NCBI GenBank assembly: GCA_964429275.1
Contig: CAYSBJ010000001.1
Location: 265,776-329,775 of the forward strand
Length of the DNA: 64,000 nucleotides
Direction of reading: 5' to 3'
DNA from: an uncultured Pseudomonadota bacterium
GTDB lineage: Bacteria > Babelota > Babeliae > Babelales > JAUPTZ01
Of this stretch, positions 1 through 64,000 are shown piece after piece. The translations under genes were made by a program, and so were the position numbers. The notes under the pieces are model-generated. The model did not search any database and had not been told where the DNA came from. It worked only from the letters and a program-made list of their open reading frames with translations. Positions within the stretch are counted from its first letter, which is position 1, and every line of letters begins with the position of its first letter.

Positions 1-387
1 GGATCGATTCAGCAGATTACTAGTATTCCAGAGGATATTCGGCAGCTATACAAAACGGCGTTTGAAGTTGATCCTGAGTGGCTTATTAATCTGAGTGCAC
101 GTCGTGCAAAATGGCTTGACCAGGCGCAATCGCATAACATTTTTATGCAAGGAACTTCCGGTAAAAAACTGAACGATATCTACTTTGCGGCCTGGCGGTC
201 TGGTATGAAGAGTACGTATTACCTTCGCACTCTTGGCGCTTCGCAAATTGAGAAGTCGACTCTTGATGCGAAAGAGTATGGATTTACGCAGAAGCGGTTA
301 TACGCCGCAGAAGCCACCCCGGCGATGGAGTCGAGCGATCTGCGTACGTGTGGAATTGATAAAACTGATTGCGAGTCGTGTCAGTAA
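1..387 (+). CDS. nrdA: Ribonucleotide reductase alpha subunit, 3' end (starts before window)
   Basis: Frame 1 is open from base 1: ...YKTAFE...KWLDQAQSHNIF...MKSTYYLR... and ends in the C-terminal cysteine pair CESCQ; lies directly upstream of nrdB. Confidence 0.95.
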   Translation, partial: GSIQQITSIPEDIRQLYKTAFEVDPEWLINLSARRAKWLDQAQSHNIFMQGTSGKKLNDIYFAAWRSGMKSTYYLRTLGASQIEKSTLDAKEYGFTQKRLYAAEATPAMESSDLRTCGIDKTDCESCQ

Positions 388-402
388 AAGAAAGGGATAA
401 CA

Positions 403-1416
403 ATGTCATTAATACCACTTAACGGTAAATCAAAACATACCGACCCAAACAAAATTTTGCCGATGAAATATATGTGGGCTCGACAGCATTACAAAGATGG
501 TGTGGCTAATAGTTGGACGCCGGAGGAAATTTCGATGCAAGCCGATGTTGAGCAGTGGAAGTCGCGCGATGTGCTTACGGCTAATGACCGCCGATTGATT
601 TTGTGGAATCTTGGATTCTTTTCTACTGCAGAATCATTAACCGCGAACAATATTGTGATGGCGGTCTATCGGCATATTGCCAATCCAGAATGCCGTCAGT
701 ATATGCTGCGCCAGGCATTTGAGGAGGCGGTTCACACAGACACCTTTATTTATTGTTGCGATAGCCTTGGGCTCGATCCAGAAGAGATCTATCGTATGTA
801 CGAAACAGTTCCTTCGATTAAGGCAAAAGATGATTTTGTGATCGGCTTGACCAAGCAGATACTAGATCCACGGTTTGAGATTAATACCGTTGAAGATGTG
901 CAACAGTTTGTCCGAGACCTCATTGGGTATTACGTAGTGATGGAAGGGGTCTTCTTCTACGCTGGTTTTGCCATGATGCTGGCGCTTAAGCGTCAAAATA
1001 AGATGGTTGGCATTGGAGAGCAGTTTGAGTACATCATGAGGGATGAAAGCCTCCATCTTGCGTTTGGCTGTGATTTAATCAATACCTTGCGTGCTGAGCA
1101 CCCTTCTATTTGGACGCCGGCATTTAAGGAAGAGATCTCAATGCTAGTGCAAAAAGCAGTAGTGCTGGAATCTCAGTACGCCAAAGATGCCTGTCCGCAA
1201 GGGATGTTGGGCATTAATGCTGAGCAGTTTTCTAACTACGTGAAGTATATTGCCGATCGCCGTTTGGTGCGCATTGGTTTGCCTGAAGTCTATCTTCAAG
1301 AAAATCCATTTCCGTGGATGTCTCAGTCAACTGACCTGCAGAAGGAGAAGAATTTCTTTGAAACGCGTGTTACCGAGTATCAATCCGCGGCTTCGTTAGA
1401 TATGGATGGTTTTTAG
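403..1416 (+). CDS. nrdB: Ribonucleotide reductase beta subunit, class Ic (Chlamydia-type) signature
   Basis: Ferritin-like ligand motifs AESL, EEAVH, MEG..FY, RDESLH and C-terminal NFFE..V.EY. Phe occupies the radical-Tyr position (EAVHTDTF). Confidence 0.93.
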   Translation: MSLIPLNGKSKHTDPNKILPMKYMWARQHYKDGVANSWTPEEISMQADVEQWKSRDVLTANDRRLILWNLGFFSTAESLTANNIVMAVYRHIANPECRQYMLRQAFEEAVHTDTFIYCCDSLGLDPEEIYRMYETVPSIKAKDDFVIGLTKQILDPRFEINTVEDVQQFVRDLIGYYVVMEGVFFYAGFAMMLALKRQNKMVGIGEQFEYIMRDESLHLAFGCDLINTLRAEHPSIWTPAFKEEISMLVQKAVVLESQYAKDACPQGMLGINAEQFSNYVKYIADRRLVRIGLPEVYLQENPFPWMSQSTDLQKEKNFFETRVTEYQSAASLDMDGF

Positions 1417-1475
1417 CCTGATTACTCATCTGTGTCGGTTGATTCAGCGCCAGTCTCACTTGCGCGGCGCGCGAC

Positions 1476-2021
1476 TTATTTTTTAATAATCGAGGCTTTG
1501 TATTCTTGTAAGGCGGCATCAGTGGCAAACCACAGCATGGTGCCGCCATCTTTTTGAGTGTACGTCTCGGCCTTGCCGCTGGATTCAAGTATCGCAAGGC
1601 TTGCGCCTGGGGCAGTGGTAGTATTGCTTATTGTTATATTCTTTTGCCCGCTGATGGTGACGTGTACGTGATCGTTTAGAGAGATTTCTTCAAGATGGAT
1701 GGTGCCAGTCGTCTTGATTTCAAGCAGAGTCGGCGATTCTTTGGTGGTTGTGAAACTGCAGCGATCAAAAATAAGGTTAGCGCGGGTTATAATTGAGTCA
1801 TTTTCGGCTAAGAAGATCTCTGCGTTGCGAAAAGCGATTTGCGTTATATTTGGGAGAAGAATTATCTCTTCTAGTGAGAATGTGTTGTTTTCTATCTTGA
1901 TTTCAGATCTGCGGCTGAGGTCTTGAGGGGAGGTGATAGCAGATGTGTCTGTCCCCATGGCGAGCGCAGGAATGGTAGTGAGCAGGTAGGTAAATAGTGC
2001 ATTGCGGTAAGAGAAGATCAT
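1476..2021 (-). CDS. Hypothetical exported protein
   Basis: 181-aa ORF with SD aaggag and a Sec-like N-terminus (..TTIPALA|M). Confidence 0.7.
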   Translation of the reverse strand: MIFSYRNALFTYLLTTIPALAMGTDTSAITSPQDLSRRSEIKIENNTFSLEEIILLPNITQIAFRNAEIFLAENDSIITRANLIFDRCSFTTTKESPTLLEIKTTGTIHLEEISLNDHVHVTISGQKNITISNTTTAPGASLAILESSGKAETYTQKDGGTMLWFATDAALQEYKASIIKK

Positions 2022-2239
2022 GAGGTGCTCCTTTGGGTTTGGGGTAGCTGGATTGTAGCGCGCGATGGGGCGATGGGGGAAGATTTTGGTGCTCTCGCGC
2101 GGATTGGGCCATGCCAGGAGGGCAGCAAAAGCGGTCTAAATGGGCCCCCTTTTGCTGCCTCAGCGAGCATTTCTTTCACATTGAATTAATTTCTTGCTAT
2201 GCTTGAGTTCGTCCATAGAAGTTTTCTTAAGGAATCCGT

Positions 2240-3487
2240 ATGAAAATTCTGTCTAAAACACTCCTCCTTGCGGCCTTTTTTGTTGGTTTGAACACCGCGG
2301 TTGAAGCGCATAGCACCTCAACACGAGCTGCCTTTGGTGGCGCCTTAATCGCAAGCTTGGCCGGTGCCGGCTACTTTGGAAAAAAGGCGTATCGCGCCTA
2401 TGCAGCATTACAAAAAATCCGACTCGCGGTGCAACGAGACCCACAAAACATTGAATTGAAAGAGGCTCGGGGTAGGGCGACAACCTCCTTTATTATGTCC
2501 CTTGGTGGTACCGGCCTTTCTGCCATTGCAGCCTTTTTTGCTGGTAGAGAAGCGATGAAAGAAGATGTGGCGACGCGACCGGTTGTTCCGGTGGCTGAGG
2601 GCGTGGTAACGGCTCCATCTGCAGTGTCTGCTGCTTCAGAAGGTGTTGAAGTTGAGGGCGAAAATTTGGTTAATTCACCATCTGTGGCGACAATTGGTTC
2701 TTCGGTTGTTGCATCTCCTTCGGTGCCGACAGAGGTGTCCACCGCACATAGGTCTTTGGAGGAACAACGAGATCAGTTTCCCCCAGCCGGTAGTGATACG
2801 AACAGGAGTCTGGCTGAGTTGAGCCTGCCGGCGCCTGTTAATGAAGGAGCCATGGAGAACGATCCGTCAGTTCTGCCCGTTATTTCAACGGTTGGGGTTG
2901 TTGCTGACCGGGACGAGAGTGATGTCGAATATGATCATTCCGTTGATGCGCCGCAGACGAATCAAGCTTTGGTTCCTACTAGTTCGAGGCCAGTTTTTGA
3001 CGATGCCGCTATCGAAACGCTTGCAGCATCTATTGTAAATACGGACATCCCAGCTATGAGTCCAGAAGAGTACCGCAAACGATGGGAGGACTTAAATGCG
3101 AAAACTAGCGCTCCTGTCGCTGATTATGAATCCTATAAAGCACTGCTTAAAGAGTTTGTAGATCTTATCTACATAAATTACTGGGGCCGGTTTGACTATG
3201 AACACGAAAAGTTCCTTGAAAAAGCTGATATAGGTTTATTATACGGCGGTACTTGCGATAATATGAGGAAGCTATCCAAGGAAATTTTTGGCGGGTTCGA
3301 TCTAGGATTGCTTTTCTTCGCCGTCGAGAAAGAATGTGCAGAAAAATTCGAGGGCATTTGGCGGGAAAAACTCTATCACGTTTATCCGGCGTTTGTAAAA
3401 GGGCTCAATCGTCGCAAGACCTTGCGCCAGTGCAAGAGTATTTTGAATATATATTCTCTTGCAAAAATAAGGGGGTTGTATATGTGA
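2240..3487 (+). CDS. Hypothetical exported protein with Gly/Ala hydrophobic hairpin and a Ser/Val/Pro-rich low-complexity middle
   Basis: 415-aa ORF, SD aagga, signal peptide (..AVEA|H), two hydrophobic helices near the N-terminus. Confidence 0.75.
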   Translation: MKILSKTLLLAAFFVGLNTAVEAHSTSTRAAFGGALIASLAGAGYFGKKAYRAYAALQKIRLAVQRDPQNIELKEARGRATTSFIMSLGGTGLSAIAAFFAGREAMKEDVATRPVVPVAEGVVTAPSAVSAASEGVEVEGENLVNSPSVATIGSSVVASPSVPTEVSTAHRSLEEQRDQFPPAGSDTNRSLAELSLPAPVNEGAMENDPSVLPVISTVGVVADRDESDVEYDHSVDAPQTNQALVPTSSRPVFDDAAIETLAASIVNTDIPAMSPEEYRKRWEDLNAKTSAPVADYESYKALLKEFVDLIYINYWGRFDYEHEKFLEKADIGLLYGGTCDNMRKLSKEIFGGFDLGLLFFAVEKECAEKFEGIWREKLYHVYPAFVKGLNRRKTLRQCKSILNIYSLAKIRGLYM

Positions 3488-3942
3488 AAGAGAATGTTCG
3501 AAAGCAACTTTTAAAAATGGAGCTGTCTTTGTATCGTGACTACATTAGAAAGAAGTCGGAAGTGGATTTTGATAATTTGACTGTCAATGAGGTAGTACGT
3601 GGTAATCATAAGTATAAAGATTTTGACCTTGAAAGAGCAACGTGGATGGATGAATTACAGAGTGAGGTCACGAGTCGGAACACAGAAAGGCTTTTGCAGG
3701 CCTATAGATCATTGGTGAATACAGCAAGCTTGTTTACCGCCCAAAAATTAAGGGAGAAAATGCAGGCATGTAAAAAAGAATTGCTCGCGAAGTTTCATAA
3801 AGAAGTGGATGTGAATTATTCCTTAGATGAAGAATGTTATATAGATACATTCGCCATTGTATGTAAGCAGGTTGAGCAAGAACTCAATTCTCTTATTGCT
3901 GCCAAAGAGAGACTTGCTTCTTCGGACAAAAAATCTGAATAA
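3484..3942 (+). CDS. Hypothetical helical protein
   Basis: A GTG start overlaps the upstream stop (atgtga); charged helical sequence. The start position is uncertain. Confidence 0.55.
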   Translation: MKENVRKQLLKMELSLYRDYIRKKSEVDFDNLTVNEVVRGNHKYKDFDLERATWMDELQSEVTSRNTERLLQAYRSLVNTASLFTAQKLREKMQACKKELLAKFHKEVDVNYSLDEECYIDTFAIVCKQVEQELNSLIAAKERLASSDKKSE

Positions 3943-4014
3943 AGAGTTAGTGATGGCGTAAAAAGCCCGTTTTTGTTACGATGCCTATCACGATTCTACT
4001 TTTAGTGAGGTTTC

Positions 4015-4467
4015 ATGGATCTATTTACCTACTTTTCTCCGGCAGTTTTGTGGCTCATCAGCGGCTTGGTTTTGCTGCTTATTGAGTTGACGACTCCGGG
4101 TTTATTCTTTTTTATTTCATTTGCATTTGGCTGTTTGTTTGGCGCGTTGGGGGCTTGGCTTGGGTATTCCTTTGCAATACAGGCAACCATTGCGTTAGTG
4201 GTGGCGCTTATCCAGTTTAGCGGTATGCGTCGGGCGTTACGTCGTTATACCAATTCGGTGCAGACACCAACCAACACGCAAGCGCTTTTAGGGAAACGAG
4301 CGGTGGTGACCACGCCGGTGACTCCTTTTCAACCAGGCGCCGTAAAAGTTGGCGGCGAAGTGTGGGCCGCTAGTTCAGAGTTTAATTGTAGTGTAGGCAC
4401 TGTTGTGAGAGTTCTCCGCGTGGAGGGCAATCGCGTTGTGGTTACCTTGAATCATACAGAAGGATAA
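4015..4467 (+). CDS. NfeD/YbbJ-family membrane protein
   Basis: N-terminal TM helices (W...G..LL..EL..PG.F) and an OB-fold tail (G.VKVGGEVW.A ... VEGN.V.V); adjacent to an SPFH gene as usual. Confidence 0.9.
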   Translation: MDLFTYFSPAVLWLISGLVLLLIELTTPGLFFFISFAFGCLFGALGAWLGYSFAIQATIALVVALIQFSGMRRALRRYTNSVQTPTNTQALLGKRAVVTTPVTPFQPGAVKVGGEVWAASSEFNCSVGTVVRVLRVEGNRVVVTLNHTEG

Positions 4468-4469
4468 TT

Positions 4470-5423
4470 ATGGAACTTATATTTTCTTTGGGACTGGTGT
4501 TCTTTGGGGTACTTGTCCTTTTTTTATGTACCGTGCTTATTAAATCAACGTACATTGTAAGCCAAGCGGAAGTGGTGCTTATTGAGCGCTTTGGTAAATA
4601 TCACCAATTGCTGACCTCCGGGATACATTTCATTGTTCCGTTTATGGATCAGCCACGCCGAACTCACTGGACCTTTCTTAAGGATCAGCCAGGCAGTCGC
4701 ACGCTCTATCGTTACATTATGGCGCTTGAGCGTATTGACTTGCGTGAAGCGGTGTATGACTTTCCAAAGCAAAACGTCATTACTCGTGATAACGTAACGA
4801 TGGAAATTAACGCACTGCTCTACTATCAAATTACCGATCCAAAGCGCGCGGTATACGAAGTATCTGATTTGCCGCAAGCGATTGAAAAGCTGACGCAAAC
4901 AACGCTGCGTAACGTTATCGGTTCTCTTGATTTGGACGAAACACTGACGTCGCGTGATCAGGTGAACACCAAGCTGCGCATCATTCTTGATGAAGCTACT
5001 GATAAGTGGGGCGTGAAGGTGAATCGCGTTGAGCTGCAGGAAGTAAATCCGCCGCTTGATATTCGTAACGCGATGGAAAAACAAATGCGCGCTGAGCGTG
5101 ACCGTCGTGCATTGATTTTGGAAGCTGAAGGTAAAAAATCGGCAGCCATTTTGACCGCACAGGGTGAAATGGAAGCGGCCATTATGTGTGCTGAAGGTGC
5201 AGCGCAGGCTCGTTTGAAGCATGCACAGGCGGAAGCTGAAGCGATTGCAATGATTCGGCGTGCTGCGCCGGATAGTGATCCGTTCCCGTATTTGATAGCG
5301 CTTAACTACTTGAAGGTGCTGCCAGAAATGATGAAGGGTGGCGAAGGCAAGACGGTTGTTATTCCGTACGAAGCTGCTGGTGTTATGGGAGCATTGGGGT
5401 CGGTTCGGGAGCTGATGAAATAA
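4470..5423 (+). CDS. SPFH/stomatin (QmcA/paraslipin-like) protein
   Basis: Motifs IERFGKY, IDLRE, VITRDNV, QTTLRNVIG, KQMRAERDRRA. Confidence 0.93.
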   Translation: MELIFSLGLVFFGVLVLFLCTVLIKSTYIVSQAEVVLIERFGKYHQLLTSGIHFIVPFMDQPRRTHWTFLKDQPGSRTLYRYIMALERIDLREAVYDFPKQNVITRDNVTMEINALLYYQITDPKRAVYEVSDLPQAIEKLTQTTLRNVIGSLDLDETLTSRDQVNTKLRIILDEATDKWGVKVNRVELQEVNPPLDIRNAMEKQMRAERDRRALILEAEGKKSAAILTAQGEMEAAIMCAEGAAQARLKHAQAEAEAIAMIRRAAPDSDPFPYLIALNYLKVLPEMMKGGEGKTVVIPYEAAGVMGALGSVRELMK

Positions 5424-5442
5424 CTTTTTTGGTTTGTTTATA

Positions 5443-5476
5443 GAGAAAAAGGGAGACAGAGATGTCTCCCTTTTTC
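5443..5476. terminator. Bidirectional intrinsic terminator
   Basis: agaaaaagggagaca-gaga-tgtctccctttttct is a perfect hairpin between convergent genes. Confidence 0.85.
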
Positions 5477-5494
5477 TATCCAGCTGGTTTATTT

Positions 5495-5523
5495 TGGATT
5501 GCCGCGCTGTCGCTCGCAATGAC
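5495..5523. repeat. REP-like palindrome half-copy (tggattgc...ctcgcaatgac)
   Basis: Matches the right arm of the full element at 23594-23660 and the copy at 10434. Confidence 0.75.
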
Positions 5524-5563
5524 AGCTATCGCTGTCTTTAGTTAAGATTAAATGGGTTCCACG

Positions 5564-6172
5564 CTATGTGTTATTCGATAGTGCCATCAGGGCTAGAATC
5601 GTGAGTATCACTGCCGACGCACCAATCACAATCTTCTTTCTCTCGTTCCGCTCCTGCGACTTAACCTGTTCATCTACTCGTTCGGTGAGTAGGGCGCCGT
5701 CAGTGGGGTAGCCGATTGGCCCGTAATAGAGCCCCAGATTCTTGAGGCAGGTCGCCACCATCTCTTCTTCTGCATGAGTGGCGCAAAAGAGATTACACTC
5801 TTGCTGGCAGCGCTCGAGAGCTGCGGCATGCATTTTTTTGATAGACCCTTGGCTTTGAGGTGTACGCATATCAGCGTTTTTCATTAAGAGTGTTTTCATG
5901 CATTCAAGGACGGCTTGATTAAGAGCTGGATGCTGGTTGGAAAACAGGATAAGAGGGGAAAGAGAGGGGCCAATAATGGCCAAGTCATTAGCTAGTTCGA
6001 TGGCCGAGATTGAAAGAGTGGGGTCATTGAGGAGTTTTTGACAGAATTGGGCGACTAATACTTCTTCTGAAGGAAGCGGTTGAGCGCTGGTCCCAGAAAG
6101 GATGTTACACGTGAAAAGCCCCCAAAGAAGCAGGCTCGTACGCATCGTATTATTATGTAGAAAAAGTACCAT
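5564..6172 (-). CDS. Hypothetical protein, signal peptide plus C-terminal TM anchor
   Basis: 202-aa ORF, SD ggagg, hydrophobic N-terminus and C-terminal IVIGASAVILTILALMAL. Confidence 0.7.
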   Translation of the reverse strand: MVLFLHNNTMRTSLLLWGLFTCNILSGTSAQPLPSEEVLVAQFCQKLLNDPTLSISAIELANDLAIIGPSLSPLILFSNQHPALNQAVLECMKTLLMKNADMRTPQSQGSIKKMHAAALERCQQECNLFCATHAEEEMVATCLKNLGLYYGPIGYPTDGALLTERVDEQVKSQERNERKKIVIGASAVILTILALMALSNNT

Positions 6173-6289
6173 AAGGCCTCCTGTATTTGCTGTGATATAC
6201 CGGAGTGCTGCGTGTCGGTTTCAGCACCATTCTGTAACATGATGCTGAAACGGTAACACGACTGAATTTCTTTGGCAAGAAAAAGCTAA

Positions 6290-7054
6290 TTAAATGACGG
6301 CTTTTTCTTGATTCCCTATGGTTTGTTGGTGGGAGTGATGTATGGCATTGTCTGATTGTGAGCCATGGTGGCCGCGTGTGGAGGTATGAACAAATTGTTG
6401 TACCTGCTGCAGCATGATGTTGCGCGCAATTGGGTCTGTTTCAAACTCCTTGGTGCAATCGAGTACCAAGATTGGCACATCAAGCAGGGAAGCCAATACT
6501 TCCTGCTTGTTGATTAACCATTCCTCGTGGCGGCTATGAAGGGCTTCCAGGTAGGAGAGTGGGATGCTTGATTCTTCACAGCGGGACCGCTTTTGAATTC
6601 GGTTAAAGCAGACGTCAGGAGTAGTGCGCAGGTAAATAAAGCCGCTTGGTTTTTTGGTATACGCTTGGACGAGCCAGCCAAACCACTCTTTATAAATATT
6701 CCATTCGAGTGCGCTCATGAAGCCGAGTTCATAGCAGTTTTTTGCAAAGCAATAGCGATCGCAATACACAGAGCGCTCATAAATTTGAGGCTCAAGGGAT
6801 GTTACGGAAGCTTCGTGATCGATTTGTGACTGAATGCGGCTAATGAAAGCGTATGATTGGAAAGTGTAGGCCCATCGTTGGGTATCTTTATAAAAGAGGT
6901 CAAGTAGGTTTCCATCCTTGTCTTTGCGCTGCCATTTGTCAGTTGGCTCGTACACAACATCAATGCCAAGAACTTCATGCATAAGACGGAGGAATGTTGA
7001 TTTTCCAGCGCCGATATTTCCTTCAACCACAAAATGAGGGGCAGAGCGTGCCAT
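6290..7054 (-). CDS. Deoxynucleoside kinase (dCK/dGK family)
   Basis: P-loop VEGNIGAGKST, EP..KW, YERSVYCDRY, lid RIQKRSR.EE. Confidence 0.93.
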   Translation of the reverse strand: MARSAPHFVVEGNIGAGKSTFLRLMHEVLGIDVVYEPTDKWQRKDKDGNLLDLFYKDTQRWAYTFQSYAFISRIQSQIDHEASVTSLEPQIYERSVYCDRYCFAKNCYELGFMSALEWNIYKEWFGWLVQAYTKKPSGFIYLRTTPDVCFNRIQKRSRCEESSIPLSYLEALHSRHEEWLINKQEVLASLLDVPILVLDCTKEFETDPIARNIMLQQVQQFVHTSTRGHHGSQSDNAIHHSHQQTIGNQEKAVI

Positions 7055-7248
7055 GAGATCCTTTCGGTAGAAAAATGAGAATTGTTGGGGCGGTCATTGT
7101 AGAGATTTTTACCGCGGATGGCGATCTTTTTTTTAAGGTTTCTATCTTGATATTTAGTATACATTTTTATTGAAAATGGGCGGCGAATTTGCTTTAGTGC
7201 TCCTAGAGATGGATGTCTGTAAGGTGCCTGGTCAAAAGGCCCTCCAAA

Positions 7249-7276
7249 TTGACAATGTAAGAAAACTCTTTACACT
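7249..7276 (+). promoter_or_regulatory. Sigma70-type promoter candidate
   Basis: TTGACA-N16-TACACT upstream of the ORF at 7405. Confidence 0.55.
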
Positions 7277-7404
7277 TGCGCCCACTAGATCTTTCTCTAT
7301 ATAGATACGTGGAATATTCCACCATTAGTCTCCCCTCAAAGTTTGTGATTTATTTTGTTGCCTGTTGGCAGCGGGTGCAGCATGACTTTTATTAAGGATG
7401 TAGT

Positions 7405-8982
7405 ATGAATATAAAAAGATGTACCCTACGCTATTCTCTGGTACTTGGTAGTGCCGTTTTTCTTTCTTCTTTTGCGTCAGCGTCGACTGATGCCCCCATT
7501 GAGTCAAATCCTCGTGGAACACTTGCGCAAGGTGCAGCTCTGGTGATTGGCACCCGGCTAGTATGGAAAAACCTTCAAAATCCACGTCAACGAGATATGC
7601 TGTATGAGCCGATCTCATGCAAGGATATGGTATATGAAAATGAATCGTTGAGCCTTGTTTTTACTCGTGCTGGTAGGCTTGCGTATGGCATAGGTGACCT
7701 TATTAATCTAAATGTCGTAGAAGATGCGGTGCGAACGGTTCTTTCATTTAAGTTTTTCAAGGATGTTGGTTCAGAGCCGAGTGAAGAGGATGTGGCGGAC
7801 TATGAAACAGCATTTGCTGCGTGGGAAGCTGCTGCTGGGGCTGTTGCGACTAATGCGCAAACGTATGCGGCTGCCATTACTGAGTGTATCGAACAAATTA
7901 CTTTTCAGGAGCATCGGTTAGGAGCAGTTGGGTACAAAGAATGGGTTTATGATCAATTTTGTTTCTCTGCGCGTACGTGGGTAGGTTTTGCCGAGCGTAA
8001 TTACTGGCTTGATGATGCATACAGAAAAAAATTTGCAGCGACGGCACAGTATCTTTTCCCGAGTAATGATGGGACGTTTAACTTGTCTGATTTTGTAACT
8101 ATGAATTGGGGCATTGGCGATACTCACCTTAAGTGTGGTTGGATAAACCCGCTCGGACGAGGGTTTGAATTGAAAACGGGCGTTACGGCGATTGTTCCTA
8201 CTGCAACCGAAACTCGACGGGTGACTGACCGGCAGTTGATGCCGTTGACGCTTGATGATTTTCAGGGATATGGACGCGCCCGAATCAACGAGGTTTTTAT
8301 TGCACCGAAATTGGGGAATGGCGGACATTTTGGGGGTGGTCTATGGAGTGATGTTACCTGGAGTCAGAAATTTTTTCATGATCAGCACCAGTTGAAAATC
8401 AAGGCGCATGCCGGTGCTGATTATTTGATTCCAGGAGCAGAGGAGCGTTTATTTATGCAGTATCCTACTATTACAATAGCGAATGCCTCCGCTGCAAATG
8501 ATCTCATGGCTTCTTTTTTAAACGGTACGGATGATGCTCAGTTTAGAGCTTTTATTGGGCAGTATATTTTGCCAGAACCCGCGATGGTAGTAGTTGCCCC
8601 GGGGGCGATTGTTCAACTTGGCGTAACGATGCAGTATAATTTTGGCAAGGCTCTCTTCTTTGCTGGATATGACTGGTATTACAAGAGCGCTGAGAAGATT
8701 ACGCAAATAATAATGCCTTCTGATGTAGCAACATTTTTCCCTGCTCAAATAGACTTAGCTTTGGTAGGCGGGAGAATTCAAGGGGTAAATCTTCCTTCCA
8801 GTAATCAACAAAAGGTTTTTGGCGGGGTTTCGTATAATGCGCTCCATCGCGATGTAGCTTTATTTTCCCAGCAATTTTCGCAATTAGGGGTCAGTTATGG
8901 CTTGCACGGGGCCGTTGCAACAGCTGCATCTGGTTTGGGCGATGACTTTAGTATTGGATTAAGTTTTGGGGTTAAGTGCTAG
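7405..8982 (+). CDS. Hypothetical exported protein, possible outer-membrane beta-barrel
   Basis: 525 aa with a signal peptide. The C-terminal half has alternating amphipathic, aromatic-rich strands ending FSIGLSFGVKC. Confidence 0.6.
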   Translation: MNIKRCTLRYSLVLGSAVFLSSFASASTDAPIESNPRGTLAQGAALVIGTRLVWKNLQNPRQRDMLYEPISCKDMVYENESLSLVFTRAGRLAYGIGDLINLNVVEDAVRTVLSFKFFKDVGSEPSEEDVADYETAFAAWEAAAGAVATNAQTYAAAITECIEQITFQEHRLGAVGYKEWVYDQFCFSARTWVGFAERNYWLDDAYRKKFAATAQYLFPSNDGTFNLSDFVTMNWGIGDTHLKCGWINPLGRGFELKTGVTAIVPTATETRRVTDRQLMPLTLDDFQGYGRARINEVFIAPKLGNGGHFGGGLWSDVTWSQKFFHDQHQLKIKAHAGADYLIPGAEERLFMQYPTITIANASAANDLMASFLNGTDDAQFRAFIGQYILPEPAMVVVAPGAIVQLGVTMQYNFGKALFFAGYDWYYKSAEKITQIIMPSDVATFFPAQIDLALVGGRIQGVNLPSSNQQKVFGGVSYNALHRDVALFSQQFSQLGVSYGLHGAVATAASGLGDDFSIGLSFGVKC

Positions 8983-9077
8983 GCACGCCCTTGTTTTTTT
9001 GGGAGAAACGTTGCAATGGCTAGCGTTTTTCTACTAGACTGAAGTGATAGATGAGTTTTTATCTTAAAGGATTTACG

Positions 9078-9770
9078 ATGAATAAAAAATGTAATGTGTT
9101 GCTTTTGACAGTCCTCATGGGCGCGGGGTCATTGATAGCGGCTCCAAAGAAAACAGATCCGGTTGTTGATGATCAAAAATCAACTGAGAAAGCAACTAAA
9201 AGTACGACCTCGAGTGATTTGAAGCGCTTAAAATTTGAAAACAAAGAAAATATTGCGCTTATGGAAATGTTGACCAAATTGGTCATGATGAAGCGGGACC
9301 AGGAAATTTCAATGTTGGTTCGCGCCTTGGCTTCAGCGCAGAAGGCTGAGCAACTTCGTTTAGCGGAGTTAGAGGCAGAAGCTTTTGACGTAGCTGCTAA
9401 GAAGCTAGTGAGCGAAATGCTCTCTTTCTTTGAGCTTTTGAGCGTTGTTCGTAGTGTAGTGGAAGAGAGTCTTCAAAAAAGCACGATTATCGACTTGCAA
9501 GCTAATTATAAAGGGCGTAAGCCATTCTTGATTGCGGCTTTGGATATGTCTCGCGCTGAACAAGAACAAAAGCTTGAACAAGCAACCCGTGAAGTAAGAA
9601 GAGAGGTTATTCTTGAAGTTGCGGCAGTACTTGAAGTGTTGAAACACAATATGGGCCGCAGTGTTAAAAAGACCATTTCTCCATTGGTTGAACAGCATTT
9701 AGCACAAGAAGCACAAAAGCGTAGCCCAGTTGATACTTCGGCGCAAAATAGTGACGAAATTGAAGCTTAA
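9078..9770 (+). CDS. Hypothetical exported helical protein
   Basis: SD aagga before ATG 9078; signal peptide (..GSLIA|A). Confidence 0.7.
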   Translation: MNKKCNVLLLTVLMGAGSLIAAPKKTDPVVDDQKSTEKATKSTTSSDLKRLKFENKENIALMEMLTKLVMMKRDQEISMLVRALASAQKAEQLRLAELEAEAFDVAAKKLVSEMLSFFELLSVVRSVVEESLQKSTIIDLQANYKGRKPFLIAALDMSRAEQEQKLEQATREVRREVILEVAAVLEVLKHNMGRSVKKTISPLVEQHLAQEAQKRSPVDTSAQNSDEIEA

Positions 9771-9813
9771 TTAAATTAGTTAGCACGATTCAAAATACTG
9801 ATTATATAAACGT

Positions 9814-9846
9814 AAGGCGTAGTAGCGAGAGTTACTACGCCTTTTT
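9814..9846 (+). terminator. Intrinsic terminator
   Basis: aaggcgtagtagc-gaga-gttactacgcctt followed by a T-run. Confidence 0.85.
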
Positions 9847-9847
9847 G

Positions 9848-10240
9848 TTATTTGTTCGTCTGTGATGGGAGCATGCCGGTTGTCAAAAAAGTTTTGATCG
9901 CGGCTGATTTTTCTTCTTTTGTTTGTTCTTTGGGTAGAATGGTTTCGATGGGAAGTTCACTTACTTTTTTACCGTTATGTATCTTGTAAGGATGCTTGTG
10001 GACTGAGTGGGCGGTCTTCGGGCATTTGCAGAAATCGCAGGTGTCCCCTTCGATATGTTTTTGTTTTGCCCTGCATTTTTTGATGTAGATTTCTGCCGTG
10101 CTGATATTGGAAGGGGCTGTGCCGCCAATCAATTCAGTGTTGATGGTATCAACGCAGGGAGTCATGCAGCCGATGCATTCGGGGCTGAGGAGTGATGGGC
10201 TTATGGTTAGCGCTAGAAAAATCAGGTATTTTTTTGACAC
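9848..10240 (-). CDS. Small Cys/His-rich exported protein
   Basis: GTG start with SD aggagg, signal peptide, CxxCxxxC and CxxCxC..H motifs. Confidence 0.7.
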   Translation of the reverse strand: MSKKYLIFLALTISPSLLSPECIGCMTPCVDTINTELIGGTAPSNISTAEIYIKKCRAKQKHIEGDTCDFCKCPKTAHSVHKHPYKIHNGKKVSELPIETILPKEQTKEEKSAAIKTFLTTGMLPSQTNK

Positions 10241-10433
10241 AGGGCCTCCTTGTTCTTTAAAAACGCATATGTTTCTTCCTGCGTGTTGCAGTAGTCTATT
10301 GATCGCTTTTTAATGGAAGATAAGCAGCTGTGTCAATAAAGTAAAGGGCAGGGTCAGCGGGTGTTGAAGGGTAAATGCATCTAAAATAGTGATGTGCTAT
10401 AGCCCTTCGGTGCGCATATTCTCTATGAATGTA

Positions 10434-10468
10434 TGGATTGCCACGCCGCACGGCGGCTCGCAATGACG
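10434..10468. repeat. REP-like palindrome half-copy
   Basis: tggattgccacgccgcacggcggctcgcaatgacg; same family as 5495 and 23594. Confidence 0.75.
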
Positions 10469-10672
10469 CGCAAGAGCGCGTCTCTAAAATTCCTATTTTA
10501 TAGCTCCTCTTGCTACTCGGAAGGGCTATGTTTCTAAACGAATTGGCTAAGCGAGTTAAAAAAGCTCACTGAGCTCGATCGATAGATGTGTTTACCCTGG
10601 CGCGCGCTGCGGTGCTGCAAGCTAAAAAGTGATGTTGTGGAGGATGAAAGAAACTCGATTTTTTTTGAAGAT

Positions 10673-10708
10673 AAAAAAACCGCCAAGTTTTAAAACTTGG
10701 CGGTTTTT
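10673..10708. terminator. Intrinsic terminator downstream of the tRNA-Lys/Glu operon
   Basis: aaaaaccgccaagtttt/aaaacttggcggttttt is a perfect inverted repeat. Confidence 0.85.
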
Positions 10709-10712
10709 ATTT

Positions 10713-10790
10713 TGGCGTCCCCGAGGGGATTCGAACCCCTGTTACTAGAATGAAAATCTAGTGTCCTGGACCAGGCTAGACGACGGGGAC
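10713..10790 (-). tRNA. tRNA-Glu(TTC)
   Basis: Cloverleaf: acceptor GTCCCCG/CGGGGAC, anticodon arm ctaga-ttTTCat-tctag, GGTTCGAATC, encoded CCA. Confidence 0.97.
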
Positions 10791-10812
10791 GCATACATTT
10801 TTAGAACAAATA

Positions 10813-10888
10813 TGGTGAGCCGCGCAGGGATCGAACCTGCGACCCACAGCTTAAAAGGCTGTTGCTCTACCGACTGAGCTAGCGGCTC
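10813..10888 (-). tRNA. tRNA-Lys(TTT)
   Basis: Acceptor GAGCCGC/GCGGCTC, anticodon arm acagc-ctTTTaa-gctgt, GGTTCGATCC, encoded CCA. Confidence 0.97.
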
Positions 10889-10940
10889 CCATTTTTTTCA
10901 ATGCCGCACGCTATTAAGTAGCAGCAAACAACGAGCGCAA

Positions 10941-10969
10941 ATAGTATCGCAAACTTAAGAGTCTGTCAA
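10941..10969 (-). promoter_or_regulatory. Sigma70 promoter of the tRNA-Lys/Glu operon
   Basis: On the minus strand TTGACA-N17-TACTAT, about 50 nt upstream of tRNA-Lys. Confidence 0.75.
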
Positions 10970-11000
10970 CAAGAAATGCGTATTTTGGGGGTGAATTGTT

Positions 11001-12854
11001 CTAGTTTCCCCCACTTTTTTCTTTCCCAGCGCTGTAGAGATAGGCTGTTAGCCCGAGAAGAACGCCACTGCCAATGCCAGAACCAAGGCGCCACTTTTGT
11101 AGTGTATTGAGCTGCGCACTTTCCTGTTGGTTTAGGTGACCCTCGTTTTTGAGCTTTTCTTCGAGGCGTACGATGCGTACATGCTGGTAGATAGCAGCCG
11201 CCAAGAGACTAAGGGCTCCCGCGCCGATGCTTCGCCTCGTAAGCGCGCTTTGCTTTTTAGGGTTGGCAGTAGGGTCTTGAGAGGGCTGCTGATGGGCGCC
11301 ATCTTGTATAATGAGATGGGTTGCTGTGGCCGAGGGAGCTGGGCTGAGCAACCGCTTGTCGTTGAGGTTGGCTGTGGCTGTGGGGATTGGGGTTGATTCT
11401 GGGATATTGAGTGGTGCTGGCATCTTTATAGCTTCCCGTGGTGTAAGGAGAGTCGTTGGTGTCAGCTGATTTTCTACAGGGGTTGTGATACGAGTAGGGC
11501 TTTGAGTCGGCGTGGCGGCATCAGTTCGTTCTGGAGCTGGCGTTGGTATCATGACTGAAATAGCCTGTTCTGGTCCCATAACAGTTAGTCTTGCTAGATG
11601 AACTTCCTTTGTCAGAGTGGCGTCAGCAGCTGTGGGGGATGCTGCTGAGACTTTGGCTGGGGGGGGTGTAGGGACGAGGGACTCTTCTTCATCTAGTGTT
11701 TCATTGAAGTTGAAATCATTGAAATCTGATAAATCTGAGGGAGTGCCTTCAGATAGGACAACTTCAATTGACGAAACATCACAGAGGCTGAGAGATTTTG
11801 AGATGTGTTCGTCTTGGGGTGTGTTTGTAGAGGTTTTACTTAAGAAGCTGGTGCCTGAGTCAGTTGAGTCGACGCTTGATACATTGAGAGAGAGGGGTTC
11901 CTTGTTGATTGATGTGAGGGTCGTTTCGTGCAGTGTGGTTGCGAGTGAAAAAGTTAATGGGATTTCTGTTAGACCCGAGTAATCCAGTGAGCTAGTATCG
12001 GTATTTTGGTGCTCGACGGTCGTCATGAAGATAGTGGCTTCTCCAGGGGCGGCGGAGTTTTGAGGAGTCTGTATGTCGATTTCGCCGTTAGAATGATCAT
12101 TTTCTGGTGACGTTGTGAGTGGGGGTGATGCGGTAGTGCTGCTAGCAAGTCCTGGTGTGTTAGCTGGTTCTCGCGTGCTTGGGGTTTCTCCAGGAGCGGG
12201 ACGAACTTTTTCCACAGGCGTAATTTTGCCAGCATAAAAATCTCCCAAGAGGAGTACGGGCGGCGAATTAAACGAGGTGTCCAGAGATGATAGTTCTTCT
12301 GGGGTGGATCCACTGATTTCTGAATTCCTGCTTTCTATTTCTTGTGTTGGAGCTTGTGCTCTCTCGGTTAACAATGATGTGAGCATTGCTTCTTCCTCTG
12401 TATTGAGGCTGCTCTTTTCTCTGTCGTTTTTATCCAGCGACGTATTCGGGTCAAAATCGGTAACGTCAGATAATTCGACTTCATCGGCGGCAGAGGAGTC
12501 GTTTTCGGAGGAGTGGTCGCGTGGAGGCCTTTTTGTAGGGGCGGAGAGTGTTAGGGCGCTGTTGAATAAATTGGTAATACTTGAAAGAGCTTTTTCGAGC
12601 ATGCTCGTAGCTGGCGTTATTGGTTTGATTGCTTGTGTTGCTGGTGCGATAGATTGCGCTGCCGGGCCCACTTGCGTCCGTTTATCTTTCATAAAAGTTG
12701 TCATATCAAAAGATTCGTGTTCGAGCGTTTCGTCCAGAAAAGTGTTTGAATTATTGCTCGATTTTGGTTCACCAGTAGGAGAAAATGTGGGGGAATTTGC
12801 CGCAAAAGATAGTACACATATGAAATTAGATAATAAAAAGATTGATTTTATCAT
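11001..12854 (-). CDS. Exported Ser/Thr/Pro-rich disordered protein with C-terminal hydrophobic hairpin
   Basis: 617 aa with a signal peptide and long low-complexity body; two Gly-rich hydrophobic helices at the C-terminus. Confidence 0.75.
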   Translation of the reverse strand: MIKSIFLLSNFICVLSFAANSPTFSPTGEPKSSNNSNTFLDETLEHESFDMTTFMKDKRTQVGPAAQSIAPATQAIKPITPATSMLEKALSSITNLFNSALTLSAPTKRPPRDHSSENDSSAADEVELSDVTDFDPNTSLDKNDREKSSLNTEEEAMLTSLLTERAQAPTQEIESRNSEISGSTPEELSSLDTSFNSPPVLLLGDFYAGKITPVEKVRPAPGETPSTREPANTPGLASSTTASPPLTTSPENDHSNGEIDIQTPQNSAAPGEATIFMTTVEHQNTDTSSLDYSGLTEIPLTFSLATTLHETTLTSINKEPLSLNVSSVDSTDSGTSFLSKTSTNTPQDEHISKSLSLCDVSSIEVVLSEGTPSDLSDFNDFNFNETLDEEESLVPTPPPAKVSAASPTAADATLTKEVHLARLTVMGPEQAISVMIPTPAPERTDAATPTQSPTRITTPVENQLTPTTLLTPREAIKMPAPLNIPESTPIPTATANLNDKRLLSPAPSATATHLIIQDGAHQQPSQDPTANPKKQSALTRRSIGAGALSLLAAAIYQHVRIVRLEEKLKNEGHLNQQESAQLNTLQKWRLGSGIGSGVLLGLTAYLYSAGKEKSGGN

Positions 12855-13124
12855 GCTTTTTCTTTCTTTTGTTTTTTAATTCTATGAGGATGTGGTCACA
12901 GTATAAAACCAACTGGGCATCGAAAACAACTTTTTTTTGTGAGTGCGCAAAATTAAAATGATTTTTTTGAAACACTTGCGAGTGTTTTGTCTCCGAGTAT
13001 GCAACAAAAGCGTTCTCTAGTTAGGCCTCTTTTCTCAGCAGATCTTTCCCAACCATTGCTGCTCTTTTCTCCCTTTGCTACGCTGTGCTTCATTACAAGG
13101 TCATTTTTGAAAAATGTTGGGCGC

Positions 13125-14903
13125 ATGGTAAAAAAAAGCATTGCAGATTTGTTAGTAGAGCTGAAGGCGGTCGGCGCGAGTCAGATTTCTTCGTTAGTTG
13201 AGGGGGAAAAGATTTCTTCCGAGCGCGTGGGGGATGTGCTGGTTGAGCGTAAGCAGCTTGATGCACGGATTCTGAGCAAGGCTCTTGCCTTGCAACGAGA
13301 GCTTCCATTCCTTGATGCCATTACTGAGCAGATGGCAGATAATACACTTCTGAGTAAGGTACCGCTTAAATTTTTGCGTAAGCATCGCGTCATTCCCATT
13401 GTGTACGAAGGAGAGCGTTGCATAGCGACTTACGATCCGCGTGAAGTACAGCCATTGGACGACTTGGCTCTGCTTTTACCCGGTATTCATCAGCACATAG
13501 TGGTGCCAGAAGATGTTATTTTTGAGTCCATTAACCGTTATTATCCGCTGGAAACAAGCCAAGAAATGATGGACGAACTTAAGGACGAAAGTTCATCCGA
13601 TCTGAATCTTGGAGAGATAGAAGAAAAAGATATTATGGAAATGGCCAATGACGCTCCAATTGTGAAGTTGGTAAACCATTTGCTTTTCCAGGCAGTTAAG
13701 GACGGGGCTTCGGACATTCATATCGAAGCGTTTGAAAAAGAGCTTCGAGTGCGGTATCGCGTTGACGGTGTGATGGTGGTCAAAATGAGTCCGCCAAAGC
13801 GTTATTTGGGAGCAATTGTTTCTCGTCTTAAGATCATGTCTAACCTCAATATTGCGGAAAAGCGGATTCCGCAGGACGGTCGTATCCAGATTAAGGTTGC
13901 CAACAAAGCGTTCGATATTCGGGTTTCTATTCTTCCCTGCAACTTTGGTGAGCGGGTGGTAATGCGTCTGCTGGATAAAACTAAAGGAGCGGTGCCGCTG
14001 GATAAACTTAATATGAGCGCCCATAACTATGACATTTTGCGCAAAGTTATTGAGCGACCAAACGGGATTATTTTGGTTTCTGGGCCGACTGGTTCTGGTA
14101 AGACGAGTACATTGTACGCTATTCTCAACCACCTGAATCAACCTGATGTCAACATTATTACGGTAGAAAATCCAGTTGAATATACTATTACCGGTATTAA
14201 CCAGGTGCAGGTTAATGAAGCGGTCGGCCTTACTTTTGCAGCAGCACTGCGTTCTATTTTGCGACAAGATCCAGACATTGTGCTTATCGGTGAAATTCGC
14301 GATAAGGAAACGGCGCGTATTGCAACAGAAGCGGCGCTGACCGGTCACTTAGTGCTCAGCACAATTCATACCAACAGTGCGCCAGCGACCGTTACCCGTA
14401 TGATTGATATGGGAATTGAACCATTTTTGGTTTCTTCGGCCCTTAATTGTGTGATATCGCAACGTTTGATTCGGCGATTGAATCAAAAAACGAAGAAGCC
14501 AATGCAGCCAACGCCTGAGCTTATTGCTCGTCTCGGGATGACTACTGAACAAGCCCAGAAAACCACTTTTTATGAAGCAGCTCCTACGGATACACCGGGT
14601 GATACCGGATATCAAGGGCGGTTGGCAGTACATGAAGTCATGCTTATTAATGAAGAAATGGCTCGTCTTATTATTGATGGGGCCGATGCAAATGCCATTA
14701 AAGATCTTGCGGTTAAGCAGGGGATGATTCCATTGATGGGAGATGGTGTGCGGTGTATTGAGCTTGGGCTTACTTCTCCAGAAGAGGTCTTGTCGGTTGC
14801 CTATGTTGAAGAAGCGGCTGACAAAGATGAACCGAAAAAAGGTGAGGCGGCAACAAAAGATGAGGGGGCGAGTAAGGGTGGTCCGGCAAAACCAAAAAAA
14901 TAA
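13125..14903 (+). CDS. gspE: Type II secretion / type IV pilus assembly ATPase (GspE/PilB family)
   Basis: ASDIHIE, RYRVDG, RIPQDGR, Walker A GPTGSGKT, LRQDPD..LIGEIRD, ALTGHLVLSTIH. The start is probably ATG 13125. Confidence 0.92.
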   Translation: MVKKSIADLLVELKAVGASQISSLVEGEKISSERVGDVLVERKQLDARILSKALALQRELPFLDAITEQMADNTLLSKVPLKFLRKHRVIPIVYEGERCIATYDPREVQPLDDLALLLPGIHQHIVVPEDVIFESINRYYPLETSQEMMDELKDESSSDLNLGEIEEKDIMEMANDAPIVKLVNHLLFQAVKDGASDIHIEAFEKELRVRYRVDGVMVVKMSPPKRYLGAIVSRLKIMSNLNIAEKRIPQDGRIQIKVANKAFDIRVSILPCNFGERVVMRLLDKTKGAVPLDKLNMSAHNYDILRKVIERPNGIILVSGPTGSGKTSTLYAILNHLNQPDVNIITVENPVEYTITGINQVQVNEAVGLTFAAALRSILRQDPDIVLIGEIRDKETARIATEAALTGHLVLSTIHTNSAPATVTRMIDMGIEPFLVSSALNCVISQRLIRRLNQKTKKPMQPTPELIARLGMTTEQAQKTTFYEAAPTDTPGDTGYQGRLAVHEVMLINEEMARLIIDGADANAIKDLAVKQGMIPLMGDGVRCIELGLTSPEEVLSVAYVEEAADKDEPKKGEAATKDEGASKGGPAKPKK

Positions 14904-15420
14904 GCGTTCAGCATTTACCATAATTGAGTGCCTTATTGTTGGGGCACTGGTGTGCACGTTCATTTTTTCTTTTGGTCGCATTAGGCGACTCTACACCGCC
15001 ATGATGGCGGCGGCTTCCGCTGACCATGTGGCGGCAGTATGTCACTATTTAGCCCATTGTGCCCAAGCGCGAGGGGTAATTACGACGCTTCGCATTGCCG
15101 GCGAAAATCGTTATATGATCGATGATGGGAACATGGTAAGGGCTTACACGTTGCCAGGCCGTGTGCGATGGGGTGCTGGTGCCGAAGTATATGGGCCACC
15201 GCTGCGGCCAGCCGAATTGATAACAAGTGCTGTTGTCGGTGGGGAGGCTGATGCTGATGGTGTTAATATTAAGTGGTCAGAGACTGGTGCTCATACGCCT
15301 GGAACGATTTATCTTCATCAAGGGGAAGATTGTTACGCTGTTAGTCTTCCGCGCGCAGTTGATGGTGTTGCCCATGCCTATGCCTGGCGCAATCGTGAAT
15401 GGATTACGCGGACGCGCTAA
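14878..15420 (+). CDS. Pseudopilin / minor pilin (GspH/FimT-like)
   Basis: Basic leader followed by a prepilin-like motif SA|FTIIE and a hydrophobic helix; overlaps the gspE end. The GTG start at 14878 is inferred. Confidence 0.65.
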   Translation: MVRQNQKNKRSAFTIIECLIVGALVCTFIFSFGRIRRLYTAMMAAASADHVAAVCHYLAHCAQARGVITTLRIAGENRYMIDDGNMVRAYTLPGRVRWGAGAEVYGPPLRPAELITSAVVGGEADADGVNIKWSETGAHTPGTIYLHQGEDCYAVSLPRAVDGVAHAYAWRNREWITRTR

Positions 15421-15964
15421 TTGATATTTGAGCGCGAAGGTCATTGTTTGTTAGTTGTACTTTGCCTAATTCTGTACGTACTTGATCTCGCTCTAGGCAC
15501 ATTTTTTGTGTTTCGTTTCGCGAATGAGCAAGGTCCTCTTCAAGTTCTGTGATGCGGTCAATATATGACTGCTCAGAAACAAGGGTATTCTGCAGGGAAA
15601 TCATTGATTGTGTTCGTTCTTCAGTAGTGAGCAAAAGTTCCCTGTAGTCACGATATATTTGCGCGAAATTATCCATCGCGGCTACCGTGAGATCAGTAAG
15701 CTCTGCATTCTTTTTTTGGCGCGCGAAGCTCCAGCTTTTGTTGAGAGCTCTTCTGACTGTTTCTGCCGAGCTTTCCATATTCGTGAGGATATCACTCAGT
15801 CCGCTGTCTTGCCGGGGTAGTGATTTAGTGTTTTCATTAGCTCCATCACCTTGTTCACGGGCGGATGCTGTTGCTGTGGTAATACTGATGGTTATCCCAC
15901 TAATCATTATAAACAATTGTGCTAGGTAGCGTAATTTTCTGATACTCATGTTCATTCTCCCCAT
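15404..15964 (-). CDS. Hypothetical exported coiled-coil protein
   Basis: Signal-like N-terminus and heptad-rich C-terminal half. Confidence 0.65.
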   Translation of the reverse strand: MGRMNMSIRKLRYLAQLFIMISGITISITTATASAREQGDGANENTKSLPRQDSGLSDILTNMESSAETVRRALNKSWSFARQKKNAELTDLTVAAMDNFAQIYRDYRELLLTTEERTQSMISLQNTLVSEQSYIDRITELEEDLAHSRNETQKMCLERDQVRTELGKVQLTNNDLRAQISISASA

Positions 15965-16018
15965 TTATAATTGTATCTAATTGCCTGGCTGTATTACAAC
16001 AGTTTGTATTGAGAGGGA

Positions 16019-16978
16019 ATGTTTATGGTGAGGGGACGCTTTTTTTTCTTTTTCTTTTTGTTGTATGGCTTTCTGCTTGCAGCTGAAAATGTTATTCGCG
16101 TTGGGCCGCTTCCGGATCACCTTGAGCCGTTTATTGTTTCACTTATCGATAGTGCGCACACACGCCTTTGGGTTGCGATGTATCGCTTAACTTCTGCGCC
16201 ATGTGTTCATGCTTTGGTGCGGGCAAAGCAGCGGGGCGTTGACGTGCGGGTGGTTCTTGATCGCCAGGTTCTTGGGTTGCCGGTGTATACAGCCGCGCGT
16301 CGGCATTTTGCGCGGGTAGGGATTACTCCTTGGTGGGGCGGCGTCGGGAATTTAATGCATCATAAATGGGCAGTGATTGATAATCGTCTGGTTACCGGAT
16401 CAGCAAATTGGACTCACGCTGGCCTGAATAAGAATCATGAGGTATCTTTTCTTTGCGATAATCCTCTAGTAGTTCAGCGTTATGTGACCCATTTTATTGT
16501 TTTAACGCGGCGCATTTCTGGCCTTGCTGCACTGTCGCCACCATCGGATGGCACTGTTTTTTTTATTCCAGATCATCGGAAAAGCCTCCGTTCTGCACTT
16601 GGCGCTGCTATTGACAAGGCTAGAAGTCGAATTTGCATCGCTATGTATGCATTCACCAGTAAATGGTGTTGGCAAAAAATAATTGCGGCAGCAGTCCGTG
16701 GGGTTATGGTTCGGCTTATCATGGAGCAAAGTCAAATAACCACTCCAGCATATGTTGCACGGGCGCAAAGAGCTGGGGTTAAAGTTAAAAAATATGCCTT
16801 TAATGGTGATGTTTTGCATGATAAATGCGTGATTATTGATGATGAAATGTGGCTTGGTTCTATGAATCTGACTGGTGTTGGTACGAGTAGTAATGAGGAA
16901 AATATCCTGCGAATGCATGAGCCTTTATTGGTGACCAAGGTTGCTACTTGTTTCGATCGACTATTTGATAGTCTCTAG
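16019..16978 (+). CDS. Phospholipase D superfamily protein with two HKD domains (Nuc-like)
   Basis: HHKWAVID...GSANWT...N.E and HDKCVIID...GSMNLT...NEEN; hydrophobic N-terminus. Confidence 0.9.
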   Translation: MFMVRGRFFFFFFLLYGFLLAAENVIRVGPLPDHLEPFIVSLIDSAHTRLWVAMYRLTSAPCVHALVRAKQRGVDVRVVLDRQVLGLPVYTAARRHFARVGITPWWGGVGNLMHHKWAVIDNRLVTGSANWTHAGLNKNHEVSFLCDNPLVVQRYVTHFIVLTRRISGLAALSPPSDGTVFFIPDHRKSLRSALGAAIDKARSRICIAMYAFTSKWCWQKIIAAAVRGVMVRLIMEQSQITTPAYVARAQRAGVKVKKYAFNGDVLHDKCVIIDDEMWLGSMNLTGVGTSSNEENILRMHEPLLVTKVATCFDRLFDSL

Positions 16979-17842
16979 CGGGGTTTTGTTTTTATAAACG
17001 ATCGCTGCTGCCAGGGTTCCAAGTCCGCCGATGGCTGTCCCAGCGGTTGCCTTAATGAGTTTTTTATTGTGCTTGCGGTATTCGGCGTCAAGTTTCAAGT
17101 ATCGTTCGATAAGTGCACGTTCTTGGTCGGAAGTCTTTCTTCGATGAACTTTTCCTTCAATAATTTCTTTCAGCTTTTTTGTGTTTGCGGAACCGAATTC
17201 CTGCATTACTTTGTGACGTAATACATGATGCTGCAATGTCATAATTCCCATAGCGTCATTATGTTTTTTAAGCATGTGTAGACCAATGCCGGTACCGAAA
17301 GCTGAAGCGCCGCCAAGGAGTCCAAGTTTTGTTCCTGGGTTGTGGAAGAGCATATTTTTTACTGATTGTGCAGCGCGATAATCATTTTGAGCGCTGCGGG
17401 AATATTGGCGCTTCAGGGCAACTAAGTCAGGAAGTGTTGGGTTGAGATGTGTTTTTACTGCTGTGTTGAGGTGCGTTATGAGGTTGTTATCTGGATGTTT
17501 TCGGGCAAGGGATTCGAGTTGTGGAGCAACTTTTTTTGCTGCATCGAGGACCTGTTGTTTATCCATGCTACTTTGCCAGAGAGCATTAAGAAAGCTATCT
17601 ATTTGGTCAGCCCGCACGGTGTTGATTGCTAAGGAATCTTTAAATTGTTGGTGAAACTCCAGGATGTGGCCGGTTTTTTTTGCGCGACGCTGATCGGGAT
17701 TGGCGAGCAAGTGCGTAAATTCTTCTTGGTTCATGCTCACCTTTGGTGCGCTGAAGAGATTGGGGGCTGGCGCCTCGGTTCCTAGAAGCCCAGTGGGGAT
17801 GGCGAAAATAAGGGTAATGGCTTTAATGTGCATGCTATTCAT
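16961..17842 (-). CDS. Hypothetical exported protein with Gly-rich hydrophobic segments
   Basis: 293 aa, signal peptide, segments LGLLGGASAFGTGIGL and TAGTAIGGLGTLAAAIVY. Confidence 0.7.
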   Translation of the reverse strand: MNSMHIKAITLIFAIPTGLLGTEAPAPNLFSAPKVSMNQEEFTHLLANPDQRRAKKTGHILEFHQQFKDSLAINTVRADQIDSFLNALWQSSMDKQQVLDAAKKVAPQLESLARKHPDNNLITHLNTAVKTHLNPTLPDLVALKRQYSRSAQNDYRAAQSVKNMLFHNPGTKLGLLGGASAFGTGIGLHMLKKHNDAMGIMTLQHHVLRHKVMQEFGSANTKKLKEIIEGKVHRRKTSDQERALIERYLKLDAEYRKHNKKLIKATAGTAIGGLGTLAAAIVYKNKTPLETIK

Positions 17843-17875
17843 AGATTTTAGTATGCCATTAGCCCTCTTGCTGGC

Positions 17876-18805
17876 TCAAGAGTCGACTGGTTCTTCTACT
17901 AATTTTTGGATTGCAGCGGTGAAATCTTGTGGATATGGGGCAGTGTATGCATATTGTTTGCCTTTGTATTCAAATGCGATTGAGTAGGCATGGAGTGCTT
18001 GTCGCCCTATAAGTGGGCTTGAAGCGCCATAGACGGGGTCCCCAACAATCGGGAATTTCTCGTGAGCGCAGTGAACGCGAATTTGATGAGTACGTCCCGT
18101 TACGATAGTGCATTCCAGCAGAGTTATGTTGTTTGTATAGTAGGTAAGGGCGTTGTAGTGTGTGATAGCAGAGCGTGCGGCTAAGCCATTGATACTCATT
18201 ACGGTGCGATTGCCGGGGTGCCGGCCGATGGGGAGATCGATTGTGCCTTGCCGCGCAGGCCATCCTGCGACCAGTGCATGGTATTTTTTCTCTAGAGATC
18301 GGTTTTTAAAGAGGTTTGCCAAGGCAGTTAATGCTTGGGGGTTGCGCGCTACGAGGATAAGGCCGGAGGTGTCTTTGTCGAGGCGGTGCACAATGCCCGG
18401 GCGTTCATTGCTCTCAAATTGAGAGAATTCTGGGTATTTATGAAGGAGGCCTTGGACCAATGTTTTTGCTTCCGGAGCTGATGTTGCGTGATGGACCATG
18501 AGGCCAGCCGGTTTATTGATAACGAGGAAGTCTTGTTCTTCAGCAAGAATCTCAAATTCTATTGCTTGGGGAGCCAGGGGAAAGAGGGGTGGTTGTGGAA
18601 TGGTGATAGTGATCGTTTGGCCATCAACTACTAGCAGGCTGGGCTTTATAGCTGGGAGGCCGTTCACAGTAACTGCGCCTTCTTTGATAAATGAGGCAAT
18701 TTGGGACCGGGAGTGTTGACCCGCCAAGGCAGTGGTCAAGAATTGGTCAAGGCGCTGCGTATCTTGTTCAGCGCCTACTAAAAACACCAGTGGCAGGGAA
18801 ATCAT
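17876..18805 (-). CDS. rluD: RluA-family 23S rRNA pseudouridine synthase (RluD-like, with S4 domain)
   Basis: RLDQFL...SRS (S4), INKPAGL.VH, catalytic HRLDKDTSG, TGRTHQIRVH, GDPVYG. Confidence 0.9.
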   Translation of the reverse strand: MISLPLVFLVGAEQDTQRLDQFLTTALAGQHSRSQIASFIKEGAVTVNGLPAIKPSLLVVDGQTITITIPQPPLFPLAPQAIEFEILAEEQDFLVINKPAGLMVHHATSAPEAKTLVQGLLHKYPEFSQFESNERPGIVHRLDKDTSGLILVARNPQALTALANLFKNRSLEKKYHALVAGWPARQGTIDLPIGRHPGNRTVMSINGLAARSAITHYNALTYYTNNITLLECTIVTGRTHQIRVHCAHEKFPIVGDPVYGASSPLIGRQALHAYSIAFEYKGKQYAYTAPYPQDFTAAIQKLVEEPVDS

Positions 18806-18904
18806 TACAAAACTCCGGTAATTACTTATCAAATGAAGAATATCTAGGTAGAATGGAGCAATAATACAGCAATAAACTTTCTCTTGCCACCCGAAAGGTG
18901 ACAC

Positions 18905-20272
18905 ATGCTGCCAGAACAACTTACGTCGCTTGTTGCGCTCGAATCTATTATTGAGCAGGTCCTTGATCAAAGTTCTGCTCGGGGTGTTCAAGGCTGGGCA
19001 CAGATTTGTATGGCTCACCCTTCAGACATTGCCGATTTGATTGAGCACATAGCGCGCCAGCATCAACTTGCTTTGTTCACAAATTTGCCTCTTGAACTTG
19101 GGTCTCGAACGTTCAACCGTCTTTCACGGATGCTTCAGGCGGATATTCTTCTTCAGTTAAACAATGACCAGGCGGCGCATGTATTAAAGAATATGCATGC
19201 CGATATCCTTGTTGACCTGTTTGAGGAATTGGAAGATGAACAAGTAGAGCACTTTTTAAAGCTTCTCCAGAAAAAACAACGATCTCGTATAATAAGTCTT
19301 TTGAGTTTTGACCCAAAGTCTGCTGGCGGTATTATGAACAGCGATGTTTTGACATTACAGAGTGATCTTACGGTTAAAAATTGTATCAATATTCTTCAGC
19401 GACTTTCGCCACAACAAGAGGTTCGCTATCGGGTTTATGTGACAGATAAGGACAATATTCTTGTTGGCCATATAACTTTGGACAAGCTAGTTTTGAATAA
19501 GCCTGAGACGCCTATTACTACGCTTATGAGCAAAAATGAGTTAGTCATTAATGCTTATGAAGATCAGGAAGAAGCGGTGAAAAAGATGACCCACTATGGT
19601 GTTCTTTCTTCGCCGGTGGTTGATGGGTATAATCATTTTCTTGGTATTATTACCGGTGATGATGTGGTTACTGTGATGGAAGAAGAGGCGAGCGAAGACG
19701 TATATCGTATGTCTGGTGTTGGCCACATTGAGCGCTCCTACTTTGAAACATCAACAAGTATGATGTTTTTTGAGCGGAGTAAGTGGCTTATTGGCCTATT
19801 ACTTCTCCAGAGTGTTTCTAGCGTTATTATGCGGCAGTATGAGAAAACTCTTGAAGAAAACGTTATTCTTACCCTCTTTTTGACTATGCTTGTTGGTACA
19901 GGCGGAAATGCTGGTAATCAATCAGCGACGCTTGTTATTCGTGGGTTATCTACTGGTGAAATCGGTCGTAAACGTCGGTTTTCATTGATAATGCGTGAAT
20001 TTTTATTGAGCTTCTTTATTGCTTCTTTGCTTAGTATTGTTAGCTTTTGCCGTGTTTGGATCATGCATGGTGATTTGGCGGCGGCTTTTGCAATTGGTGT
20101 TTCCTTGTTTTCTATAGTGTGTGTTTCGATGTTGCTTGGAACCCTTATCCCGCTAACATTACATCATTTTAAAATTGACCCGGCCCACTCGGCGGCTCCA
20201 TTTCTAGCGACCTTGATGGACGTTATCGGTATTTTGATTTACTGCTCCGTTTGTAGCTATCTTCTAGGTTGA
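18905..20272 (+). CDS. mgtE: Magnesium transporter MgtE
   Basis: N domain (HPSDIAD), CBS pair (SAGGIM), TM motifs GGNAGNQ and DPA..APF..T..D..G. Confidence 0.93.
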   Translation: MLPEQLTSLVALESIIEQVLDQSSARGVQGWAQICMAHPSDIADLIEHIARQHQLALFTNLPLELGSRTFNRLSRMLQADILLQLNNDQAAHVLKNMHADILVDLFEELEDEQVEHFLKLLQKKQRSRIISLLSFDPKSAGGIMNSDVLTLQSDLTVKNCINILQRLSPQQEVRYRVYVTDKDNILVGHITLDKLVLNKPETPITTLMSKNELVINAYEDQEEAVKKMTHYGVLSSPVVDGYNHFLGIITGDDVVTVMEEEASEDVYRMSGVGHIERSYFETSTSMMFFERSKWLIGLLLLQSVSSVIMRQYEKTLEENVILTLFLTMLVGTGGNAGNQSATLVIRGLSTGEIGRKRRFSLIMREFLLSFFIASLLSIVSFCRVWIMHGDLAAAFAIGVSLFSIVCVSMLLGTLIPLTLHHFKIDPAHSAAPFLATLMDVIGILIYCSVCSYLLG

Positions 20273-20361
20273 GTGTTGCGGCAAGCTGCTTTACAGGAGC
20301 GAGATTCGTGATATAGAATCACAGACGATTGGTTATCTAATTCTCGGAAAGATAAAAAAAT

Positions 20362-21144
20362 ATGAAAAAGTCTTTGTTTATTGCACTTATTGGTGTTGGC
20401 CTTGCGCTTGGCGGATGCGGCAAGAAAAAAGAGGAAGCAGCAAAAGTTGTTGCGGCCGATGCGTTAGAGCGTAAAAAAGAGTTAGCGGCAAATATCTTTA
20501 CTGCTGTTAACAAGCGCGATTACGAAAACGCGCAACGCATGATTAGTGATTTTATTGACCTTTACCCAGGGGATTCAGAGATCCCTTCTTTCAAACTCAT
20601 GATTGCCGACGTGAAGTATGAACAAGAAAAATTTGCTGAAGCGTATGAAGCGTACCAGCATTTCCAAGAATATTATCCTGCTGATCAGCATGCAGAGTAT
20701 GCAGCATACAAGTCGGCGCATGCAAAATTTAATCAAGCAAATCATGTTTCTTGTGATTCAACTCCGATTGAAAAGACGCTTGAGCTTTGCCGCTCCTATC
20801 TTTTCCGTAAAGATTACCTCCGCTACCGCCCTCAGATGGAAGATTTAGCGCGTACGTGTGAGCGCAATCTTTTGGACAAGGAGCTCTATGTAGTAAATAG
20901 CTACATGACACAAAACCGCTTTGCTTCAGCACGTCATCGTTTGGCAAGCATTGCTGAGCGCTTTGATCTTTCCATGGAAGGCAAAGCCCACTACCTTTAT
21001 TGCAAGGCAAAACTTGCAAAAGCGGAGAATAATGAGGGTGAATTGGCAGCAGCAATGGATGATCTTCATACTGGCTTTAAGCAATCTCAATTTACTGCGA
21101 TGGCTGACCGTCTCGTGAGCAAGAAATCGGTTTTATTTGGTTAA
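20362..21144 (+). CDS. TPR lipoprotein, BamD-like
   Basis: Lipobox LGGC; TPR motifs (F...YP.....EYA.Y) and ...KEL.V..Y.....F..A..R as in BamD. Confidence 0.7.
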   Translation: MKKSLFIALIGVGLALGGCGKKKEEAAKVVAADALERKKELAANIFTAVNKRDYENAQRMISDFIDLYPGDSEIPSFKLMIADVKYEQEKFAEAYEAYQHFQEYYPADQHAEYAAYKSAHAKFNQANHVSCDSTPIEKTLELCRSYLFRKDYLRYRPQMEDLARTCERNLLDKELYVVNSYMTQNRFASARHRLASIAERFDLSMEGKAHYLYCKAKLAKAENNEGELAAAMDDLHTGFKQSQFTAMADRLVSKKSVLFG

Positions 21145-22007
21145 TTCTCCATTTTTTCTAATTCTCTAAATTCATCGTTGCGTGTCTTGAGGTAGTTTTG
21201 AGTTCGCATGATTGCTTCAATCCCGAATAGTTCATTTGGGTTAGGGGTGAATTGTGGTTTTTTATTTCGCGAGAGAGCGGGAAAGAAATCTTCTCGAGCT
21301 TGTTCGCTGTTGTGAAAAGAAGAGATTCGTTGGAAGCTAAACCCGACGTATTTTTTTGTCAGCCAACGATAAAATAGCACTGCGTAGATACTGCTGCTTA
21401 TGCCGCAGGCAAACGGAACAAGATATTTTTCATGCCCTTCTTGTTTTGCACAATAGTAGGTGAGCCCTGCAGTTGCTGCCGTAATGAGTGGTAGAGTTAA
21501 GATGAATCCGGTTTTTTGTGCACTGTGCGCTTTGAGATGCTGTGAAAACTGAAAAATTGTCGCTTGAATACGGCAAATGGCTTGTTCTATATACCGTTCA
21601 AAGACTCGCGTTGAGAGCGATGCTACCGTGCCGGGGTGAAGGAGAATCGCGCTTGCGGTGTTGAAGGTGCATACTTTGATATCGATGTTGTTGGGGCTTT
21701 GGTCGCATGCTAGGAAAAGCTGTGGCTTTTCAATGCCTTGTTCCATACTTATTTTACAAAGTAACTCATGGAGCTGTGGACATGCTTCGATGGTAAGGCG
21801 GCGAATTGGCTGTGAGTATGGCATGGTGGCATAGCTAAAAACATCAAAAAAAACTTTTTCTAAGCTGTTTTGTGGGCAGAATGATTCCCCTGAGCTAACG
21901 CTAGTTAATTGTTGTTTGATTTCGGTGTTGTAGATACTTGTTGTGGTTGACATTATAGTAGTAGCTGCACAGAGTAGTCCGCAGGTGGTATATATGGCTA
22001 TGCGCAT
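21141..22007 (-). CDS. Hypothetical membrane/exported protein
   Basis: 288 aa, SD aagga, signal-like N-terminus, two internal hydrophobic helices. Confidence 0.65.
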   Translation of the reverse strand: MRIAIYTTCGLLCAATTIMSTTTSIYNTEIKQQLTSVSSGESFCPQNSLEKVFFDVFSYATMPYSQPIRRLTIEACPQLHELLCKISMEQGIEKPQLFLACDQSPNNIDIKVCTFNTASAILLHPGTVASLSTRVFERYIEQAICRIQATIFQFSQHLKAHSAQKTGFILTLPLITAATAGLTYYCAKQEGHEKYLVPFACGISSSIYAVLFYRWLTKKYVGFSFQRISSFHNSEQAREDFFPALSRNKKPQFTPNPNELFGIEAIMRTQNYLKTRNDEFRELEKMEN

Positions 22008-22164
22008 GGTAGGTCCTTTTGTATCGGTTGCGCGGGTTACTCATATGTACCGTTTCACGGCGCATAAAAACAAGAGTTGTTTGTTGCCTTTTTTCCTGCG
22101 ATGTTGCTACTTTTCATCGCAACATCGCGTGGCATGTATCAACCTGATTCAGAAAGGTGATCGC

Positions 22165-22524
22165 ATGCATATACGACAAAAGGTAGGGTCTCGCGGAGAA
22201 TCCCTGGCGGTTAATTATTTGATCGACCGTGGCTACACACTCGTTACTAGTAATTTTTTGATACACCATGTGGGCGAGATTGATCTCATTATGAAGCAGC
22301 AAAATGTTCTGGTTTGTGTAGAAGTCAAAACGCGCTACAGCACTACGGTGCCGTTTGAGTTTTTGGTGCCGCGCTCGAAGCAGCGCAAAATTATTACCAC
22401 GGCAAAGTTCTTTGTTCAGCGGCAACAGGCGCATGATTTTGTGGTCCGATTTGATGTGGTTTTTGTGGATCTGAGTGGCGGCGAGCCGGTTATAACCCAT
22501 GTTCCGAATGCTTTTGGGGCGTAG
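22165..22524 (+). CDS. yraN: YraN (UPF0102) family protein
   Basis: G..GE..A..YL...GY, GEIDLI, VEVKTR, RFDVV, ends H.PNAF. Confidence 0.92.
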   Translation: MHIRQKVGSRGESLAVNYLIDRGYTLVTSNFLIHHVGEIDLIMKQQNVLVCVEVKTRYSTTVPFEFLVPRSKQRKIITTAKFFVQRQQAHDFVVRFDVVFVDLSGGEPVITHVPNAFGA

Positions 22525-22563
22525 AGTACTCGGGCATTGTATATTCCATTAATAAGGATTCGT

Positions 22564-23577
22564 ATGATAGATAAACAATCTTTTTCAGACCAACGTATTA
22601 CTGCTTGTTTAAGTTCTGAGTACGGTATTAAGGTTGAAATTCTCACGTTCCTTCCTTTAGGTGCCGATATCGATGCATCAGTATATAGAGCTCAGGCGTA
22701 TGATCATTCATCGTATTTTGTAAAAATCAAACGAGGTCATCATCATGATATGGGGACGGTCATCCAACTACTGCTGCACGATGTGGGCGCGCCAGGGATT
22801 ATGGCTCCTGTAAAAACAGCCAAGGGCCAGCCAACGTATCACATTGACGATTTTACTCTCATGGTGTATCCGTTTATTGAGGGCCAAGACGGCTTTAGCC
22901 GTAACTTGACCAACGATCAATGGGTTACGCTGGGCGCAGCATTAAGACAGCTTCATGGATTTGATCTGTCTCCATTAATCAAAAATCAGATTAAGCGAGA
23001 ATCGTATTCACCGAAATGGCGCGATGCGGTTCAATCAATCTATGATCATATTGATGCGCAGTCAGAAATAACTGATGAGACAGCTTTAAAGTTGTTAGCA
23101 TTCATGCAAGAGCGCAGAGAGCCAATTCAACGCTTAGTAAATCGTGCCGAACAATTAGGGGAGGCGATTTCGAAGCAATCTCCTGAATTCGTGTTGTGTC
23201 ATGCTGATATTCATGGCGGAAATGTTTTAATAGCCAGCGATGGTGCTCTTTACATAGTAGATTGGGACCAGCCTATCATGGCCCCCAAAGAGCGAGACCT
23301 CATGTTTATTGGGGGCGGTGTCGGTACCATTTGGAATGATCCACATGAAGAAGAGTTTTTCTATAAAGGGTATGGAAAAACTGAGATCAATAGGGAAATT
23401 CTTGCGTATTACCGATATGAACGAATAGCGGAAGACATTGCCATCTACAGTCAGCAATTGCTTTTAACCACAGATGGTGGCAGTGATAGAGCGGAGATGT
23501 ATCAACAGTTCATAAGTATGTTTGAACCCCGAGGTGTTGTAGACATCGCGTTCGAAACAGATGCTATAGCCAAATAA
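22564..23577 (+). CDS. Aminoglycoside phosphotransferase, APH(9)-I (spectinomycin kinase)-like
   Basis: Brenner motif LCHADIHGGN, IVDWD and APKERDLMFIGGGVG, E.YSPKWR and YYR.ERI.EDIA.Y blocks match recalled Legionella APH(9)-Ia motifs. Confidence 0.82.
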   Translation: MIDKQSFSDQRITACLSSEYGIKVEILTFLPLGADIDASVYRAQAYDHSSYFVKIKRGHHHDMGTVIQLLLHDVGAPGIMAPVKTAKGQPTYHIDDFTLMVYPFIEGQDGFSRNLTNDQWVTLGAALRQLHGFDLSPLIKNQIKRESYSPKWRDAVQSIYDHIDAQSEITDETALKLLAFMQERREPIQRLVNRAEQLGEAISKQSPEFVLCHADIHGGNVLIASDGALYIVDWDQPIMAPKERDLMFIGGGVGTIWNDPHEEEFFYKGYGKTEINREILAYYRYERIAEDIAIYSQQLLLTTDGGSDRAEMYQQFISMFEPRGVVDIAFETDAIAK

Positions 23578-23593
23578 GTAGACAGCGGTAGTT

Positions 23594-23660
23594 GTCATTG
23601 CGAGGAACGAAGCAATCCAGCTAAGTAATTCTTGGATTGCCGCGCTTTGCTCGCAATGAC
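23594..23660. repeat. Full REP-like inverted repeat (gtcattgcgag...gcaatcca / tggattgc...ctcgcaatgac)
   Basis: 11-bp terminal IR gtcattgcgag/ctcgcaatgac plus inner gcaatcca/tggattgc; lies between convergent genes. Confidence 0.85.
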
Positions 23661-23737
23661 CCGCAAGGCGGGTCTTAGGAATAAACAGCTTAAAGCGTGT
23701 TGGCGATAACCTACGAAAAACAGATAAGCTGTTAGAT

Positions 23738-24106
23738 TTACTCAGTAATAAGGTCAAAATCAACTTGCAACGCTTTGGCAATCGCTTTAAGCACCTTTGT
23801 AGTGCCGGTGCGGTCATCTTTTTCTAATTGCGAAATGTATTGTTTTGAAGCGTTTACCATCTCTGCCAATGCAGTTTGGGAGAGGTTGCGGTATTCGCGA
23901 AAAGCTGTAATGGGGTTTTTGCCGTGACTAATTTCACTGATGAGTTCGAGAGGAAAGCCTTCTTCATTTGCTTCCCTGCTTTTTCTTGCGTCTTCAATGT
24001 CTTCAAGGTCTTCAAGACGTTCGAGAATTTCATTGTACTGCTTGATGGGTAATAGCACGTATTCAGGCAGTTTTCCTTTGTAGATTATTTGAGGATTGAG
24101 TTTCAT
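23738..24106 (-). CDS. XRE-HTH antitoxin (HigA-like)
   Basis: N-terminal P..V.LP...Y...LEDLED and C-terminal HTH (REYRNLSQTALAE...SKQYISQLEK); translationally coupled to an upstream RelE remnant. Confidence 0.85.
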   Translation of the reverse strand: MKLNPQIIYKGKLPEYVLLPIKQYNEILERLEDLEDIEDARKSREANEEGFPLELISEISHGKNPITAFREYRNLSQTALAEMVNASKQYISQLEKDDRTGTTKVLKAIAKALQVDFDLITE

Positions 24107-24365
24107 CTGTAAGCTCCTTTTTTGTGCGCAATTTTTACTACTCTTATCACGAGTATATCATTTTCAATGCCATAAATAATTTGATAGTTACCCTGGCGAA
24201 GTCTGTAGAGTCCATCAGAATCGGTCATTTTTTGACGTTATTATTAGGTGCATACGGATTTGCTGCTAACAGGGATAGTTTTTCCTTAATCAGATCTTGC
24301 GTGGCTAAAGGCAAGGAAAGGAGAGACTTAGATGCTTTTGGTAGGATTATGACTCTCTACTTCAT
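24103..24365 (-). pseudogene. RelE/ParE-family toxin pseudogene
   Basis: Manual translation: MK*RVIILPKASKSL...NPYAPNNNVKK [frameshift at T6 24228-24233] MTDSDGLYRLRQGNYQIIYGIENDILVIRVVKIAHKKGAYR*; ATGA overlap with the antitoxin. Confidence 0.85.
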
Positions 24366-24398
24366 GTCAACTAACATAGGGAAAAACCAAGCGGGCTA

Positions 24399-25703
24399 TC
24401 AACTATTGGTTGTCAAGGTCTTGGTTTGCCGGCGTTTAAATAAGAAGTAAAAAGGGATGCCACTGATGGTAAAAAGTGTCGAAACCATCATCGTTGTTAG
24501 GGTTGCTTGAGAGATAATCCACATGCAGAAAAGGGTTGCTATGGCTGTTATTACCAGAGTGAGGTATGAACATCGCTTTTTTCTGCTAAGTACTAGTAAG
24601 GCCAGGCAGCAACTGAGATAGACGAGCAAGAATGAAACAACCGAAACATCAATAATGGCGGCAACTTGTTCATGGAGGCTTTTTGTGCTTAGCATGGCAA
24701 GGAGTGGCGTGATGCCAAGGCCGCTGATGATGAGTCCCCACCACGGAGCTCCTTCTTTTGTTTCGCGGCAAAAGAATTCGGGAAATAAGCCGGCTTTACC
24801 AAGACCATATGCAATTTGACCACTGGTGAGTGTCCAAGCGTTGAGGGTGCTGAGGCATACAATGGAAGAAATGATGGCAATCCATATTCCCCAGTTGCCG
24901 CCAAGGGCTGCTTGCGCGGCATCGACATACGGCGCAGCTGAGGTTGCAAGTAAGTGACCGGGTACCGCTCCCATGATACTAATACTGTTGAACAGATAGA
25001 GGAGGGCAACGCAGCTGGTACCAATGATGAGTGCCAGTGGAATAGTTCGTTGTGGATTTTGTACAAGACCGGCAGGTGCGGTTGCTGATTCAAGGCCAAT
25101 AAATCCCCAAAAAGTTATAAGTACAATGCGACTGAGGAGTGTATGGAGTGGAAGTGCTGCTACTTCACTGCTTGTTATTAAGTTGGCGATGTTGTAATGC
25201 GGCAAAATAAGAAGTGGCAGGGCAATGAGCGGAATGAACTTGAGGATGGTCAGAAAGAACTCAGCCTTGCCTACTATGTGGGCGTTACGCAGATTAATGG
25301 CGGTTACTGCGATGAGGAGCAGGAGCTGCAGCATAAAGTAGGAAAGTGCTGAATCGATGCCAAGTACGGGGCGCAAGTAGCCGACGCACGCTGCAAATAC
25401 TACGGTCGTACTGACCCAGGAGATGAGCCAATATGTCCAGCCAACAAAGAAGGCGGCGCTGGGCCCGAATGCTTTTTGAACATACACATGAGGACCGCCG
25501 GTCTCTGGATAGCGAGAGCAGAGTTGCCCAAAGACGTAGGCGAGTGACATTGCTCCCAGACCAGAAAGGATCCATCCGAGGAAGGTGTAGGCTCCAAACG
25601 GGGCAAGGGTGGTTGGTAAAATAAAGACGCCAGAGCTAATTTGGCTGCCAGTGACGAGTGCGAGGACGGGCCAGAAGCCGATTTTTTTTGCGGTGGTATT
25701 CAC
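24399..25703 (-). CDS. APC-family amino acid permease
   Basis: About 12 TM helices; GSQISSGVF.LP, P.TGG..VY...AFG, WGFIGLE, V.NP.RTIP.A. Confidence 0.92.
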   Translation of the reverse strand: MNTTAKKIGFWPVLALVTGSQISSGVFILPTTLAPFGAYTFLGWILSGLGAMSLAYVFGQLCSRYPETGGPHVYVQKAFGPSAAFFVGWTYWLISWVSTTVVFAACVGYLRPVLGIDSALSYFMLQLLLLIAVTAINLRNAHIVGKAEFFLTILKFIPLIALPLLILPHYNIANLITSSEVAALPLHTLLSRIVLITFWGFIGLESATAPAGLVQNPQRTIPLALIIGTSCVALLYLFNSISIMGAVPGHLLATSAAPYVDAAQAALGGNWGIWIAIISSIVCLSTLNAWTLTSGQIAYGLGKAGLFPEFFCRETKEGAPWWGLIISGLGITPLLAMLSTKSLHEQVAAIIDVSVVSFLLVYLSCCLALLVLSRKKRCSYLTLVITAIATLFCMWIISQATLTTMMVSTLFTISGIPFYFLFKRRQTKTLTTNS

Positions 25704-25885
25704 GGGATAAATTCCTCATGTTCGGGGACAAGCATATATGATCATTGAGCTTTAGAGATTTATTGGCACAAGATCAACATTTATTAAGGTTTTTGCGCGG
25801 ATAGTGTGCAGATAAATTGGCGTTGGCGCAAGTGCTCGTTGCATTTGGTGTGAAAATCTTTATACTTTCGGCCACTGATTTTAAT

Positions 25886-25975
25886 GGAGAGATGGCTGAG
25901 TGGTTGAAAGCGCTCGTCTCGAAAGCGAGTATACCTTAACGGGTATCGTGGGTTCAAATCCCACTCTCTCCACCA
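25886..25975 (+). tRNA. tRNA-Ser(CGA)
   Basis: Acceptor GGAGAGA/TCTCTCC, anticodon arm ctcgt-ctCGAaa-gcgag, long variable arm, GGTTCAAATCC, encoded CCA; discriminator is A. Confidence 0.96.
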
Positions 25976-26155
25976 CCCTCCTTCGCCACACTGCCGGGCG
26001 TTAAGCCCGACAGGTGGTCTACGGCGTGGCGGGCCTTTTAAAGGCATGATACCGCCGTAGAACTAACCACCGGCAGTGTGCAGCGTAAGCGCTGGGCGCT
26101 AGAGCGATGCGAAGAGGTTGTCACGCCATAGTCCTTGACGAGGCGACAGCGGACT
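25976..26155 (+). repeat. Structured tRNA-3'-associated element, copy 1
   Basis: Multi-stem element homologous to 50319-50490 (shared tgtcacgccatagtcc, ctacggc/gccgtag, cagtgtg, gcgatgcga, ggcgac.gcggact). Confidence 0.8.
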
Positions 26156-26205
26156 AAAAACAAAATTAATTTACAGGCGAAACTCCTTTTCCACAAAGCT
26201 CCATC

Positions 26206-26766
26206 ATGCTTAATCTCAAACCCTCAGTAGCTCTCGTGTATTCTCTCGCTGCCGGCCTTACGCCGTTTGATGCTTTGGAAAAAGAGCATGTCGACGATGC
26301 GTTGGCGTGGATTGCTAGCGGGGCGCCCATTTTTAGAACGGCAAAGCCTGATGTACCACCAAAACACTTAGTTTCTTATTTTTTGCTTTTTGATGAGACA
26401 GCAAGGAAGATCCTGCTGGTTGACCATAAAAAAGCACAATCATGGCTGCCATCTGGGGGGCATGTTGAGCCAGATGAAGATCCCAAAGAGACGGTGCGTC
26501 GCGAGTGCGAAGAAGAATTGTTTGTTTCCGCTGAGTTTTGGCGAGAAGAGCCGTTATTTTTAACCTCCAGAGTTACCATTGGGCTTACGGCTGGGCATAC
26601 TGATGTTACTTTTTGGTATGTACTTAAGGGAGATTCGCAGAAAGAGTATGCTTTTGATGCTGAAGAATTCAACGCTATTCAATGGTTTGGATTTGATGAA
26701 GTTCCGTATGATAAGGCTGATCCGCATTTAGGTCGGTTTCTGGAAAAGCTGAAAGCCATTATATAG
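26206..26766 (+). CDS. NUDIX hydrolase
   Basis: Nudix box GGHVEPDEDPKETVRRECEEEL. Confidence 0.9.
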   Translation: MLNLKPSVALVYSLAAGLTPFDALEKEHVDDALAWIASGAPIFRTAKPDVPPKHLVSYFLLFDETARKILLVDHKKAQSWLPSGGHVEPDEDPKETVRRECEEELFVSAEFWREEPLFLTSRVTIGLTAGHTDVTFWYVLKGDSQKEYAFDAEEFNAIQWFGFDEVPYDKADPHLGRFLEKLKAII

Positions 26767-26970
26767 CTATGAAGTTGCCCTCTAGCTGACGAAGTCCGTC
26801 AGCGCCGCATGGCCGAGTGCTATAAGGTGAAGGCGGATTGTCTTCTTTCTATTTCTTGCTGATTTAATTGTATTGTCACAGGCAATAAAAATACGTTGGT
26901 GTCAAAAAAAATAGTTAATAGTGAAGTAAGGTCTCGATGCATAAACGTACAGCAAGAGCTTATTGCTTCA

Positions 26971-27933
26971 TTAGTGTTTTGTGTTCACTTTCAATAGGCT
27001 TCTCTGCTTTTTTTCAAAGTCAGGCCCGAAGCATCTGATACATATTTTCTCGAGCTCGTTAAGCGTGCGAATGAGATTGCTACATTCCTCTATTTCAGGA
27101 AACGGCGTGATAACGTGCTTCAGTGATTGGAGCTGTACGTATTTTTCTTTTGCGTTTTTTTTAAAGTCAGCAAAGAGTTTTGCAATAGCATGCTTTGTGC
27201 TTTTTGGATACCATTCTTTTTCTAGGGAGGGCGGCGTCGTTATGTTGCTTCCTGTAATGAGATAGTTTTGAATTTCCGTTCTTTTTTTTTGAGGCACTTT
27301 GTACTTCCCCTTGTTCGTAGTCAGTGTGCTTTTAATCTGAGCGAGAGCGGTTGTGGCAAGAGCGGAAAATCTTTCTGCAAGCGTGGAGGCCACGTACGTA
27401 GTGAGGCCAGAGATCATTATAAGATTACGGGTATGCCGACGTTGATTTTCAGCGTAGGCAGAAAATACTGTTGTTCCGGTGGCTTTTTGGTGTTTTTGTA
27501 TGAGCTCCTCCAGACTTTTTAGTTCTGTGTTGACCTTGTGGATAATAGTGTATGGTTCTTTTTTTTCTTCCTCAGACATTATACTTTTATATTCTTCGGC
27601 ACAGCTCGTGGCGAGAGGATCGAGGGCTCCCATTTGCCGTTGCTGAGCAAGAACTTCTAAATTTCTAGAGAGGGGGGCGAGGGTTGTGAGTTTTTTCTTT
27701 ATTGCGCTCAGTGTTGGATCGGCCTCAACTTGGCTAGCGTAGAGCCCAAAGGGGTTGTTATAGCCCATCATAGGCGTGGCTGCCTGGTTTGGTATCATGC
27801 CTGGATATTGTTGGGATACATTGCTAAAAAAAGCAGGGTTTATATAAGGATTGTTCTGTGGCATAGTCATAGCAAGGCAGTTGCCACCTGCGAGCAGGGT
27901 GATGGTGAGAATATGCAATAATCTGTCTTTCAT
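26971..27933 (-). CDS. Hypothetical exported protein
   Basis: 320 aa, signal peptide (..NCLA|M), Met/Pro/Asn-rich start, then a Lys-rich helical region. Confidence 0.7.
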   Translation of the reverse strand: MKDRLLHILTITLLAGGNCLAMTMPQNNPYINPAFFSNVSQQYPGMIPNQAATPMMGYNNPFGLYASQVEADPTLSAIKKKLTTLAPLSRNLEVLAQQRQMGALDPLATSCAEEYKSIMSEEEKKEPYTIIHKVNTELKSLEELIQKHQKATGTTVFSAYAENQRRHTRNLIMISGLTTYVASTLAERFSALATTALAQIKSTLTTNKGKYKVPQKKRTEIQNYLITGSNITTPPSLEKEWYPKSTKHAIAKLFADFKKNAKEKYVQLQSLKHVITPFPEIEECSNLIRTLNELEKICIRCFGPDFEKKQRSLLKVNTKH

Positions 27934-28171
27934 ATGCCTGATCCGTTAGTAAATTACCTGTCTGAAATGTTAACGTATGCTTTTAGTATGAGCTATAAAA
28001 GCTTTTATTTGTAAGCTTTTATAATTTAATTATTGAGTCTTCTATTTACAAATGCTCCTCGTAGTATTGCTCTGCTTATCATATGCAGGGCTCTTTGAAC
28101 GAGGTCTATTTGTGCGTCTAGCCGACTTTTGTGGTATTCTCTCCACCTTCAACAATTTTAAAAGGGGTGGT

Positions 28172-28951
28172 ATGAGCACGCTAAAGCCTATTCGTTCGGT
28201 TCTTTTTGATATTCATAACGTGCTGATGACACAGGATGTCTCAGCCTCGTTTTCCGTGTATTTGGCAGAAAAAGCCAAAAATGACCCTCGGATTGATACT
28301 TTCTGGTCTGGGGATGTCCGCGCAGTTTTGCATGGTCTTTTGACCAAGTATTGTCCGCTCTGTGATTATAAACTCTGTACTGAATTCAGCCCTGATAAGC
28401 CAGCGCGGCATATTCGCCGTGCCGTGGATGAAGGCTCTTTGACCTATGAAGGATACAAGGTTGCAATGACCTATATGCTAACTAATTACGTGGAATGTGA
28501 GCCTAAAGTACGTATTGTTCTGGACCATGCAGTTGATTTCTTTACACGGCCGGACTTGTTGATGGAAAGCAGTAAGCCATTGAATGTTGGGGTAAAGCTT
28601 TTTCACCATATCGTTAAGAAATACGGGGGTGAAAACGTGTTTCTTTTCTCTAATATGCCAATTGAGACATTTGCTTTGTTTAAGACCACGTTTGCCGATC
28701 TTTATGAAAGCATTCCGGTGCGCAATGCCGTGGTTGCAGGCCATCTTGGTGTTGCCAAGCCAGATGCGCGGGCGTTTAAGGCTATGATCCAAAAAGTAGG
28801 TGGAGAGCCGTCAACGATGCTTTTTATTGATGACCAAATGAACAACGTCAAGGCTGCTCGCGCAGAGGGGATGCAAGCATTACTCTTTAGTCGTAAGCCA
28901 TCACCTGAACTTGCAGCATGGTACAAAGAAATAGGTTTTGATTTTCAATAA
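28172..28951 (+). CDS. HAD-superfamily hydrolase (YihX-like)
   Basis: VLFDIHNVL, LFSN, AKPD..AF, FIDD...NV.AAR..G motifs. Confidence 0.85.
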   Translation: MSTLKPIRSVLFDIHNVLMTQDVSASFSVYLAEKAKNDPRIDTFWSGDVRAVLHGLLTKYCPLCDYKLCTEFSPDKPARHIRRAVDEGSLTYEGYKVAMTYMLTNYVECEPKVRIVLDHAVDFFTRPDLLMESSKPLNVGVKLFHHIVKKYGGENVFLFSNMPIETFALFKTTFADLYESIPVRNAVVAGHLGVAKPDARAFKAMIQKVGGEPSTMLFIDDQMNNVKAARAEGMQALLFSRKPSPELAAWYKEIGFDFQ

Positions 28952-29062
28952 ATGGCCTGTTCTTGAAATAAGAAGTTGATTATCGTATTGTTCTTTTCAA
29001 AAAAACATGGTTTTTTTGAAAACTGCTCGAAGTTGTCCTGAGTAAACATTGCTTAAGAAGGA

Positions 29063-30349
29063 ATGCACGTGAACAAACGTATACGTTTTTTTCATACAGC
29101 TGACATCCACTTTGGTGTGGAAAATTACGGGCGAATTGACCCGCAAACTGGCATTCATACGCGTCTTCTTGATTTTGAGAAGGCACTTTCCCTTTGCATT
29201 GATCATGCTATTGCTGAGCAGATAGACCTTTTTGTGTTTGCAGGGGATGCATATAAAACGGCGTATCCGACTCCGACACAACAAAAACTTTTGATGAACC
29301 AATTATTTCGGCTCCAAGAGGCCGATATAGCGGTGGTTATTGTGGTTGGAAACCATGACCACCCCCTGAGTTTTGGTCGCGCTCATGCTCTTGATGTTTT
29401 TGGCGCTATTCGGCATAAAGGATTTTATCTCTTTTCCAAGCCGCAAGCGGTTTGCATTGAAACGAAGAATGGACCAATAAACGTTATAGGGGTGCCATGG
29501 CCGATGCGGCACAACGTGGTGGCGCATGATATTCATCAGCTCAAGACGGCTACTGAGATTACTGATTATCTCTCCTCTCGGGTGTGTCAAATTATTCAGC
29601 AGCTAGCGGCGGGGCTTGATAAAGCGGTCCCTGCAATTTTGGTGGGGCACTTAACGGTAGCAAACGGAATATTTTCTGGCTCTGAGCGTCGGGCTGTATA
29701 CGGAACCGACCCGCTCTTTATGCCATCTCAATTGGCGGTTGATCCCATAGATTACGTAGCGCTGGGGCATTTGCATCGCTACCAGAACCTTAATCCATCT
29801 GGTCGCTGTCCAGTCGTATATGCCGGATCACCAGAGCGGGTGGACTTTGGCGAGCGTAAAGAGCCAAAGGGATATTGCGATGTCACTATCCAAGCAGGGC
29901 CAAGCGGCAAGAAAACGGAGTATTCTTTTGTAGAGCTTCCGGTACGGCCAATGATTCAGATCGATGTCACGTTAACTCCAGAAGGTTCTGTAACAGAGCA
30001 GGTTATTGAAGCTATTCAAAAGTATTCTATTAAAGACGCTATCATAAAGGTGGTATATCAAGTGCCGGCTGGACAGCGAGATATGGTTGATTGTGCAAAG
30101 GTGCAGCGTGCCTGCCAGTTGGCCCATTATGTTGCTGGTATTGTGCCGGTGCATGAAATAGCAACGCGGGTCCAGCGGGCTGCGGTAACAACGCAAATGA
30201 GTGGCGACCAACTCTTGAAGACGTATTTTGAAGGCAAAAAGATGCCGCACTCTGATCAAGATCGCCTTCTTGCCTTGGCCCATGAGATCTGTTGCGAACA
30301 AGAAAAAAGTGAAGAACAAGCAGGTGGAGATGAAGCCCATGATGAATAA
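29063..30349 (+). CDS. sbcD: SbcD/Mre11-type nuclease subunit
   Basis: HTADIHFG, AGD.Y, GNHD, YVALGHLH, YAGSPERVDFGE. Confidence 0.92.
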   Translation: MHVNKRIRFFHTADIHFGVENYGRIDPQTGIHTRLLDFEKALSLCIDHAIAEQIDLFVFAGDAYKTAYPTPTQQKLLMNQLFRLQEADIAVVIVVGNHDHPLSFGRAHALDVFGAIRHKGFYLFSKPQAVCIETKNGPINVIGVPWPMRHNVVAHDIHQLKTATEITDYLSSRVCQIIQQLAAGLDKAVPAILVGHLTVANGIFSGSERRAVYGTDPLFMPSQLAVDPIDYVALGHLHRYQNLNPSGRCPVVYAGSPERVDFGERKEPKGYCDVTIQAGPSGKKTEYSFVELPVRPMIQIDVTLTPEGSVTEQVIEAIQKYSIKDAIIKVVYQVPAGQRDMVDCAKVQRACQLAHYVAGIVPVHEIATRVQRAAVTTQMSGDQLLKTYFEGKKMPHSDQDRLLALAHEICCEQEKSEEQAGGDEAHDE

Positions 30350-31733
30350 ACCTCTTTATTTATTGAATACGCAGAGCGGAGCTAAGGAGCCTTTTACAGC
30401 TGATGGTATGGTCAAGATGTATGTGTGTGGGGTAACACCGTACGCCTATGCACATATGGGGCATGCCCGATGCTATGTAAGCTTCGATGTGCTCTATCGC
30501 GTGCTGCAATTCTGGGGCTATCCAGTTACCTATGTTCAAAACGTGACTGATGTTGATGATAAAATTGTCCGTAAGGCGATTGAAGAGGTTGGAGAGCATG
30601 GTAATGTTGCTGCTGCTGCCGCTATTATTGCGGATCGGTATACAAAAGCATTTAATCAGGATATGGCAGCGCTAAATGTGCTTCCGCCAACCAAGCAGCC
30701 AACCATTAGTGAAAATATTCCGGCAATTATTGCCTTTATCGAGCAACTTATTGCTCAGGGCTATGCCTATGTGGCTGGTGAAGACGTGTATTTTTCTATT
30801 GATGCTCATGAAGCATATGGGCATTTATCTGGTCGGTCACTTGAAGAGCTTGCTGCGGGTGCGCGGGTAGAGGTCAGTGAGCGTAAGAAGAATTCTGGAG
30901 ATTTTGCTTTGTGGAAAGGGAATGTTGTCGGTTCACTCTGGCAATCACCCTGGGGGCAGGGTCGACCTGGCTGGCACATTGAATGCTCCGCACTGGCGCG
31001 AAAATATCTTGGGGAACATCTCGATATTCATGGGGGAGGCATAGATCTGCTTTTTCCTCATCATGAAAATGAATGTGCTCAGTCCGAAGCGCTTTTCGGT
31101 GCGCCGTTTGCGCGCTACTGGTTGCATAATGCCCACGTAACCCTCCAGTCAGAAAAAATGTCCAAATCGCTCGGCAATGTCTTTACGATACGTGATGTGC
31201 TCGCGGCGCATGATCCAATGATAGTGCGCTTTTACTTATTGCAGCATCAGTACCGGACACCGCTTGATATTGATATGGCACATATTACAAGTGCTACAAA
31301 GGCGTACAATCGTCTTGCGCGTGCTTTGAATCCACAGAATGAGAAACTTCCTGCATTTGACGCTGTAGCAGCCCGGAGTGCGTGGGAGAGTGCATTATCA
31401 TCTTCTCCTGTTCTGGCTCAAGTTACTGAGGCACTCGCTGATGACTTGAATGTACCCAAAGCGTTAGGATTTATTTTTGGTAATCTTGAAATGCTGGCAA
31501 GTGAGCGGATTGTGGCCCACGCTTTGCGCGTGCTTTTTCAGCAGGTTTTTGGGTTGGAATGCATTCTTAAATCACAGGAATCGACTGATGAATCTTTGTC
31601 GCCAGAGATCGCACAGCTTATAGACGCGCGGGCCGCCGCGCGTGCTGCCAAAGATTGGGCCCTGGCAGACCAGCTGCGTGATGAACTTGCACGCCTTGGA
31701 TATACCGCGGTGGATGGCAAGGTTACGCGCTAA
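30339..31733 (+). CDS. cysS: Cysteine--tRNA ligase
   Basis: YVCGVTPY...HMGH, DFALWK, GRPGWHIECS, DIHGGG.DL.FPHHENE, KMSKS. Confidence 0.97.
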   Translation: MMNKPLYLLNTQSGAKEPFTADGMVKMYVCGVTPYAYAHMGHARCYVSFDVLYRVLQFWGYPVTYVQNVTDVDDKIVRKAIEEVGEHGNVAAAAAIIADRYTKAFNQDMAALNVLPPTKQPTISENIPAIIAFIEQLIAQGYAYVAGEDVYFSIDAHEAYGHLSGRSLEELAAGARVEVSERKKNSGDFALWKGNVVGSLWQSPWGQGRPGWHIECSALARKYLGEHLDIHGGGIDLLFPHHENECAQSEALFGAPFARYWLHNAHVTLQSEKMSKSLGNVFTIRDVLAAHDPMIVRFYLLQHQYRTPLDIDMAHITSATKAYNRLARALNPQNEKLPAFDAVAARSAWESALSSSPVLAQVTEALADDLNVPKALGFIFGNLEMLASERIVAHALRVLFQQVFGLECILKSQESTDESLSPEIAQLIDARAAARAAKDWALADQLRDELARLGYTAVDGKVTR

Positions 31734-31808
31734 AACCGTTACTTTCTTGTTTTTGCTTTCTCCAGCGCCGTATTCTTAATACATAAGAATGTGGTATGGG
31801 GGAATGTC

Positions 31809-33098
31809 ATGAATAAAAAGTGTTTTATGTTTTTGCTGCTCTGCAGCTCGGTTTGTTTGCAAGTTTTTGGTATGTCAGTTGAAGAATTCATGGCGGCAAT
31901 GCAATTTCCGTCCGGCACGGTGTATGCAAATTTGACGGAGAAGGACGTTAAGAAGCAATATAACAAGCTTGCTTTAAAATTGCATCCAGATAAAGCGACA
32001 TATGAAACGCCAGCGAACAAAAAAGAGGAGAATTTTGCTCTATTTACAAAGCTTAGCGCGGCTTATGCGGCTTATCCTAAAGACATAGGCGGTGCCGCTG
32101 AAGATGACAAGGGAGCCTTCAAGGCTGCTTACGATAACCCTGCAAATTACCATAAATCCTATGCTGATTTGATGAATAATATTACTGATCGAGACGATTC
32201 TGGGTCACAAAGGCCGGTGCGATCAGAACGTGACAAGCTTCGCGCAGAACGGAATAAAGCGTGGGTCCCTCTCACTATTGAAGAGCGTCTTAAGCGTATG
32301 CGTGAGCAAAATGATCCAGACTTTACTGCTGACAAACAAACAACAAAAAATCGTTCGACTGTTTCAAAGATGCTTGATTTTCAGCCACAAATTGCCTTAG
32401 ATGCGGCCGATCTGGCCACCTTTACCTCGGCAGATGGTCGATTGCTTGGTCTTGGATCAGCAGCTTCGGCGGCTGGCCGATTTGCTGATGTGTTTGGGGG
32501 CCGCAATCAAGCGCGCGATGCGTTGACTCAAAAGCAACATGATATTTTGAGGCGTCGGGCTAAACCAGGTAGCAGGGATGAAGCATTTAATAGAGCTGCA
32601 GAAGGGACACAGGCTGAGTATGGTGATGCTAGCGCTGTAGCCGGTGCTCAAAAAACAATAAAGGTTTTGGACAGCATCGAACGTCAGTGGGGTCAGGGAT
32701 CAATTGCTGCGTTAGAACATGCAAATACTGCGTTGAATGCGCAAACATTGCTGGCTTACAATAAGCACCTTGCTGAAAGCAAAGATGAAATTGCGACTAA
32801 GGAATATATGAAAGAATGGCGCAAGAAGCGCCGCCGTGCCTGGATAATGATGGCCCTTGAAGCAGCACTGAAGAATGGTGCGTTGTTACTGCATACCCAA
32901 CGTGAAACTGATCCAAGTGTTTCTACGCCGTCTGAAGCAGATGCGAATAAAGTAAAAGGGGCCAATGCATTAGTTGCAAGTGGCGCCCTTCTTGGTCTTT
33001 TTCGTAAATTGTATGGCGGCTACATCAAGAACGACCACATCTCGCAGGCGCAAGCACATGCGGAGAAGTTGTATCAAGCGCAGCAGCCACAGTCGTAG
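31809..33098 (+). CDS. Signal-peptide protein with N-terminal J-domain
   Basis: Sec-type leader, then DVKKQYNKLALKLHPDK...F..LSAAY (HPD J-domain); the remainder is unrecognised. Confidence 0.75.
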   Translation: MNKKCFMFLLLCSSVCLQVFGMSVEEFMAAMQFPSGTVYANLTEKDVKKQYNKLALKLHPDKATYETPANKKEENFALFTKLSAAYAAYPKDIGGAAEDDKGAFKAAYDNPANYHKSYADLMNNITDRDDSGSQRPVRSERDKLRAERNKAWVPLTIEERLKRMREQNDPDFTADKQTTKNRSTVSKMLDFQPQIALDAADLATFTSADGRLLGLGSAASAAGRFADVFGGRNQARDALTQKQHDILRRRAKPGSRDEAFNRAAEGTQAEYGDASAVAGAQKTIKVLDSIERQWGQGSIAALEHANTALNAQTLLAYNKHLAESKDEIATKEYMKEWRKKRRRAWIMMALEAALKNGALLLHTQRETDPSVSTPSEADANKVKGANALVASGALLGLFRKLYGGYIKNDHISQAQAHAEKLYQAQQPQS

Positions 33099-33100
33099 GT

Positions 33101-33424
33101 TTATTGTCCAAAGATATTAGTTATCTTTGCCTTAATTTCTTGCTTTGATAAAAAGCCGCTTACAGCGCCAACTTGCTTTCCACCTTTGTAAAAAATAAGG
33201 GTTGGGATGGACGATATGCCGTGATTAACCGCGAGTGCGCGGTCTTCTTCAATGTCGATCTTTCCAAAGGTATATGAGCCTGAAAGCTCATTTGAAAGCT
33301 CTTCAAAAAGCGGCGCCATTTGGCGGCAGGGCCCGCACCATTCTGCAAAAAAGTCGAGAATAACTGGCTTATCGCTGTTTACAACGGTGTTGGCAAAATT
33401 AGCACTGGTGATTTTTGTAACCAT
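33101..33424 (-). CDS. trxA: Thioredoxin
   Basis: DFFAEWCGPCR and SIPTL; 107 aa. Confidence 0.96.
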   Translation of the reverse strand: MVTKITSANFANTVVNSDKPVILDFFAEWCGPCRQMAPLFEELSNELSGSYTFGKIDIEEDRALAVNHGISSIPTLIFYKGGKQVGAVSGFLSKQEIKAKITNIFGQ

Positions 33425-33491
33425 GAAACATCCTAAAAAAGTATTTTTAAACGGGTGGTAGCATAATATGCTTCTGGCTGGCGTTCAAGGG

Positions 33492-33947
33492 TTATTGTTT
33501 TTGTGATACCGTATTCTCTAGGACTGTTAATTCAATATCTATGCTGGCTATAGAAAGTGTGAGGTAATACCTAAAGACTGGTGTGGATTGGTCGGTCGAA
33601 GGAAGCAGCGTTTCGCCAATACGCTTTTTGAGTACTTCTTTAGCGGTGAGGGTCTTGACCCATTCTGTCCTGAAAATTCCAGGGCAATCATTGCGTTGCG
33701 CTGTGATCCAGTTTTGTATGCCTTCAATTTTTCGAAGGAGTAGTCTTATCTGAGCGCGTTCAAGGTCATCTTTTGCCACTCTTGTAACACTTGTAGGACT
33801 AATATCACCTTTTTCTGAGTGTTCCCGCGCAGCGGCCCGTATGCTGGCAAGACTGCTCCGACTCGGGCTGGTAGTGTCCCAAGCGCTAAGTGTGCTGGTT
33901 GCGCATATGCTTATAATAAGAAATACTTTGGAAAGTGATTGAAGCAT
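33492..33947 (-). CDS. Hypothetical exported protein
   Basis: 151 aa, signal peptide (..TLSA|W). Confidence 0.6.
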   Translation of the reverse strand: MLQSLSKVFLIISICATSTLSAWDTTSPSRSSLASIRAAAREHSEKGDISPTSVTRVAKDDLERAQIRLLLRKIEGIQNWITAQRNDCPGIFRTEWVKTLTAKEVLKKRIGETLLPSTDQSTPVFRYYLTLSIASIDIELTVLENTVSQKQ

Positions 33948-34020
33948 TAGTTTTCCCCTAATTAATGAAAAAGTACTGGGGGAGTGGCAGTATAAGGGGA
34001 GTTGTATTTGGAGGCAAGAT

Positions 34021-34200
34021 AAAAAAGCCCCAGTATGACCAGGGCTTTAACATCAACGAAATGGCATGTGTCAACACGGAGTTCCATGTTTAGTTACGAA
34101 TTCTCAGCGTTGTCCATGCGGGGTTTTTCTTTCTAGTTTGATAGTTCATAGAGGTCCTTTCATATAACAAATGCTGCGATGTCCTCATCGCGTTAAGAGT
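34021..34200 (-). ncRNA. Candidate GGA-motif sRNA (or 17-codon mini-ORF) with own terminator
   Basis: Minus strand: hairpin gcgatg-AGGA-catcgc, further AAGGA/ATGGA motifs, terminator aaagccc..gggcttt plus U-run at 34021-34048. Confidence 0.4.
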
Positions 34201-34393
34201 TTTACCTCTTTTTTGTGCAAGAAAGCAACTGTTTTCAGAGCAAGAAAAGCTTGTTAAAATAGGTGTTGTTTCAATTTTTGTCAGGCGATTGTGTACGACT
34301 AAAACAGTGGGTCGGCTCAGAGTGAATCAGGGAGGTTTGTCCTGTTAAAAAAGTTGGTAACGTGTTATGGTGACCGGGGCAAGGGGTTTTTAA

Positions 34394-36247
34394 ATGAAAA
34401 ATGATTTTCAAGTTATAGTCGTTGGTGGCGGACATGCTGGCATGGAAGCTGCCTATATTAGCGCTCGCATGGGGGTGCAGACTGCACTCATTTCTCTATC
34501 GCGGGAGCATATTGGGTTGATGCCGTGTAATCCTTCTATTGGGGGGTTGGGTAAAGGGCATATAGTGTACGAAGTGAGTGCGCTTGGTGGATTGATGCCG
34601 CAATTGTGTAACGACACCTATTTACAGGCTCGTATGCTTAACACGAGCAAGGGGCCGGCGGTGCAAGGGTTGCGCCTGCAGATTGATAAATACGCGTATA
34701 AAACAAAGGCTCAAGCAGTGCTTGGTGCAACGCCAAACTTGACGATTATCGAAGGCATGGTTGATGGCCTGATTGTTGATACAACGCAGGAAAAACCAGC
34801 AGTAACGGGCGTGTGGGTGAAACATGATGGGGATCGAGTTTCTTATACTGCTCCTTCCATAGTGATTACGGCTGGGACCTTTTTGAACGGGGTGCTTCAT
34901 GTTGGCAAAGAGCAGACGAGTGGTGGTCGTGTTGGTGAAGTGGCTGTTGGAGGATTTTCCAATGTTTTGCATGAATTATTGGGAGTTAAGCTTGGTCGCT
35001 TAAAGACGGGTACCCCGCCGCGCTTGCGTACGACTAGTATTAACTATGCAGTTCTGGAGCAACAAGAAGAGCAAAAATTAGAATATCTTTACACTTTTGA
35101 CGCTCCTGTCGACGGCGTGCAGGAAAAGATGCCATGTTTCATTGCGCATACGACCAAGGAGACGCATGAAATCATCGCCAAGAATATTGGTTTGTCTGCT
35201 ATGTATAGCGGCAATATTAAGGGAGTGGGGCCTCGTTATTGTCCATCGATTGAGGATAAGATTGGGCGATATCCTGACCGGTTTAGCCACCACGTATTTG
35301 TTGAACCAGAGGGGCAGGATATTGACGAGATTTACCCTGCTGGGCTTTCAACATCGTTGCCGTATGACGTGCAAGTTGCCTATATCCGCTCGATTCCTGG
35401 GTTTGAAAACGCCGAAATTGTTCGTCCTGGGTATGCAGTAGAGTATGACTTTATCCAGCCTACTATTTTGAGCCATGCGCTAGAGACCAAAAGTGTCTCG
35501 GGGTTGTTTTTTGCTGGTCAAATAAATGGAACTACGGGGTATGAAGAAGCCGCAGGGCAAGGAATTGTTGCTGGCATTAATGCAGCGCTTAAAGCTCAGG
35601 GAAAGCCGCCATTTATTTTAGATCGCAGCGAAAGCTACATCGGGGTTATGATTGACGATCTTATTACGCTTGGGGTTGATGAGCCGTATCGCATGTTTAC
35701 GTCACGAGCTGAGCGACGGCTTTTGTTGCGACAGGATAATGTTTTTGCACGACTGATGCCGTATGGCTACGCCTTGGGAACAATAGCGCAGGATGTTTAT
35801 GATCGCATGATCGCAGAGCAGGCCATAGTTCGGCGAGCGAGTGAGTACGTCCTTCGGCACAAGCAAGGAGCGGCCTACTTAGCATTGCAGCAGCTTGTTT
35901 TTGATGATGCGGTGTCTGCGGCTGCCAAGGCGGAGTTGTGCAAGGTTTTAGAGCTAGAGACTATTAGTGGTCGGGCCTTATTGCAGGTTTACGCAGCGGT
36001 CCGGTATGACGGGTATCTTCAGCGCGAAGAGGCCGAGGTGGGCAAGCTTAAGCACTATGCAAACCTTGCAATTCCTTGTGATTTTTCTTACCACGGCATT
36101 CAGGGCTTGAGTTTTGAGCTGCAGCAAAAATTAACACGGTATAAACCAGCGATAATCGCTCAGGCGCAGTTGATTCCGGGAATGACCCCGGCCGCAATCT
36201 CGCTGTTGATTTATCATGTGAGAAAAAGCCTGGGGATGATTGGATAA
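34394..36247 (+). CDS. mnmG: tRNA U34 carboxymethylaminomethyl modification enzyme
   Basis: GGGHAG.EAA, MPCNPSIGG..KG, KTGTPPR, GPRYCPSIEDK, GQINGTTGYEEAA, EPYRMFTSRAE. Confidence 0.97.
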   Translation: MKNDFQVIVVGGGHAGMEAAYISARMGVQTALISLSREHIGLMPCNPSIGGLGKGHIVYEVSALGGLMPQLCNDTYLQARMLNTSKGPAVQGLRLQIDKYAYKTKAQAVLGATPNLTIIEGMVDGLIVDTTQEKPAVTGVWVKHDGDRVSYTAPSIVITAGTFLNGVLHVGKEQTSGGRVGEVAVGGFSNVLHELLGVKLGRLKTGTPPRLRTTSINYAVLEQQEEQKLEYLYTFDAPVDGVQEKMPCFIAHTTKETHEIIAKNIGLSAMYSGNIKGVGPRYCPSIEDKIGRYPDRFSHHVFVEPEGQDIDEIYPAGLSTSLPYDVQVAYIRSIPGFENAEIVRPGYAVEYDFIQPTILSHALETKSVSGLFFAGQINGTTGYEEAAGQGIVAGINAALKAQGKPPFILDRSESYIGVMIDDLITLGVDEPYRMFTSRAERRLLLRQDNVFARLMPYGYALGTIAQDVYDRMIAEQAIVRRASEYVLRHKQGAAYLALQQLVFDDAVSAAAKAELCKVLELETISGRALLQVYAAVRYDGYLQREEAEVGKLKHYANLAIPCDFSYHGIQGLSFELQQKLTRYKPAIIAQAQLIPGMTPAAISLLIYHVRKSLGMIG

Positions 36248-36360
36248 TTTAATTGTGACCATAAGAAATGAAGCGCAATTTTTACTGGTAAAACAATGGT
36301 TTTTGAGTAAGCTAAAGGGGTCGAGCGTCTTTTGAGGGCGATTAATTAGTAGGGTTATCA

Positions 36361-37428
36361 ATGGTTGCATTTAAAGAATACATAAAAAACCTTGTAGTTC
36401 GTCTTAAAGAGGCGTTTTCTTTTGTGCGTGCGGCAACGCCAGTATTGGTTAATGAGGTTGTTCGGCAGCGGGTACTTGTTATTATTCCGCATGACAAGAG
36501 CTGGTGGGTTATCAACGCGGTTCAGCAGTTCGTTTCAACGCTTCGCGAGCAAATGAGTTACCGAGCAGCGCCAGAAATTGATATTGTTTCTGTCCAATCA
36601 AACTATGAAGTTCTTTCTTCTCTCCTCATGACCGTCCACGTTGAACGGCAATATCAGTTGGTAGTAACCGTGGGAAGTTGGGTTACTCGCGAGGTGCGCG
36701 ATTTCTTTGATGGCATACCAAACCCGCCCCCGCAGATTTTTTGCGGAGTGGTCGACCCGGTTGGTCTTGGGGTTGTTGATTCGCTTGAACTTCCTGGACG
36801 AGCAATTTCTGGAGTTGCTGTCATTCCATTCAATTTTGACCTTCAAATTGAAATGCTGGTTGCGTTAGCTCCGGGTATGCGGTCGATAGCGTTGTTGTGT
36901 GGTGACATGACTGGTGTTGAGAGTGTATCTTCACTACTAGAGAGGACGGTTTCTCAGTTTGAGCAGGCATGTGTCAAGCGAAACATCGAGATGGTGCGCG
37001 TTGTGATGAATGCTGATTCACCGGTTGAAGAGGTTAGGTCTCTTCTGTGCAAAGCTCGAGAAGAGAAAAATGTTCGGATGGTTTGTATTCTAAATGACTT
37101 GTTTGTTTCGGCTCATATGGAATTAATACTCGATGCGTGTAAAGGTGCGAGTGTGCCGCTGTGCGCAAGTGAATTGTCCTCTGTTTATCATGGGGCGGCT
37201 CTTGGGTTTGGTGAAAATGGTGGGGTGTATGGAATGTATTGTGCTTCTCTGGCTTATGAAGTCTTAGTGAATCACCGACCGCTGTCTACGTTGCCCGTTA
37301 TGGTCCCGCCAGTGCAACAGACCATGCGGTATAATTATGATGCAATGGTTGCGCAAGGGTTGGTTCTTGACCCCGCGGTTTGCCACCTCCTGAGTATGGT
37401 TTCAGTATTTTTTCATTCGCGACACTAA
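36361..37428 (+). CDS. ABC transporter substrate-binding-like protein (ABC_sub_bind-like), orphan
   Basis: IFCGVVDPVGLGVVDSLELPG..ISGV and closing ..N..A....GL motifs; no permease or ATPase gene nearby. Confidence 0.7.
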   Translation: MVAFKEYIKNLVVRLKEAFSFVRAATPVLVNEVVRQRVLVIIPHDKSWWVINAVQQFVSTLREQMSYRAAPEIDIVSVQSNYEVLSSLLMTVHVERQYQLVVTVGSWVTREVRDFFDGIPNPPPQIFCGVVDPVGLGVVDSLELPGRAISGVAVIPFNFDLQIEMLVALAPGMRSIALLCGDMTGVESVSSLLERTVSQFEQACVKRNIEMVRVVMNADSPVEEVRSLLCKAREEKNVRMVCILNDLFVSAHMELILDACKGASVPLCASELSSVYHGAALGFGENGGVYGMYCASLAYEVLVNHRPLSTLPVMVPPVQQTMRYNYDAMVAQGLVLDPAVCHLLSMVSVFFHSRH

Positions 37429-37435
37429 TTTTGCA

Positions 37436-37464
37436 TTGACATCTGTTTTTGTTAAGGGTAGTAT
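37436..37464 (+). promoter_or_regulatory. Sigma70 promoter of tRNA-Gly
   Basis: TTGACA-N17-TAGTAT, 30 nt upstream of the tRNA. Confidence 0.75.
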
Positions 37465-37493
37465 TGCCGCCCTCAACACACCATTTCAATTAT

Positions 37494-37568
37494 GCGGGAA
37501 TAGCTCAGTGGTAGAGCACTGCCTTGCCATGGCAGGGGTCGCGAGTTCGAATCTCGTTTCCCGCTCCA
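37494..37568 (+). tRNA. tRNA-Gly(GCC)
   Basis: Acceptor GCGGGAA/TTCCCGC, anticodon arm ctgcc-ttGCCat-ggcag, GTTCGAATC, U73 and encoded CCA. Confidence 0.97.
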
Positions 37569-37844
37569 TCCTTCGCTTTTGAGGCGCGGATGGTTCCACC
37601 GTTTCCTTTTATTTTTACTTAAAAAACCTTTGTTTGCGCATGTTTTCTAATTCTGTTAGAATCTAACGTAGCAGGTGGAAGACCATGTTTTCTTGCGGTC
37701 GTCACCTGCGACATGGCAAGCTAGTTGAGTTGCTGTTCGCCCGGTTCTGCGGATATTTTTTAATACCGGTAAATGAACACCTCAACACATGGGCGTTTCT
37801 CTAAGAAAACGACCCTCATTTATGATACATATGTAAGGCTATCA

Positions 37845-38915
37845 ATGAAATCACTTTTGCAAGAAGCAAATACAATTGAACGTGCCCTTGATAAGGCATG
37901 GAATCAGGCAGGGAAGCCGAAGGAGTTTACCATTAAGGTGCTCGACGAAGGCGAACGCAATTTTCTGGGGCTGACTCGCCGTCCAGCAATTGTGTCCATT
38001 CTCTACAAGCCTGAAAAACTCACGGCTGCGCCGATGATTAGTAGAAATAAAGAAGAACGTTCAGGTGAAAAGCATGAGCGTCGTGAGCGCACGATGCAAA
38101 CTGCTCGTAACAATCAGGAGGCTGCTCGCCGTTCGGATAATAATAATGATCGCTCTCGTCGTTATGCTGGCACTGAAGAGCAACGGACTGCATTTAATCG
38201 TGCCAAAAATACTGATGGCTGGCAAGATGAGTGGAGAGACTTTGTCTTGAGCGAAATCGAAGCGCTATTGAGCCACATGGGTATTTCGGTAAGAATGAGT
38301 GCGCAGACGACTGCTGATAAAGTTTTGACCGTTTCGCTTGATAAGGCGATTCTGGAAAGCGACGAAGATCAACGTATGTTGTTTGCAACGCTTTCTTACT
38401 TATCTATTCAGTTGCTCAAACGTAACTATAAGAGCCGATTTGCTGGCTACCGCGTTGCCGTAACTGGTCCTAAGGCGGATGGTTCTTCAATGAGCGCTGA
38501 TAGTGAAGATTCGTTGCCTCGCAATGCATTTGAGCCTCGTGCCGGCCATAATCGTGGTCAGCAACAAGCTCAACAACCGCAACAATCAGGGCAAAAGCCT
38601 CGTGAAACAGGTGGTCAGCGCGCGAGTGGTAATGGTGAACGCAAAGACAGGGAAGGTCAGGGAGAGCGCGGCCAACAACGTGGTGGCGATCGAGATCGAC
38701 GTCCTCGTCGTGAGCGAGCGCCGCAGCAGCAATCACAGCCGCATGAGCATTCGGCAGTGGTTGGGAATGAGCGTAATCACGAAGATATCGTGGCTGATCA
38801 AGCACGATTTGCGCAACAGCAGTTGAGCCGTGAAGATAAAAAAGCAGCGCCTTTGAAAAAAGACCTTAAATATCAGCCGTTCTTTGTTCTAGAAGACGAA
38901 GATTCCGGCAAATAA
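37845..38915 (+). CDS. jag: Jag/EloR (KhpB)-like protein, divergent
   Basis: Jag_N-like start (A.TIE.AL..A....I.VL.EG...FLGL..RPAIV) directly upstream of mnmE; disordered C-terminus. Confidence 0.72.
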   Translation: MKSLLQEANTIERALDKAWNQAGKPKEFTIKVLDEGERNFLGLTRRPAIVSILYKPEKLTAAPMISRNKEERSGEKHERRERTMQTARNNQEAARRSDNNNDRSRRYAGTEEQRTAFNRAKNTDGWQDEWRDFVLSEIEALLSHMGISVRMSAQTTADKVLTVSLDKAILESDEDQRMLFATLSYLSIQLLKRNYKSRFAGYRVAVTGPKADGSSMSADSEDSLPRNAFEPRAGHNRGQQQAQQPQQSGQKPRETGGQRASGNGERKDREGQGERGQQRGGDRDRRPRRERAPQQQSQPHEHSAVVGNERNHEDIVADQARFAQQQLSREDKKAAPLKKDLKYQPFFVLEDEDSGK

Positions 38916-38928
38916 CTACGAATTACAC

Positions 38929-40302
38929 ATGATAGATACAATAGTAGCATCGTGTACAGCGCCAGGAGCGGGAGCCCTGGCGCTGCTTCGTTTGGACGGA
39001 TCTGCCGCATTGCAGGTCGCTCAAGCGATGGCACGAACCCACTTATCAAATTCTCTTGTTGCAGCCAATAGTCATTCTATAGTCTACGGACATGTCGTTG
39101 ATGCTGATGGTGCCAGCATAGACCAAGTACTATTTTTGGTGATGCGTGGCCCGCGTACCTTTACTGGCAACGATATTGTCGAGATTACTTGTCATAATAA
39201 CCCGTTTATTGTCGCAGCAATTATTGCTCGTGCGTGTGCAGTGGGGGCTCGTAGCGCTCGACCGGGGGAATTTACGCAGCGCGCATTAATGAATGGCAAA
39301 ATTGATCTTTTGCAGGCGGAAGCGCTTCATGATTTAATTATGGCTCCATCTGCAGCCGCTGCTAAATTAAGTTTGGCTCAGTTAGAGGGGTCGCTTTCAC
39401 GAGTAGTGCTCCAGATAGAAGAGCGGCTTTTTGGGCTTGCCGTAATGATTGAGGCGAGCTTTGAGTTTTCTGAAGAAGAGCATATAGACCTTGATTTTGA
39501 TGCCATTGTGCGTGGTCGCTTAGCAGAGCTTTTACAATTTATTGCAACAATTGATGCTGATGAAGGGCTTCAGCAGATTCGTGAAGGTGTTAGGGTTGCT
39601 TTGGTTGGCACGGTAAATGCAGGCAAATCAACCTTATTGAATGCATTGGTGGGGCGAAATCGTGCTATTGTAAGTGATCGTCCTGGCACTACACGTGATA
39701 GTATTGAGGCGGGAGTTACCATGGGCGGGTATGCCCTGACGTATATAGATACGGCGGGCTTGAGAGAGACAATTGACGCAATAGAGCAAGAGGGGATCTC
39801 TCGATCTCGTTCTGCTGCTGCAGAGGCAGATCTTATTTTGCTGGTGTGCGATGGTAGTGTGGCGCTATCAAGCGATGTTTCTGCTGAGTATAAAGCATTG
39901 CTCGAGCAGTACGGTAGGCGAGTTATAGTGGTATTAACTAAGGCAGATCAGGGACAAGCTTCATTATGGGTGTCTGCTGATCATGCGGCGGTGCTTTCGA
40001 TTAGTGCTCATACTGGCCAAGGGCTAGAAGAGTTGAAAAAGGCGATTTTTGGGCGAGTGAAAGAGCTTTATGAGTCGATTGGTACTACTTTTCTTCTGAA
40101 TCAACGCCAGCGATCCTTGGTGGTTGATGTCCGGCAGAAGCTGCTTGTTTTGCAGGAAGCCTGTGCTTCACCACGGCCACAGTATGAGCTTATTGCTGCT
40201 GGCATGCATGACATTTTGAGTCTTGTTACTGAACTTTCTGGTCGGTCTGTTACTGAGCAGGTCATGGATCGCCTTTTTTCTACTTTCTGTATTGGTAAGT
40301 AG
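38929..40302 (+). CDS. mnmE: tRNA modification GTPase
   Basis: DTIVA..T, GEFT.RA..NGK.DL.QAE, GTVNAGKSTL.N, IVSD.PGTTRD, DTAG, terminal FCIGK. Confidence 0.97.
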   Translation: MIDTIVASCTAPGAGALALLRLDGSAALQVAQAMARTHLSNSLVAANSHSIVYGHVVDADGASIDQVLFLVMRGPRTFTGNDIVEITCHNNPFIVAAIIARACAVGARSARPGEFTQRALMNGKIDLLQAEALHDLIMAPSAAAAKLSLAQLEGSLSRVVLQIEERLFGLAVMIEASFEFSEEEHIDLDFDAIVRGRLAELLQFIATIDADEGLQQIREGVRVALVGTVNAGKSTLLNALVGRNRAIVSDRPGTTRDSIEAGVTMGGYALTYIDTAGLRETIDAIEQEGISRSRSAAAEADLILLVCDGSVALSSDVSAEYKALLEQYGRRVIVVLTKADQGQASLWVSADHAAVLSISAHTGQGLEELKKAIFGRVKELYESIGTTFLLNQRQRSLVVDVRQKLLVLQEACASPRPQYELIAAGMHDILSLVTELSGRSVTEQVMDRLFSTFCIGK

Positions 40303-40888
40303 GTTGCTTGTGTATTAAGTCTTTCTGAGCCTGCAGGATGCAACGACGTCTTCAGTAGCCCCTTGAATTCGGTTCAAATTTGGTTTTATGCGCCAATAGG
40401 CCGTTCCAATAGTATATACGCTTTCAGCAATGTTTTTTGAGGGAGTGATTGAGCGAGAAATAGTCGGTAGATTGTGGAGTGGGGGGTTGCAAAACTCATT
40501 TCTTTGTATAAGCTGGTTGGTGCAATGACTGTTGTATTTGTAACATTGCACGATAGGTATTACCCCCCCCTATACGAAAGCGTCATCATGAAGTTGATAC
40601 GAAGCAATTTTTTTATCCCTGATCTGGATGCGAGTGCCTCTGCAGCTGGTTTGGCCGCGTGCACAGTTTTTTATTAAAAAATTTTAAAAGCCCAATTGCG
40701 ACTGCGTTTGTTAACGTTGTTGTGATGGGCTTTTTTTAGCAACTGCCGTATCCCCAATTCGGCATGGAGTGTGTAGTGTTGCGTCCCCCGTGAGTTACAC
40801 ACTCCGCCTAAATAATGATGTTCTATAGGCCTCATGGTGAGGGGGCGAATATAGCTTGTCGCTGTGAGCGGGCTGTGCTCGCCCTTTT

Positions 40889-40918
40889 TTGTCATACATG
40901 GCCCTCTTTTGCTATACT
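40889..40918 (+). promoter_or_regulatory. Promoter candidate for clpB
   Basis: TTGTCA-N18-TATACT with an extended -10 TGn. Confidence 0.55.
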
Positions 40919-40957
40919 ACGCGAATCAATTTATCACTGCAGGATGGGAGTTCTCTT

Positions 40958-43075
40958 ATGCAAATGCAGAAACAAGAAGAAAACAAAAGTTTTTTACAGC
41001 GATTTTGTATCGATATCACTGAACGAGCAGCAAAAGGCTCTTTGGATCCGGTGATTGGTCGCCACGATGAGATTCGTCGTGTTGTTCAGATTCTTTCACG
41101 CCGTACTAAAAATAATCCGGTGCTTGTTGGTGATCCGGGTGTGGGGAAAACAGCCATCGTTGAAGGAATTGCACAGCGTATTATTAATAATGATGTCCCA
41201 GAGAGCTTACATGGGGCGACGATTCTGTCCCTTGACTTGGGGCAAATGGTTGCTGGCGCAAAATTCCACGGAGAATTTGAAGAGCGTCTCAAAGGAATCT
41301 TGGGCGAGATTGAAAAAAGTGATAAGAAAGTAGTTCTTTTTATCGACGAGCTTCATATGCTCGTTGGTGCTGGTGCAAGTGGTGGTGGTATGGATGCCTC
41401 AAACTTGCTAAAACCAGCATTGGCTCGTGGCGAGTTGCATTGTATTGGTGCTACAACTGTGGCTGAGTACAAGAAATATGTAGAAGCCGATGCCGCGCTA
41501 GAACGTCGGTTTCAAAAAGTTATGGTCGATGAGCCTACCGTTGAGGACGCGATCTCGATTTTGCGTGGTCTTAAAGAAAAATATGAAATGCATCACGGTA
41601 TTCGTATTGCTGATAGCGCGATCGTTAAGGCGGTTACGTTGTCTGCTCGTATGATTCCAGATCGATTCTTGCCAGACAAAGCTATAGATCTGATTGACGA
41701 AGCTGCATCTATGGTGAAAATGGCGGTGGATGCAAAACCAGAAGAAATGGACCGGCTTGAGCGAACAATTCGTCAGCTGGAAATTGAGCGTGCCGCATTA
41801 ACAAGGGAACGAGATGAGGCGTCTCAAAAACGCCTTGCTGAAGTGAATGAAATACTGCAGGAGCGCAAAAAGGAGTTTTCTGCGCTTGAAAAGCGTTGGC
41901 AGGCTGAGCGCAAGCCGCTCGAAGATATCAAAGGTCTTCAGCAAAAAATTGAACAAGCGCGTACTGATTTTGCCATAGCAGAGCGAGAAGGAAACTATTC
42001 TCGTGCTTCACAGATTAAGTACGGTACCTTGAATGAGCTCGAGCGGCAGTTAGCAGAAAAGCAGCAGGCGATGGGAGCTAATACGACTGGCCTTATAAAA
42101 GAACAAGTTGATGAAGATGACATTGCACATGTGCTTGCTCGTTGGATTCGTGTGCCCGTTGAAAAGCTACAAGCTTCTGACAGTGAAAAGTTATTGCATT
42201 TGGAAGAGGTATTGGAAGAACGTGTAGTTGGGCAGAAGGAAGCTATTTCTGCTATTGCTAACACTATTCGTGTTCATCGTGTGGGGTTGGCACAACCAAG
42301 TCGTCCATTTGGTTCCTTCTTATTTTTAGGACCAACGGGCGTCGGTAAAACAGAGATTGCCAAAGCGTTGGCTGACTACCTGTTTAATGATGAGCGCAAA
42401 CTGATTCGTATCGATATGTCAGAATATATGGAGCGGCATGCCGTTGCGCGATTGATTGGTGCTCCTCCCGGATATGTTGGCTACGAGCAAGGCGGCCAGT
42501 TGACTGAGCAAGTGCGCAGAAATCCGTACAGTGTAGTGCTGCTTGATGAGATTGAAAAAGCACACCCGGATGTGCACAATGTTTTTTTGCAGTTGCTTGA
42601 TGATGGCTCACTGACTGATGGTCAGGGGAGAAGGGTTTCTTTTGCCAACACCGTTATTATTATGACAAGTAATATTGGATCTGATAGGATTATGGCTGCT
42701 GGTGCGGTGACGAGCCAGTTAAAGCAAGAATTAGATCGCTTACTTTTATCACATTTTAGGCCAGAATTTTTGAACCGATTAGACAGCATTATTTATTTCT
42801 CTGCTTTGTCTGCTGATCAAATTGAATCCATTGTGCATTTGCAGACGGTGCAGGTCGTTTCTCGTCTTGCGGTGCAAGGGGTGGAGCTTCATATTACTCC
42901 AGCAGCGAAAAAAGAATTAGCAGAAGTTGGGTATAACAAGGAATTTGGTGCGCGACCAGTGCGTCGGGCCATAACGCAGTACGTGGTTAATCCATTAGCT
43001 TCATTTTTGCTGCGTAACCCGAATGTGAAGACGGTGACGGTTGATTGTAGTCAGGGTGAGTGGAGAATCTCATAA
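40958..43075 (+). CDS. clpB: ClpB disaggregase lacking the N-terminal domain
   Basis: [25 protein letters not shown], coiled-coil M-domain, [25 protein letters not shown]. The protein starts just before AAA1. Confidence 0.93.
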
Positions 43076-43094
43076 AGAAAAATAAGGAGTGTAT

Positions 43095-43910
43095 ATGAAA
43101 CGATTAGAGTTATTGCTGTTGAGCGCGAGTGCGATTGCCTTCTCGGCCCCATTGGTTTGCGAGATTACCCCAGAAATGATGGGATATGATGCGACCGAGT
43201 CGATAGAGGGAATTGACCTGGGGAGCTTTGAAGATGGAGCTACCTTTGATGAAGAGCAATTTAAACAGATTTTGATGCAGCTCCAAGCGCAAATGTCGCC
43301 GGAAATGCAGCAAGACCTTGAACAACGTGAAGAAGAACGAAAAGAGCTTGGCTTGAAGCTGAATACATTGCAAAATGAGCTGGCGGAGCTTGAATCAATT
43401 AAAGCGAGCATGAAGGCTGAATTAAGTGAAATGATTGATCGTCTTGCTGTTGCCATGAGTGATCAGATGGAATTGAATGGAAAGCTTGAACAGCTTGCGC
43501 AAGAGATAGAAGCAATTGCTGAAGAAGAGGGTACCGAGCTGCGTGCTGAGCTTGAGGCGCGAGAACTTGATTTACGCGAACTTGCAGGAGAGATTGACCT
43601 ATTGCAGGAAGCGATTGAAGAAAAGCGCCTTGCGAAATTAGAGATCAAGGTTAAAATTGAAGCTCATTTAGCGTCTATTGCCGATCTTGAAGCAGCAATG
43701 AATAAGGTTGATGCAGTCCCACACATTGATTTTGCTGCTATTTTTGGTGATGCAGTGGATGCAGATAGCGAGCAAGAATTTGAAAATAACATTGAGTCGT
43801 CAGAAAGTGACCCGTATAGTTTGGCGGAGTCTGATGATGACTCTCGTCAGAAAGGATCTGACGTTGATGGTAGCAGAATCGCTGAGGAGCTGGCAGTAGT
43901 TGGAATGTAA
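43095..43910 (+). CDS. Exported acidic coiled-coil protein
   Basis: SD aaggag, signal peptide (..IAFSA|P), long Glu/Leu heptad region. Confidence 0.75.
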   Translation: MKRLELLLLSASAIAFSAPLVCEITPEMMGYDATESIEGIDLGSFEDGATFDEEQFKQILMQLQAQMSPEMQQDLEQREEERKELGLKLNTLQNELAELESIKASMKAELSEMIDRLAVAMSDQMELNGKLEQLAQEIEAIAEEEGTELRAELEARELDLRELAGEIDLLQEAIEEKRLAKLEIKVKIEAHLASIADLEAAMNKVDAVPHIDFAAIFGDAVDADSEQEFENNIESSESDPYSLAESDDDSRQKGSDVDGSRIAEELAVVGM

Positions 43911-43939
43911 TTGATGATCCGACTTGCGGGTCTTATAAG

Positions 43940-43980
43940 CACAAAAGAGGGCGGGGTTTTTAACCCCGCCCTCTTTTGTG
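43940..43980. terminator. Bidirectional intrinsic terminator
   Basis: cacaaaagagggcggggtt-ttt-aaccccgccctcttttgtg between convergent genes. Confidence 0.9.
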
Positions 43981-43987
43981 CTTATGT

Positions 43988-46597
43988 TTATGCTGGAATA
44001 TGTTGAGCGATCCACTCTTTGAGTGTATCAAGCAGCTCTGGCGTAATAGTTTGTCCACCACCTTGAATAAGGCCGGGACGACCACCGCCTTGGAGCTGTA
44101 GTCCTTTAAGAATGTTTACCAGCTCCGTGTGCGGAATGGCGGTTGCGTACTGTTTGCTTGTCCATGCAGTGAATTGGCTTTTGCCACCGGCGTTTGTTGC
44201 GATAAAGTAAAAACCAGGTTTTTGCGTATCGAGTGTTTGGCAAATGGCGCGCATACTGTCGCTATCTCCCTCATCAAGCATCAAAAAGAGTTGTGGCAGC
44301 TTGGTGCTGACGTTTACTTTTTGAGCAAAGCTGTCCATGGAGCTAAACAGCAACTTTTTCTTTGCTTGTTTGAGCTCTGAATTGAGAGCGCTGAGTTCGG
44401 CTTCCTGCTTGCGTACTGCGTCAGCTACTTGCTCGGGCTTAACTTTAAAGTGCTCACTAAGTCCCTTAATATCTTTATAGCTTTGTTGAAATAGCTCGAG
44501 TGCTTTTGCGCCGGTAACGGCAATAATGCGGCGGGTGCCGGTTGCAAGTGCCGTATCAGAGACGATTTTGAACGTACCAATAATTCCGGTGCGTGGCGCA
44601 TGAGTACCACCGCAGAGCTCTTGTGAGAATCCTGGGATTGATACCACCCGAACGCTGGCCGGGTTGTACTTCTCACCAAAGAAGGCGATAACCCCTTTGC
44701 GCTGAGCTTCCTCAAGTGTGCTGTTGGTTATATCGGTTGCGATATCTTCCCAGATTTTTTCGTTTACCAATTGTTCAAGCTTGGCCAGCTGCGCAGCATT
44801 TGGTGCTTCGTGGTGGGTGTAGTCAAAGCGTAGGTAGTCTTTGTTTACGACCGAACCAGCCTGTTTTGCCTGCTTGCCTAATACTTGATGCAATGCGGCA
44901 TGGAGCATATGGGTTGCTGTATGGTTGCGGACCGTGCTTACGCGCGCGTGCTTATTTACTTCGCATTCCGCGGTATCGCCAGCAGCACAGGCCCCCATGG
45001 TTTCTACTGCTTTGAGTTTGACTGCAATTGCCGGTGTAAAGCGGCTGCCAACCTTTTTCAAGTCAATGACGTGGTAGCTGTGCTTATTGATGGTTACAAC
45101 CCCTTCGTCGTTAACTTGTCCCCCTGATTCAACATAGAACGGCGACTTGTCGGTAATGATCCAACGGGAGCCACCATCGGTGTGTTCCCAGAGAACTTTG
45201 CTGCTACATTCCGTAGTTTCGTAGCCAACAAAGGTAGTAACTATATCTTCCGGAAATGGGATATTGTCGGAGCTTTCTTTGGCGCCCAGGTTCTTAGACT
45301 GGCTCTGTTGTTTGGCCATTTCGGCGCTAAAGCCTTCTTCGTCGATTGTTAAATTATGCTCTTGAGCAATAACTTTGGTCAATTCGAGGGGAAAGCCATA
45401 TGTGTCATATAGCTTGAAAGCGTGCTCGCCGCTGAGACGTGCGCTGCCTAATTCTTCGGTTTGAGCAATATATTTGGCCAGGATAGTCTGGCCGTTTTGC
45501 AGATTTTGCATAAATCGTTCAACTTCTTGCTCCCAGATCGAAAGAATGAGCTTTTCGCTTACTTTGAGCTCAGGAAAGACATCGCTGCTTTCATTGATAA
45601 AGAATTTTGCGATCGTTGGCAGGAATTCCTTTTTATCTGAAAGTTTGCTCGCAAACAAGATCGCCCGGCGCATAATTTTGCGTAGCACGTAGCCGCGGCC
45701 GTCATTAGCTGGAGAGCAGCCGTCCGCCATTAAAAGGCATGAAGAGCGAATGTGGTCGCAAATAACGTTAAATGCCCCCATCAATTTAGGGTTGTTTGTT
45801 GGTAGGGCGATGCCGGTGAACTGAGTTATTGCCTGCTTAATACCAGCAAAGATATCGGTTGCAAAGACGTTTTTTTTACCTTGAAGAACTGCGCAGAGGC
45901 GCTCAAGGCCCATGCCGGTATCCACTCCGGGTTTTGCTAGCGGGGTCATGGTTCCATCAGCAGAGCGGTTAAATTGCATAAAAACCAGGTTCCAGATTTC
46001 AATGAAACGGTCGCAATCACAACCTGGTTGGCATTGATCGCTGCCGCAGCCAGTCTCTTTTCCATGGTCAAGATAAATTTCGGTACACGGTCCACAGGGG
46101 CCTGTATCGCCCATAGCCCAAAAGTTATCTTTTTCGCCTAAGCGGACGATCCGGTTGGCAGGAATCCCGATTTTAGTGTTCCAAATAGCATAGGCTTCAT
46201 CATCTTTTTGGAAGACGGAAGGATAGAGGCGTTCAGCGGGGAGCCCATATTCCTTAGTAAGGAGGTCCCAGGCAAAGGCAATGGCCTCTTCTTTAAAGTA
46301 GTCTCCAAAGGAAAAGTTGCCGAGCATTTCGAAGAAGGTGAGGTGGCGGGCCGTGAATCCTACATTCTCAAGATCGTTGTGCTTTCCGCCCGCACGTACG
46401 CACTTTTGGCTGCTGGTGGCGCGGTTATAAGCTCGTTTTTCCTTGCCCAGGAAGCAGTCTTTAAATTGATTCATGCCGGCGTTGGCGAATAAAAGGGTGG
46501 GATCTTCGGCCGGAATGAGGGAAGAACTGGCCACAATTTGGTGTCCATGACGTTGAAAAAACTCCAAATATCGCTGACGAACTTCTTTTGATTTCAT
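43988..46597 (-). CDS. alaS: Alanine--tRNA ligase
   Basis: DPTLLFANAGMNQFK, GPCGPCTEI, DTGMGLER, YDTYGFP, editing motifs HTATH and ELCGGTH. Confidence 0.98.
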   Translation of the reverse strand: MKSKEVRQRYLEFFQRHGHQIVASSSLIPAEDPTLLFANAGMNQFKDCFLGKEKRAYNRATSSQKCVRAGGKHNDLENVGFTARHLTFFEMLGNFSFGDYFKEEAIAFAWDLLTKEYGLPAERLYPSVFQKDDEAYAIWNTKIGIPANRIVRLGEKDNFWAMGDTGPCGPCTEIYLDHGKETGCGSDQCQPGCDCDRFIEIWNLVFMQFNRSADGTMTPLAKPGVDTGMGLERLCAVLQGKKNVFATDIFAGIKQAITQFTGIALPTNNPKLMGAFNVICDHIRSSCLLMADGCSPANDGRGYVLRKIMRRAILFASKLSDKKEFLPTIAKFFINESSDVFPELKVSEKLILSIWEQEVERFMQNLQNGQTILAKYIAQTEELGSARLSGEHAFKLYDTYGFPLELTKVIAQEHNLTIDEEGFSAEMAKQQSQSKNLGAKESSDNIPFPEDIVTTFVGYETTECSSKVLWEHTDGGSRWIITDKSPFYVESGGQVNDEGVVTINKHSYHVIDLKKVGSRFTPAIAVKLKAVETMGACAAGDTAECEVNKHARVSTVRNHTATHMLHAALHQVLGKQAKQAGSVVNKDYLRFDYTHHEAPNAAQLAKLEQLVNEKIWEDIATDITNSTLEEAQRKGVIAFFGEKYNPASVRVVSIPGFSQELCGGTHAPRTGIIGTFKIVSDTALATGTRRIIAVTGAKALELFQQSYKDIKGLSEHFKVKPEQVADAVRKQEAELSALNSELKQAKKKLLFSSMDSFAQKVNVSTKLPQLFLMLDEGDSDSMRAICQTLDTQKPGFYFIATNAGGKSQFTAWTSKQYATAIPHTELVNILKGLQLQGGGRPGLIQGGGQTITPELLDTLKEWIAQHIPA

Positions 46598-46973
46598 AAA
46601 ATTGAGCCTTTCTTATTGTTCCGGATTGCCGCACTTTTACGACAAAAACCGCGGTTATGATAGCAGGAGGGCCTGGTTTTGTCACCATCCTCCCCCGCCA
46701 AATTGACATAAATTACTTGCATAGTTTTGAGAATCCGCTAAGCTTATGAGGCCTCTTCAATGGTTAGAGTGAATAAAAAATGCTTAATTATCCGGCATTT
46801 ATATATTCTTCTCTGTATGAATATGGCGTATAGCAGCGTGCTTCGCAAACCCAATACATTACTTTTAAGAGCCCCAGTGCCTGGCATTGGAGTTTTTGGA
46901 TTTTGGGGGCGCGAGCGTGTTGAGTGAATCAGTTAATATATTAGTATGTCTATAATTAAATATGGTGGAATAT

Positions 46974-47774
46974 ATGAAAAATAACCTAAAAAAGTTGCTT
47001 GTATTAGCAACAGTTGCAACATTTGCAAATACTGTAGTGGTTGCTGGTAACGAAGGCGACAAAACAAGCTACTTTACTAAAGGTAAAGACTACGTCATGG
47101 ATCACAAGACCGGTACTATCCTTCTTGGCGCATCTGCAGTTGCTGGTATCACCGCTCTTGTTGTGAACCGTCGCAACAAGACTCGTGGTTTGACAAATAA
47201 CCAAGCAAAGTACGCTGCAATTACTGCTGCTGTTCTTGCTGCTCTTGGTGGCGCTGAGCTTGCATTTGACCTTACAGGCAAAGCTGGTTTTGGTGTAAAA
47301 AAGACTCAAGCTGCATTGAAATCTATTGAAGCTCTTGATAACGTAACTGTACATACAGCAAACGCTAAAGATAAAAAGAAAAAAGTAACTGCAGAACAAA
47401 AACAAAAGCTTGAAACAGCACGTACAAATGCTCTTCTTGCTCTTGCTACCGTTAAAGCTGAAGAAATAGCAAAAGAGAAACTTACTGCTGAGCAAACAGC
47501 GCTTCTTTTAGCTGCTTCCCTGAAGCTTTCTGATGCTGATCAATTGAAGGTTGCATCGCTTAAGACTTTGCTTGCTAAACCAGAAGTTGCTAAACCAGAA
47601 GTTGCTAAACCAGAAGTTGCTAAACCAGAAGCTCCTGAAGCTCCTAAAGCTAACCAAGCTCCAGCTCAAGCTCCTGAAGCTCCTAAGCAAGAACAATCTC
47701 AAGCTCCTGAAGCTCCTAAAGCTCCTAAGCAAGAACAATCTCAAGCTCCTGAAGCTCCTAAAGCTCAAGCTTAA
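46974..47774 (+). CDS. Exported Ala/Lys-rich protein with C-terminal Pro-rich tandem repeats
   Basis: Signal peptide, hydrophobic hairpin, (AKPEV)n and (APKQEQSQAPEAPK)2 tail. Confidence 0.8.
   Translation: MKNNLKKLLVLATVATFANTVVVAGNEGDKTSYFTKGKDYVMDHKTGTILLGASAVAGITALVVNRRNKTRGLTNNQAKYAAITAAVLAALGGAELAFDLTGKAGFGVKKTQAALKSIEALDNVTVHTANAKDKKKKVTAEQKQKLETARTNALLALATVKAEEIAKEKLTAEQTALLLAASLKLSDADQLKVASLKTLLAKPEVAKPEVAKPEVAKPEAPEAPKANQAPAQAPEAPKQEQSQAPEAPKAPKQEQSQAPEAPKAQA
47574..47762 (+). repeat. Coding tandem repeats (15 bp x ~4; 42 bp x 2)
   Basis: gctaaaccagaagtt at 47574, 47589 and 47604 plus a variant at 47619; a 42-bp unit at 47679-47720 and 47721-47762. Confidence 0.9.
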
Positions 47775-47832
47775 GCTTAAGCTAAATAATCGCTTACGCG
47801 CATTATTAACAAAAAAATACCTGTATAGGTTT

Positions 47833-47864
47833 AAAGGGCCGGTCGAAAGATCGGCTCTTTTTTT
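47833..47864 (+). terminator. Intrinsic terminator
   Basis: aaagggccggtc-gaaa-gatcggctcttt followed by a T-run. Confidence 0.8.
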
Positions 47865-47959
47865 ATGTGCGCCCGGCACGGGGCGGCCTATCTATCTACC
47901 CACATAGTTTGGTATAACTAGCGCGGACAGACTGACCCATTCATTAATGTAAAGGAACC

Positions 47960-48610
47960 ATGGTTATGCAAATCCAAAAAAAGATGCCGGCAGCAGTTAA
48001 AACACCAGAAAATATCTTAGTGGTGCCGCGGCAGCTCTTGATGACTCGTGGCCTGTTGGCTCAGACACCAGGGTTTGTTGTGGCAGGTGCCACTCTAGGG
48101 CAAGAAATTGAAGAGTTAGTAAGAACCGGCGGGCAGTTCTTGCCGCGACCGGATATGGAAGAAGATCCATCATATAAGCAAATTATTCCGTATACCGTTT
48201 TTGTCCACAATCGCCAGGTGTTTGTGATGCAGCGAGGTCGCGGGGCAGGGGAACAGCGGTTGGCAGAAAAATATACTCTTGGCATTGGCGGGCATGTCCG
48301 GCAGAAAGATCTGACGACTGGCGGGCTTGCCGAATGGGGACGTCGTGAATTTGAAGAAGAAATTGCCTACGCCGGCCGATACTGTGGGCTGAGCCTGTTT
48401 GGCTTGGTTAACGATGATTCTAATGCGGTGGGCCAGGTGCACCTAGGCGCCGTATTTGTGCTTGAGGGAACGACTGATGTCATTAAAGTCCGGTCGGAGC
48501 TCAAATCGGGTATGCTGATGGACCGTGAGGCCTGTTTGCTGGTGCGGGGACAGATGGAGACGTGGAGTCAGTACGTGCTTGATGCGTTGATCATAGCTAA
48601 CATTATTTAG
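47960..48610 (+). CDS. Predicted NUDIX-fold phosphoesterase (YmaB/COG4112-like)
   Basis: E.DPSYKQIIPY, GE.RL...Y.LGIGGHV, RE.EEE, G.VNDDSN.VG.VHLG, ETWS. Confidence 0.82.
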   Translation: MVMQIQKKMPAAVKTPENILVVPRQLLMTRGLLAQTPGFVVAGATLGQEIEELVRTGGQFLPRPDMEEDPSYKQIIPYTVFVHNRQVFVMQRGRGAGEQRLAEKYTLGIGGHVRQKDLTTGGLAEWGRREFEEEIAYAGRYCGLSLFGLVNDDSNAVGQVHLGAVFVLEGTTDVIKVRSELKSGMLMDREACLLVRGQMETWSQYVLDALIIANII

Positions 48611-48932
48611 CTCTGAGAGCGAAGCAGAGCGCGAGAGCAAGGCTTTTTTGATGTACTAACCAATTCAAAGGTTATTTTGCGGCGCTCAAAAGGCCCCCCG
48701 CTCGGCTTCCGACTTTTTTGTCTCGCTTAGACAGCCCGTTTGGGGCTGCTCGACAAAAACCGTAGTCGCCTCGAAGGGGCCATTTTCCCTTTGCAAACCT
48801 GACTTGGAAAGTATCTAGATTTTGTATCTGCGAGAAATCGGGCCGCAGTTGCTCCAAGGAGCGAGTTCGGCTTTTTGCGTAGCAAAAACGCATGTTTGAG
48901 CGGGAGGGGTAATTCTGGACGAGCGCAGCAGC

Positions 48933-49760
48933 CTAGTGCCTGACTTGCTCCCATAGCTTATATAAATTATTGAGATCAAGCTGCTGAGCCCGCAAGCGCA
49001 ACAACTCTTCTGGCAAGTGCTGCCATTTATATTTCGTACGACGCAAATTATTCCCGAGCGTTTGCCGTGGGCTGACAAAGCAGGCACGAATGAAGGCCCA
49101 GAAGGCCGTCGGGTCAGTGATCGGCATTAAAGCCGTTCGTGGCTGAAATCGTACTAATCTGCTCATCACCTTGGGCGCCGGCACAAAGAAGTGCGGCGGA
49201 ACCCGTTCATATGCAGTGAAGTTAAAATAATATTGTAGGTAGATAGAAACGGCCCCATAGCGGCGTCCGCTTGTGTGGGTAACCCGTTCAGCTGCTTCTT
49301 CTTGAATCATGACCATGCCGTCATCAAAAAGGGTGTGGTTTTGGGAAAATTGCTCAAAAAGTGGAAAAGTGATGACGTACGGCAGATTTGCTAAGAGAAC
49401 CAATCGTTCCCCCTCTTTTTTAAGGCTGGCAAAGTCAAATTGCAGGGCATCGACGTTGTGGATGGTGAGGCGCGGGTCATGAATAGTGTCTGCTAGGCGC
49501 TCAGCCCAGTCCGGGTCAATTTCAATGACATGGAGCGCCTTGCACTTGCTGTCTAGAATGGCGCGGGTCAAAATGCCGTCACCACAGCCAATTTCTACGA
49601 CTGTCGTATCAGGAGTAATGGTAATGGCAGAGAGCATAGTGTTGATTGGCTCTTGCGAGATTAAAAAGTTTTGGCCAAGGTGTCGCTTTTGACGCGGGAG
49701 TGCTTGGGCTGCTTGTGCTTGAGGACGAAACTTGTTTTTATATTGAGAACGATGGGCCAC
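48933..49760 (-). CDS. rsmA: 16S rRNA m6,6A dimethyltransferase KsgA
   Basis: LGQNFL, EIGCGDG.LT, IEID, ANLPY.IT, M.Q.E.AER, F.P.PKV.S. Confidence 0.95.
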   Translation of the reverse strand: MAHRSQYKNKFRPQAQAAQALPRQKRHLGQNFLISQEPINTMLSAITITPDTTVVEIGCGDGILTRAILDSKCKALHVIEIDPDWAERLADTIHDPRLTIHNVDALQFDFASLKKEGERLVLLANLPYVITFPLFEQFSQNHTLFDDGMVMIQEEAAERVTHTSGRRYGAVSIYLQYYFNFTAYERVPPHFFVPAPKVMSRLVRFQPRTALMPITDPTAFWAFIRACFVSPRQTLGNNLRRTKYKWQHLPEELLRLRAQQLDLNNLYKLWEQVRH

Positions 49761-49848
49761 GTGTTTTACCTATATGCTGTTGTTTGCTATGAAAATGAGG
49801 GTATAGTATACTCGATTCTCTAAAAATTATGTTCTTTGATGTTTTTGT

Positions 49849-50318
49849 GGGGGCGTTTTTGGTTTCGACGTGTTACATACGGCTATGAACGCATGCCGAG
49901 TTTGGCTCCGGAACTCGTAAAAAAAAGGTGCAAATCAATAAATGCAGAATCTAACGGTTCTGTGAATACATCTTACAACTTGATGAATGCTTACAAGCCT
50001 GTGACCCTTGGTCACGTGTTTGCTGGCTTTAACGCTGCTGGCAGCTTTGCTGCTGTTGCTGCGTAGTCGTCAACTAGTTGATGCTATTCATCTTGTAAAT
50101 AGGGCCCCGTCTATCTGGCTCTCTTACTCGTATTACCCATGATAGAATCGTGTCACAAGGTTTTTTAGTTGTGTACTGACGCGATATACAAAACTAACCC
50201 GTCTTCGTGGCACTGTCTGCGATGCTTTGAAGATGTGGTAAAAATCGCAGTCCAGCATGGAGTTTGCTTGTAGTTACGTGTGATGCGGACATGGGTTCAA
50301 CTCCCATCGCCTCCACCA
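49849..50318 (+). ncRNA. ssrA: tmRNA (470 nt); tag ORF 49944-50066
   Basis: 5' GGGGGCG...GGTTTCGAC pairs with 3' CGCCTCC-ACCA with a G3-U pair; T-arm GGGTTCAACTCCC; ...ATAAAT-GCA resume site; the tag ends FAAVAA*. Confidence 0.93.
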
Positions 50319-50490
50319 CTCGCCTTCGCACACGCTGCGTGCGACAAAGCGCACGAGGTGTGACTACGGCATAGCGGGGCCTTCAAAGGCACCACAAGCC
50401 GTAGTATCACCGTCAGTGTGTAACGCAGCCCGCTAGGGCAAGTGCGATGCGAGTGTCACGCCATAGTCCCCGTAAGGGCGACGGCGGACT
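50319..50490 (+). repeat. Structured tRNA-3'-associated element, copy 2
   Basis: Homolog of 25976-26155 with the same helix order and compensatory changes. Confidence 0.8.
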
Positions 50491-50579
50491 GGCAGGCAAA
50501 ATTACCTCTAGGTTCTGACCCGCCGGGTCTTACTCTCTAGGCCTCTCTAGCCAAAAAACATCCTTTATTCGGGAATCTC

Positions 50580-51182
50580 ATGAAAAAAATCAAACTTTCT
50601 ACCATCCTTACTCTTTCCTTTTCTCTTCTTCTCCTTGTTGCATCTGCGAATCCTTTCGAAGGCATTTTACGGACTGCGCGTGAAGAACGGGCAGCGCTGA
50701 CTAGTCCAAGCACCTTTGCGCCTGGATTTAGCCTGGGAAGTTCATTTTCATATACAAAAAAACGCATAGGCCAAAGCGGAATTCCAATAGCCGCTTCAGT
50801 TGGCACCACCGTGGCTCTTTCGCTTCTTTTTGAGCGATTTGCTAAAACCGAGTCTCGCACTCGTGCCAAGAAAATGGCAGTGTTATCATACCTTTTAGCT
50901 GCGGTCTATGGATCTCAATTGCGTCAGCGTGGTGAGCAATACAATAATCTTTCACTAACTGACCCAATGCTTTTTAACCGCCTTCTGCTTGTTTTTGGCA
51001 GCAGTGTGTGTGGAACGTTTCTTTTGAACCTTGTTTTAGATTGGTATCGTGGCAGTAAGGGCTCTCAGGCAACGCTCAAACAAAATCTTACGTGGGCTCT
51101 GGAAATGGGTGCTTTGAACTCTTATGCCGTTGCGGCAGCCTACTTTCTTGATAAAGGCACTGTGCCAGTAACGCAATCGTAG
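50580..51182 (+). CDS. Hypothetical membrane protein
   Basis: 200 aa, signal peptide and about 4 hydrophobic segments. Confidence 0.65.
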   Translation: MKKIKLSTILTLSFSLLLLVASANPFEGILRTAREERAALTSPSTFAPGFSLGSSFSYTKKRIGQSGIPIAASVGTTVALSLLFERFAKTESRTRAKKMAVLSYLLAAVYGSQLRQRGEQYNNLSLTDPMLFNRLLLVFGSSVCGTFLLNLVLDWYRGSKGSQATLKQNLTWALEMGALNSYAVAAAYFLDKGTVPVTQS

Positions 51183-51222
51183 ACTGCTGCGGATGACGGG
51201 TAACCACGCGTCTCTATCCTTG

Positions 51223-52173
51223 TTAATTAAATCGTACGACAACTTTTCCATTTAAATAAAGTTCTGCGTCGAGTGCTGCCATGCAGCCCTGACCGGCTGA
51301 CGTAGTTGCGTGTCGGTATCGTGAATCACACACGTCGCCAGCAGCAAAAACGCCAGCCATGCTTGTGAGGCTCGTACCTGGTTGTACTACAATATGATTT
51401 GTTTGATTGATAAGAAGTTGGCCTTTGAACATGTCAGTGTTTGGCCCCGCACCAATAGCGACAATGATGGCAGCAACCGGAATAGTACTACTTGCCTGTG
51501 ATATCGTATTTTGCACTGTAATTTCTCGTACCGTATTGGCATCCCCATTTACCATGAGCGTGGTGTGGTTACAGAGAACTTTAGCGTGCGTATGATTTTG
51601 TACAAGATGTATGAGTCGGTCTGTCGCCGTGAGACGGCTCTGTGCTTGTATCATTACAATATGTGCACCCGCTTCTAAAAGGTGGGCTGCAAATGTAATA
51701 GCGCTATTGCCACCGCCAATAATGGCTACTGTTTTTCCTTGGTAAGCATGAAGATCCGCAGGTAGTTTTGTATATATGCCACGATTTTCGTATTGTGCTG
51801 CGCCCGGGCAGGTTAATTTTTTTGGCTTGCTACCACAGGCAATGATGAGTGCTTTGGTTGTTAAGATCTGCCCGGATGCTAAAGTAATTTTTTTTTCTTC
51901 AGGGGAAAGGATAACGTTGGTAACATCGTCGGCAATGAAGTGCGTACCATACTGTGCTGCATGCTCTTTAAAGCGTTCAATCAGTTCTGGTCCTGAAATA
52001 TCAAGAGTGCCTGGCCAATTCTTAACTGATTGTGTGCGAAGTAATTGTCCGCCGCAAGGAACGCCGGTGATGACGAGTGGTTCAAATCCCGCGCGAGCCG
52101 CATAGAGCGCTGCAGAAAGACCAGCGGGGCCGCTGCCGATAATAATTATGTTGTGCGTTACTTTGGTTGTCAC
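51223..52173 (-). CDS. Thioredoxin reductase-like flavoprotein lacking the catalytic CxxC
   Basis: GSGPAGLSAA.Y, GGQL, NWPG, GGGNSA, GVFAAGDV.D..YR.A.TSAG.GC.AA; the CxxCD position reads KLPAD. Confidence 0.85.
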   Translation of the reverse strand: MTTKVTHNIIIIGSGPAGLSAALYAARAGFEPLVITGVPCGGQLLRTQSVKNWPGTLDISGPELIERFKEHAAQYGTHFIADDVTNVILSPEEKKITLASGQILTTKALIIACGSKPKKLTCPGAAQYENRGIYTKLPADLHAYQGKTVAIIGGGNSAITFAAHLLEAGAHIVMIQAQSRLTATDRLIHLVQNHTHAKVLCNHTTLMVNGDANTVREITVQNTISQASSTIPVAAIIVAIGAGPNTDMFKGQLLINQTNHIVVQPGTSLTSMAGVFAAGDVCDSRYRHATTSAGQGCMAALDAELYLNGKVVVRFN

Positions 52174-52246
52174 AGAAATCCTTTCTTACATTTTCAGTAT
52201 ACATGGTATGATAGCGTAGTTTCTCTCTATTTTTAAGGAGTTTTGT

Positions 52247-52828
52247 ATGAATCGCATCGGCAAGCCAATTGCACCATTCAGCGTAAAAGCTATTACCGCA
52301 GGAAATATAACAACGTTAACCGATGCTGATCTGCGTGGGCGTTATACTGTTTTGTTCTTTTACCCGCTCGATTTTACTTTTGTGTGTCCGACAGAAATAC
52401 ATGCTTTACAAGAAAAAATGAGCGATTTCGCGGCACGAGGCGTTGATGTTTATGCTGTTTCGGTTGATTCTATCCATGCGCATCGTGTATGGCTTGAGAT
52501 ACCAAAGGCAAAAGGTGGCATTGCTGGCGTTACTTTTGGCCTTGTTTCTGATCTTACCCGTGAATTAGCGCGCGCATTTAATGTGCTCAATGAGGAAGAG
52601 GGAGTTGCTTTTCGCGGCACGTTTATTCTTGATAAAGAAAACGTATTGCAGCATGCAAGCGTGAATAACCTCTCTTTTGGCCGCAATATTGATGAAATCA
52701 TTCGTATGATCGATGCCATCGCTTTTGTAGAACAGCATGGCGATCAAGTATGTCCTGCAAATTGGAGCACTGGCAAAAAGACAATGAACCCTTCAGCCGA
52801 TGGAGTTGCTGAATTCTTTATGCGCTAA
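52247..52828 (+). CDS. ahpC: 2-Cys peroxiredoxin (AhpC/Prx1)
   Basis: FYPLDFTFVCPTE and VCPANW. Confidence 0.95.
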   Translation: MNRIGKPIAPFSVKAITAGNITTLTDADLRGRYTVLFFYPLDFTFVCPTEIHALQEKMSDFAARGVDVYAVSVDSIHAHRVWLEIPKAKGGIAGVTFGLVSDLTRELARAFNVLNEEEGVAFRGTFILDKENVLQHASVNNLSFGRNIDEIIRMIDAIAFVEQHGDQVCPANWSTGKKTMNPSADGVAEFFMR

Positions 52829-55800
52829 CGGTTGCTTTTAAGTTCGTAATAGTGCTGTTGCGCGCCGTCAAGGTTGCGATTGCTTGTTTTGCATAGGCAG
52901 CGGCGCTCTCTATGGTTGCTTTTGCTTTGAGGGCGCTCTTCTGGTCTTTAAACGGCGGATTCTCTTTTGACACCGCGCTCAGCGTATTATTTATTTTATT
53001 TAATAGATCACCAATGGAACTCAAGAGTGATGATGCACTTGTTCGTGATGAGCCAGTGGCTTTTCCGGCAATCGTTTTGAGGGTTTCTATTGCTGCTGTC
53101 GCTTGTGTCTGTGCTGAGGTCAGGAAGTTAACGACAGCTGTTTTTTCGGTAGTAAGTTTTTCATTTAGACTATCAAGCGGCGATTTTTGTGCGACACTGG
53201 TTGTTGGTGCTTGAGCACTTTTCGACTGGGTTGCAGTATTGATTGCCGATTGGAGGGCTGCAATGGCATTTATCGTTGCGGTATTGGTGCTAGCGATGTT
53301 ATTGCTTGTACTGATTGCGACAATTGCGTTCGCGCACATGGTGAATGCATCTTTAACGGTGGTGTACGTTTGAGTAGATGTTGGGAGTGCTTTAAGTGCA
53401 GTATTTATATAGGTCAAGTTTGGACCAGTACCAGGAGCTGTTGCGCCATTAGTGCCAGGACTGTTTTGCAGCGCATTTGCTTGCTTAATTAGATCTGCCT
53501 TGTTGCCGACGGTTGAAGGTAAATTATTTGCAGCAGTTATCGCTGCTTGTGCATTAGTATCGGCGGTTGTGGCGTCTGGCAGTGTCTTGTTTAATGTAGT
53601 TGTTGCATTTTTGATTGCTTGATTAGCGATCGCATTGATTGCTGCCATTAAATTCGTAGTTATACGGCCGCTTAGGGTGTCAAGAAGGGTGTGGGCAGCC
53701 GTTTGGGCAGTTTGTGCATCACTTGTCGTAGCATAGGTGGTTGGCCTGGTTGCTGGTATCGTTGGTGCAAGTGCGGTAATTGCGTTAATAATTGACTGAG
53801 TACCAGTTTTTGAATCGGTTTGTAGACTCTTGTCGCTTGCGTCTCCTATGACTTTTTGTGCTATCAAGTCGGTGCATGCTGCCCAGGTGAGGAGTGCGGT
53901 ATATGCATTCATTGCTGCGTTAACGGTACACAGAGCGGCATTAGTAACAGTGCTGATTCCGCCCGTTATACTCAACTGTTGGGCAAGATTTTTTAGCTTG
54001 GTAGTGCCATACAGGGCATTTGTCTGTAGATCGCTTACCGCAGCTGGTGTGAGTAAGATTGCTGTTCCGTTAATAGTAGAGGTCGCCGTAGTGATCCCTG
54101 CCGTTGCCAGCGCTCCCACCGCAGCAAGAGCATTGCTTATACAGACGTCTGCCGCTGTTAGATCGGATGCAACACCGCTACTTGCAGTGGAGCCTTGTAT
54201 AGAGGTGAGTATGTTTTCGTTTGCGGTCTGTAGGTTTTGGAGTATTGTTGCATTATTACTTTGTTTGGTAGTGAAGAGTGCCGTAAGTACTGATTCGGCT
54301 TTAGTTTGGGCTGCCTGTGCGTCGCTTGTTGCCGTGTAAGTGGTTGGCGTTGGCCTCGTGGATGGCAAGGTTTTCATCTGCGCAAGGATGAGACCAAGCA
54401 AGGTCTGTGTGCCGGTGTTTGGATCGCTTTGAAGGGTTGTTGTACCAATTTTTTGTGCTTGAAGATCAAGGCACTCTGCCCAAGTTAATGCTGCCGTGTA
54501 GGCACTGATTGCGGCATTTACGCTGTAGGAAGCGGCAGCAGCGACGGTTGTAGCCGCTTTTACGGCCGTGGTAAGAGCAGCTATCCCTATTGTTGAGTCG
54601 TTTTGCAGTGTGGCTGCAACTGAAGCGAGCGAGGCTTGAGTAAGCGGTGTTGCAGTGCCATTCAGTGTTACGCTTCCGCCAGTGATGTTATTTGTTTGCA
54701 GAGAATCTGTCGCTGCTTTGGCGCCGGCGATGAGTGTTGGAATGTTTGTATTAGTTGTATTAGCTACGGCTGCGGAAAGGAAGCTGCTTGCTTGAATAGC
54801 GTTGCTGACTGCAGTGTCGGCGGCTTGTAAATTTTGGAGCGAGGTAGAGCCGTTTGGCTGTTTGGTTGTAAGAAGGAAGGAGAGGAAGGCTTCCGCTTTT
54901 GTTTGTGCTGCGCGAGCATCTGCGACCGTTGTGTACGTGGTTGGTGTTGGTCGGGTTGTTGGCAGAGCGGTTCGTTGTTCAAAAATACGGTCGAGGAGGA
55001 CTTGGGTGCCTGTATCTGGATTATTCTGAAGTGTCTTTGCGCCAATTTTTTGTGCTTGAAGATCAAGGCACTCTGCCCAAGTTAATGCTGCCGTGTAGGC
55101 ACTGATTGCGGCATTTACGCTGTAGGAAGCGGCAGCAGCGACGGTTGTAGCCGCTTTTACGGCCGTGGTAAGAGCAGCTATCCCTATTGTTGAGTCGTTT
55201 TGCAGTGTGGCTGCAACTGAAGCGAGCGAGGCTTGAGTAAGCGGTGTTGCAGTGCCATTCAGTGTTACGCTTCCGCCAGTGATGTTATTTGTTTGCAGAG
55301 AATCTGTCGCTGCTTTGGCGCCGGCGATGAGTGTTGGAATGTTTGTATTAGTTGTATTAGCTACGGCTGCGGAAAGGAAGCTGCTTGCTTGAATAGCGTT
55401 GCTGACTGCAGTGTCGGCGGCTTGTAAATTTTGGAGCGAGGTAGAGCCGTTTGGCTGTTTGGTTGTAAGAAGGAAGGAGAGGAAGGCTTCCGCTTTTGTT
55501 TGTGCTGCGCGAGCATCTGCGACCGTTGTGTACGTGGTTGGTGTTGGTCGGGTTGTTGGCAGAGCGGTTCGTTGTTCAAAAATACGGTCGAGGAGGACTT
55601 GGGTGCCTGTATCTGGATTATTCTGAAGTGTCTTTGCGCCAATTTTTTGTGCTTGAAGATCAAGGCATTCTGCCCAAGCTAATGCTGCCGTGTAGGCACT
55701 GATTGCGGCATTCACGCTGTAGGAAGCGGCAGCAGCGACGGTTGTAGCAGCTTTTACGGCTGTGGTAAGAGCAGCTATTCCTATTGTTGAGTCGTTTTGA

Positions 55801-58205
55801 AGTGCAGCGATAGTTGAGGCTAATGTAGCTTGCGTGAGTGGTGTTGGCGTACCGCTGAGAGAGATAGTGCCGCTGGTGATACCGCTTGTTTGAAGAAGAC
55901 TAGTTGCAGTGGTTGCGCCAGTTATAAGTGTTGGAATACTGGAATTTGTTACATTACTTATAGCCATAGTAAGGAGGTTGCTTGTTTGCATACTGCTTGC
56001 AATAAGCGTGTCGGCAGCCTGCAAGTTTTGAAGTAATGTAGAGCCGTTTGCTTGTTTGGTTATACAGAAAGCAGTAAGTAGTTTTTCGGCCATTGTTTGT
56101 GCTGTTTGAGCATTGCTTAGGGATGTATAGGTTGTTGCTGTTGGACGCGTGGTTGGTATGTTGCTTGCTTGGGTAAGAATAAAACTAAGCAGGTTTTGAG
56201 TGCCGGTGTTTGGATCGCTTTGAAGGGTTGTTGTACCAATTTTTTGTGCTTGAAGATCAAGGCACTCTGCCCAAGTTAATGCAGCGTTATATGCGTTTAT
56301 AGCAGCATTTATACTGCACGTTGCTGCGGTTATGTATGAGGTAGAAGTTTGGGGGCTTATTGCTTTTTGCGCATTTGCAAGCGCAATAAGGACATTCGGG
56401 CTATACGAGTTGTTGTTTTGTAAGTCGTTTAGAATTGTACTGAGACTATTTTGTGTTACAGAGGTTTGTGTATTTTGAATTGAAATAGTGCCTTGAGAAA
56501 TAGAGTAGATGGAAAGGTTGTTTACTGCACCCACAGCTCCGTTAATGAGTGCCGCAATGCCTGGAAGAGATACGTCATTTACTGCATTTGTAGTCACCGC
56601 GGTTGCCATGTCTTGTGGTAAGGTGAAAGTCGCGTCTCGCACGATAAATGAGGTTAAATTTGATGTGCGAAAACCAATAGCTGTAAAGCCGGTAAAATCA
56701 GGATTTTTGAGGTAGTTCCAGAGTGCGGTAGCTATGTTGTCAATGGTGCCAGTTCGGGGATTACCATTTGCGCTGTTCTGATCTGATAGCATGACCAAGA
56801 GAGTCGGTATTTTTGTTTTTGGATCGAGATAGGAGAGGCTTATTGATAGGCTAGGATTAGGCGATTGGGAAAGGGTTGCAGTAAGAGTGTAGGTGATGTT
56901 GCTGCCGCGTTTTCCGGGAATACGTAAGGTCGTTGAAGGGCTTGCGGGATTTGTGTTAGTCGTAAAAGGAGTTGCTCCTCGTTGGAATCCGCTCCATCCT
57001 GTGCACCAGCCTTCAGGATGATTGCAGGCCTCGTAACGTATAGCTATTGATTGGTCTCCATTAGTTCCATCAGGAGCTTCTTTAGGCCCTCCGTTTTGGC
57101 CGTCTGCTCCGCCTATAAGGAATTCTATGATAGCGCCTAAACTTGATGACACTCCCCCATTCGTCACTGATGAGCAGTAGAGCCCTGGTTTTCCTTGACC
57201 ACTTGCCATACCTGTATTGTAGTTTGAGCTATAGAGTCCTATGACGAAATCATGTTCTGGGTTTGCGGTAAAGGTGGCACTGAATGATTTTGCAAAAGCA
57301 GGATCAATATCAATTTTGTAGTTGTTGCTCGGCATAAACCCCCATGGGTACACTTTTGCATTAACAACATTTTGCGTTGATATGGCGCTGATATTGCTAA
57401 TGTTGTAGGTAGTGCCATTGATGGTACGAAAACTGACCTTGTCAAAACCGGGGAATGTTCCCGCGGCAAGTTTATTTCGGGTGAAAAAAGCATCTTCGCG
57501 TATATTATCGTTGCTTGCTCGAATCAGAAGCTCACGAAGGCCAGTTGTGGTATTTAGGTATTCTACCGTTATGTGTATTTGCTTTTCTGCTGCATCTAGA
57601 TCAAGAGAGACAAAATAGGTTGTTGTTCCATCATTATTTTGCGGCGTGGGAAGTTTATACAGTGGAGAGGGGGTTGGATTGCCGGATCCGAGACTTGTCA
57701 TTGTGTAGGTAGTGTTGTTTATTGTCATATCGTATGCTATTTGAGCACCATCAGAGCCGACGCTCAGTCCTAAGCGGAGTTCGATTACTGCCCCCAGCGA
57801 GTTGTCTGTTGCACCAAAGGCAGCTTGGTTTGGGTTTAATTGTCCTGCCGGTACGGTATATGTAGAGCAGTAGAATCCTATAACAAGATCGCTTTTTGCA
57901 TTTGAATCGAAGCTAAAGGCAAAGTTTTTTGCTTTATCTGTTGGGATAGTTATCACTGGTAGTTGATTTGGAGTTGTTCCTGCCCAGGAATAAGAAGAAT
58001 CAGAAGGGTTGTTCGGGCTAGTGGCAGTGGCTGTAGAGGTGGCGGTAGAAGCCGTACTAAAACCAGAAGAAGGATTGTTATTATTAAGGAAAGCGCCATA
58101 TGAGTACGGCACGCCATAGGAGTACGCGGAGCTGGTTGAGGCAATAATAGATAAGACAAGCGATAAGACGATGATTGGTTTTTTGGAGTGTAATAGTGTA
58201 TCCAT
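52818..58205 (-). CDS. Giant exported Ala/Thr-rich repeat protein (1795 aa)
   Basis: Signal peptide, two beta-rich N-terminal domains, ~199-aa helical repeats (AY.AAL.WA.C.DL.AQK), and a C-terminal domain shared with the neighbouring gene. Confidence 0.85.
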   Translation of the reverse strand: MDTLLHSKKPIIVLSLVLSIIASTSSAYSYGVPYSYGAFLNNNNPSSGFSTASTATSTATATSPNNPSDSSYSWAGTTPNQLPVITIPTDKAKNFAFSFDSNAKSDLVIGFYCSTYTVPAGQLNPNQAAFGATDNSLGAVIELRLGLSVGSDGAQIAYDMTINNTTYTMTSLGSGNPTPSPLYKLPTPQNNDGTTTYFVSLDLDAAEKQIHITVEYLNTTTGLRELLIRASNDNIREDAFFTRNKLAAGTFPGFDKVSFRTINGTTYNISNISAISTQNVVNAKVYPWGFMPSNNYKIDIDPAFAKSFSATFTANPEHDFVIGLYSSNYNTGMASGQGKPGLYCSSVTNGGVSSSLGAIIEFLIGGADGQNGGPKEAPDGTNGDQSIAIRYEACNHPEGWCTGWSGFQRGATPFTTNTNPASPSTTLRIPGKRGSNITYTLTATLSQSPNPSLSISLSYLDPKTKIPTLLVMLSDQNSANGNPRTGTIDNIATALWNYLKNPDFTGFTAIGFRTSNLTSFIVRDATFTLPQDMATAVTTNAVNDVSLPGIAALINGAVGAVNNLSIYSISQGTISIQNTQTSVTQNSLSTILNDLQNNNSYSPNVLIALANAQKAISPQTSTSYITAATCSINAAINAYNAALTWAECLDLQAQKIGTTTLQSDPNTGTQNLLSFILTQASNIPTTRPTATTYTSLSNAQTAQTMAEKLLTAFCITKQANGSTLLQNLQAADTLIASSMQTSNLLTMAISNVTNSSIPTLITGATTATSLLQTSGITSGTISLSGTPTPLTQATLASTIAALQNDSTIGIAALTTAVKAATTVAAAASYSVNAAISAYTAALAWAECLDLQAQKIGAKTLQNNPDTGTQVLLDRIFEQRTALPTTRPTPTTYTTVADARAAQTKAEAFLSFLLTTKQPNGSTSLQNLQAADTAVSNAIQASSFLSAAVANTTNTNIPTLIAGAKAATDSLQTNNITGGSVTLNGTATPLTQASLASVAATLQNDSTIGIAALTTAVKAATTVAAAASYSVNAAISAYTAALTWAECLDLQAQKIGAKTLQNNPDTGTQVLLDRIFEQRTALPTTRPTPTTYTTVADARAAQTKAEAFLSFLLTTKQPNGSTSLQNLQAADTAVSNAIQASSFLSAAVANTTNTNIPTLIAGAKAATDSLQTNNITGGSVTLNGTATPLTQASLASVAATLQNDSTIGIAALTTAVKAATTVAAAASYSVNAAISAYTAALTWAECLDLQAQKIGTTTLQSDPNTGTQTLLGLILAQMKTLPSTRPTPTTYTATSDAQAAQTKAESVLTALFTTKQSNNATILQNLQTANENILTSIQGSTASSGVASDLTAADVCISNALAAVGALATAGITTATSTINGTAILLTPAAVSDLQTNALYGTTKLKNLAQQLSITGGISTVTNAALCTVNAAMNAYTALLTWAACTDLIAQKVIGDASDKSLQTDSKTGTQSIINAITALAPTIPATRPTTYATTSDAQTAQTAAHTLLDTLSGRITTNLMAAINAIANQAIKNATTTLNKTLPDATTADTNAQAAITAANNLPSTVGNKADLIKQANALQNSPGTNGATAPGTGPNLTYINTALKALPTSTQTYTTVKDAFTMCANAIVAISTSNNIASTNTATINAIAALQSAINTATQSKSAQAPTTSVAQKSPLDSLNEKLTTEKTAVVNFLTSAQTQATAAIETLKTIAGKATGSSRTSASSLLSSIGDLLNKINNTLSAVSKENPPFKDQKSALKAKATIESAAAYAKQAIATLTARNSTITNLKATVSA
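54445..56282. repeat. 597-bp coding tandem repeat array
   Basis: ccaattttttgtgcttgaagatcaaggca recurs at 54445, 55042, 55639 and 56236 (exact 597 spacing). The first two units appear identical. Confidence 0.92.
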
Positions 58206-58310
58206 GGCTACTCCGGTTACATTTTAATGATAATGATATAGCTCGAAGCATATGAAGAATCTTTTTGTTATTGCAACAAATTCTTTGCTTTGGCTGGGTG
58301 AGTGGAGTGC

Positions 58311-61300
58311 TTATGTATTTGTTGTTATGTGTACAATTTTGCTTTGAAGAGAATTAATGCTCTGCATGCGCGCATCAATCATGTTGAGTGCCGTCTTTGC
58401 ATAATTTGCACTACTTTCTACAATCGCTCTCGCTTTTAATGCAAGGGCTTGGTTGGCAAATGGTGGTGATTGTTTGGCAAGTGAAGTTTGCGTTGCTGTT
58501 ATTTTATTTAATATTGTTGTGATTGTACTTTTAAGTGATGTGGCTGCGGGCAGTAGATTTGCGTTTACTGTGTTTGTTGGAGCAGTGGCGATGTCGGTTA
58601 TTATTTGAGTTATGAGCGCATATGCTTGAGCAGCGCTATTTTGCGCCTCTATAAGTGCTCGTTGTGCTGCTGTAAGTTCGAGCGCTATTGTTATATTGAG
58701 CCGTTCTAGTGGTGTAAGATCAGAGGGCGGTAGGGTTGGACTTGGAGATGGATCTGGTGTAGAAGTGGTTGGTTTCTGGGCAGCGAGGATGAGGTCTTGA
58801 ACGCCGGCAATCGTATTTAAAATTGATGGAGCCCCGGCGATAATTTGCTGTGCCGTTGCACAGAAAGCATCAGCCTTATTTTGTGTATTGGAAGCATCTA
58901 TGAGTGTGGCAAACGTTATAGGAAATGCTTGTAAGGTGTTCATTGCATTTTGTATGAGGGCTAGGAGTGTTTGTGTTCCAGTGGTTGCGTGAGTGCGTAG
59001 TTGGTAGGCTTGCGTTAAAAGTGCTTGATTATTTATCAGCGCTTGCGCCGATGAGACAGCGTCTTGTGCTAGCTCATCTGCTGTGCGCATCAGAGCTTTT
59101 GCATTTTCAAGTGCTGTCATTGCTAGCATGATATGGTTAGTAGTATTGGTAGTGGCGGCTGCAAGCGCTGCGGTGTTAATTGAATTTTGCAAGGTCAAAA
59201 GAGAGTTTAGGCTATTGTTAAGGTTTGTTGTGATTGCTTGTGCGGCTGCGTTTATTCCATCAGCATTGAGTTGAGCATTCTGCGCATCGTTGAGCGTTGT
59301 GAAAGTAACTTTGGAATCTTTAAGTCTAGTAACTGTGGCATTTAAATAATCGACGGTTACTGGATCAACGACTAAATTATTCACTAGAATAAGGAAATTT
59401 TGTTTTACACTTACGGAGTCAGAAAGTGCTTGAGCGCTGGCCCTGACAGTCTCAGATTGCATGCGTACTTTTTCGGCGAGAGAGAGAGCTTCCTGTAAAG
59501 TTTGTATGGTTCTTTCTGTGTGAGCAACGGCAATTGCATTTGCGACTGCCAGTGCTGCAACGGTTGCATCAATGTGAGCTTGGGTTATTGCTTGCTGAGC
59601 GTTCGTCAGGGCTGTGAGTGTGTTTGTGTTTTGTTTAATGATATCGTCTGACTGAGACTTAATTGAATCGGCAGTTGATTGAGTTGCGAGTGCATCTGAA
59701 ACTGAAGTAAAAATAGTTGGTGCTTGTTGAAGTATGTCTAAGGAAGATGAAAGATAGGATAGTGTTGCAGGGAGGGGGAGAAGTTCAGTTGCCATTGCCA
59801 GTAGGTCTTTTTTGTTGTCTACCACATCAGGTAAGGCTTGAGCAGCTGCGATTACCTGTTGTGCCTCTATATTCGCATTTTCTGTAATGAGTTGTGCGTT
59901 CTGGACTGATGTTATTGCTGCTGCGACGTGAGTGTTGGTTTTTGCTGTAGCAGATGCAAGAGCGTTTATATTGTTGGTAACGTCGATCTGTGTGTTTTTT
60001 ACAATATTTTGGAGTTCCTGGAGTGTCGTGATGATTGTTTGATTTTGCTGTGAGACAGAAAGAGCCGCGCTGCTTGCGTCGTCTGCTATTTTTTTTGCCG
60101 TTTGCGCTGCCAAGACGCTCTCATAGGATCCTGAAAATGCCTTTAAAATGGCAAGGGTTGAAGAGAGAGATGCTGTTGTTTCGGAATTGGTTAGTAAGGC
60201 TATAGCTTGCTTCAGCAGGTCCTCTTTGATGAGTATAGAGTCTGGTAGCGCATCAATATCAGCAATAGTTGCGTTAATTTGTTGATCGCTTGTTTGGGTG
60301 AGCAGTTGTGCATTTTCCACTGCAGCAACTGCTGTTATTATGTGGGCATTTGCTAGCAGTGTAGCATCGTTCAAAAGTGTTGCTGCTATAATTTTTTCAA
60401 CATCGCTAATCATAGATTTAACGTTATTTACTGCGACCAAAAGAGCAGGGTTCTGCATGGTTATAGTTTGTGCGGAGTTGCTTGCTGCATCAGCAATCTG
60501 TTGTGCTTCTTCTGCATCAGGTATGTTTGTGAAATTTGCGGGATAGTTTTCAAGTGTTTGTAAGAGGTTTGCGAGTGTGGTGAGGATGGTTATCGTGCCC
60601 GTGGTTGAATCGTTGTGAAGTGACTCGGCGGTGGCAATGAGTGAAGATGTGTCAATTGCAGGAATGCTTGGTAAATTTTGTGCTGCCGTTATCGCAAGCA
60701 TTGCTTGATTATTAGTTTCTTGGATGAGGCTTTGGGCGGTCTTAATTGATAAGACTGCTGCTTGTATGCTTCGTTGCGCGGAACTATTGGCGGCGGCAAT
60801 TGCGTTCATTTGAGCAATAAGGTCGGCAGCTTCTTGAGCCGAATTTATTAGAGCTTGAAGGCTGTTTATTGAAGATACTAAGCTTACGTTTTGTTCGACT
60901 ATTGCCTCTGCAGCAGCCGCTAAAGCATCTGCATCCAATTTCATCGTCCGTGCGTCTGCAATACTTTTGTATGTGGTTGGCGCATTATTGATTTTGTTTA
61001 GGGCAGTAGCCAGGTAATTGAGGTAATAAATTGTTCCACTCGTTGGATCAGTTCGTATTTTTTCTGCTGCTTCGATAAGTTTTTGCCGATTATCTGCTGT
61101 AGAGGGGAGTGCTGATGCGCTGGCGACTGTTACTTGAGCAAGATTGTCAGTTGGCTGTAATAATAATTGTGCTTTTGATAGGGATGAAAGTGCTTTCGCA
61201 ATGCTTGCTCGCGCTTCTTCGCTAGCGGCTCGGATTGATGCGTTAATTGAGACGTCGAGTATCGCATTGATTTGTGTATTAATGTCTGTGAGTGTGGCAG

Positions 61301-62315
61301 CATTGATAGTATAGCTACGGTCAATATCAGTGAGTTGTGTAATGAGGTTGTCAATTGCTCTATGCGCTGCAAGGACGCTTGCGGGTGTAGTGAATCTTGG
61401 TGGTGGTTGCTGGAGTGTCATAATTGCATTCTGAATAAAAGCAAGATTCGCGACAGACTGTCTTTGTATACCTGTGGCAGTGCTTAATAGTGTCGCTTTC
61501 ACGGTGGCAGTGTCAGGAAGATTCTTGGCATTAGCGATTGTGGCAGATGCTTGAGTATATATATTTTGTGCATTTTGCTGCATTGAGACAGTTATAAGGG
61601 TCTGTGCAGTGGCGATCCTCTTTGTTATTGCATCGATGAGTCGTTGGGGAACAGATATGCTTGCGTTTTGTACGCTGTAGGCTGTGTCGTAGGTGTGGAA
61701 GCCAAGCTTTGTAAAGCCAGGGAAACTGGGACTTTGAATTGTTGCCAAAATATCCGGGGCAAAATCTCGTTGGGTAATGTTGATGAGTGTTTTATTAGAG
61801 GCTGTTGTTGGATCGAGATATTCCAGTGTGATGGTGCATTCAGTCGCAGAAGCGACAAGAGTGTAGATGTATTCAATATAACTACCCCGGCTGCCTGGTA
61901 TGATGTATTCTTGACGGGGCGTTTTCGGGTCGGTAAAAAGAATTTTTTTTCGGTAATATCCAGTTTCGGTATAAATACCGAAATAAACCGCACTTTGTTG
62001 GGTGCTGTTAGCCCCGGCGTCCCAACCACCGATATGAAGTTCTACCACGGCATCTGGGTTATACGGCCCTAATGCGTAGCTGGCGACGAAGTTTGGACTG
62101 TAGAGGCCAATATGGAAATCATGCGCTGGATTAGCACTGAAGCGGGCGCTAAACGACATAGAAAAGTCTGTTGGAATAGCAATACTAAAATTAGCGTTGC
62201 TATTCTTGCTCCACGGGTAATAGTTACTTGTTACATTGGCCGTGATGGGCGATTGACTGAAAGATTTTCCTGTCACGCAAAGTGCAAGCACGGCGATACG
62301 CAAGTATTTATTCAT
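58311..62315 (-). CDS. Giant exported Ala-rich repeat protein (1334 aa), paralog of 52818-58205
   Basis: Signal peptide, one FSA.F.ANP.HDF.IGLYS domain, degenerate helical repeats, C-terminal PPF..Q..ALKA.A..ES.A.YAK.A. Confidence 0.85.
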   Translation of the reverse strand: MNKYLRIAVLALCVTGKSFSQSPITANVTSNYYPWSKNSNANFSIAIPTDFSMSFSARFSANPAHDFHIGLYSPNFVASYALGPYNPDAVVELHIGGWDAGANSTQQSAVYFGIYTETGYYRKKILFTDPKTPRQEYIIPGSRGSYIEYIYTLVASATECTITLEYLDPTTASNKTLINITQRDFAPDILATIQSPSFPGFTKLGFHTYDTAYSVQNASISVPQRLIDAITKRIATAQTLITVSMQQNAQNIYTQASATIANAKNLPDTATVKATLLSTATGIQRQSVANLAFIQNAIMTLQQPPPRFTTPASVLAAHRAIDNLITQLTDIDRSYTINAATLTDINTQINAILDVSINASIRAASEEARASIAKALSSLSKAQLLLQPTDNLAQVTVASASALPSTADNRQKLIEAAEKIRTDPTSGTIYYLNYLATALNKINNAPTTYKSIADARTMKLDADALAAAAEAIVEQNVSLVSSINSLQALINSAQEAADLIAQMNAIAAANSSAQRSIQAAVLSIKTAQSLIQETNNQAMLAITAAQNLPSIPAIDTSSLIATAESLHNDSTTGTITILTTLANLLQTLENYPANFTNIPDAEEAQQIADAASNSAQTITMQNPALLVAVNNVKSMISDVEKIIAATLLNDATLLANAHIITAVAAVENAQLLTQTSDQQINATIADIDALPDSILIKEDLLKQAIALLTNSETTASLSSTLAILKAFSGSYESVLAAQTAKKIADDASSAALSVSQQNQTIITTLQELQNIVKNTQIDVTNNINALASATAKTNTHVAAAITSVQNAQLITENANIEAQQVIAAAQALPDVVDNKKDLLAMATELLPLPATLSYLSSSLDILQQAPTIFTSVSDALATQSTADSIKSQSDDIIKQNTNTLTALTNAQQAITQAHIDATVAALAVANAIAVAHTERTIQTLQEALSLAEKVRMQSETVRASAQALSDSVSVKQNFLILVNNLVVDPVTVDYLNATVTRLKDSKVTFTTLNDAQNAQLNADGINAAAQAITTNLNNSLNSLLTLQNSINTAALAAATTNTTNHIMLAMTALENAKALMRTADELAQDAVSSAQALINNQALLTQAYQLRTHATTGTQTLLALIQNAMNTLQAFPITFATLIDASNTQNKADAFCATAQQIIAGAPSILNTIAGVQDLILAAQKPTTSTPDPSPSPTLPPSDLTPLERLNITIALELTAAQRALIEAQNSAAQAYALITQIITDIATAPTNTVNANLLPAATSLKSTITTILNKITATQTSLAKQSPPFANQALALKARAIVESSANYAKTALNMIDARMQSINSLQSKIVHITTNT

Positions 62316-62328
62316 TGGTGTGGTGCTT

Positions 62329-63228
62329 CTATACTAATAGTTGTTCAATTTGCTCGCTTAATGAGCTATTAGCGCGCTGAAAATAAATATCGGTAGCAAT
62401 CAGACAGCTGGTGATGAAAAGAAGAATTCCGAGAAGCATGAATGGTATTTTGAATGAGCTGCTTTTTTTGCTGCGAATTATATAGTACATAGTAGCAGAT
62501 AGGCAGAGAAGGAGGTAAAGAGTATTGATAATGAGCCCCTCACTTACCGGTTGTAGAAAGTATATTGATACTCCCAGAAGTAAGAAACCAAATATTTTTT
62601 TAACCTCATCCATCCAAGATCCTGCACGCGGGAGGAGTGAGATAGCGCTTGAAAAAGTTCCTAATACAATTAGGAGCATGCTTAAGCCCATGGCGAATGA
62701 GAATAGTACGCCAAAGCCGATGAGTGGGTTATTTTGCTTTGCGGCAAAGCCCAAAAGCAGTGCAAGCGCGGGTGTTAGGCATGGTGAAGCAGCTGCGCCG
62801 GTGATTATGCCGAACATGAAGCTATATGTAAATGAACCGCCTTTATAGCTCGTACTGCTCTGCGCGCGTAAGAACCGAGGCGTATACATTTCGTAAAAGC
62901 CGAACATAGAGAAGGCAAGGTATATAAAGAGGAGGATGATACTACTGATGAAGTATGGATTGCCAAGCCATTGGCCAAACATTAAGTTTGTTTTTACACT
63001 CAAATAACCGAGTGACGCATAGACGGTTGCTATGCCAAGACCATAAGAGAGGGATAGAAAAAAGTTAACGAACATCGATTGAGCGCCCTGTGCTGTTATG
63101 ATGCCCATAGTGATCGGCAGCATTGGATAAATGCAGGGTGTGAAGCTTGCAAGAACGCCAGCGGCAAAAGAAGCAAAAAGCACCAGAGGAAGAGAATGAG
63201 TTTCATTAAGCAACGATTCTAGGATCAT
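62329..63228 (-). CDS. DsbD beta-domain / CcdA-type transmembrane electron transporter
   Basis: SFTPCIYPMLPIT, ASPC..P.L, LPRAG.WM..VK..FG; no periplasmic thioredoxin domain. Confidence 0.88.
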   Translation of the reverse strand: MILESLLNETHSLPLVLFASFAAGVLASFTPCIYPMLPITMGIITAQGAQSMFVNFFLSLSYGLGIATVYASLGYLSVKTNLMFGQWLGNPYFISSIILLFIYLAFSMFGFYEMYTPRFLRAQSSTSYKGGSFTYSFMFGIITGAAASPCLTPALALLLGFAAKQNNPLIGFGVLFSFAMGLSMLLIVLGTFSSAISLLPRAGSWMDEVKKIFGFLLLGVSIYFLQPVSEGLIINTLYLLLCLSATMYYIIRSKKSSSFKIPFMLLGILLFITSCLIATDIYFQRANSSLSEQIEQLLV

Positions 63229-63357
63229 AATACTTCCTTGTGTTTGATGACGAATAAGAGTTTGTGATCGATGAAGGCGAATCGTAGCAAATTGCACAAA
63301 ACTACGCTACGCTTCAGCACTCTTTCTTTAGAAAACTTTTTATAAAGGATTGTTATC

Positions 63358-64000
63358 GTGAATCTCCATAAGACATTGCGCACGCTTACGCTCACATCAG
63401 TTGCGTTATTGAGCATTACCGGTTGTTCGGAAATTTTTGTAAATAAAGTTAATTCACAGCCAGCCTTTGATGTTACTAAAGTCACTTTTGATAAAGATAC
63501 GTATCCAGCGGTTGTTCTTGGTGGTGGTGTCGGAGGCATGACTGCGAGTGTGTATTTGGCTATGGCAAACGTAAAAACGCTTTTGGTTCAGGGAGCGATG
63601 CCTGGTGGTTTGCTGACACAATCGTTATCGGTTCGTAACTGGCCAAGTGAGCTTGAATCTACTGGTCTTGCTATTACTGATAAATTACTGGCTCAAGTTC
63701 GTAAGCAAGGAGTTGATATAAAAGCAGAACAAGCCATTGGCATTGATGTTTCTTCTTGGCCGTATAAAGTAACATTGGCTGATGTTTCTGAGCCGGCACG
63801 AAAGCGTACGGTAAAAGCATTGTCTGTGATTGTAGCAATGGGTGCAGCCTCAAACTATCTTGGGATTCCTGGTGAAAAAGAGTATTGGAGCAAAGGGGTT
63901 ACGAACTGTGCTGTCTGTGAGGGGGCGCTTTATAAAGATAAAATAGTTTGTGTTGTTGGGGGTGGCAACAGTGCTATTGAAGAGGCTCATTATTTGGCCG
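63358..64000 (+). CDS. Thioredoxin reductase with lipoprotein signal peptide (runs off window)
   Basis: Not in the ORF track. GTG start with SD aagga gives MNLHKTLRTLTLTSVALLSITGC...VLGGGVGGMTA.VY...GGLL...NWP...KGVTNCAVCEG...VGGGNSAIEEA. Confidence 0.85.
   Translation, partial: MNLHKTLRTLTLTSVALLSITGCSEIFVNKVNSQPAFDVTKVTFDKDTYPAVVLGGGVGGMTASVYLAMANVKTLLVQGAMPGGLLTQSLSVRNWPSELESTGLAITDKLLAQVRKQGVDIKAEQAIGIDVSSWPYKVTLADVSEPARKRTVKALSVIVAMGAASNYLGIPGEKEYWSKGVTNCAVCEGALYKDKIVCVVGGGNSAIEEAHYLA

Follow-up and report, generated by a model that had tools for sequence, protein, structure and literature searches.

Gene-less hairpin elements behind tRNA-Ser and tmRNA in a Babeliales genome as probable copies of a tRNA-end GIY-YIG nuclease cassette

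Results

Two related elements follow the CCA ends of tRNA-Ser and tmRNA

Two multi-stem elements lie directly behind the CCA ends of tRNA-Ser(CGA) and tmRNA in the 64,000-nucleotide stretch of uncultured bacterial DNA analyzed here (the window), and they are probably non-autonomous, gene-less copies of a selfish nuclease cassette that is anchored at tRNA and tmRNA ends. The family to which we assign them is marked by its placement and orientation, a shared architecture with covarying helices, and an association with a small GIY-YIG nuclease gene that is seen both within and across phyla. In addition, the same tRNAs are differently occupied in a congener, the copies are of a spread of ages, and nested and inverted modules occur.

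The tRNA-Ser(CGA) gene, with an encoded CCA, is located at 25886..25975 on the + strand (ARAGORN; Rfam RF00005, 63.9 bits), and the tmRNA gene at 49849..50318 on the same strand (ARAGORN; Rfam RF00023, 123 bits). The stretches that follow the two CCA ends, 25976-26155 (or 26157) and 50319-50490 (or 50492), can be aligned from end to end, with 71% identity over positions 5-180 by BLAST. A preliminary description of this DNA had proposed that the two are homologous and share one order of helices, and the full-length alignment confirms this. Each of the helices that it listed can be read in the sequence, most of them are present in the minimum-free-energy folds, and the 16-nt identical block and the gcgatgcga block were found at the positions claimed. 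The predicted folds have energies of -83.5 kcal/mol (z -4.2) for the tRNA-Ser copy, hereafter copy 1, and -86.8 kcal/mol (z -4.9) for the tmRNA copy, hereafter copy 2; shuffled sequences folded as well in 1 of 200 and 0 of 200 cases, respectively.

Both copies are made of a 5′ multi-stem domain and a 3′ hairpin module, HP2. The 5′ domain of copy 1 spans 25976..26117 (+ strand), as judged from the fold, the pair counts and a covariance model, R1, that we built from seven long copies of the window's genome. Its outer helix, P1, opens in the first bases after the CCA and closes at 26108-26117, with the branch helices inside. HP2 of copy 1 occupies 26119..26155 (+ strand) and was assigned from its sequence, its layout being that of compact copies from other phyla: its outer helix, GTC-A-CGCC / GGCG-GAC (here AGCGGAC), leads to a 3x3 ATA/GAC internal loop, and its apical hairpin is variable. 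In copy 2, the 5′ domain, with P1 starting at CCA+1, lies at 50319..50453 (+ strand; fold and R1), and HP2 at 50454..50490 (+ strand; sequence, and layout as in the other-phylum alignment). CCTTCGC is paired with GCGAAG or GCGATG in P1 of both copies, and both HP2 loops read ATA/GAC, as they do in copies from Nitrospiraceae, Armatimonadota and Verrucomicrobiota. R1 matched copy 1 (25976-26157) with 139.5 bits and an E value of 2.7e-32, and copy 2 (50319-50492) with 187.9 bits and an E value of 2e-44.

Contigs of two metagenome runs (X1 and X2), of which X1 is a possible source sample, bridge the tmRNA copy without differences; it is therefore not an assembly artefact. No element-free form was seen in the contigs of three DNA runs, a result that has no bearing on mobility. 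Each copy is followed by a co-oriented ORF that does not encode a GIY-YIG protein: one of 186 amino acids (26206..26766, + strand; ORF list), 50 nt past copy 1, and one of 200 amino acids with a signal-peptide-like start (50580..51182, + strand), 89 nt past copy 2. A scan of the + strand between each copy and the next ORF found no promoter-like or terminator-like site, and a search of the genome with PF01541 gave zero matches inside the window. A possible relic of the element was noted at 37569..37600 (+ strand; trailer listing and regex count), after tRNA-Gly(GCC) (37494-37568). This trailer opens with the 5′ strand motif of the family, T-CCTTCGC, and the remainder of an element is unrecognizable in it.

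Long copies are located at tRNA and tmRNA ends throughout the genome

The assembly that holds the window comprises 1.21 Mb in 8 contigs, with a GC content of ~46%, 36 tRNA genes and one tmRNA. Named Babeliales records carry the same trailers, which agrees with a Dependentiae origin. Nine long copies were detected in this genome with R1 (E 2e-45 to 6e-6), and their hosts are tRNA-Arg(TCT), tmRNA, Arg(CCT), Leu(AAG), Leu(CAA), Ser(CGA), Phe, Leu(CAG) and Tyr. The preliminary description had proposed counting how many matches to a covariance model fall right after a CCA: all nine long copies start 1-4 nt past the CCA of a tRNA or tmRNA, on the strand of that gene. Among the weaker R1 matches, eight are condensed copies of ~57 nt that are not near tRNAs, two are self-matches (antisense or inverted), and one is unexplained. 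Other copies were also seen to contain nested HP2-like modules, and some modules are inverted.

Shorter relatives with the same 5′ strand are found behind other tRNAs. A strict start motif, whose background is 0.45% of random genome positions, was fitted by 14 of 37 trailers, and about ten more appeared, by eye, to be degenerate versions of it. The tRNAs without such a trailer have canonical terminators at their ends. Elements also occupy the spacers inside the tRNA clusters Tyr-Gly-Thr and Lys-Leu. Identity among the long copies ranges from 52 to 90%: the tmRNA copy has 90% identity with the copy behind tRNA-Arg(TCT), which bears a gene (see below), and for the Ser copy the values are 66-71% with five other long copies and 55% with the diverged Phe copy.

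A two-hairpin architecture with covarying helices

The compact form of the element is composed of two hairpins, HP1 and HP2. The helix of HP1 starts from the base after the CCA, reaches up to 14 bp and has a small GGCU-GGCA-AGCC hairpin as its cap. HP2 begins with TG and an outer helix of 6-7 bp; its 3x3 internal loop (RWA / GAC or GAA) is rich in purines, and its apical hairpin is variable. Dependentiae forms have an A-rich spacer or extra hairpins inserted into HP1, and in the long form seen in the window HP1 is elaborated to a multi-branch domain, with HP2 almost unchanged. A P3 hairpin of the short forms is often followed by a T-run. In the family, the 5′ strand of P1, N-CYTWCGC, is paired with a downstream GCGWARG-N′, with variants such as GCCTTCGC/GCGAAGGC, GCTTTCGC/GCGAAAGC and ACCTACGC/GCGTAGGT, among others; the first base after the CCA is therefore also paired. 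In other phyla, the CCA-G-CC before the element can pair with an internal GGCTGG.

We tested the covariation on two alignments. For the seven long copies, whose consensus structure was derived from the same rows on which it was scored, 89.8% of cells were paired versus 83.9% in shuffles (reached by 0 of 500), and 12 of 51 pairs were changed on both sides (reached by 1 of 500 shuffles), with slid controls at 33-45%. A second covariance model, R2, was built from 12 compact copies, all of other phyla. In the alignment of 42 R2 matches, which was fitted to the model and is biased toward the structure, 89.4% of cells were paired versus 77.7% in shuffles and 29-40% in slid controls, and 22 of 28 pairs were changed on both sides; none of 500 shuffles reached any of these measures. 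The covariation first noticed between the two window copies thus extends to the other long copies and across phyla. An unbiased test of P1 on 65 trailers gave a mean of 5.38, with 8/8 in 22 trailers and 7/8 in 7 trailers; 1000 shuffles averaged 5.09 and reached 5.32 at most. This test was noisy because the HP2 regular expression that served to locate the 3′ strand misplaced HP2 in many trailers.

It had also been suggested that the 3′ module could form an H-type pseudoknot. On the seven long copies the nested and pseudoknotted pairings are about equal (92.8% vs 90.7% paired); the cross-phylum alignment supports the nested hairpin, as all seven outer pairs of HP2 are changed on both sides in it, with the pseudoknot as a possible alternative. 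The sense rows of the cross-phylum alignment contain 45 G·U and 32 A·C, that is, no clear strand asymmetry. Because G·U is not clearly favored over A·C, DNA and RNA hairpins are equally likely.

Related elements in a congener, in Dependentiae and in other phyla

The full-length long form was not found in 40 genomes of the same order, in which R1 gave three weak partial matches. The congener G003, whose genome is 98% complete, carries related short-form elements right behind most of its tRNAs. Four tRNAs that are occupied in the window's genome (G000) are empty in G003, namely tRNA-Arg(TCT), Arg(CCT), Arg(TCG) and Leu(TAA), and the elements behind Ser(CGA), Leu(CAA) and Phe are of a different form in G003. 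The genes downstream of Ser(CGA) and Leu(CAA) are orthologous between the two genomes, as judged from N-terminal sequences. The exact bases at which an element was gained or lost could not be delimited: at the His-Pro-Arg cluster the tRNA cluster alone aligns between G000 and G003, and the sequence 3′ of it is unalignable.

A pattern composed of T-arm, CCA and 5′ strand motif was found in 154 of 261 Dependentiae genomes, with about 540 matches, versus 2 matches for a reversed-pattern control in the same genomes. A search of a species-representative genome collection with a 24-nt core derived from the trailers, CYTWCGCCAAGGCTWCRGYTGGCA, retrieved at least 121 stretches, including two from isolates. 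Cultured carriers include Geomesophilobacter sediminis Red875 and Pontiellaceae B1224. Among the matches listed, the core-bearing records are named as Verrucomicrobiota, Kiritimatiellota, Planctomycetota, Nitrospirota, Acidobacteriota, Chloroflexota, Bacteroidota, Desulfobacterota-type bacteria, Proteobacteria, Patescibacteria, Omnitrophota, Armatimonadota and others, with mis-binning possible for single MAG records. The element is thus not restricted to one genome and is part of a family that spans many phyla. The core begins 1-3 nt past a tRNA called by ARAGORN in 31 of the 84 matches listed (80 loci). Other matches among those listed are behind tmRNA ends (Rfam tmRNA in L109, L112, L114 and L127), and CCA-N precedes the core in 43 of the 53 listed matches without an ARAGORN tRNA; about 40% of the matches listed are not behind a tRNA or tmRNA.

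The window copies themselves do not contain the 24-nt core, as their divergence sets in after CCTTCGC, and R2 did not match them at E<=1 with default filters; with the filters off, the best + strand match in the window reached 5.5 bits (E 0.2 in 401 nt). R2 did match short forms in G003 (2e-5 to 1e-3) and, in the window's genome, one trailer (1.2e-3). The tRNA-Tyr trailer of G003, in which the core is present, acts as a bridging copy: it is matched by both R1 (E 5e-6) and R2 (E 2e-3), and its HP2 is nearly identical to that of the window copies. We therefore classified the window copies as diverged members of the family on the basis of their placement, P1, HP2 and the nuclease gene of a sister copy. 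Since R2 is not significant on them, their cross-phylum homology rests on HP2, the placement, the nuclease gene and the bridging copy.

A small GIY-YIG nuclease gene is associated with the element

A Pfam search of the genome for GIY-YIG domains recovered UvrC and three small genes. One of these is an intact ORF of 81 amino acids (PF01541, E 2.3e-17) that starts 95 nt past the long copy behind tRNA-Arg(TCT), on contig C2 (59716-59474). A co-occurring nuclease or recombinase gene was among the features that the preliminary description had advised looking for, and this gene, behind one of the nine long copies, is such a nuclease. Both window copies are followed by unrelated ORFs, and a gene present at one of nine long copies and at neither of those in the window fits the pattern of non-autonomous copies.

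The 81-aa nuclease is 41-53% identical to ORFs that trail the element in Verrucomicrobiota, Nitrospirota, Chloroflexota, Desulfobacterota-type and other MAGs. Such an ORF was found in 14 of the 84 loci among the matches listed, where it was recognized within the 300-nt flanks by a strict start motif of the ORF. The nuclease family is encoded in 185 of 261 Dependentiae genomes, and 25 of the best 30 Dependentiae nuclease loci are preceded, at a distance of 83-580 nt and on the same strand, by a tRNA or tmRNA gene (four of these 25 were read from the table by eye). The closest solved structures are UPF0213 proteins and the SLX1 nuclease domain (PDB 7cq2, 4xlg, 1zg2 and 1ywl; E 2e-10 to 7e-7). 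The remaining two small GIY-YIG genes, 33% identical to the tRNA-linked one, are located within arrays of CGTC-tagged hairpin repeats, CGTCATTGCGAG, that flank them; the tRNA-linked gene has HP2, a TGTC-tagged hairpin, upstream of it. In a search for a transfer vehicle, no match to the tRNA-linked nuclease was found in plasmid or phage collections at E<=1e-5.

Discussion

A probable nuclease cassette anchored at tRNA ends

Of the two origins raised in the preliminary description, a co-transcribed trailer RNA or a non-autonomous mobile element at tRNA-like 3′ ends, we favor the second, given the start of nine of nine long copies at CCA+1 to +4, the GIY-YIG gene behind one of them and the tRNA or tmRNA linkage of 25 of the best 30 nuclease loci. 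The full unit would be anchored at the 3′ end of a tRNA or tmRNA gene in the orientation of the tRNA, and would consist of a 5′ arm starting from the base after the CCA, then HP2 and, 30-100 nt past HP2, a gene for an 80-100-aa single-domain GIY-YIG protein of the UPF0213/SLX1-like type. The window's genome would then hold one gene-bearing copy (tRNA-Arg(TCT), C2) and eight gene-less long copies, including both in the window. The nuclease may be expressed through read-through from the tRNA promoter, as no promoter-like or terminator-like site separates element and next ORF in the window. We suppose that it would recognize and nick the hairpin arm or an unoccupied tRNA gene end, either single-stranded or extruded. 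Repair copying from an occupied tRNA end, in which the conserved T-arm, acceptor and CCA would serve as the upstream homology, could then carry the arm to further tRNA genes, either together with the nuclease gene or alone. The helix would be kept exactly at CCA+1 because tRNA 3′ maturation would stay intact with this arrangement. The lack of asymmetry between G·U and A·C is the expectation for a DNA palindrome.

A further-reaching version of this proposal, which we put forward only as a speculation with the odds against it, is that the cassette represents a new class of autonomous mobile element whose sole protein is an 80-aa GIY-YIG nuclease. Such an element would recognize tRNA and tmRNA ends via a DNA hairpin and CCA(G)CC:GGCTGG pairing and copy itself via single-stranded intermediates, and in Dependentiae its arm would have been co-opted as a standard 3′ processing/termination module of tRNA operons.

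Alternative explanations

The covarying helices, the position of P1 at CCA+1 and the copies within tRNA clusters fit a function in the transcript too. The elements could be functional co-transcribed tRNA trailers that direct an endonucleolytic cut freeing the tRNA 3′ end or act as a terminator, an insulator or a 5′ stabilizer of the mRNA downstream, with the nuclease gene as a passenger or as the evolutionary source. That P1 runs from the first base after the CCA and covaries at that base as well, that cluster spacers are filled (Tyr-Gly-Thr and Lys-Leu) and element-free tRNAs end in canonical terminators, and that the P3 hairpin of short forms often precedes a T-run all speak for such a role. 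So do the co-oriented ORFs 50-90 nt downstream with no promoter-like or terminator-like site in between, and the presence of the motif in 154 of 261 genomes from a phylum whose genomes are reduced (1 Mb). We nevertheless consider a trailer function unlikely as the main explanation, as G·U is not clearly above A·C (45 vs 32), the same tRNAs are occupied in one congener and empty in the other, and about 40% of the core matches among those listed, as well as the eight condensed copies here, are not behind a tRNA or tmRNA; the inverted and nested modules and the tight association with a nuclease gene also argue against it. It should be noted that a trailer function is compatible with a selfish origin followed by domestication. 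A catalytic role, in which the RNA joined to the tRNA 3′ end would be a self-cleaving ribozyme or another kind of catalyst, had also been suggested. A compact multi-helix fold located exactly at the processing site and a 24-nt core strongly conserved across phyla would suit it, yet no Rfam ribozyme family is matched even at E<=10, the conserved core is missing from the window copies, minimal family members are two plain hairpins, and inverted copies exist. We regard a ribozyme as very improbable.

An even smaller probability is given to the view that the elements are remnants of integrase-type islands or prophages, that is, att-site scars. The 3′ ends of tRNA and tmRNA genes are classical integration sites, but the element begins after the CCA and the 3′ part of the tRNA is not replaced. 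For all nine long copies, no repeat of >=9 nt of the last 35 nt of the tRNA was found within 1.5 kb downstream, and the two tyrosine-recombinase genes are not adjacent, the nearest being ~7.5 kb from a copy; both results contradict this view. The elements might also be ordinary members of a described repeat system, either the hairpins (SRM) of Ssn nucleases or REP/RAYT palindromes, that are unusual in their location only. Two further small GIY-YIG genes of the genome do lie in CGTC-tagged hairpin arrays, as set out for Ssn nucleases in the text of PMC11893778, HP2 likewise has a short conserved tag (TGTC) ahead of its hairpin, and two Y1-transposase genes are present in the genome. Against this, the tRNA-linked nuclease is 33% identical to the array-type proteins of the same genome and has UPF0213 and the SLX1 nuclease domain as its closest solved relatives, the word tRNA has 0 occurrences in the main text of the Ssn paper (PMC11893778), and neither Rfam nor the full-text literature that we searched provided a match; we rate this explanation as improbable. 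As for an origin from REP/RAYT or IS200 in particular, the two Y1 genes belong to IS200-like copies with their own end hairpins, and the HP1, HP2 and SRM motifs are all absent within 500 nt of them; we rejected such an origin.

Relation to known systems

In Rfam 15, the tRNA and tmRNA alone pass the thresholds, and the sub-threshold matches overlap the tRNA or are at chance level; the comparison with Rfam that the preliminary description had proposed thus yielded no described family. Likewise, neither a GIY-YIG cassette linked to tRNA or tmRNA nor the core motif turned up in the full-text literature, a scope outside which most subscription journals lie. The tRNA/tmRNA-end cassette is apparently undescribed, and the pairing of a mini GIY-YIG nuclease with hairpin repeats is already known. 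Indeed, Ssn proteins are single-strand-specific GIY-YIG nucleases with NTS/SRM hairpin repeats (Chenal et al. 2025, Nat Commun, PMC11893778); according to the text of that paper they belong to CDD family cd10448, and the repeat is a CGTC-tagged hairpin of 20-50 nt that flanks the nuclease gene. As far as that text describes it, the Ssn/SRM system resembles the cassette in its very small single-domain GIY-YIG gene, its oriented hairpin repeat with a short conserved tag, the excess of gene-less repeats over the gene and the wide spread across phyla; it is also present in the window's genome in what is, by the same text, its typical form. Unlike the Ssn system as presented there, the cassette sits at the CCA end of a tRNA or tmRNA, in the orientation of the tRNA, and has an extra 5′ arm. 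Its nuclease appears to be of a different branch, as judged by the 33% identity to the array-type genes and the UPF0213/SLX1 matches.

Free-standing GIY-YIG homing endonuclease genes of the Seg type offer a second parallel, as they are selfish nuclease genes among or behind tRNA genes whose spread is presumed to occur by nuclease-initiated copying. The Seg proteins exceed the cassette nuclease in size and bind DNA through a separate domain. In contrast to the cassette, Seg genes are phage-borne, are not known to have a hairpin arm or gene-less satellites, and are not fixed at CCA+1; the cassette nuclease had no match in the phage collection. One member of the phage T4 Seg family, SegB, is encoded in the tRNA gene cluster. 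SegB also figures in the abstract of PMC13096335.

REP/BIME-RAYT and IS200/IS605 with their gene-less PATE derivatives, which are cited in the discussion of PMC11893778, share with the cassette the hairpin elements, the many non-autonomous copies per nuclease gene and the oriented insertion 3′ of a short target. Unlike in these systems, the enzyme fold is GIY-YIG and not HUH/Y1. IS608 uses guide pairing, which the CCA-G-CC:GGCTGG pairing of the cassette recalls. To our knowledge, no strand-transfer chemistry has been reported for GIY-YIG enzymes. The best sequence matches of the nuclease among solved structures liken it to SLX1 and UPF0213. SLX1, a repair enzyme of eukaryotes that has a partner and contains a RING domain, cuts branched DNA; by analogy, a multi-stem or cruciform target would therefore suit the cassette nuclease.

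If the cassette is what we propose, tRNA and tmRNA genes, which are among the most conserved in bacteria, would house a tiny, widespread and undescribed nuclease element, and its hairpin arms would make up a visible share of the intergenic DNA in reduced genomes such as that of the window. It would constitute a second, tRNA-anchored branch of the pairing between mini GIY-YIG nucleases and hairpin repeats, and could be a source of new structure- or sequence-specific nucleases for work with single-stranded DNA. It would also explain the recurrent "conserved structured tRNA trailers" that resemble regulatory RNAs in genome scans, and would raise the question of how an insertion exactly at CCA+1 is compatible with tRNA 3′ maturation. 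Of note, relatives of Geobacter and Pelobacter carry the element (L161 and L163). Genome papers on these genera tabulate multicopy sequences in their supplements (PMC2700814 and PMC3543383), and, going by the main parts of these papers, the element may already stand in those tables without a name.

Condensed, inverted and nested copies

Eight condensed copies of the element, the hairpin cassette that directly follows the CCA of tRNA and tmRNA genes, were found in the source genome (G000) outside the window. Each is ~57 nt long and consists of a remnant of the 5' strand (the first strand of outer helix P1) joined to HP2, the 3' hairpin module. None of these copies, on contigs C1 (48156-48214, 425254-425317, and 508712-508800), C2 (16426-16482, 38500-38557, and 178277-178345), and C3 (164170-164237 and 165766-165822), lies beside a tRNA. 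They are embedded in arrays built from a different repeat that G000 carries, a CGTC-tagged hairpin repeat of the Ssn/SRM type, whose motifs appear to be interrupted by the condensed copies (TCGCAA^TGAC and GACGAA^GCAATCC), the pattern expected of insertions.

Modules of ~60 nt that resemble an inverted HP2 are placed within another copy of the element in two G000 trailers (the sequences after the CCA), those of tRNA-Leu(CAG) (C3:201798-201859) and tRNA-Thr(CGT) (C3:141215-141302). At locus L165 (Pontiellaceae), the apical loop of one HP2 contains a second HP2. G000 also encodes two IS200-like copies, each with a Y1 transposase gene and its own end hairpins, at C2:268007-268366 (minus strand) and C1:444251-444604 (plus strand, with an in-frame TGA).

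Context of the 24-nt core in other phyla

Among the matches listed (L103-L182) to the 24-nt core, a conserved stretch of the cross-phylum copies that is absent from the window copies, CCA-N precedes the core in 43 of the 53 without an ARAGORN-predicted tRNA upstream, some of these 43 being tmRNA ends truncated by the flank boundary. The GGCTGG of the core is complementary to CCA-G-CC, making pairing possible, and the CCA may therefore be part of the copied unit or its target. The context differs from that in other phyla at four loci of Bacteroidales/Rikenellaceae MAGs (L104, L122, L172, and L176), where no tRNA lies ahead of the core, which sits within short tandem repeats such as heptamer runs.

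Gene calls and assembly composition

The tRNA-Lys/tRNA-Glu pair (window 10713-10888, minus strand) ends with a canonical stem-loop and T-run terminator, without the element; thus, both types of tRNA operon end, terminator and element, occur within a single window. The tag peptide predicted by ARAGORN for the window tmRNA seems unlikely to be correct. An open frame within this tmRNA (49836-50066) ends in ...GSFAAVAA at 50066, a more typical tag ending, though the frame is unusually long. A second tmRNA call by ARAGORN (G000 C1:412058-412348), overlapping tRNA-Cys, is probably false, most likely because of structured sequence upstream of and around this tRNA. Finally, four small contigs (C4-C7, 4-13 kb) are likely contaminants of the G000 bin, as their GC content is 60-70%, versus 46% in the three large contigs.

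Follow-up and report, generated by a model that had tools for sequence, protein, structure and literature searches.

Trailer Helices at tmRNA and tRNA 3' Ends as Probable Copies of a Palindromic Repeat Linked to a Small GIY-YIG Nuclease

1. Introduction

Behind the tmRNA gene of an uncultured bacterium lies a long trailer helix that takes in the last bases of the encoded CCA end, and the question raised by this locus is whether such pairing serves the maturation of the RNA or has another origin. The locus is part of a window of 64,000 nucleotides (the whole stretch of DNA analysed here) from a genome of 1.2 Mb that is 97.95% complete. A first-pass annotation had proposed that trailer helices invade the CCA of tmRNA, tRNA-Ser, and tRNA-Gly, that the 3' end shared by the first two reflects a target-site preference, and that pairing which follows the sequence of each host suggests selection on CCA sequestration or 3' maturation. 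The analysis presented here argues, with a probability of about 0.68, that the trailers belong to a palindromic repeat located at tRNA and tmRNA 3' ends, as non-autonomous copies spread by a small nuclease acting on single-stranded DNA. The CCA pairing would likely represent the outer stem of the nuclease's DNA hairpin, and not a tRNA-maturation device.

2. Trailer Copies and Their Host Genes in the Window

The tmRNA gene that hosts copy 2 (49849..50318, forward strand as for all features of the window given here; ARAGORN; Rfam RF00023, 123 bits) ends CTCCACCA and is followed by a full-length trailer at 50319..50490, formed by a long arm with nested hairpins (50319-50455) and a distal hairpin module. 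In the junction helix, the left side at 50317..50323 (CACTCGC) comprises tmRNA C75-A76 plus trailer bases 1-5, and the right side at 50449..50455 (GCGAGTG) carries a terminal TG that faces the CA. The distal module (CGCC-ATAG-hairpin-CGAC-GGCGG, 50456..50490) is the basic module of the family in inverted orientation. Copy 1, also full-length, occupies 25976..26155 behind the tRNA-Ser(CGA) gene (25886..25975, A73; ARAGORN and Rfam); its junction helix, read from the sequence, is imperfect (CACCCTCCTTCGC at 25974-25986 with GCGAAGAGGTTG at 26109-26120), and its distal module lies at 26121-26155. A short copy follows the tRNA-Gly(GCC) gene (37494..37568, U73; ARAGORN and Rfam) as a proximal hairpin of the form CCA-TCC-TTCG-C-loop-G-CGC-GGA-TGG at 37566..37593, in which the tRNA-Gly CCA forms the outer stem and the internal loop is decayed. 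About 52 bases 3' of this CCA (37569..37620) are missing at the empty site of the congeners G001 and G002.

All strings quoted in the first-pass annotation were found in their places, including the T-arm/CTCCACCA 3' end common to the tRNA-Ser and tmRNA genes. Copies 1 and 2 are 69% identical, and the tmRNA copy is 91% identical to a copy behind tRNA-Arg(TCT) that precedes a GIY-YIG gene on another contig. The tRNA-Gly hairpin corresponds to the short proximal half of the element, and the long-range arm behind tRNA-Ser and tmRNA to another half. At gathering score, Rfam finds the tmRNA and four tRNAs only in the window, and the trailers match no family; moreover, none of the three window copies is accompanied by a duplicated host 3' end.

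Inside the tmRNA gene, at 49941-50066, a 41-codon frame ending in FAAVAA-stop looks like a real, unusually long tag peptide, and the tag reported by ARAGORN (DAIHL...) is in a different frame. Elsewhere in the window, a 270-aa ORF contains short peptide repeats (47572-47765), and a 1795-aa ORF contains four tandem repeats of 597 bp (54223-56313). The small contigs C4-C7 of the host genome have a G+C content of 60-70% vs. 46% in the main contigs and are probably contamination.

3. Predicted Folding and Pairing of the CCA End

Both full-length trailers are predicted to fold more stably than their shuffled versions (z -5.6 for copy 2 and -3.6 for copy 1, as-good shuffles being 0/200 for each). 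When pairing probabilities were computed with the acceptor strand blocked, C75 and A76 of the tmRNA were predicted to be paired with its trailer at 0.97 and 0.99, C74 remaining unpaired, and all three bases of the tRNA-Gly CCA at 0.96-0.98, whereas C75 and A76 of tRNA-Ser reached only 0.20 and 0.16. The proposed invasion of the CCA stands for tRNA-Gly (the whole triplet) and, restricted to C75-A76, for tmRNA, and is weak for tRNA-Ser. The long helix stops at C75-A76 and never includes C74: among 11 copies with a distal arm, picked by hand from the host genome, 10 have an arm that closes with TG and is followed by T. Several trailer-free ends, e.g., Thr-GGT, Trp, and Asn, reach high values here as well, so that predicted CCA pairing is nonspecific and folding alone proves little.

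Among 96 leaders, of which 75 could be parsed for the proximal hairpin and 40 for the distal arm, TGG faces CCA in 65/75 proximal hairpins and TG faces CA in 37/40 distal arms; CCA pairing is thus kept in other copies and across phyla. The CCA-adjacent strand has two mutually exclusive partners, one near and one far, each of which covaries with it. The strong conservation of the TGG/TG partners and the stable RNA folds speak for a host-selected RNA trailer, whose hairpin would hide the precursor CCA and guard against over-trimming or time 3' maturation. This explanation is nevertheless unlikely, since the Ser copy hardly pairs and further observations described below (Sections 4, 6, 7, and 8) run against it.

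4. Ends without a Normal CCA

In some lineages, a number of tRNA genes do not encode CCA. Where an end bears a leader and lacks CCA at positions 74-76, the partner triplet complements the bases present exactly in 13/17 cases, with 8 of the 17 having CCA at 71-73, where an alternative register is possible; TGG is the partner in none. The compensated triplets are CTC:GAG, TCC:GGA, CAC:GTG, TTC:GAA, CCC:GGG, and TCT:AGA. The remaining nine rows comprise seven perfect cases, one decayed, and one parsed at a nested hairpin. Shuffling gave a mean of 3.2 compensated ends, and 0/5000 shuffles attained 13, a test that, like the other shuffle tests, overstates significance because the sequences compared are kin and not independent. 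In genome G215, CTC-ended tRNAs carry the GAG type and CCA-ended ones the TGG type. Moreover, at 25 ends (30 matches, minus five with a normal CCA) the leader lies behind a CCA built of acceptor-stem bases, located at 71-73 in 21 of them, and TGG is retained in 19 of the 24 parsed; in RNA fold predictions for 14 of these ends, the acceptor stem wins in nine and the trailer in two.

Since the stem is kept with compensation at non-CCA ends, the element conserves a 6-bp stem and not a cover for the CCA. The apparent conserved feature is a six-pair stem that uses whichever bases lie at the junction, and selection on CCA sequestration, as first proposed, is not supported, given both the stem kept in places where no CCA is encoded and the empty sites of congeners. 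The persistence of the stem at such ends, or where the CCA belongs to the acceptor stem, equally counts against the host-selected RNA trailer. The suggestion that pairing tracks the host holds for bases 74-76 at the non-CCA ends and fails for the discriminator, as N73 is matched in 14/75 leaders vs. 16.4 in shuffles. Two further candidates were rejected: a retroelement primer-binding site, because pairing ends at three bases, and T-box-like sensing, because N73 is not tracked and the fourth base is C in 61/66. A general warning follows, namely that kept pairing with a tRNA CCA may not signal RNA-level control.

5. The Discriminator and the Shared 3' End

G73 is the textbook identity base of tRNA-Ser. 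The A73 of tRNA-Ser(CGA) in the window, present as reported, had therefore been read as unusual and possibly tied to the element. However, Ser ends with A73 occur in 121/151 genomes of the host phylum and with G73 in 40/151, and four of four Ser tRNAs of the host genome carry A73. Leaders follow 6/32 A73 and 9/33 G73 Ser ends (p 0.56), and 3/8 with U73. A73 in tRNA-Ser is thus normal for this phylum and unrelated to the trailer. Across the phylum, the Ser discriminator varies between A, G, and U, A being the most frequent. In E. coli, G73 is a Ser identity base of moderate weight and an antideterminant against LeuRS and TyrRS, according to passages of PMC9976931.

A target preference for the 3' end shared by the tmRNA and tRNA-Ser genes is not supported either. 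Full copies in the host genome are also located behind Leu, Arg, Phe, Tyr, and Cys genes with different 3' ends, and a near-identical tmRNA end occurs in 30 genomes, 15-19 of which are leader-free at this end, leaders being present in 11 (strict) to 15 (loose). A preference for particular discriminators was considered as well, given that leaders in the host genome follow 0/5 G73 vs. 15/32 other ends (about p 0.06), and was ruled out across loci (73/174 A73, 21/59 G73, and 13/28 U73; A vs. G, p 0.44).

6. The Repeat Family and Its Module

The leader pattern is found behind 15/37 tRNA/tmRNA ends of the host genome and behind none of the other 22, a patchiness that disfavours a trailer selected by the host for RNA maturation. 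In the host phylum, it gives 921 matches in 116/151 genomes, the reversed control giving one match; 35/151 genomes lack it. It is also present in 5/5 Acidobacteriota and Pseudomonadota genomes reached via the nuclease protein.

The basic module consists of three outer pairs and three arm pairs (a 6-bp stem), a four-base internal loop of the form TWCG/CTWC, and a free hairpin. In modules defined without fixing the loop, two pyrimidine mismatches occur at fixed places, T:C in 49/61 and C:T in 48/61. In a full element, this module adjoins the tRNA and an inverted one lies at the opposite end; the strand next to the tRNA has an additional long-range partner, and complete copies carry the nuclease gene past the inverted module. 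The opposite strand of the module reads GTAG/CGAA, and the imperfect hairpins form inverted doublets. A second CCA lies 4-5 nt past the TGG in 50/66 modules, and the sequence downstream is T-rich in 27.

Away from tRNA ends, 48 module copies were found in the loci, with CCC:GGG, TCC:GGA, and CCA:TGG as outer triplets five times each. At five places of the host genome (G000) away from tRNA ends, the doublet module is nested within unrelated hairpin repeats, namely GTCATTGCGAG-type (Ssn-like) hairpins (C1:48100-48400, C1:425050-425380, C1:508650-508950, C2:38300-38620, and C3:164100-164420; locus L002). This genome holds 54 copies of the GTCATTGCGAG-type hairpin start together with two Ssn-type genes. 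A second palindrome-rich repeat occupies 48620-48932 of the window, between an unidentified ORF and an rRNA dimethylase gene; it has six more partial copies in the genome, and BLAST shows no relation to the tRNA leader.

7. A Linked Small GIY-YIG Nuclease Gene

The host genome contains one intact gene for an 81-aa GIY-YIG protein (PF01541, E 4.8e-17), located behind the tRNA-Arg(TCT) copy on contig C2 (59471-59716, minus strand). The catalytic residues Y7, Y19, R29, H33, and E65 are invariant among 16 aligned relatives, and the protein model (pLDDT 92) has Slx1 as its nearest solved fold.

The linkage of this gene to tRNA ends was assessed by searches with the protein alone as query. In other phyla, 9/9 gene loci sit behind a tRNA and a leader, and among further loci of the host phylum a T-arm/CCA is found up to 500 nt upstream of the gene in 22/29. 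In metagenomes (80 loci, 14 of them excluded for a flank below 300 nt), a tRNA or tmRNA end lies up to 500 nt upstream in 47/66, 33 of the 47 matching the leader pattern, and 19/66 lack an upstream tRNA call. Where no CCA end lies upstream of the gene, Rfam, applied to seven such loci, finds tRNAs in two and nothing else. The nuclease had no match among 72,556 plasmids, and the four relatives found in viral contigs had no upstream tRNA call. Duplication of the host 3' end (at least 12 nt, within 400 nt) occurs in just 2/33 gene-bearing loci.

Several individual loci deviate from the common arrangement. At L108, L115, and L124, a duplicated tRNA 3' fragment lies past the nuclease gene, with the T-loop interrupted by the hairpin module, and at L125 the module is within a broken tRNA-Arg copy. 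At L118 (end at 1520, minus strand), L119 (1852, minus), and L122 (1970, minus), the leader and nuclease gene follow a sequence of about 80 nt that is conserved but not a tRNA and has a terminal hairpin and RCCA. This sequence has no Rfam match and no clear match in the host genome; possibly it represents a stable RNA not yet recognised as such, a tentative guess being 6S RNA.

The gene and the repeat also co-occur across genomes. Leaders are present in 89/91 gene-bearing genomes (E<=1e-10) vs. 27/60 gene-less ones, and with a looser cut-off in 92/98 vs. 24/53. The mean number of leaders is higher with the gene in 11/11 families that hold both kinds of genome, a difference attained in 0/10000 within-family permutations. 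This tight link with a DNA nuclease gene is a further point against the host-selected RNA trailer.

In the loci examined, the gene lies on the strand of the tRNA. An RNA switch or attenuator would fit this orientation, with read-through from the tRNA promoter controlling the nuclease gene via the alternative CCA-adjacent pairings and the gene-less copies being leftovers; it would also fit the two exclusive, covarying partners of one strand, and the second CCA past the TGG with its T-rich sequence, which resembles a weak terminator. This explanation leaves the gene-less copies at many tRNA ends, the nesting, and the fixed mismatches unaccounted for, and it is considered improbable as a full account, although such a switch can coexist with a hairpin spread by the nuclease.

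The repeats could instead be moved by IS200-type HUH transposases or Ssn-type nucleases, the small GIY-YIG gene being a passenger. Two IS200-type tnpA copies and the two Ssn-type genes are indeed available in the genome, the module nests within Ssn-type hairpins, and the GTAG at the hairpin foot of the inverted module recalls the REP guide sequences described in passages of PMC6006769. However, neither HUH (Y1) gene is flanked by the repeat: both tnpA genes have different terminal hairpins of their own and lie away from tRNAs, and the physical linkage of the repeat is with the small GIY-YIG gene. Furthermore, the tRNA-linked proteins form a long branch apart from the two Ssn-type genes (support 100/100), in a tree in which the two host-genome genes flanked by GTCATTGCGAG hairpins are taken as Ssn-type. 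Movement by these enzymes is accordingly the least probable of the explanations considered here and very unlikely. The IS200-type tnpA pair (L005 and L006) is near-identical in sequence and in one copy has a TGA within the match.

8. Turnover of the Trailers

At orthologous sites, the trailer differs and the RNA gene is unchanged. G001 and G002 have an empty Gly site, and at the tmRNA, Ser, and Arg sites of the congeners G003 and G004 the leaders are different, those of Ser being shorter; thus, copies have been gained or lost at the same tRNA among congeners. Such empty sites add to the case against a host-selected RNA trailer. Neither a joint skipping a trailer nor an empty allele was found in the contigs of three DNA runs and one RNA run. 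In a related strain, the contig matches up to 50318 precisely and no further, and RNA from a relative gave a contig that spans the tmRNA with no cover of the trailer; neither contig shows processing.

9. CCA Addition and RNA Maturation in the Host

No CCA-adding enzyme was found in the 98% complete host genome, either by profile or by tblastn with proteins of two relatives, nor by profile in the congener G003; the enzyme is present in 143/151 genomes of the phylum. Since the host genome appears to lack it, a protective RNA role of the trailer would be useful there. All 37 tRNA/tmRNA genes of this genome encode CCA, and its 15 leaders compare with a mean of about 6 across the phylum. The eight genomes without a match to the CCA enzyme, several of which are fragmented, average 9.6 leaders vs. 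5.9 elsewhere. The apparent lack of the enzyme in the host genome and G003, together with these averages, lends some weight to the host-selected RNA trailer, and leaders being common where the CCA enzyme exists takes weight from it. In the host genome and G003, both leader-rich and without a detectable CCA enzyme, a paired CCA could be useful as a side effect.

As for 3' processing, RNase Z has no match in the host genome and is above the family cut-off in 0/151 genomes, so that a link with this enzyme was rejected, and RNase III has no match in the host genome; matches exist for RNase PH, a PNPase-sized protein, and RNase E/G.

10. A Proposed Mechanism for the Nuclease-Spread Repeat

By analogy with known hairpin-directed enzymes, the nuclease would bind the mismatched hairpin on one DNA strand and nick the hairpin foot, and repair against an element-bearing strand would then insert or replace the trailer. 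The single intact gene behind tRNA-Arg(TCT) could act in trans on the gene-less copies. The fixed mismatches would allow the protein to distinguish the two strands, as suggested by REP and IS200/IS605 ends and by passages of PMC6006769. In the RNA, the trailer would be tolerated, host RNase E/G and RNase PH or PNPase cutting it off the precursor. Against this reading, a nuclease by itself supplies no strand transfer, a three-base match cannot explain the choice of tRNA ends, and leaders persist in the 27 of 60 genomes without the gene.

A more specific form of targeting is conceivable, in which the 81-residue nuclease, in the absence of any transposase or integrase, inserts the element where a guide triplet after the hairpin (TGG, GAG, GTG, or GAA) pairs with the triplet of the tRNA end. 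This is a tentative and rather doubtful proposal. If it were true, a three-base change would retarget the element, as guides do for the HUH enzyme of IS608. In a variant of this reading, the element would bring the triplet with it, rewriting or restoring the encoded CCA of the host tRNA. The natural non-CCA variants bear on whether three base pairs set the target, and the interest here would lie in a very small programmable ssDNA nuclease.

11. Comparison with Known Systems

Classical MITEs and tRNA-integrative elements differ from the present repeat in that duplication of a target or of the tRNA 3' end is mostly absent here (the 2/33 loci of Section 7). The T-box antiterminator shares with the trailer a UGG that pairs with the tRNA CCA, according to PMC7583486. 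However, UGGN of the T-box binds tRNA in trans and the trailer pairs in cis, its fourth base being C in the great majority of modules regardless of the discriminator; Rfam finds no T-box. SegB of phage T4, in the parts of PMC2330249 that deal with it, is likewise encoded by a free-standing GIY-YIG gene among tRNA genes and recognises a T-arm motif. Unlike the mechanism proposed here, SegB breaks both DNA strands at a site of 27 bp and homes from phage to phage, and those parts of the paper mention neither a hairpin repeat nor gene-less satellites; the nuclease described here amounts to a lone 81-aa domain encoded on bacterial chromosomes.

The REP/BIME-RAYT (TnpA-REP) and IS200/IS605 systems likewise have imperfect hairpins in inverted doublets, a GTAG foot, and non-autonomous spread (passages of PMC6006769 and PMC3733652), and in IS608 the same sources describe a cut site set by base pairing between guide and target. 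The enzyme in these systems is an HUH transposase, whereas a GIY-YIG nuclease is linked to the repeat here, and anchoring at stable-RNA ends, which characterises the present repeat, goes unmentioned in those passages.

The repeat and its nuclease also resemble the Ssn nucleases with their NTS/SRM hairpin repeats (Chenal et al. 2025, PMC11893778), where passages of the paper describe single-domain GIY-YIG proteins of 80-95 aa, a gene that adjoins hairpin repeats, and numerous gene-less repeats across the genome. There, SsnA leaves RNA alone and cleaves ssDNA, at a point a few bases upstream of its own hairpin. Nevertheless, the repeat at tRNA ends is a mismatched TWCG/CTWC module and that of Ssn is of the GTCATT type (passages of PMC11893778), and the published SRM motif matches 0/107 leaders, being itself insensitive (3 matches in the genome with 54 GTCATTGCGAG-type copies). 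Likewise, anchoring at tRNA/tmRNA 3' ends is found here, and the main text of PMC11893778 makes no mention of tRNA. The 81-aa protein, with Slx1 as its nearest fold, is on a branch separate from the Ssn-type genes of the same genome. No description of the present system was found in the literature covered, which took in few subscription journals.

The system would act like Ssn/SRM and REP/RAYT, yet it falls outside them by its repeat or by its enzyme. If the preferred reading, a repeat spread by the small nuclease, is right, this would be an overlooked selfish system in many bacteria, in which a minimal nuclease repeatedly rewrites the DNA that immediately follows the CCA in tRNA and tmRNA genes. 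It would also carry the Ssn idea over to a second clade, one that is Slx1-like and has a fixed target at essential genes.
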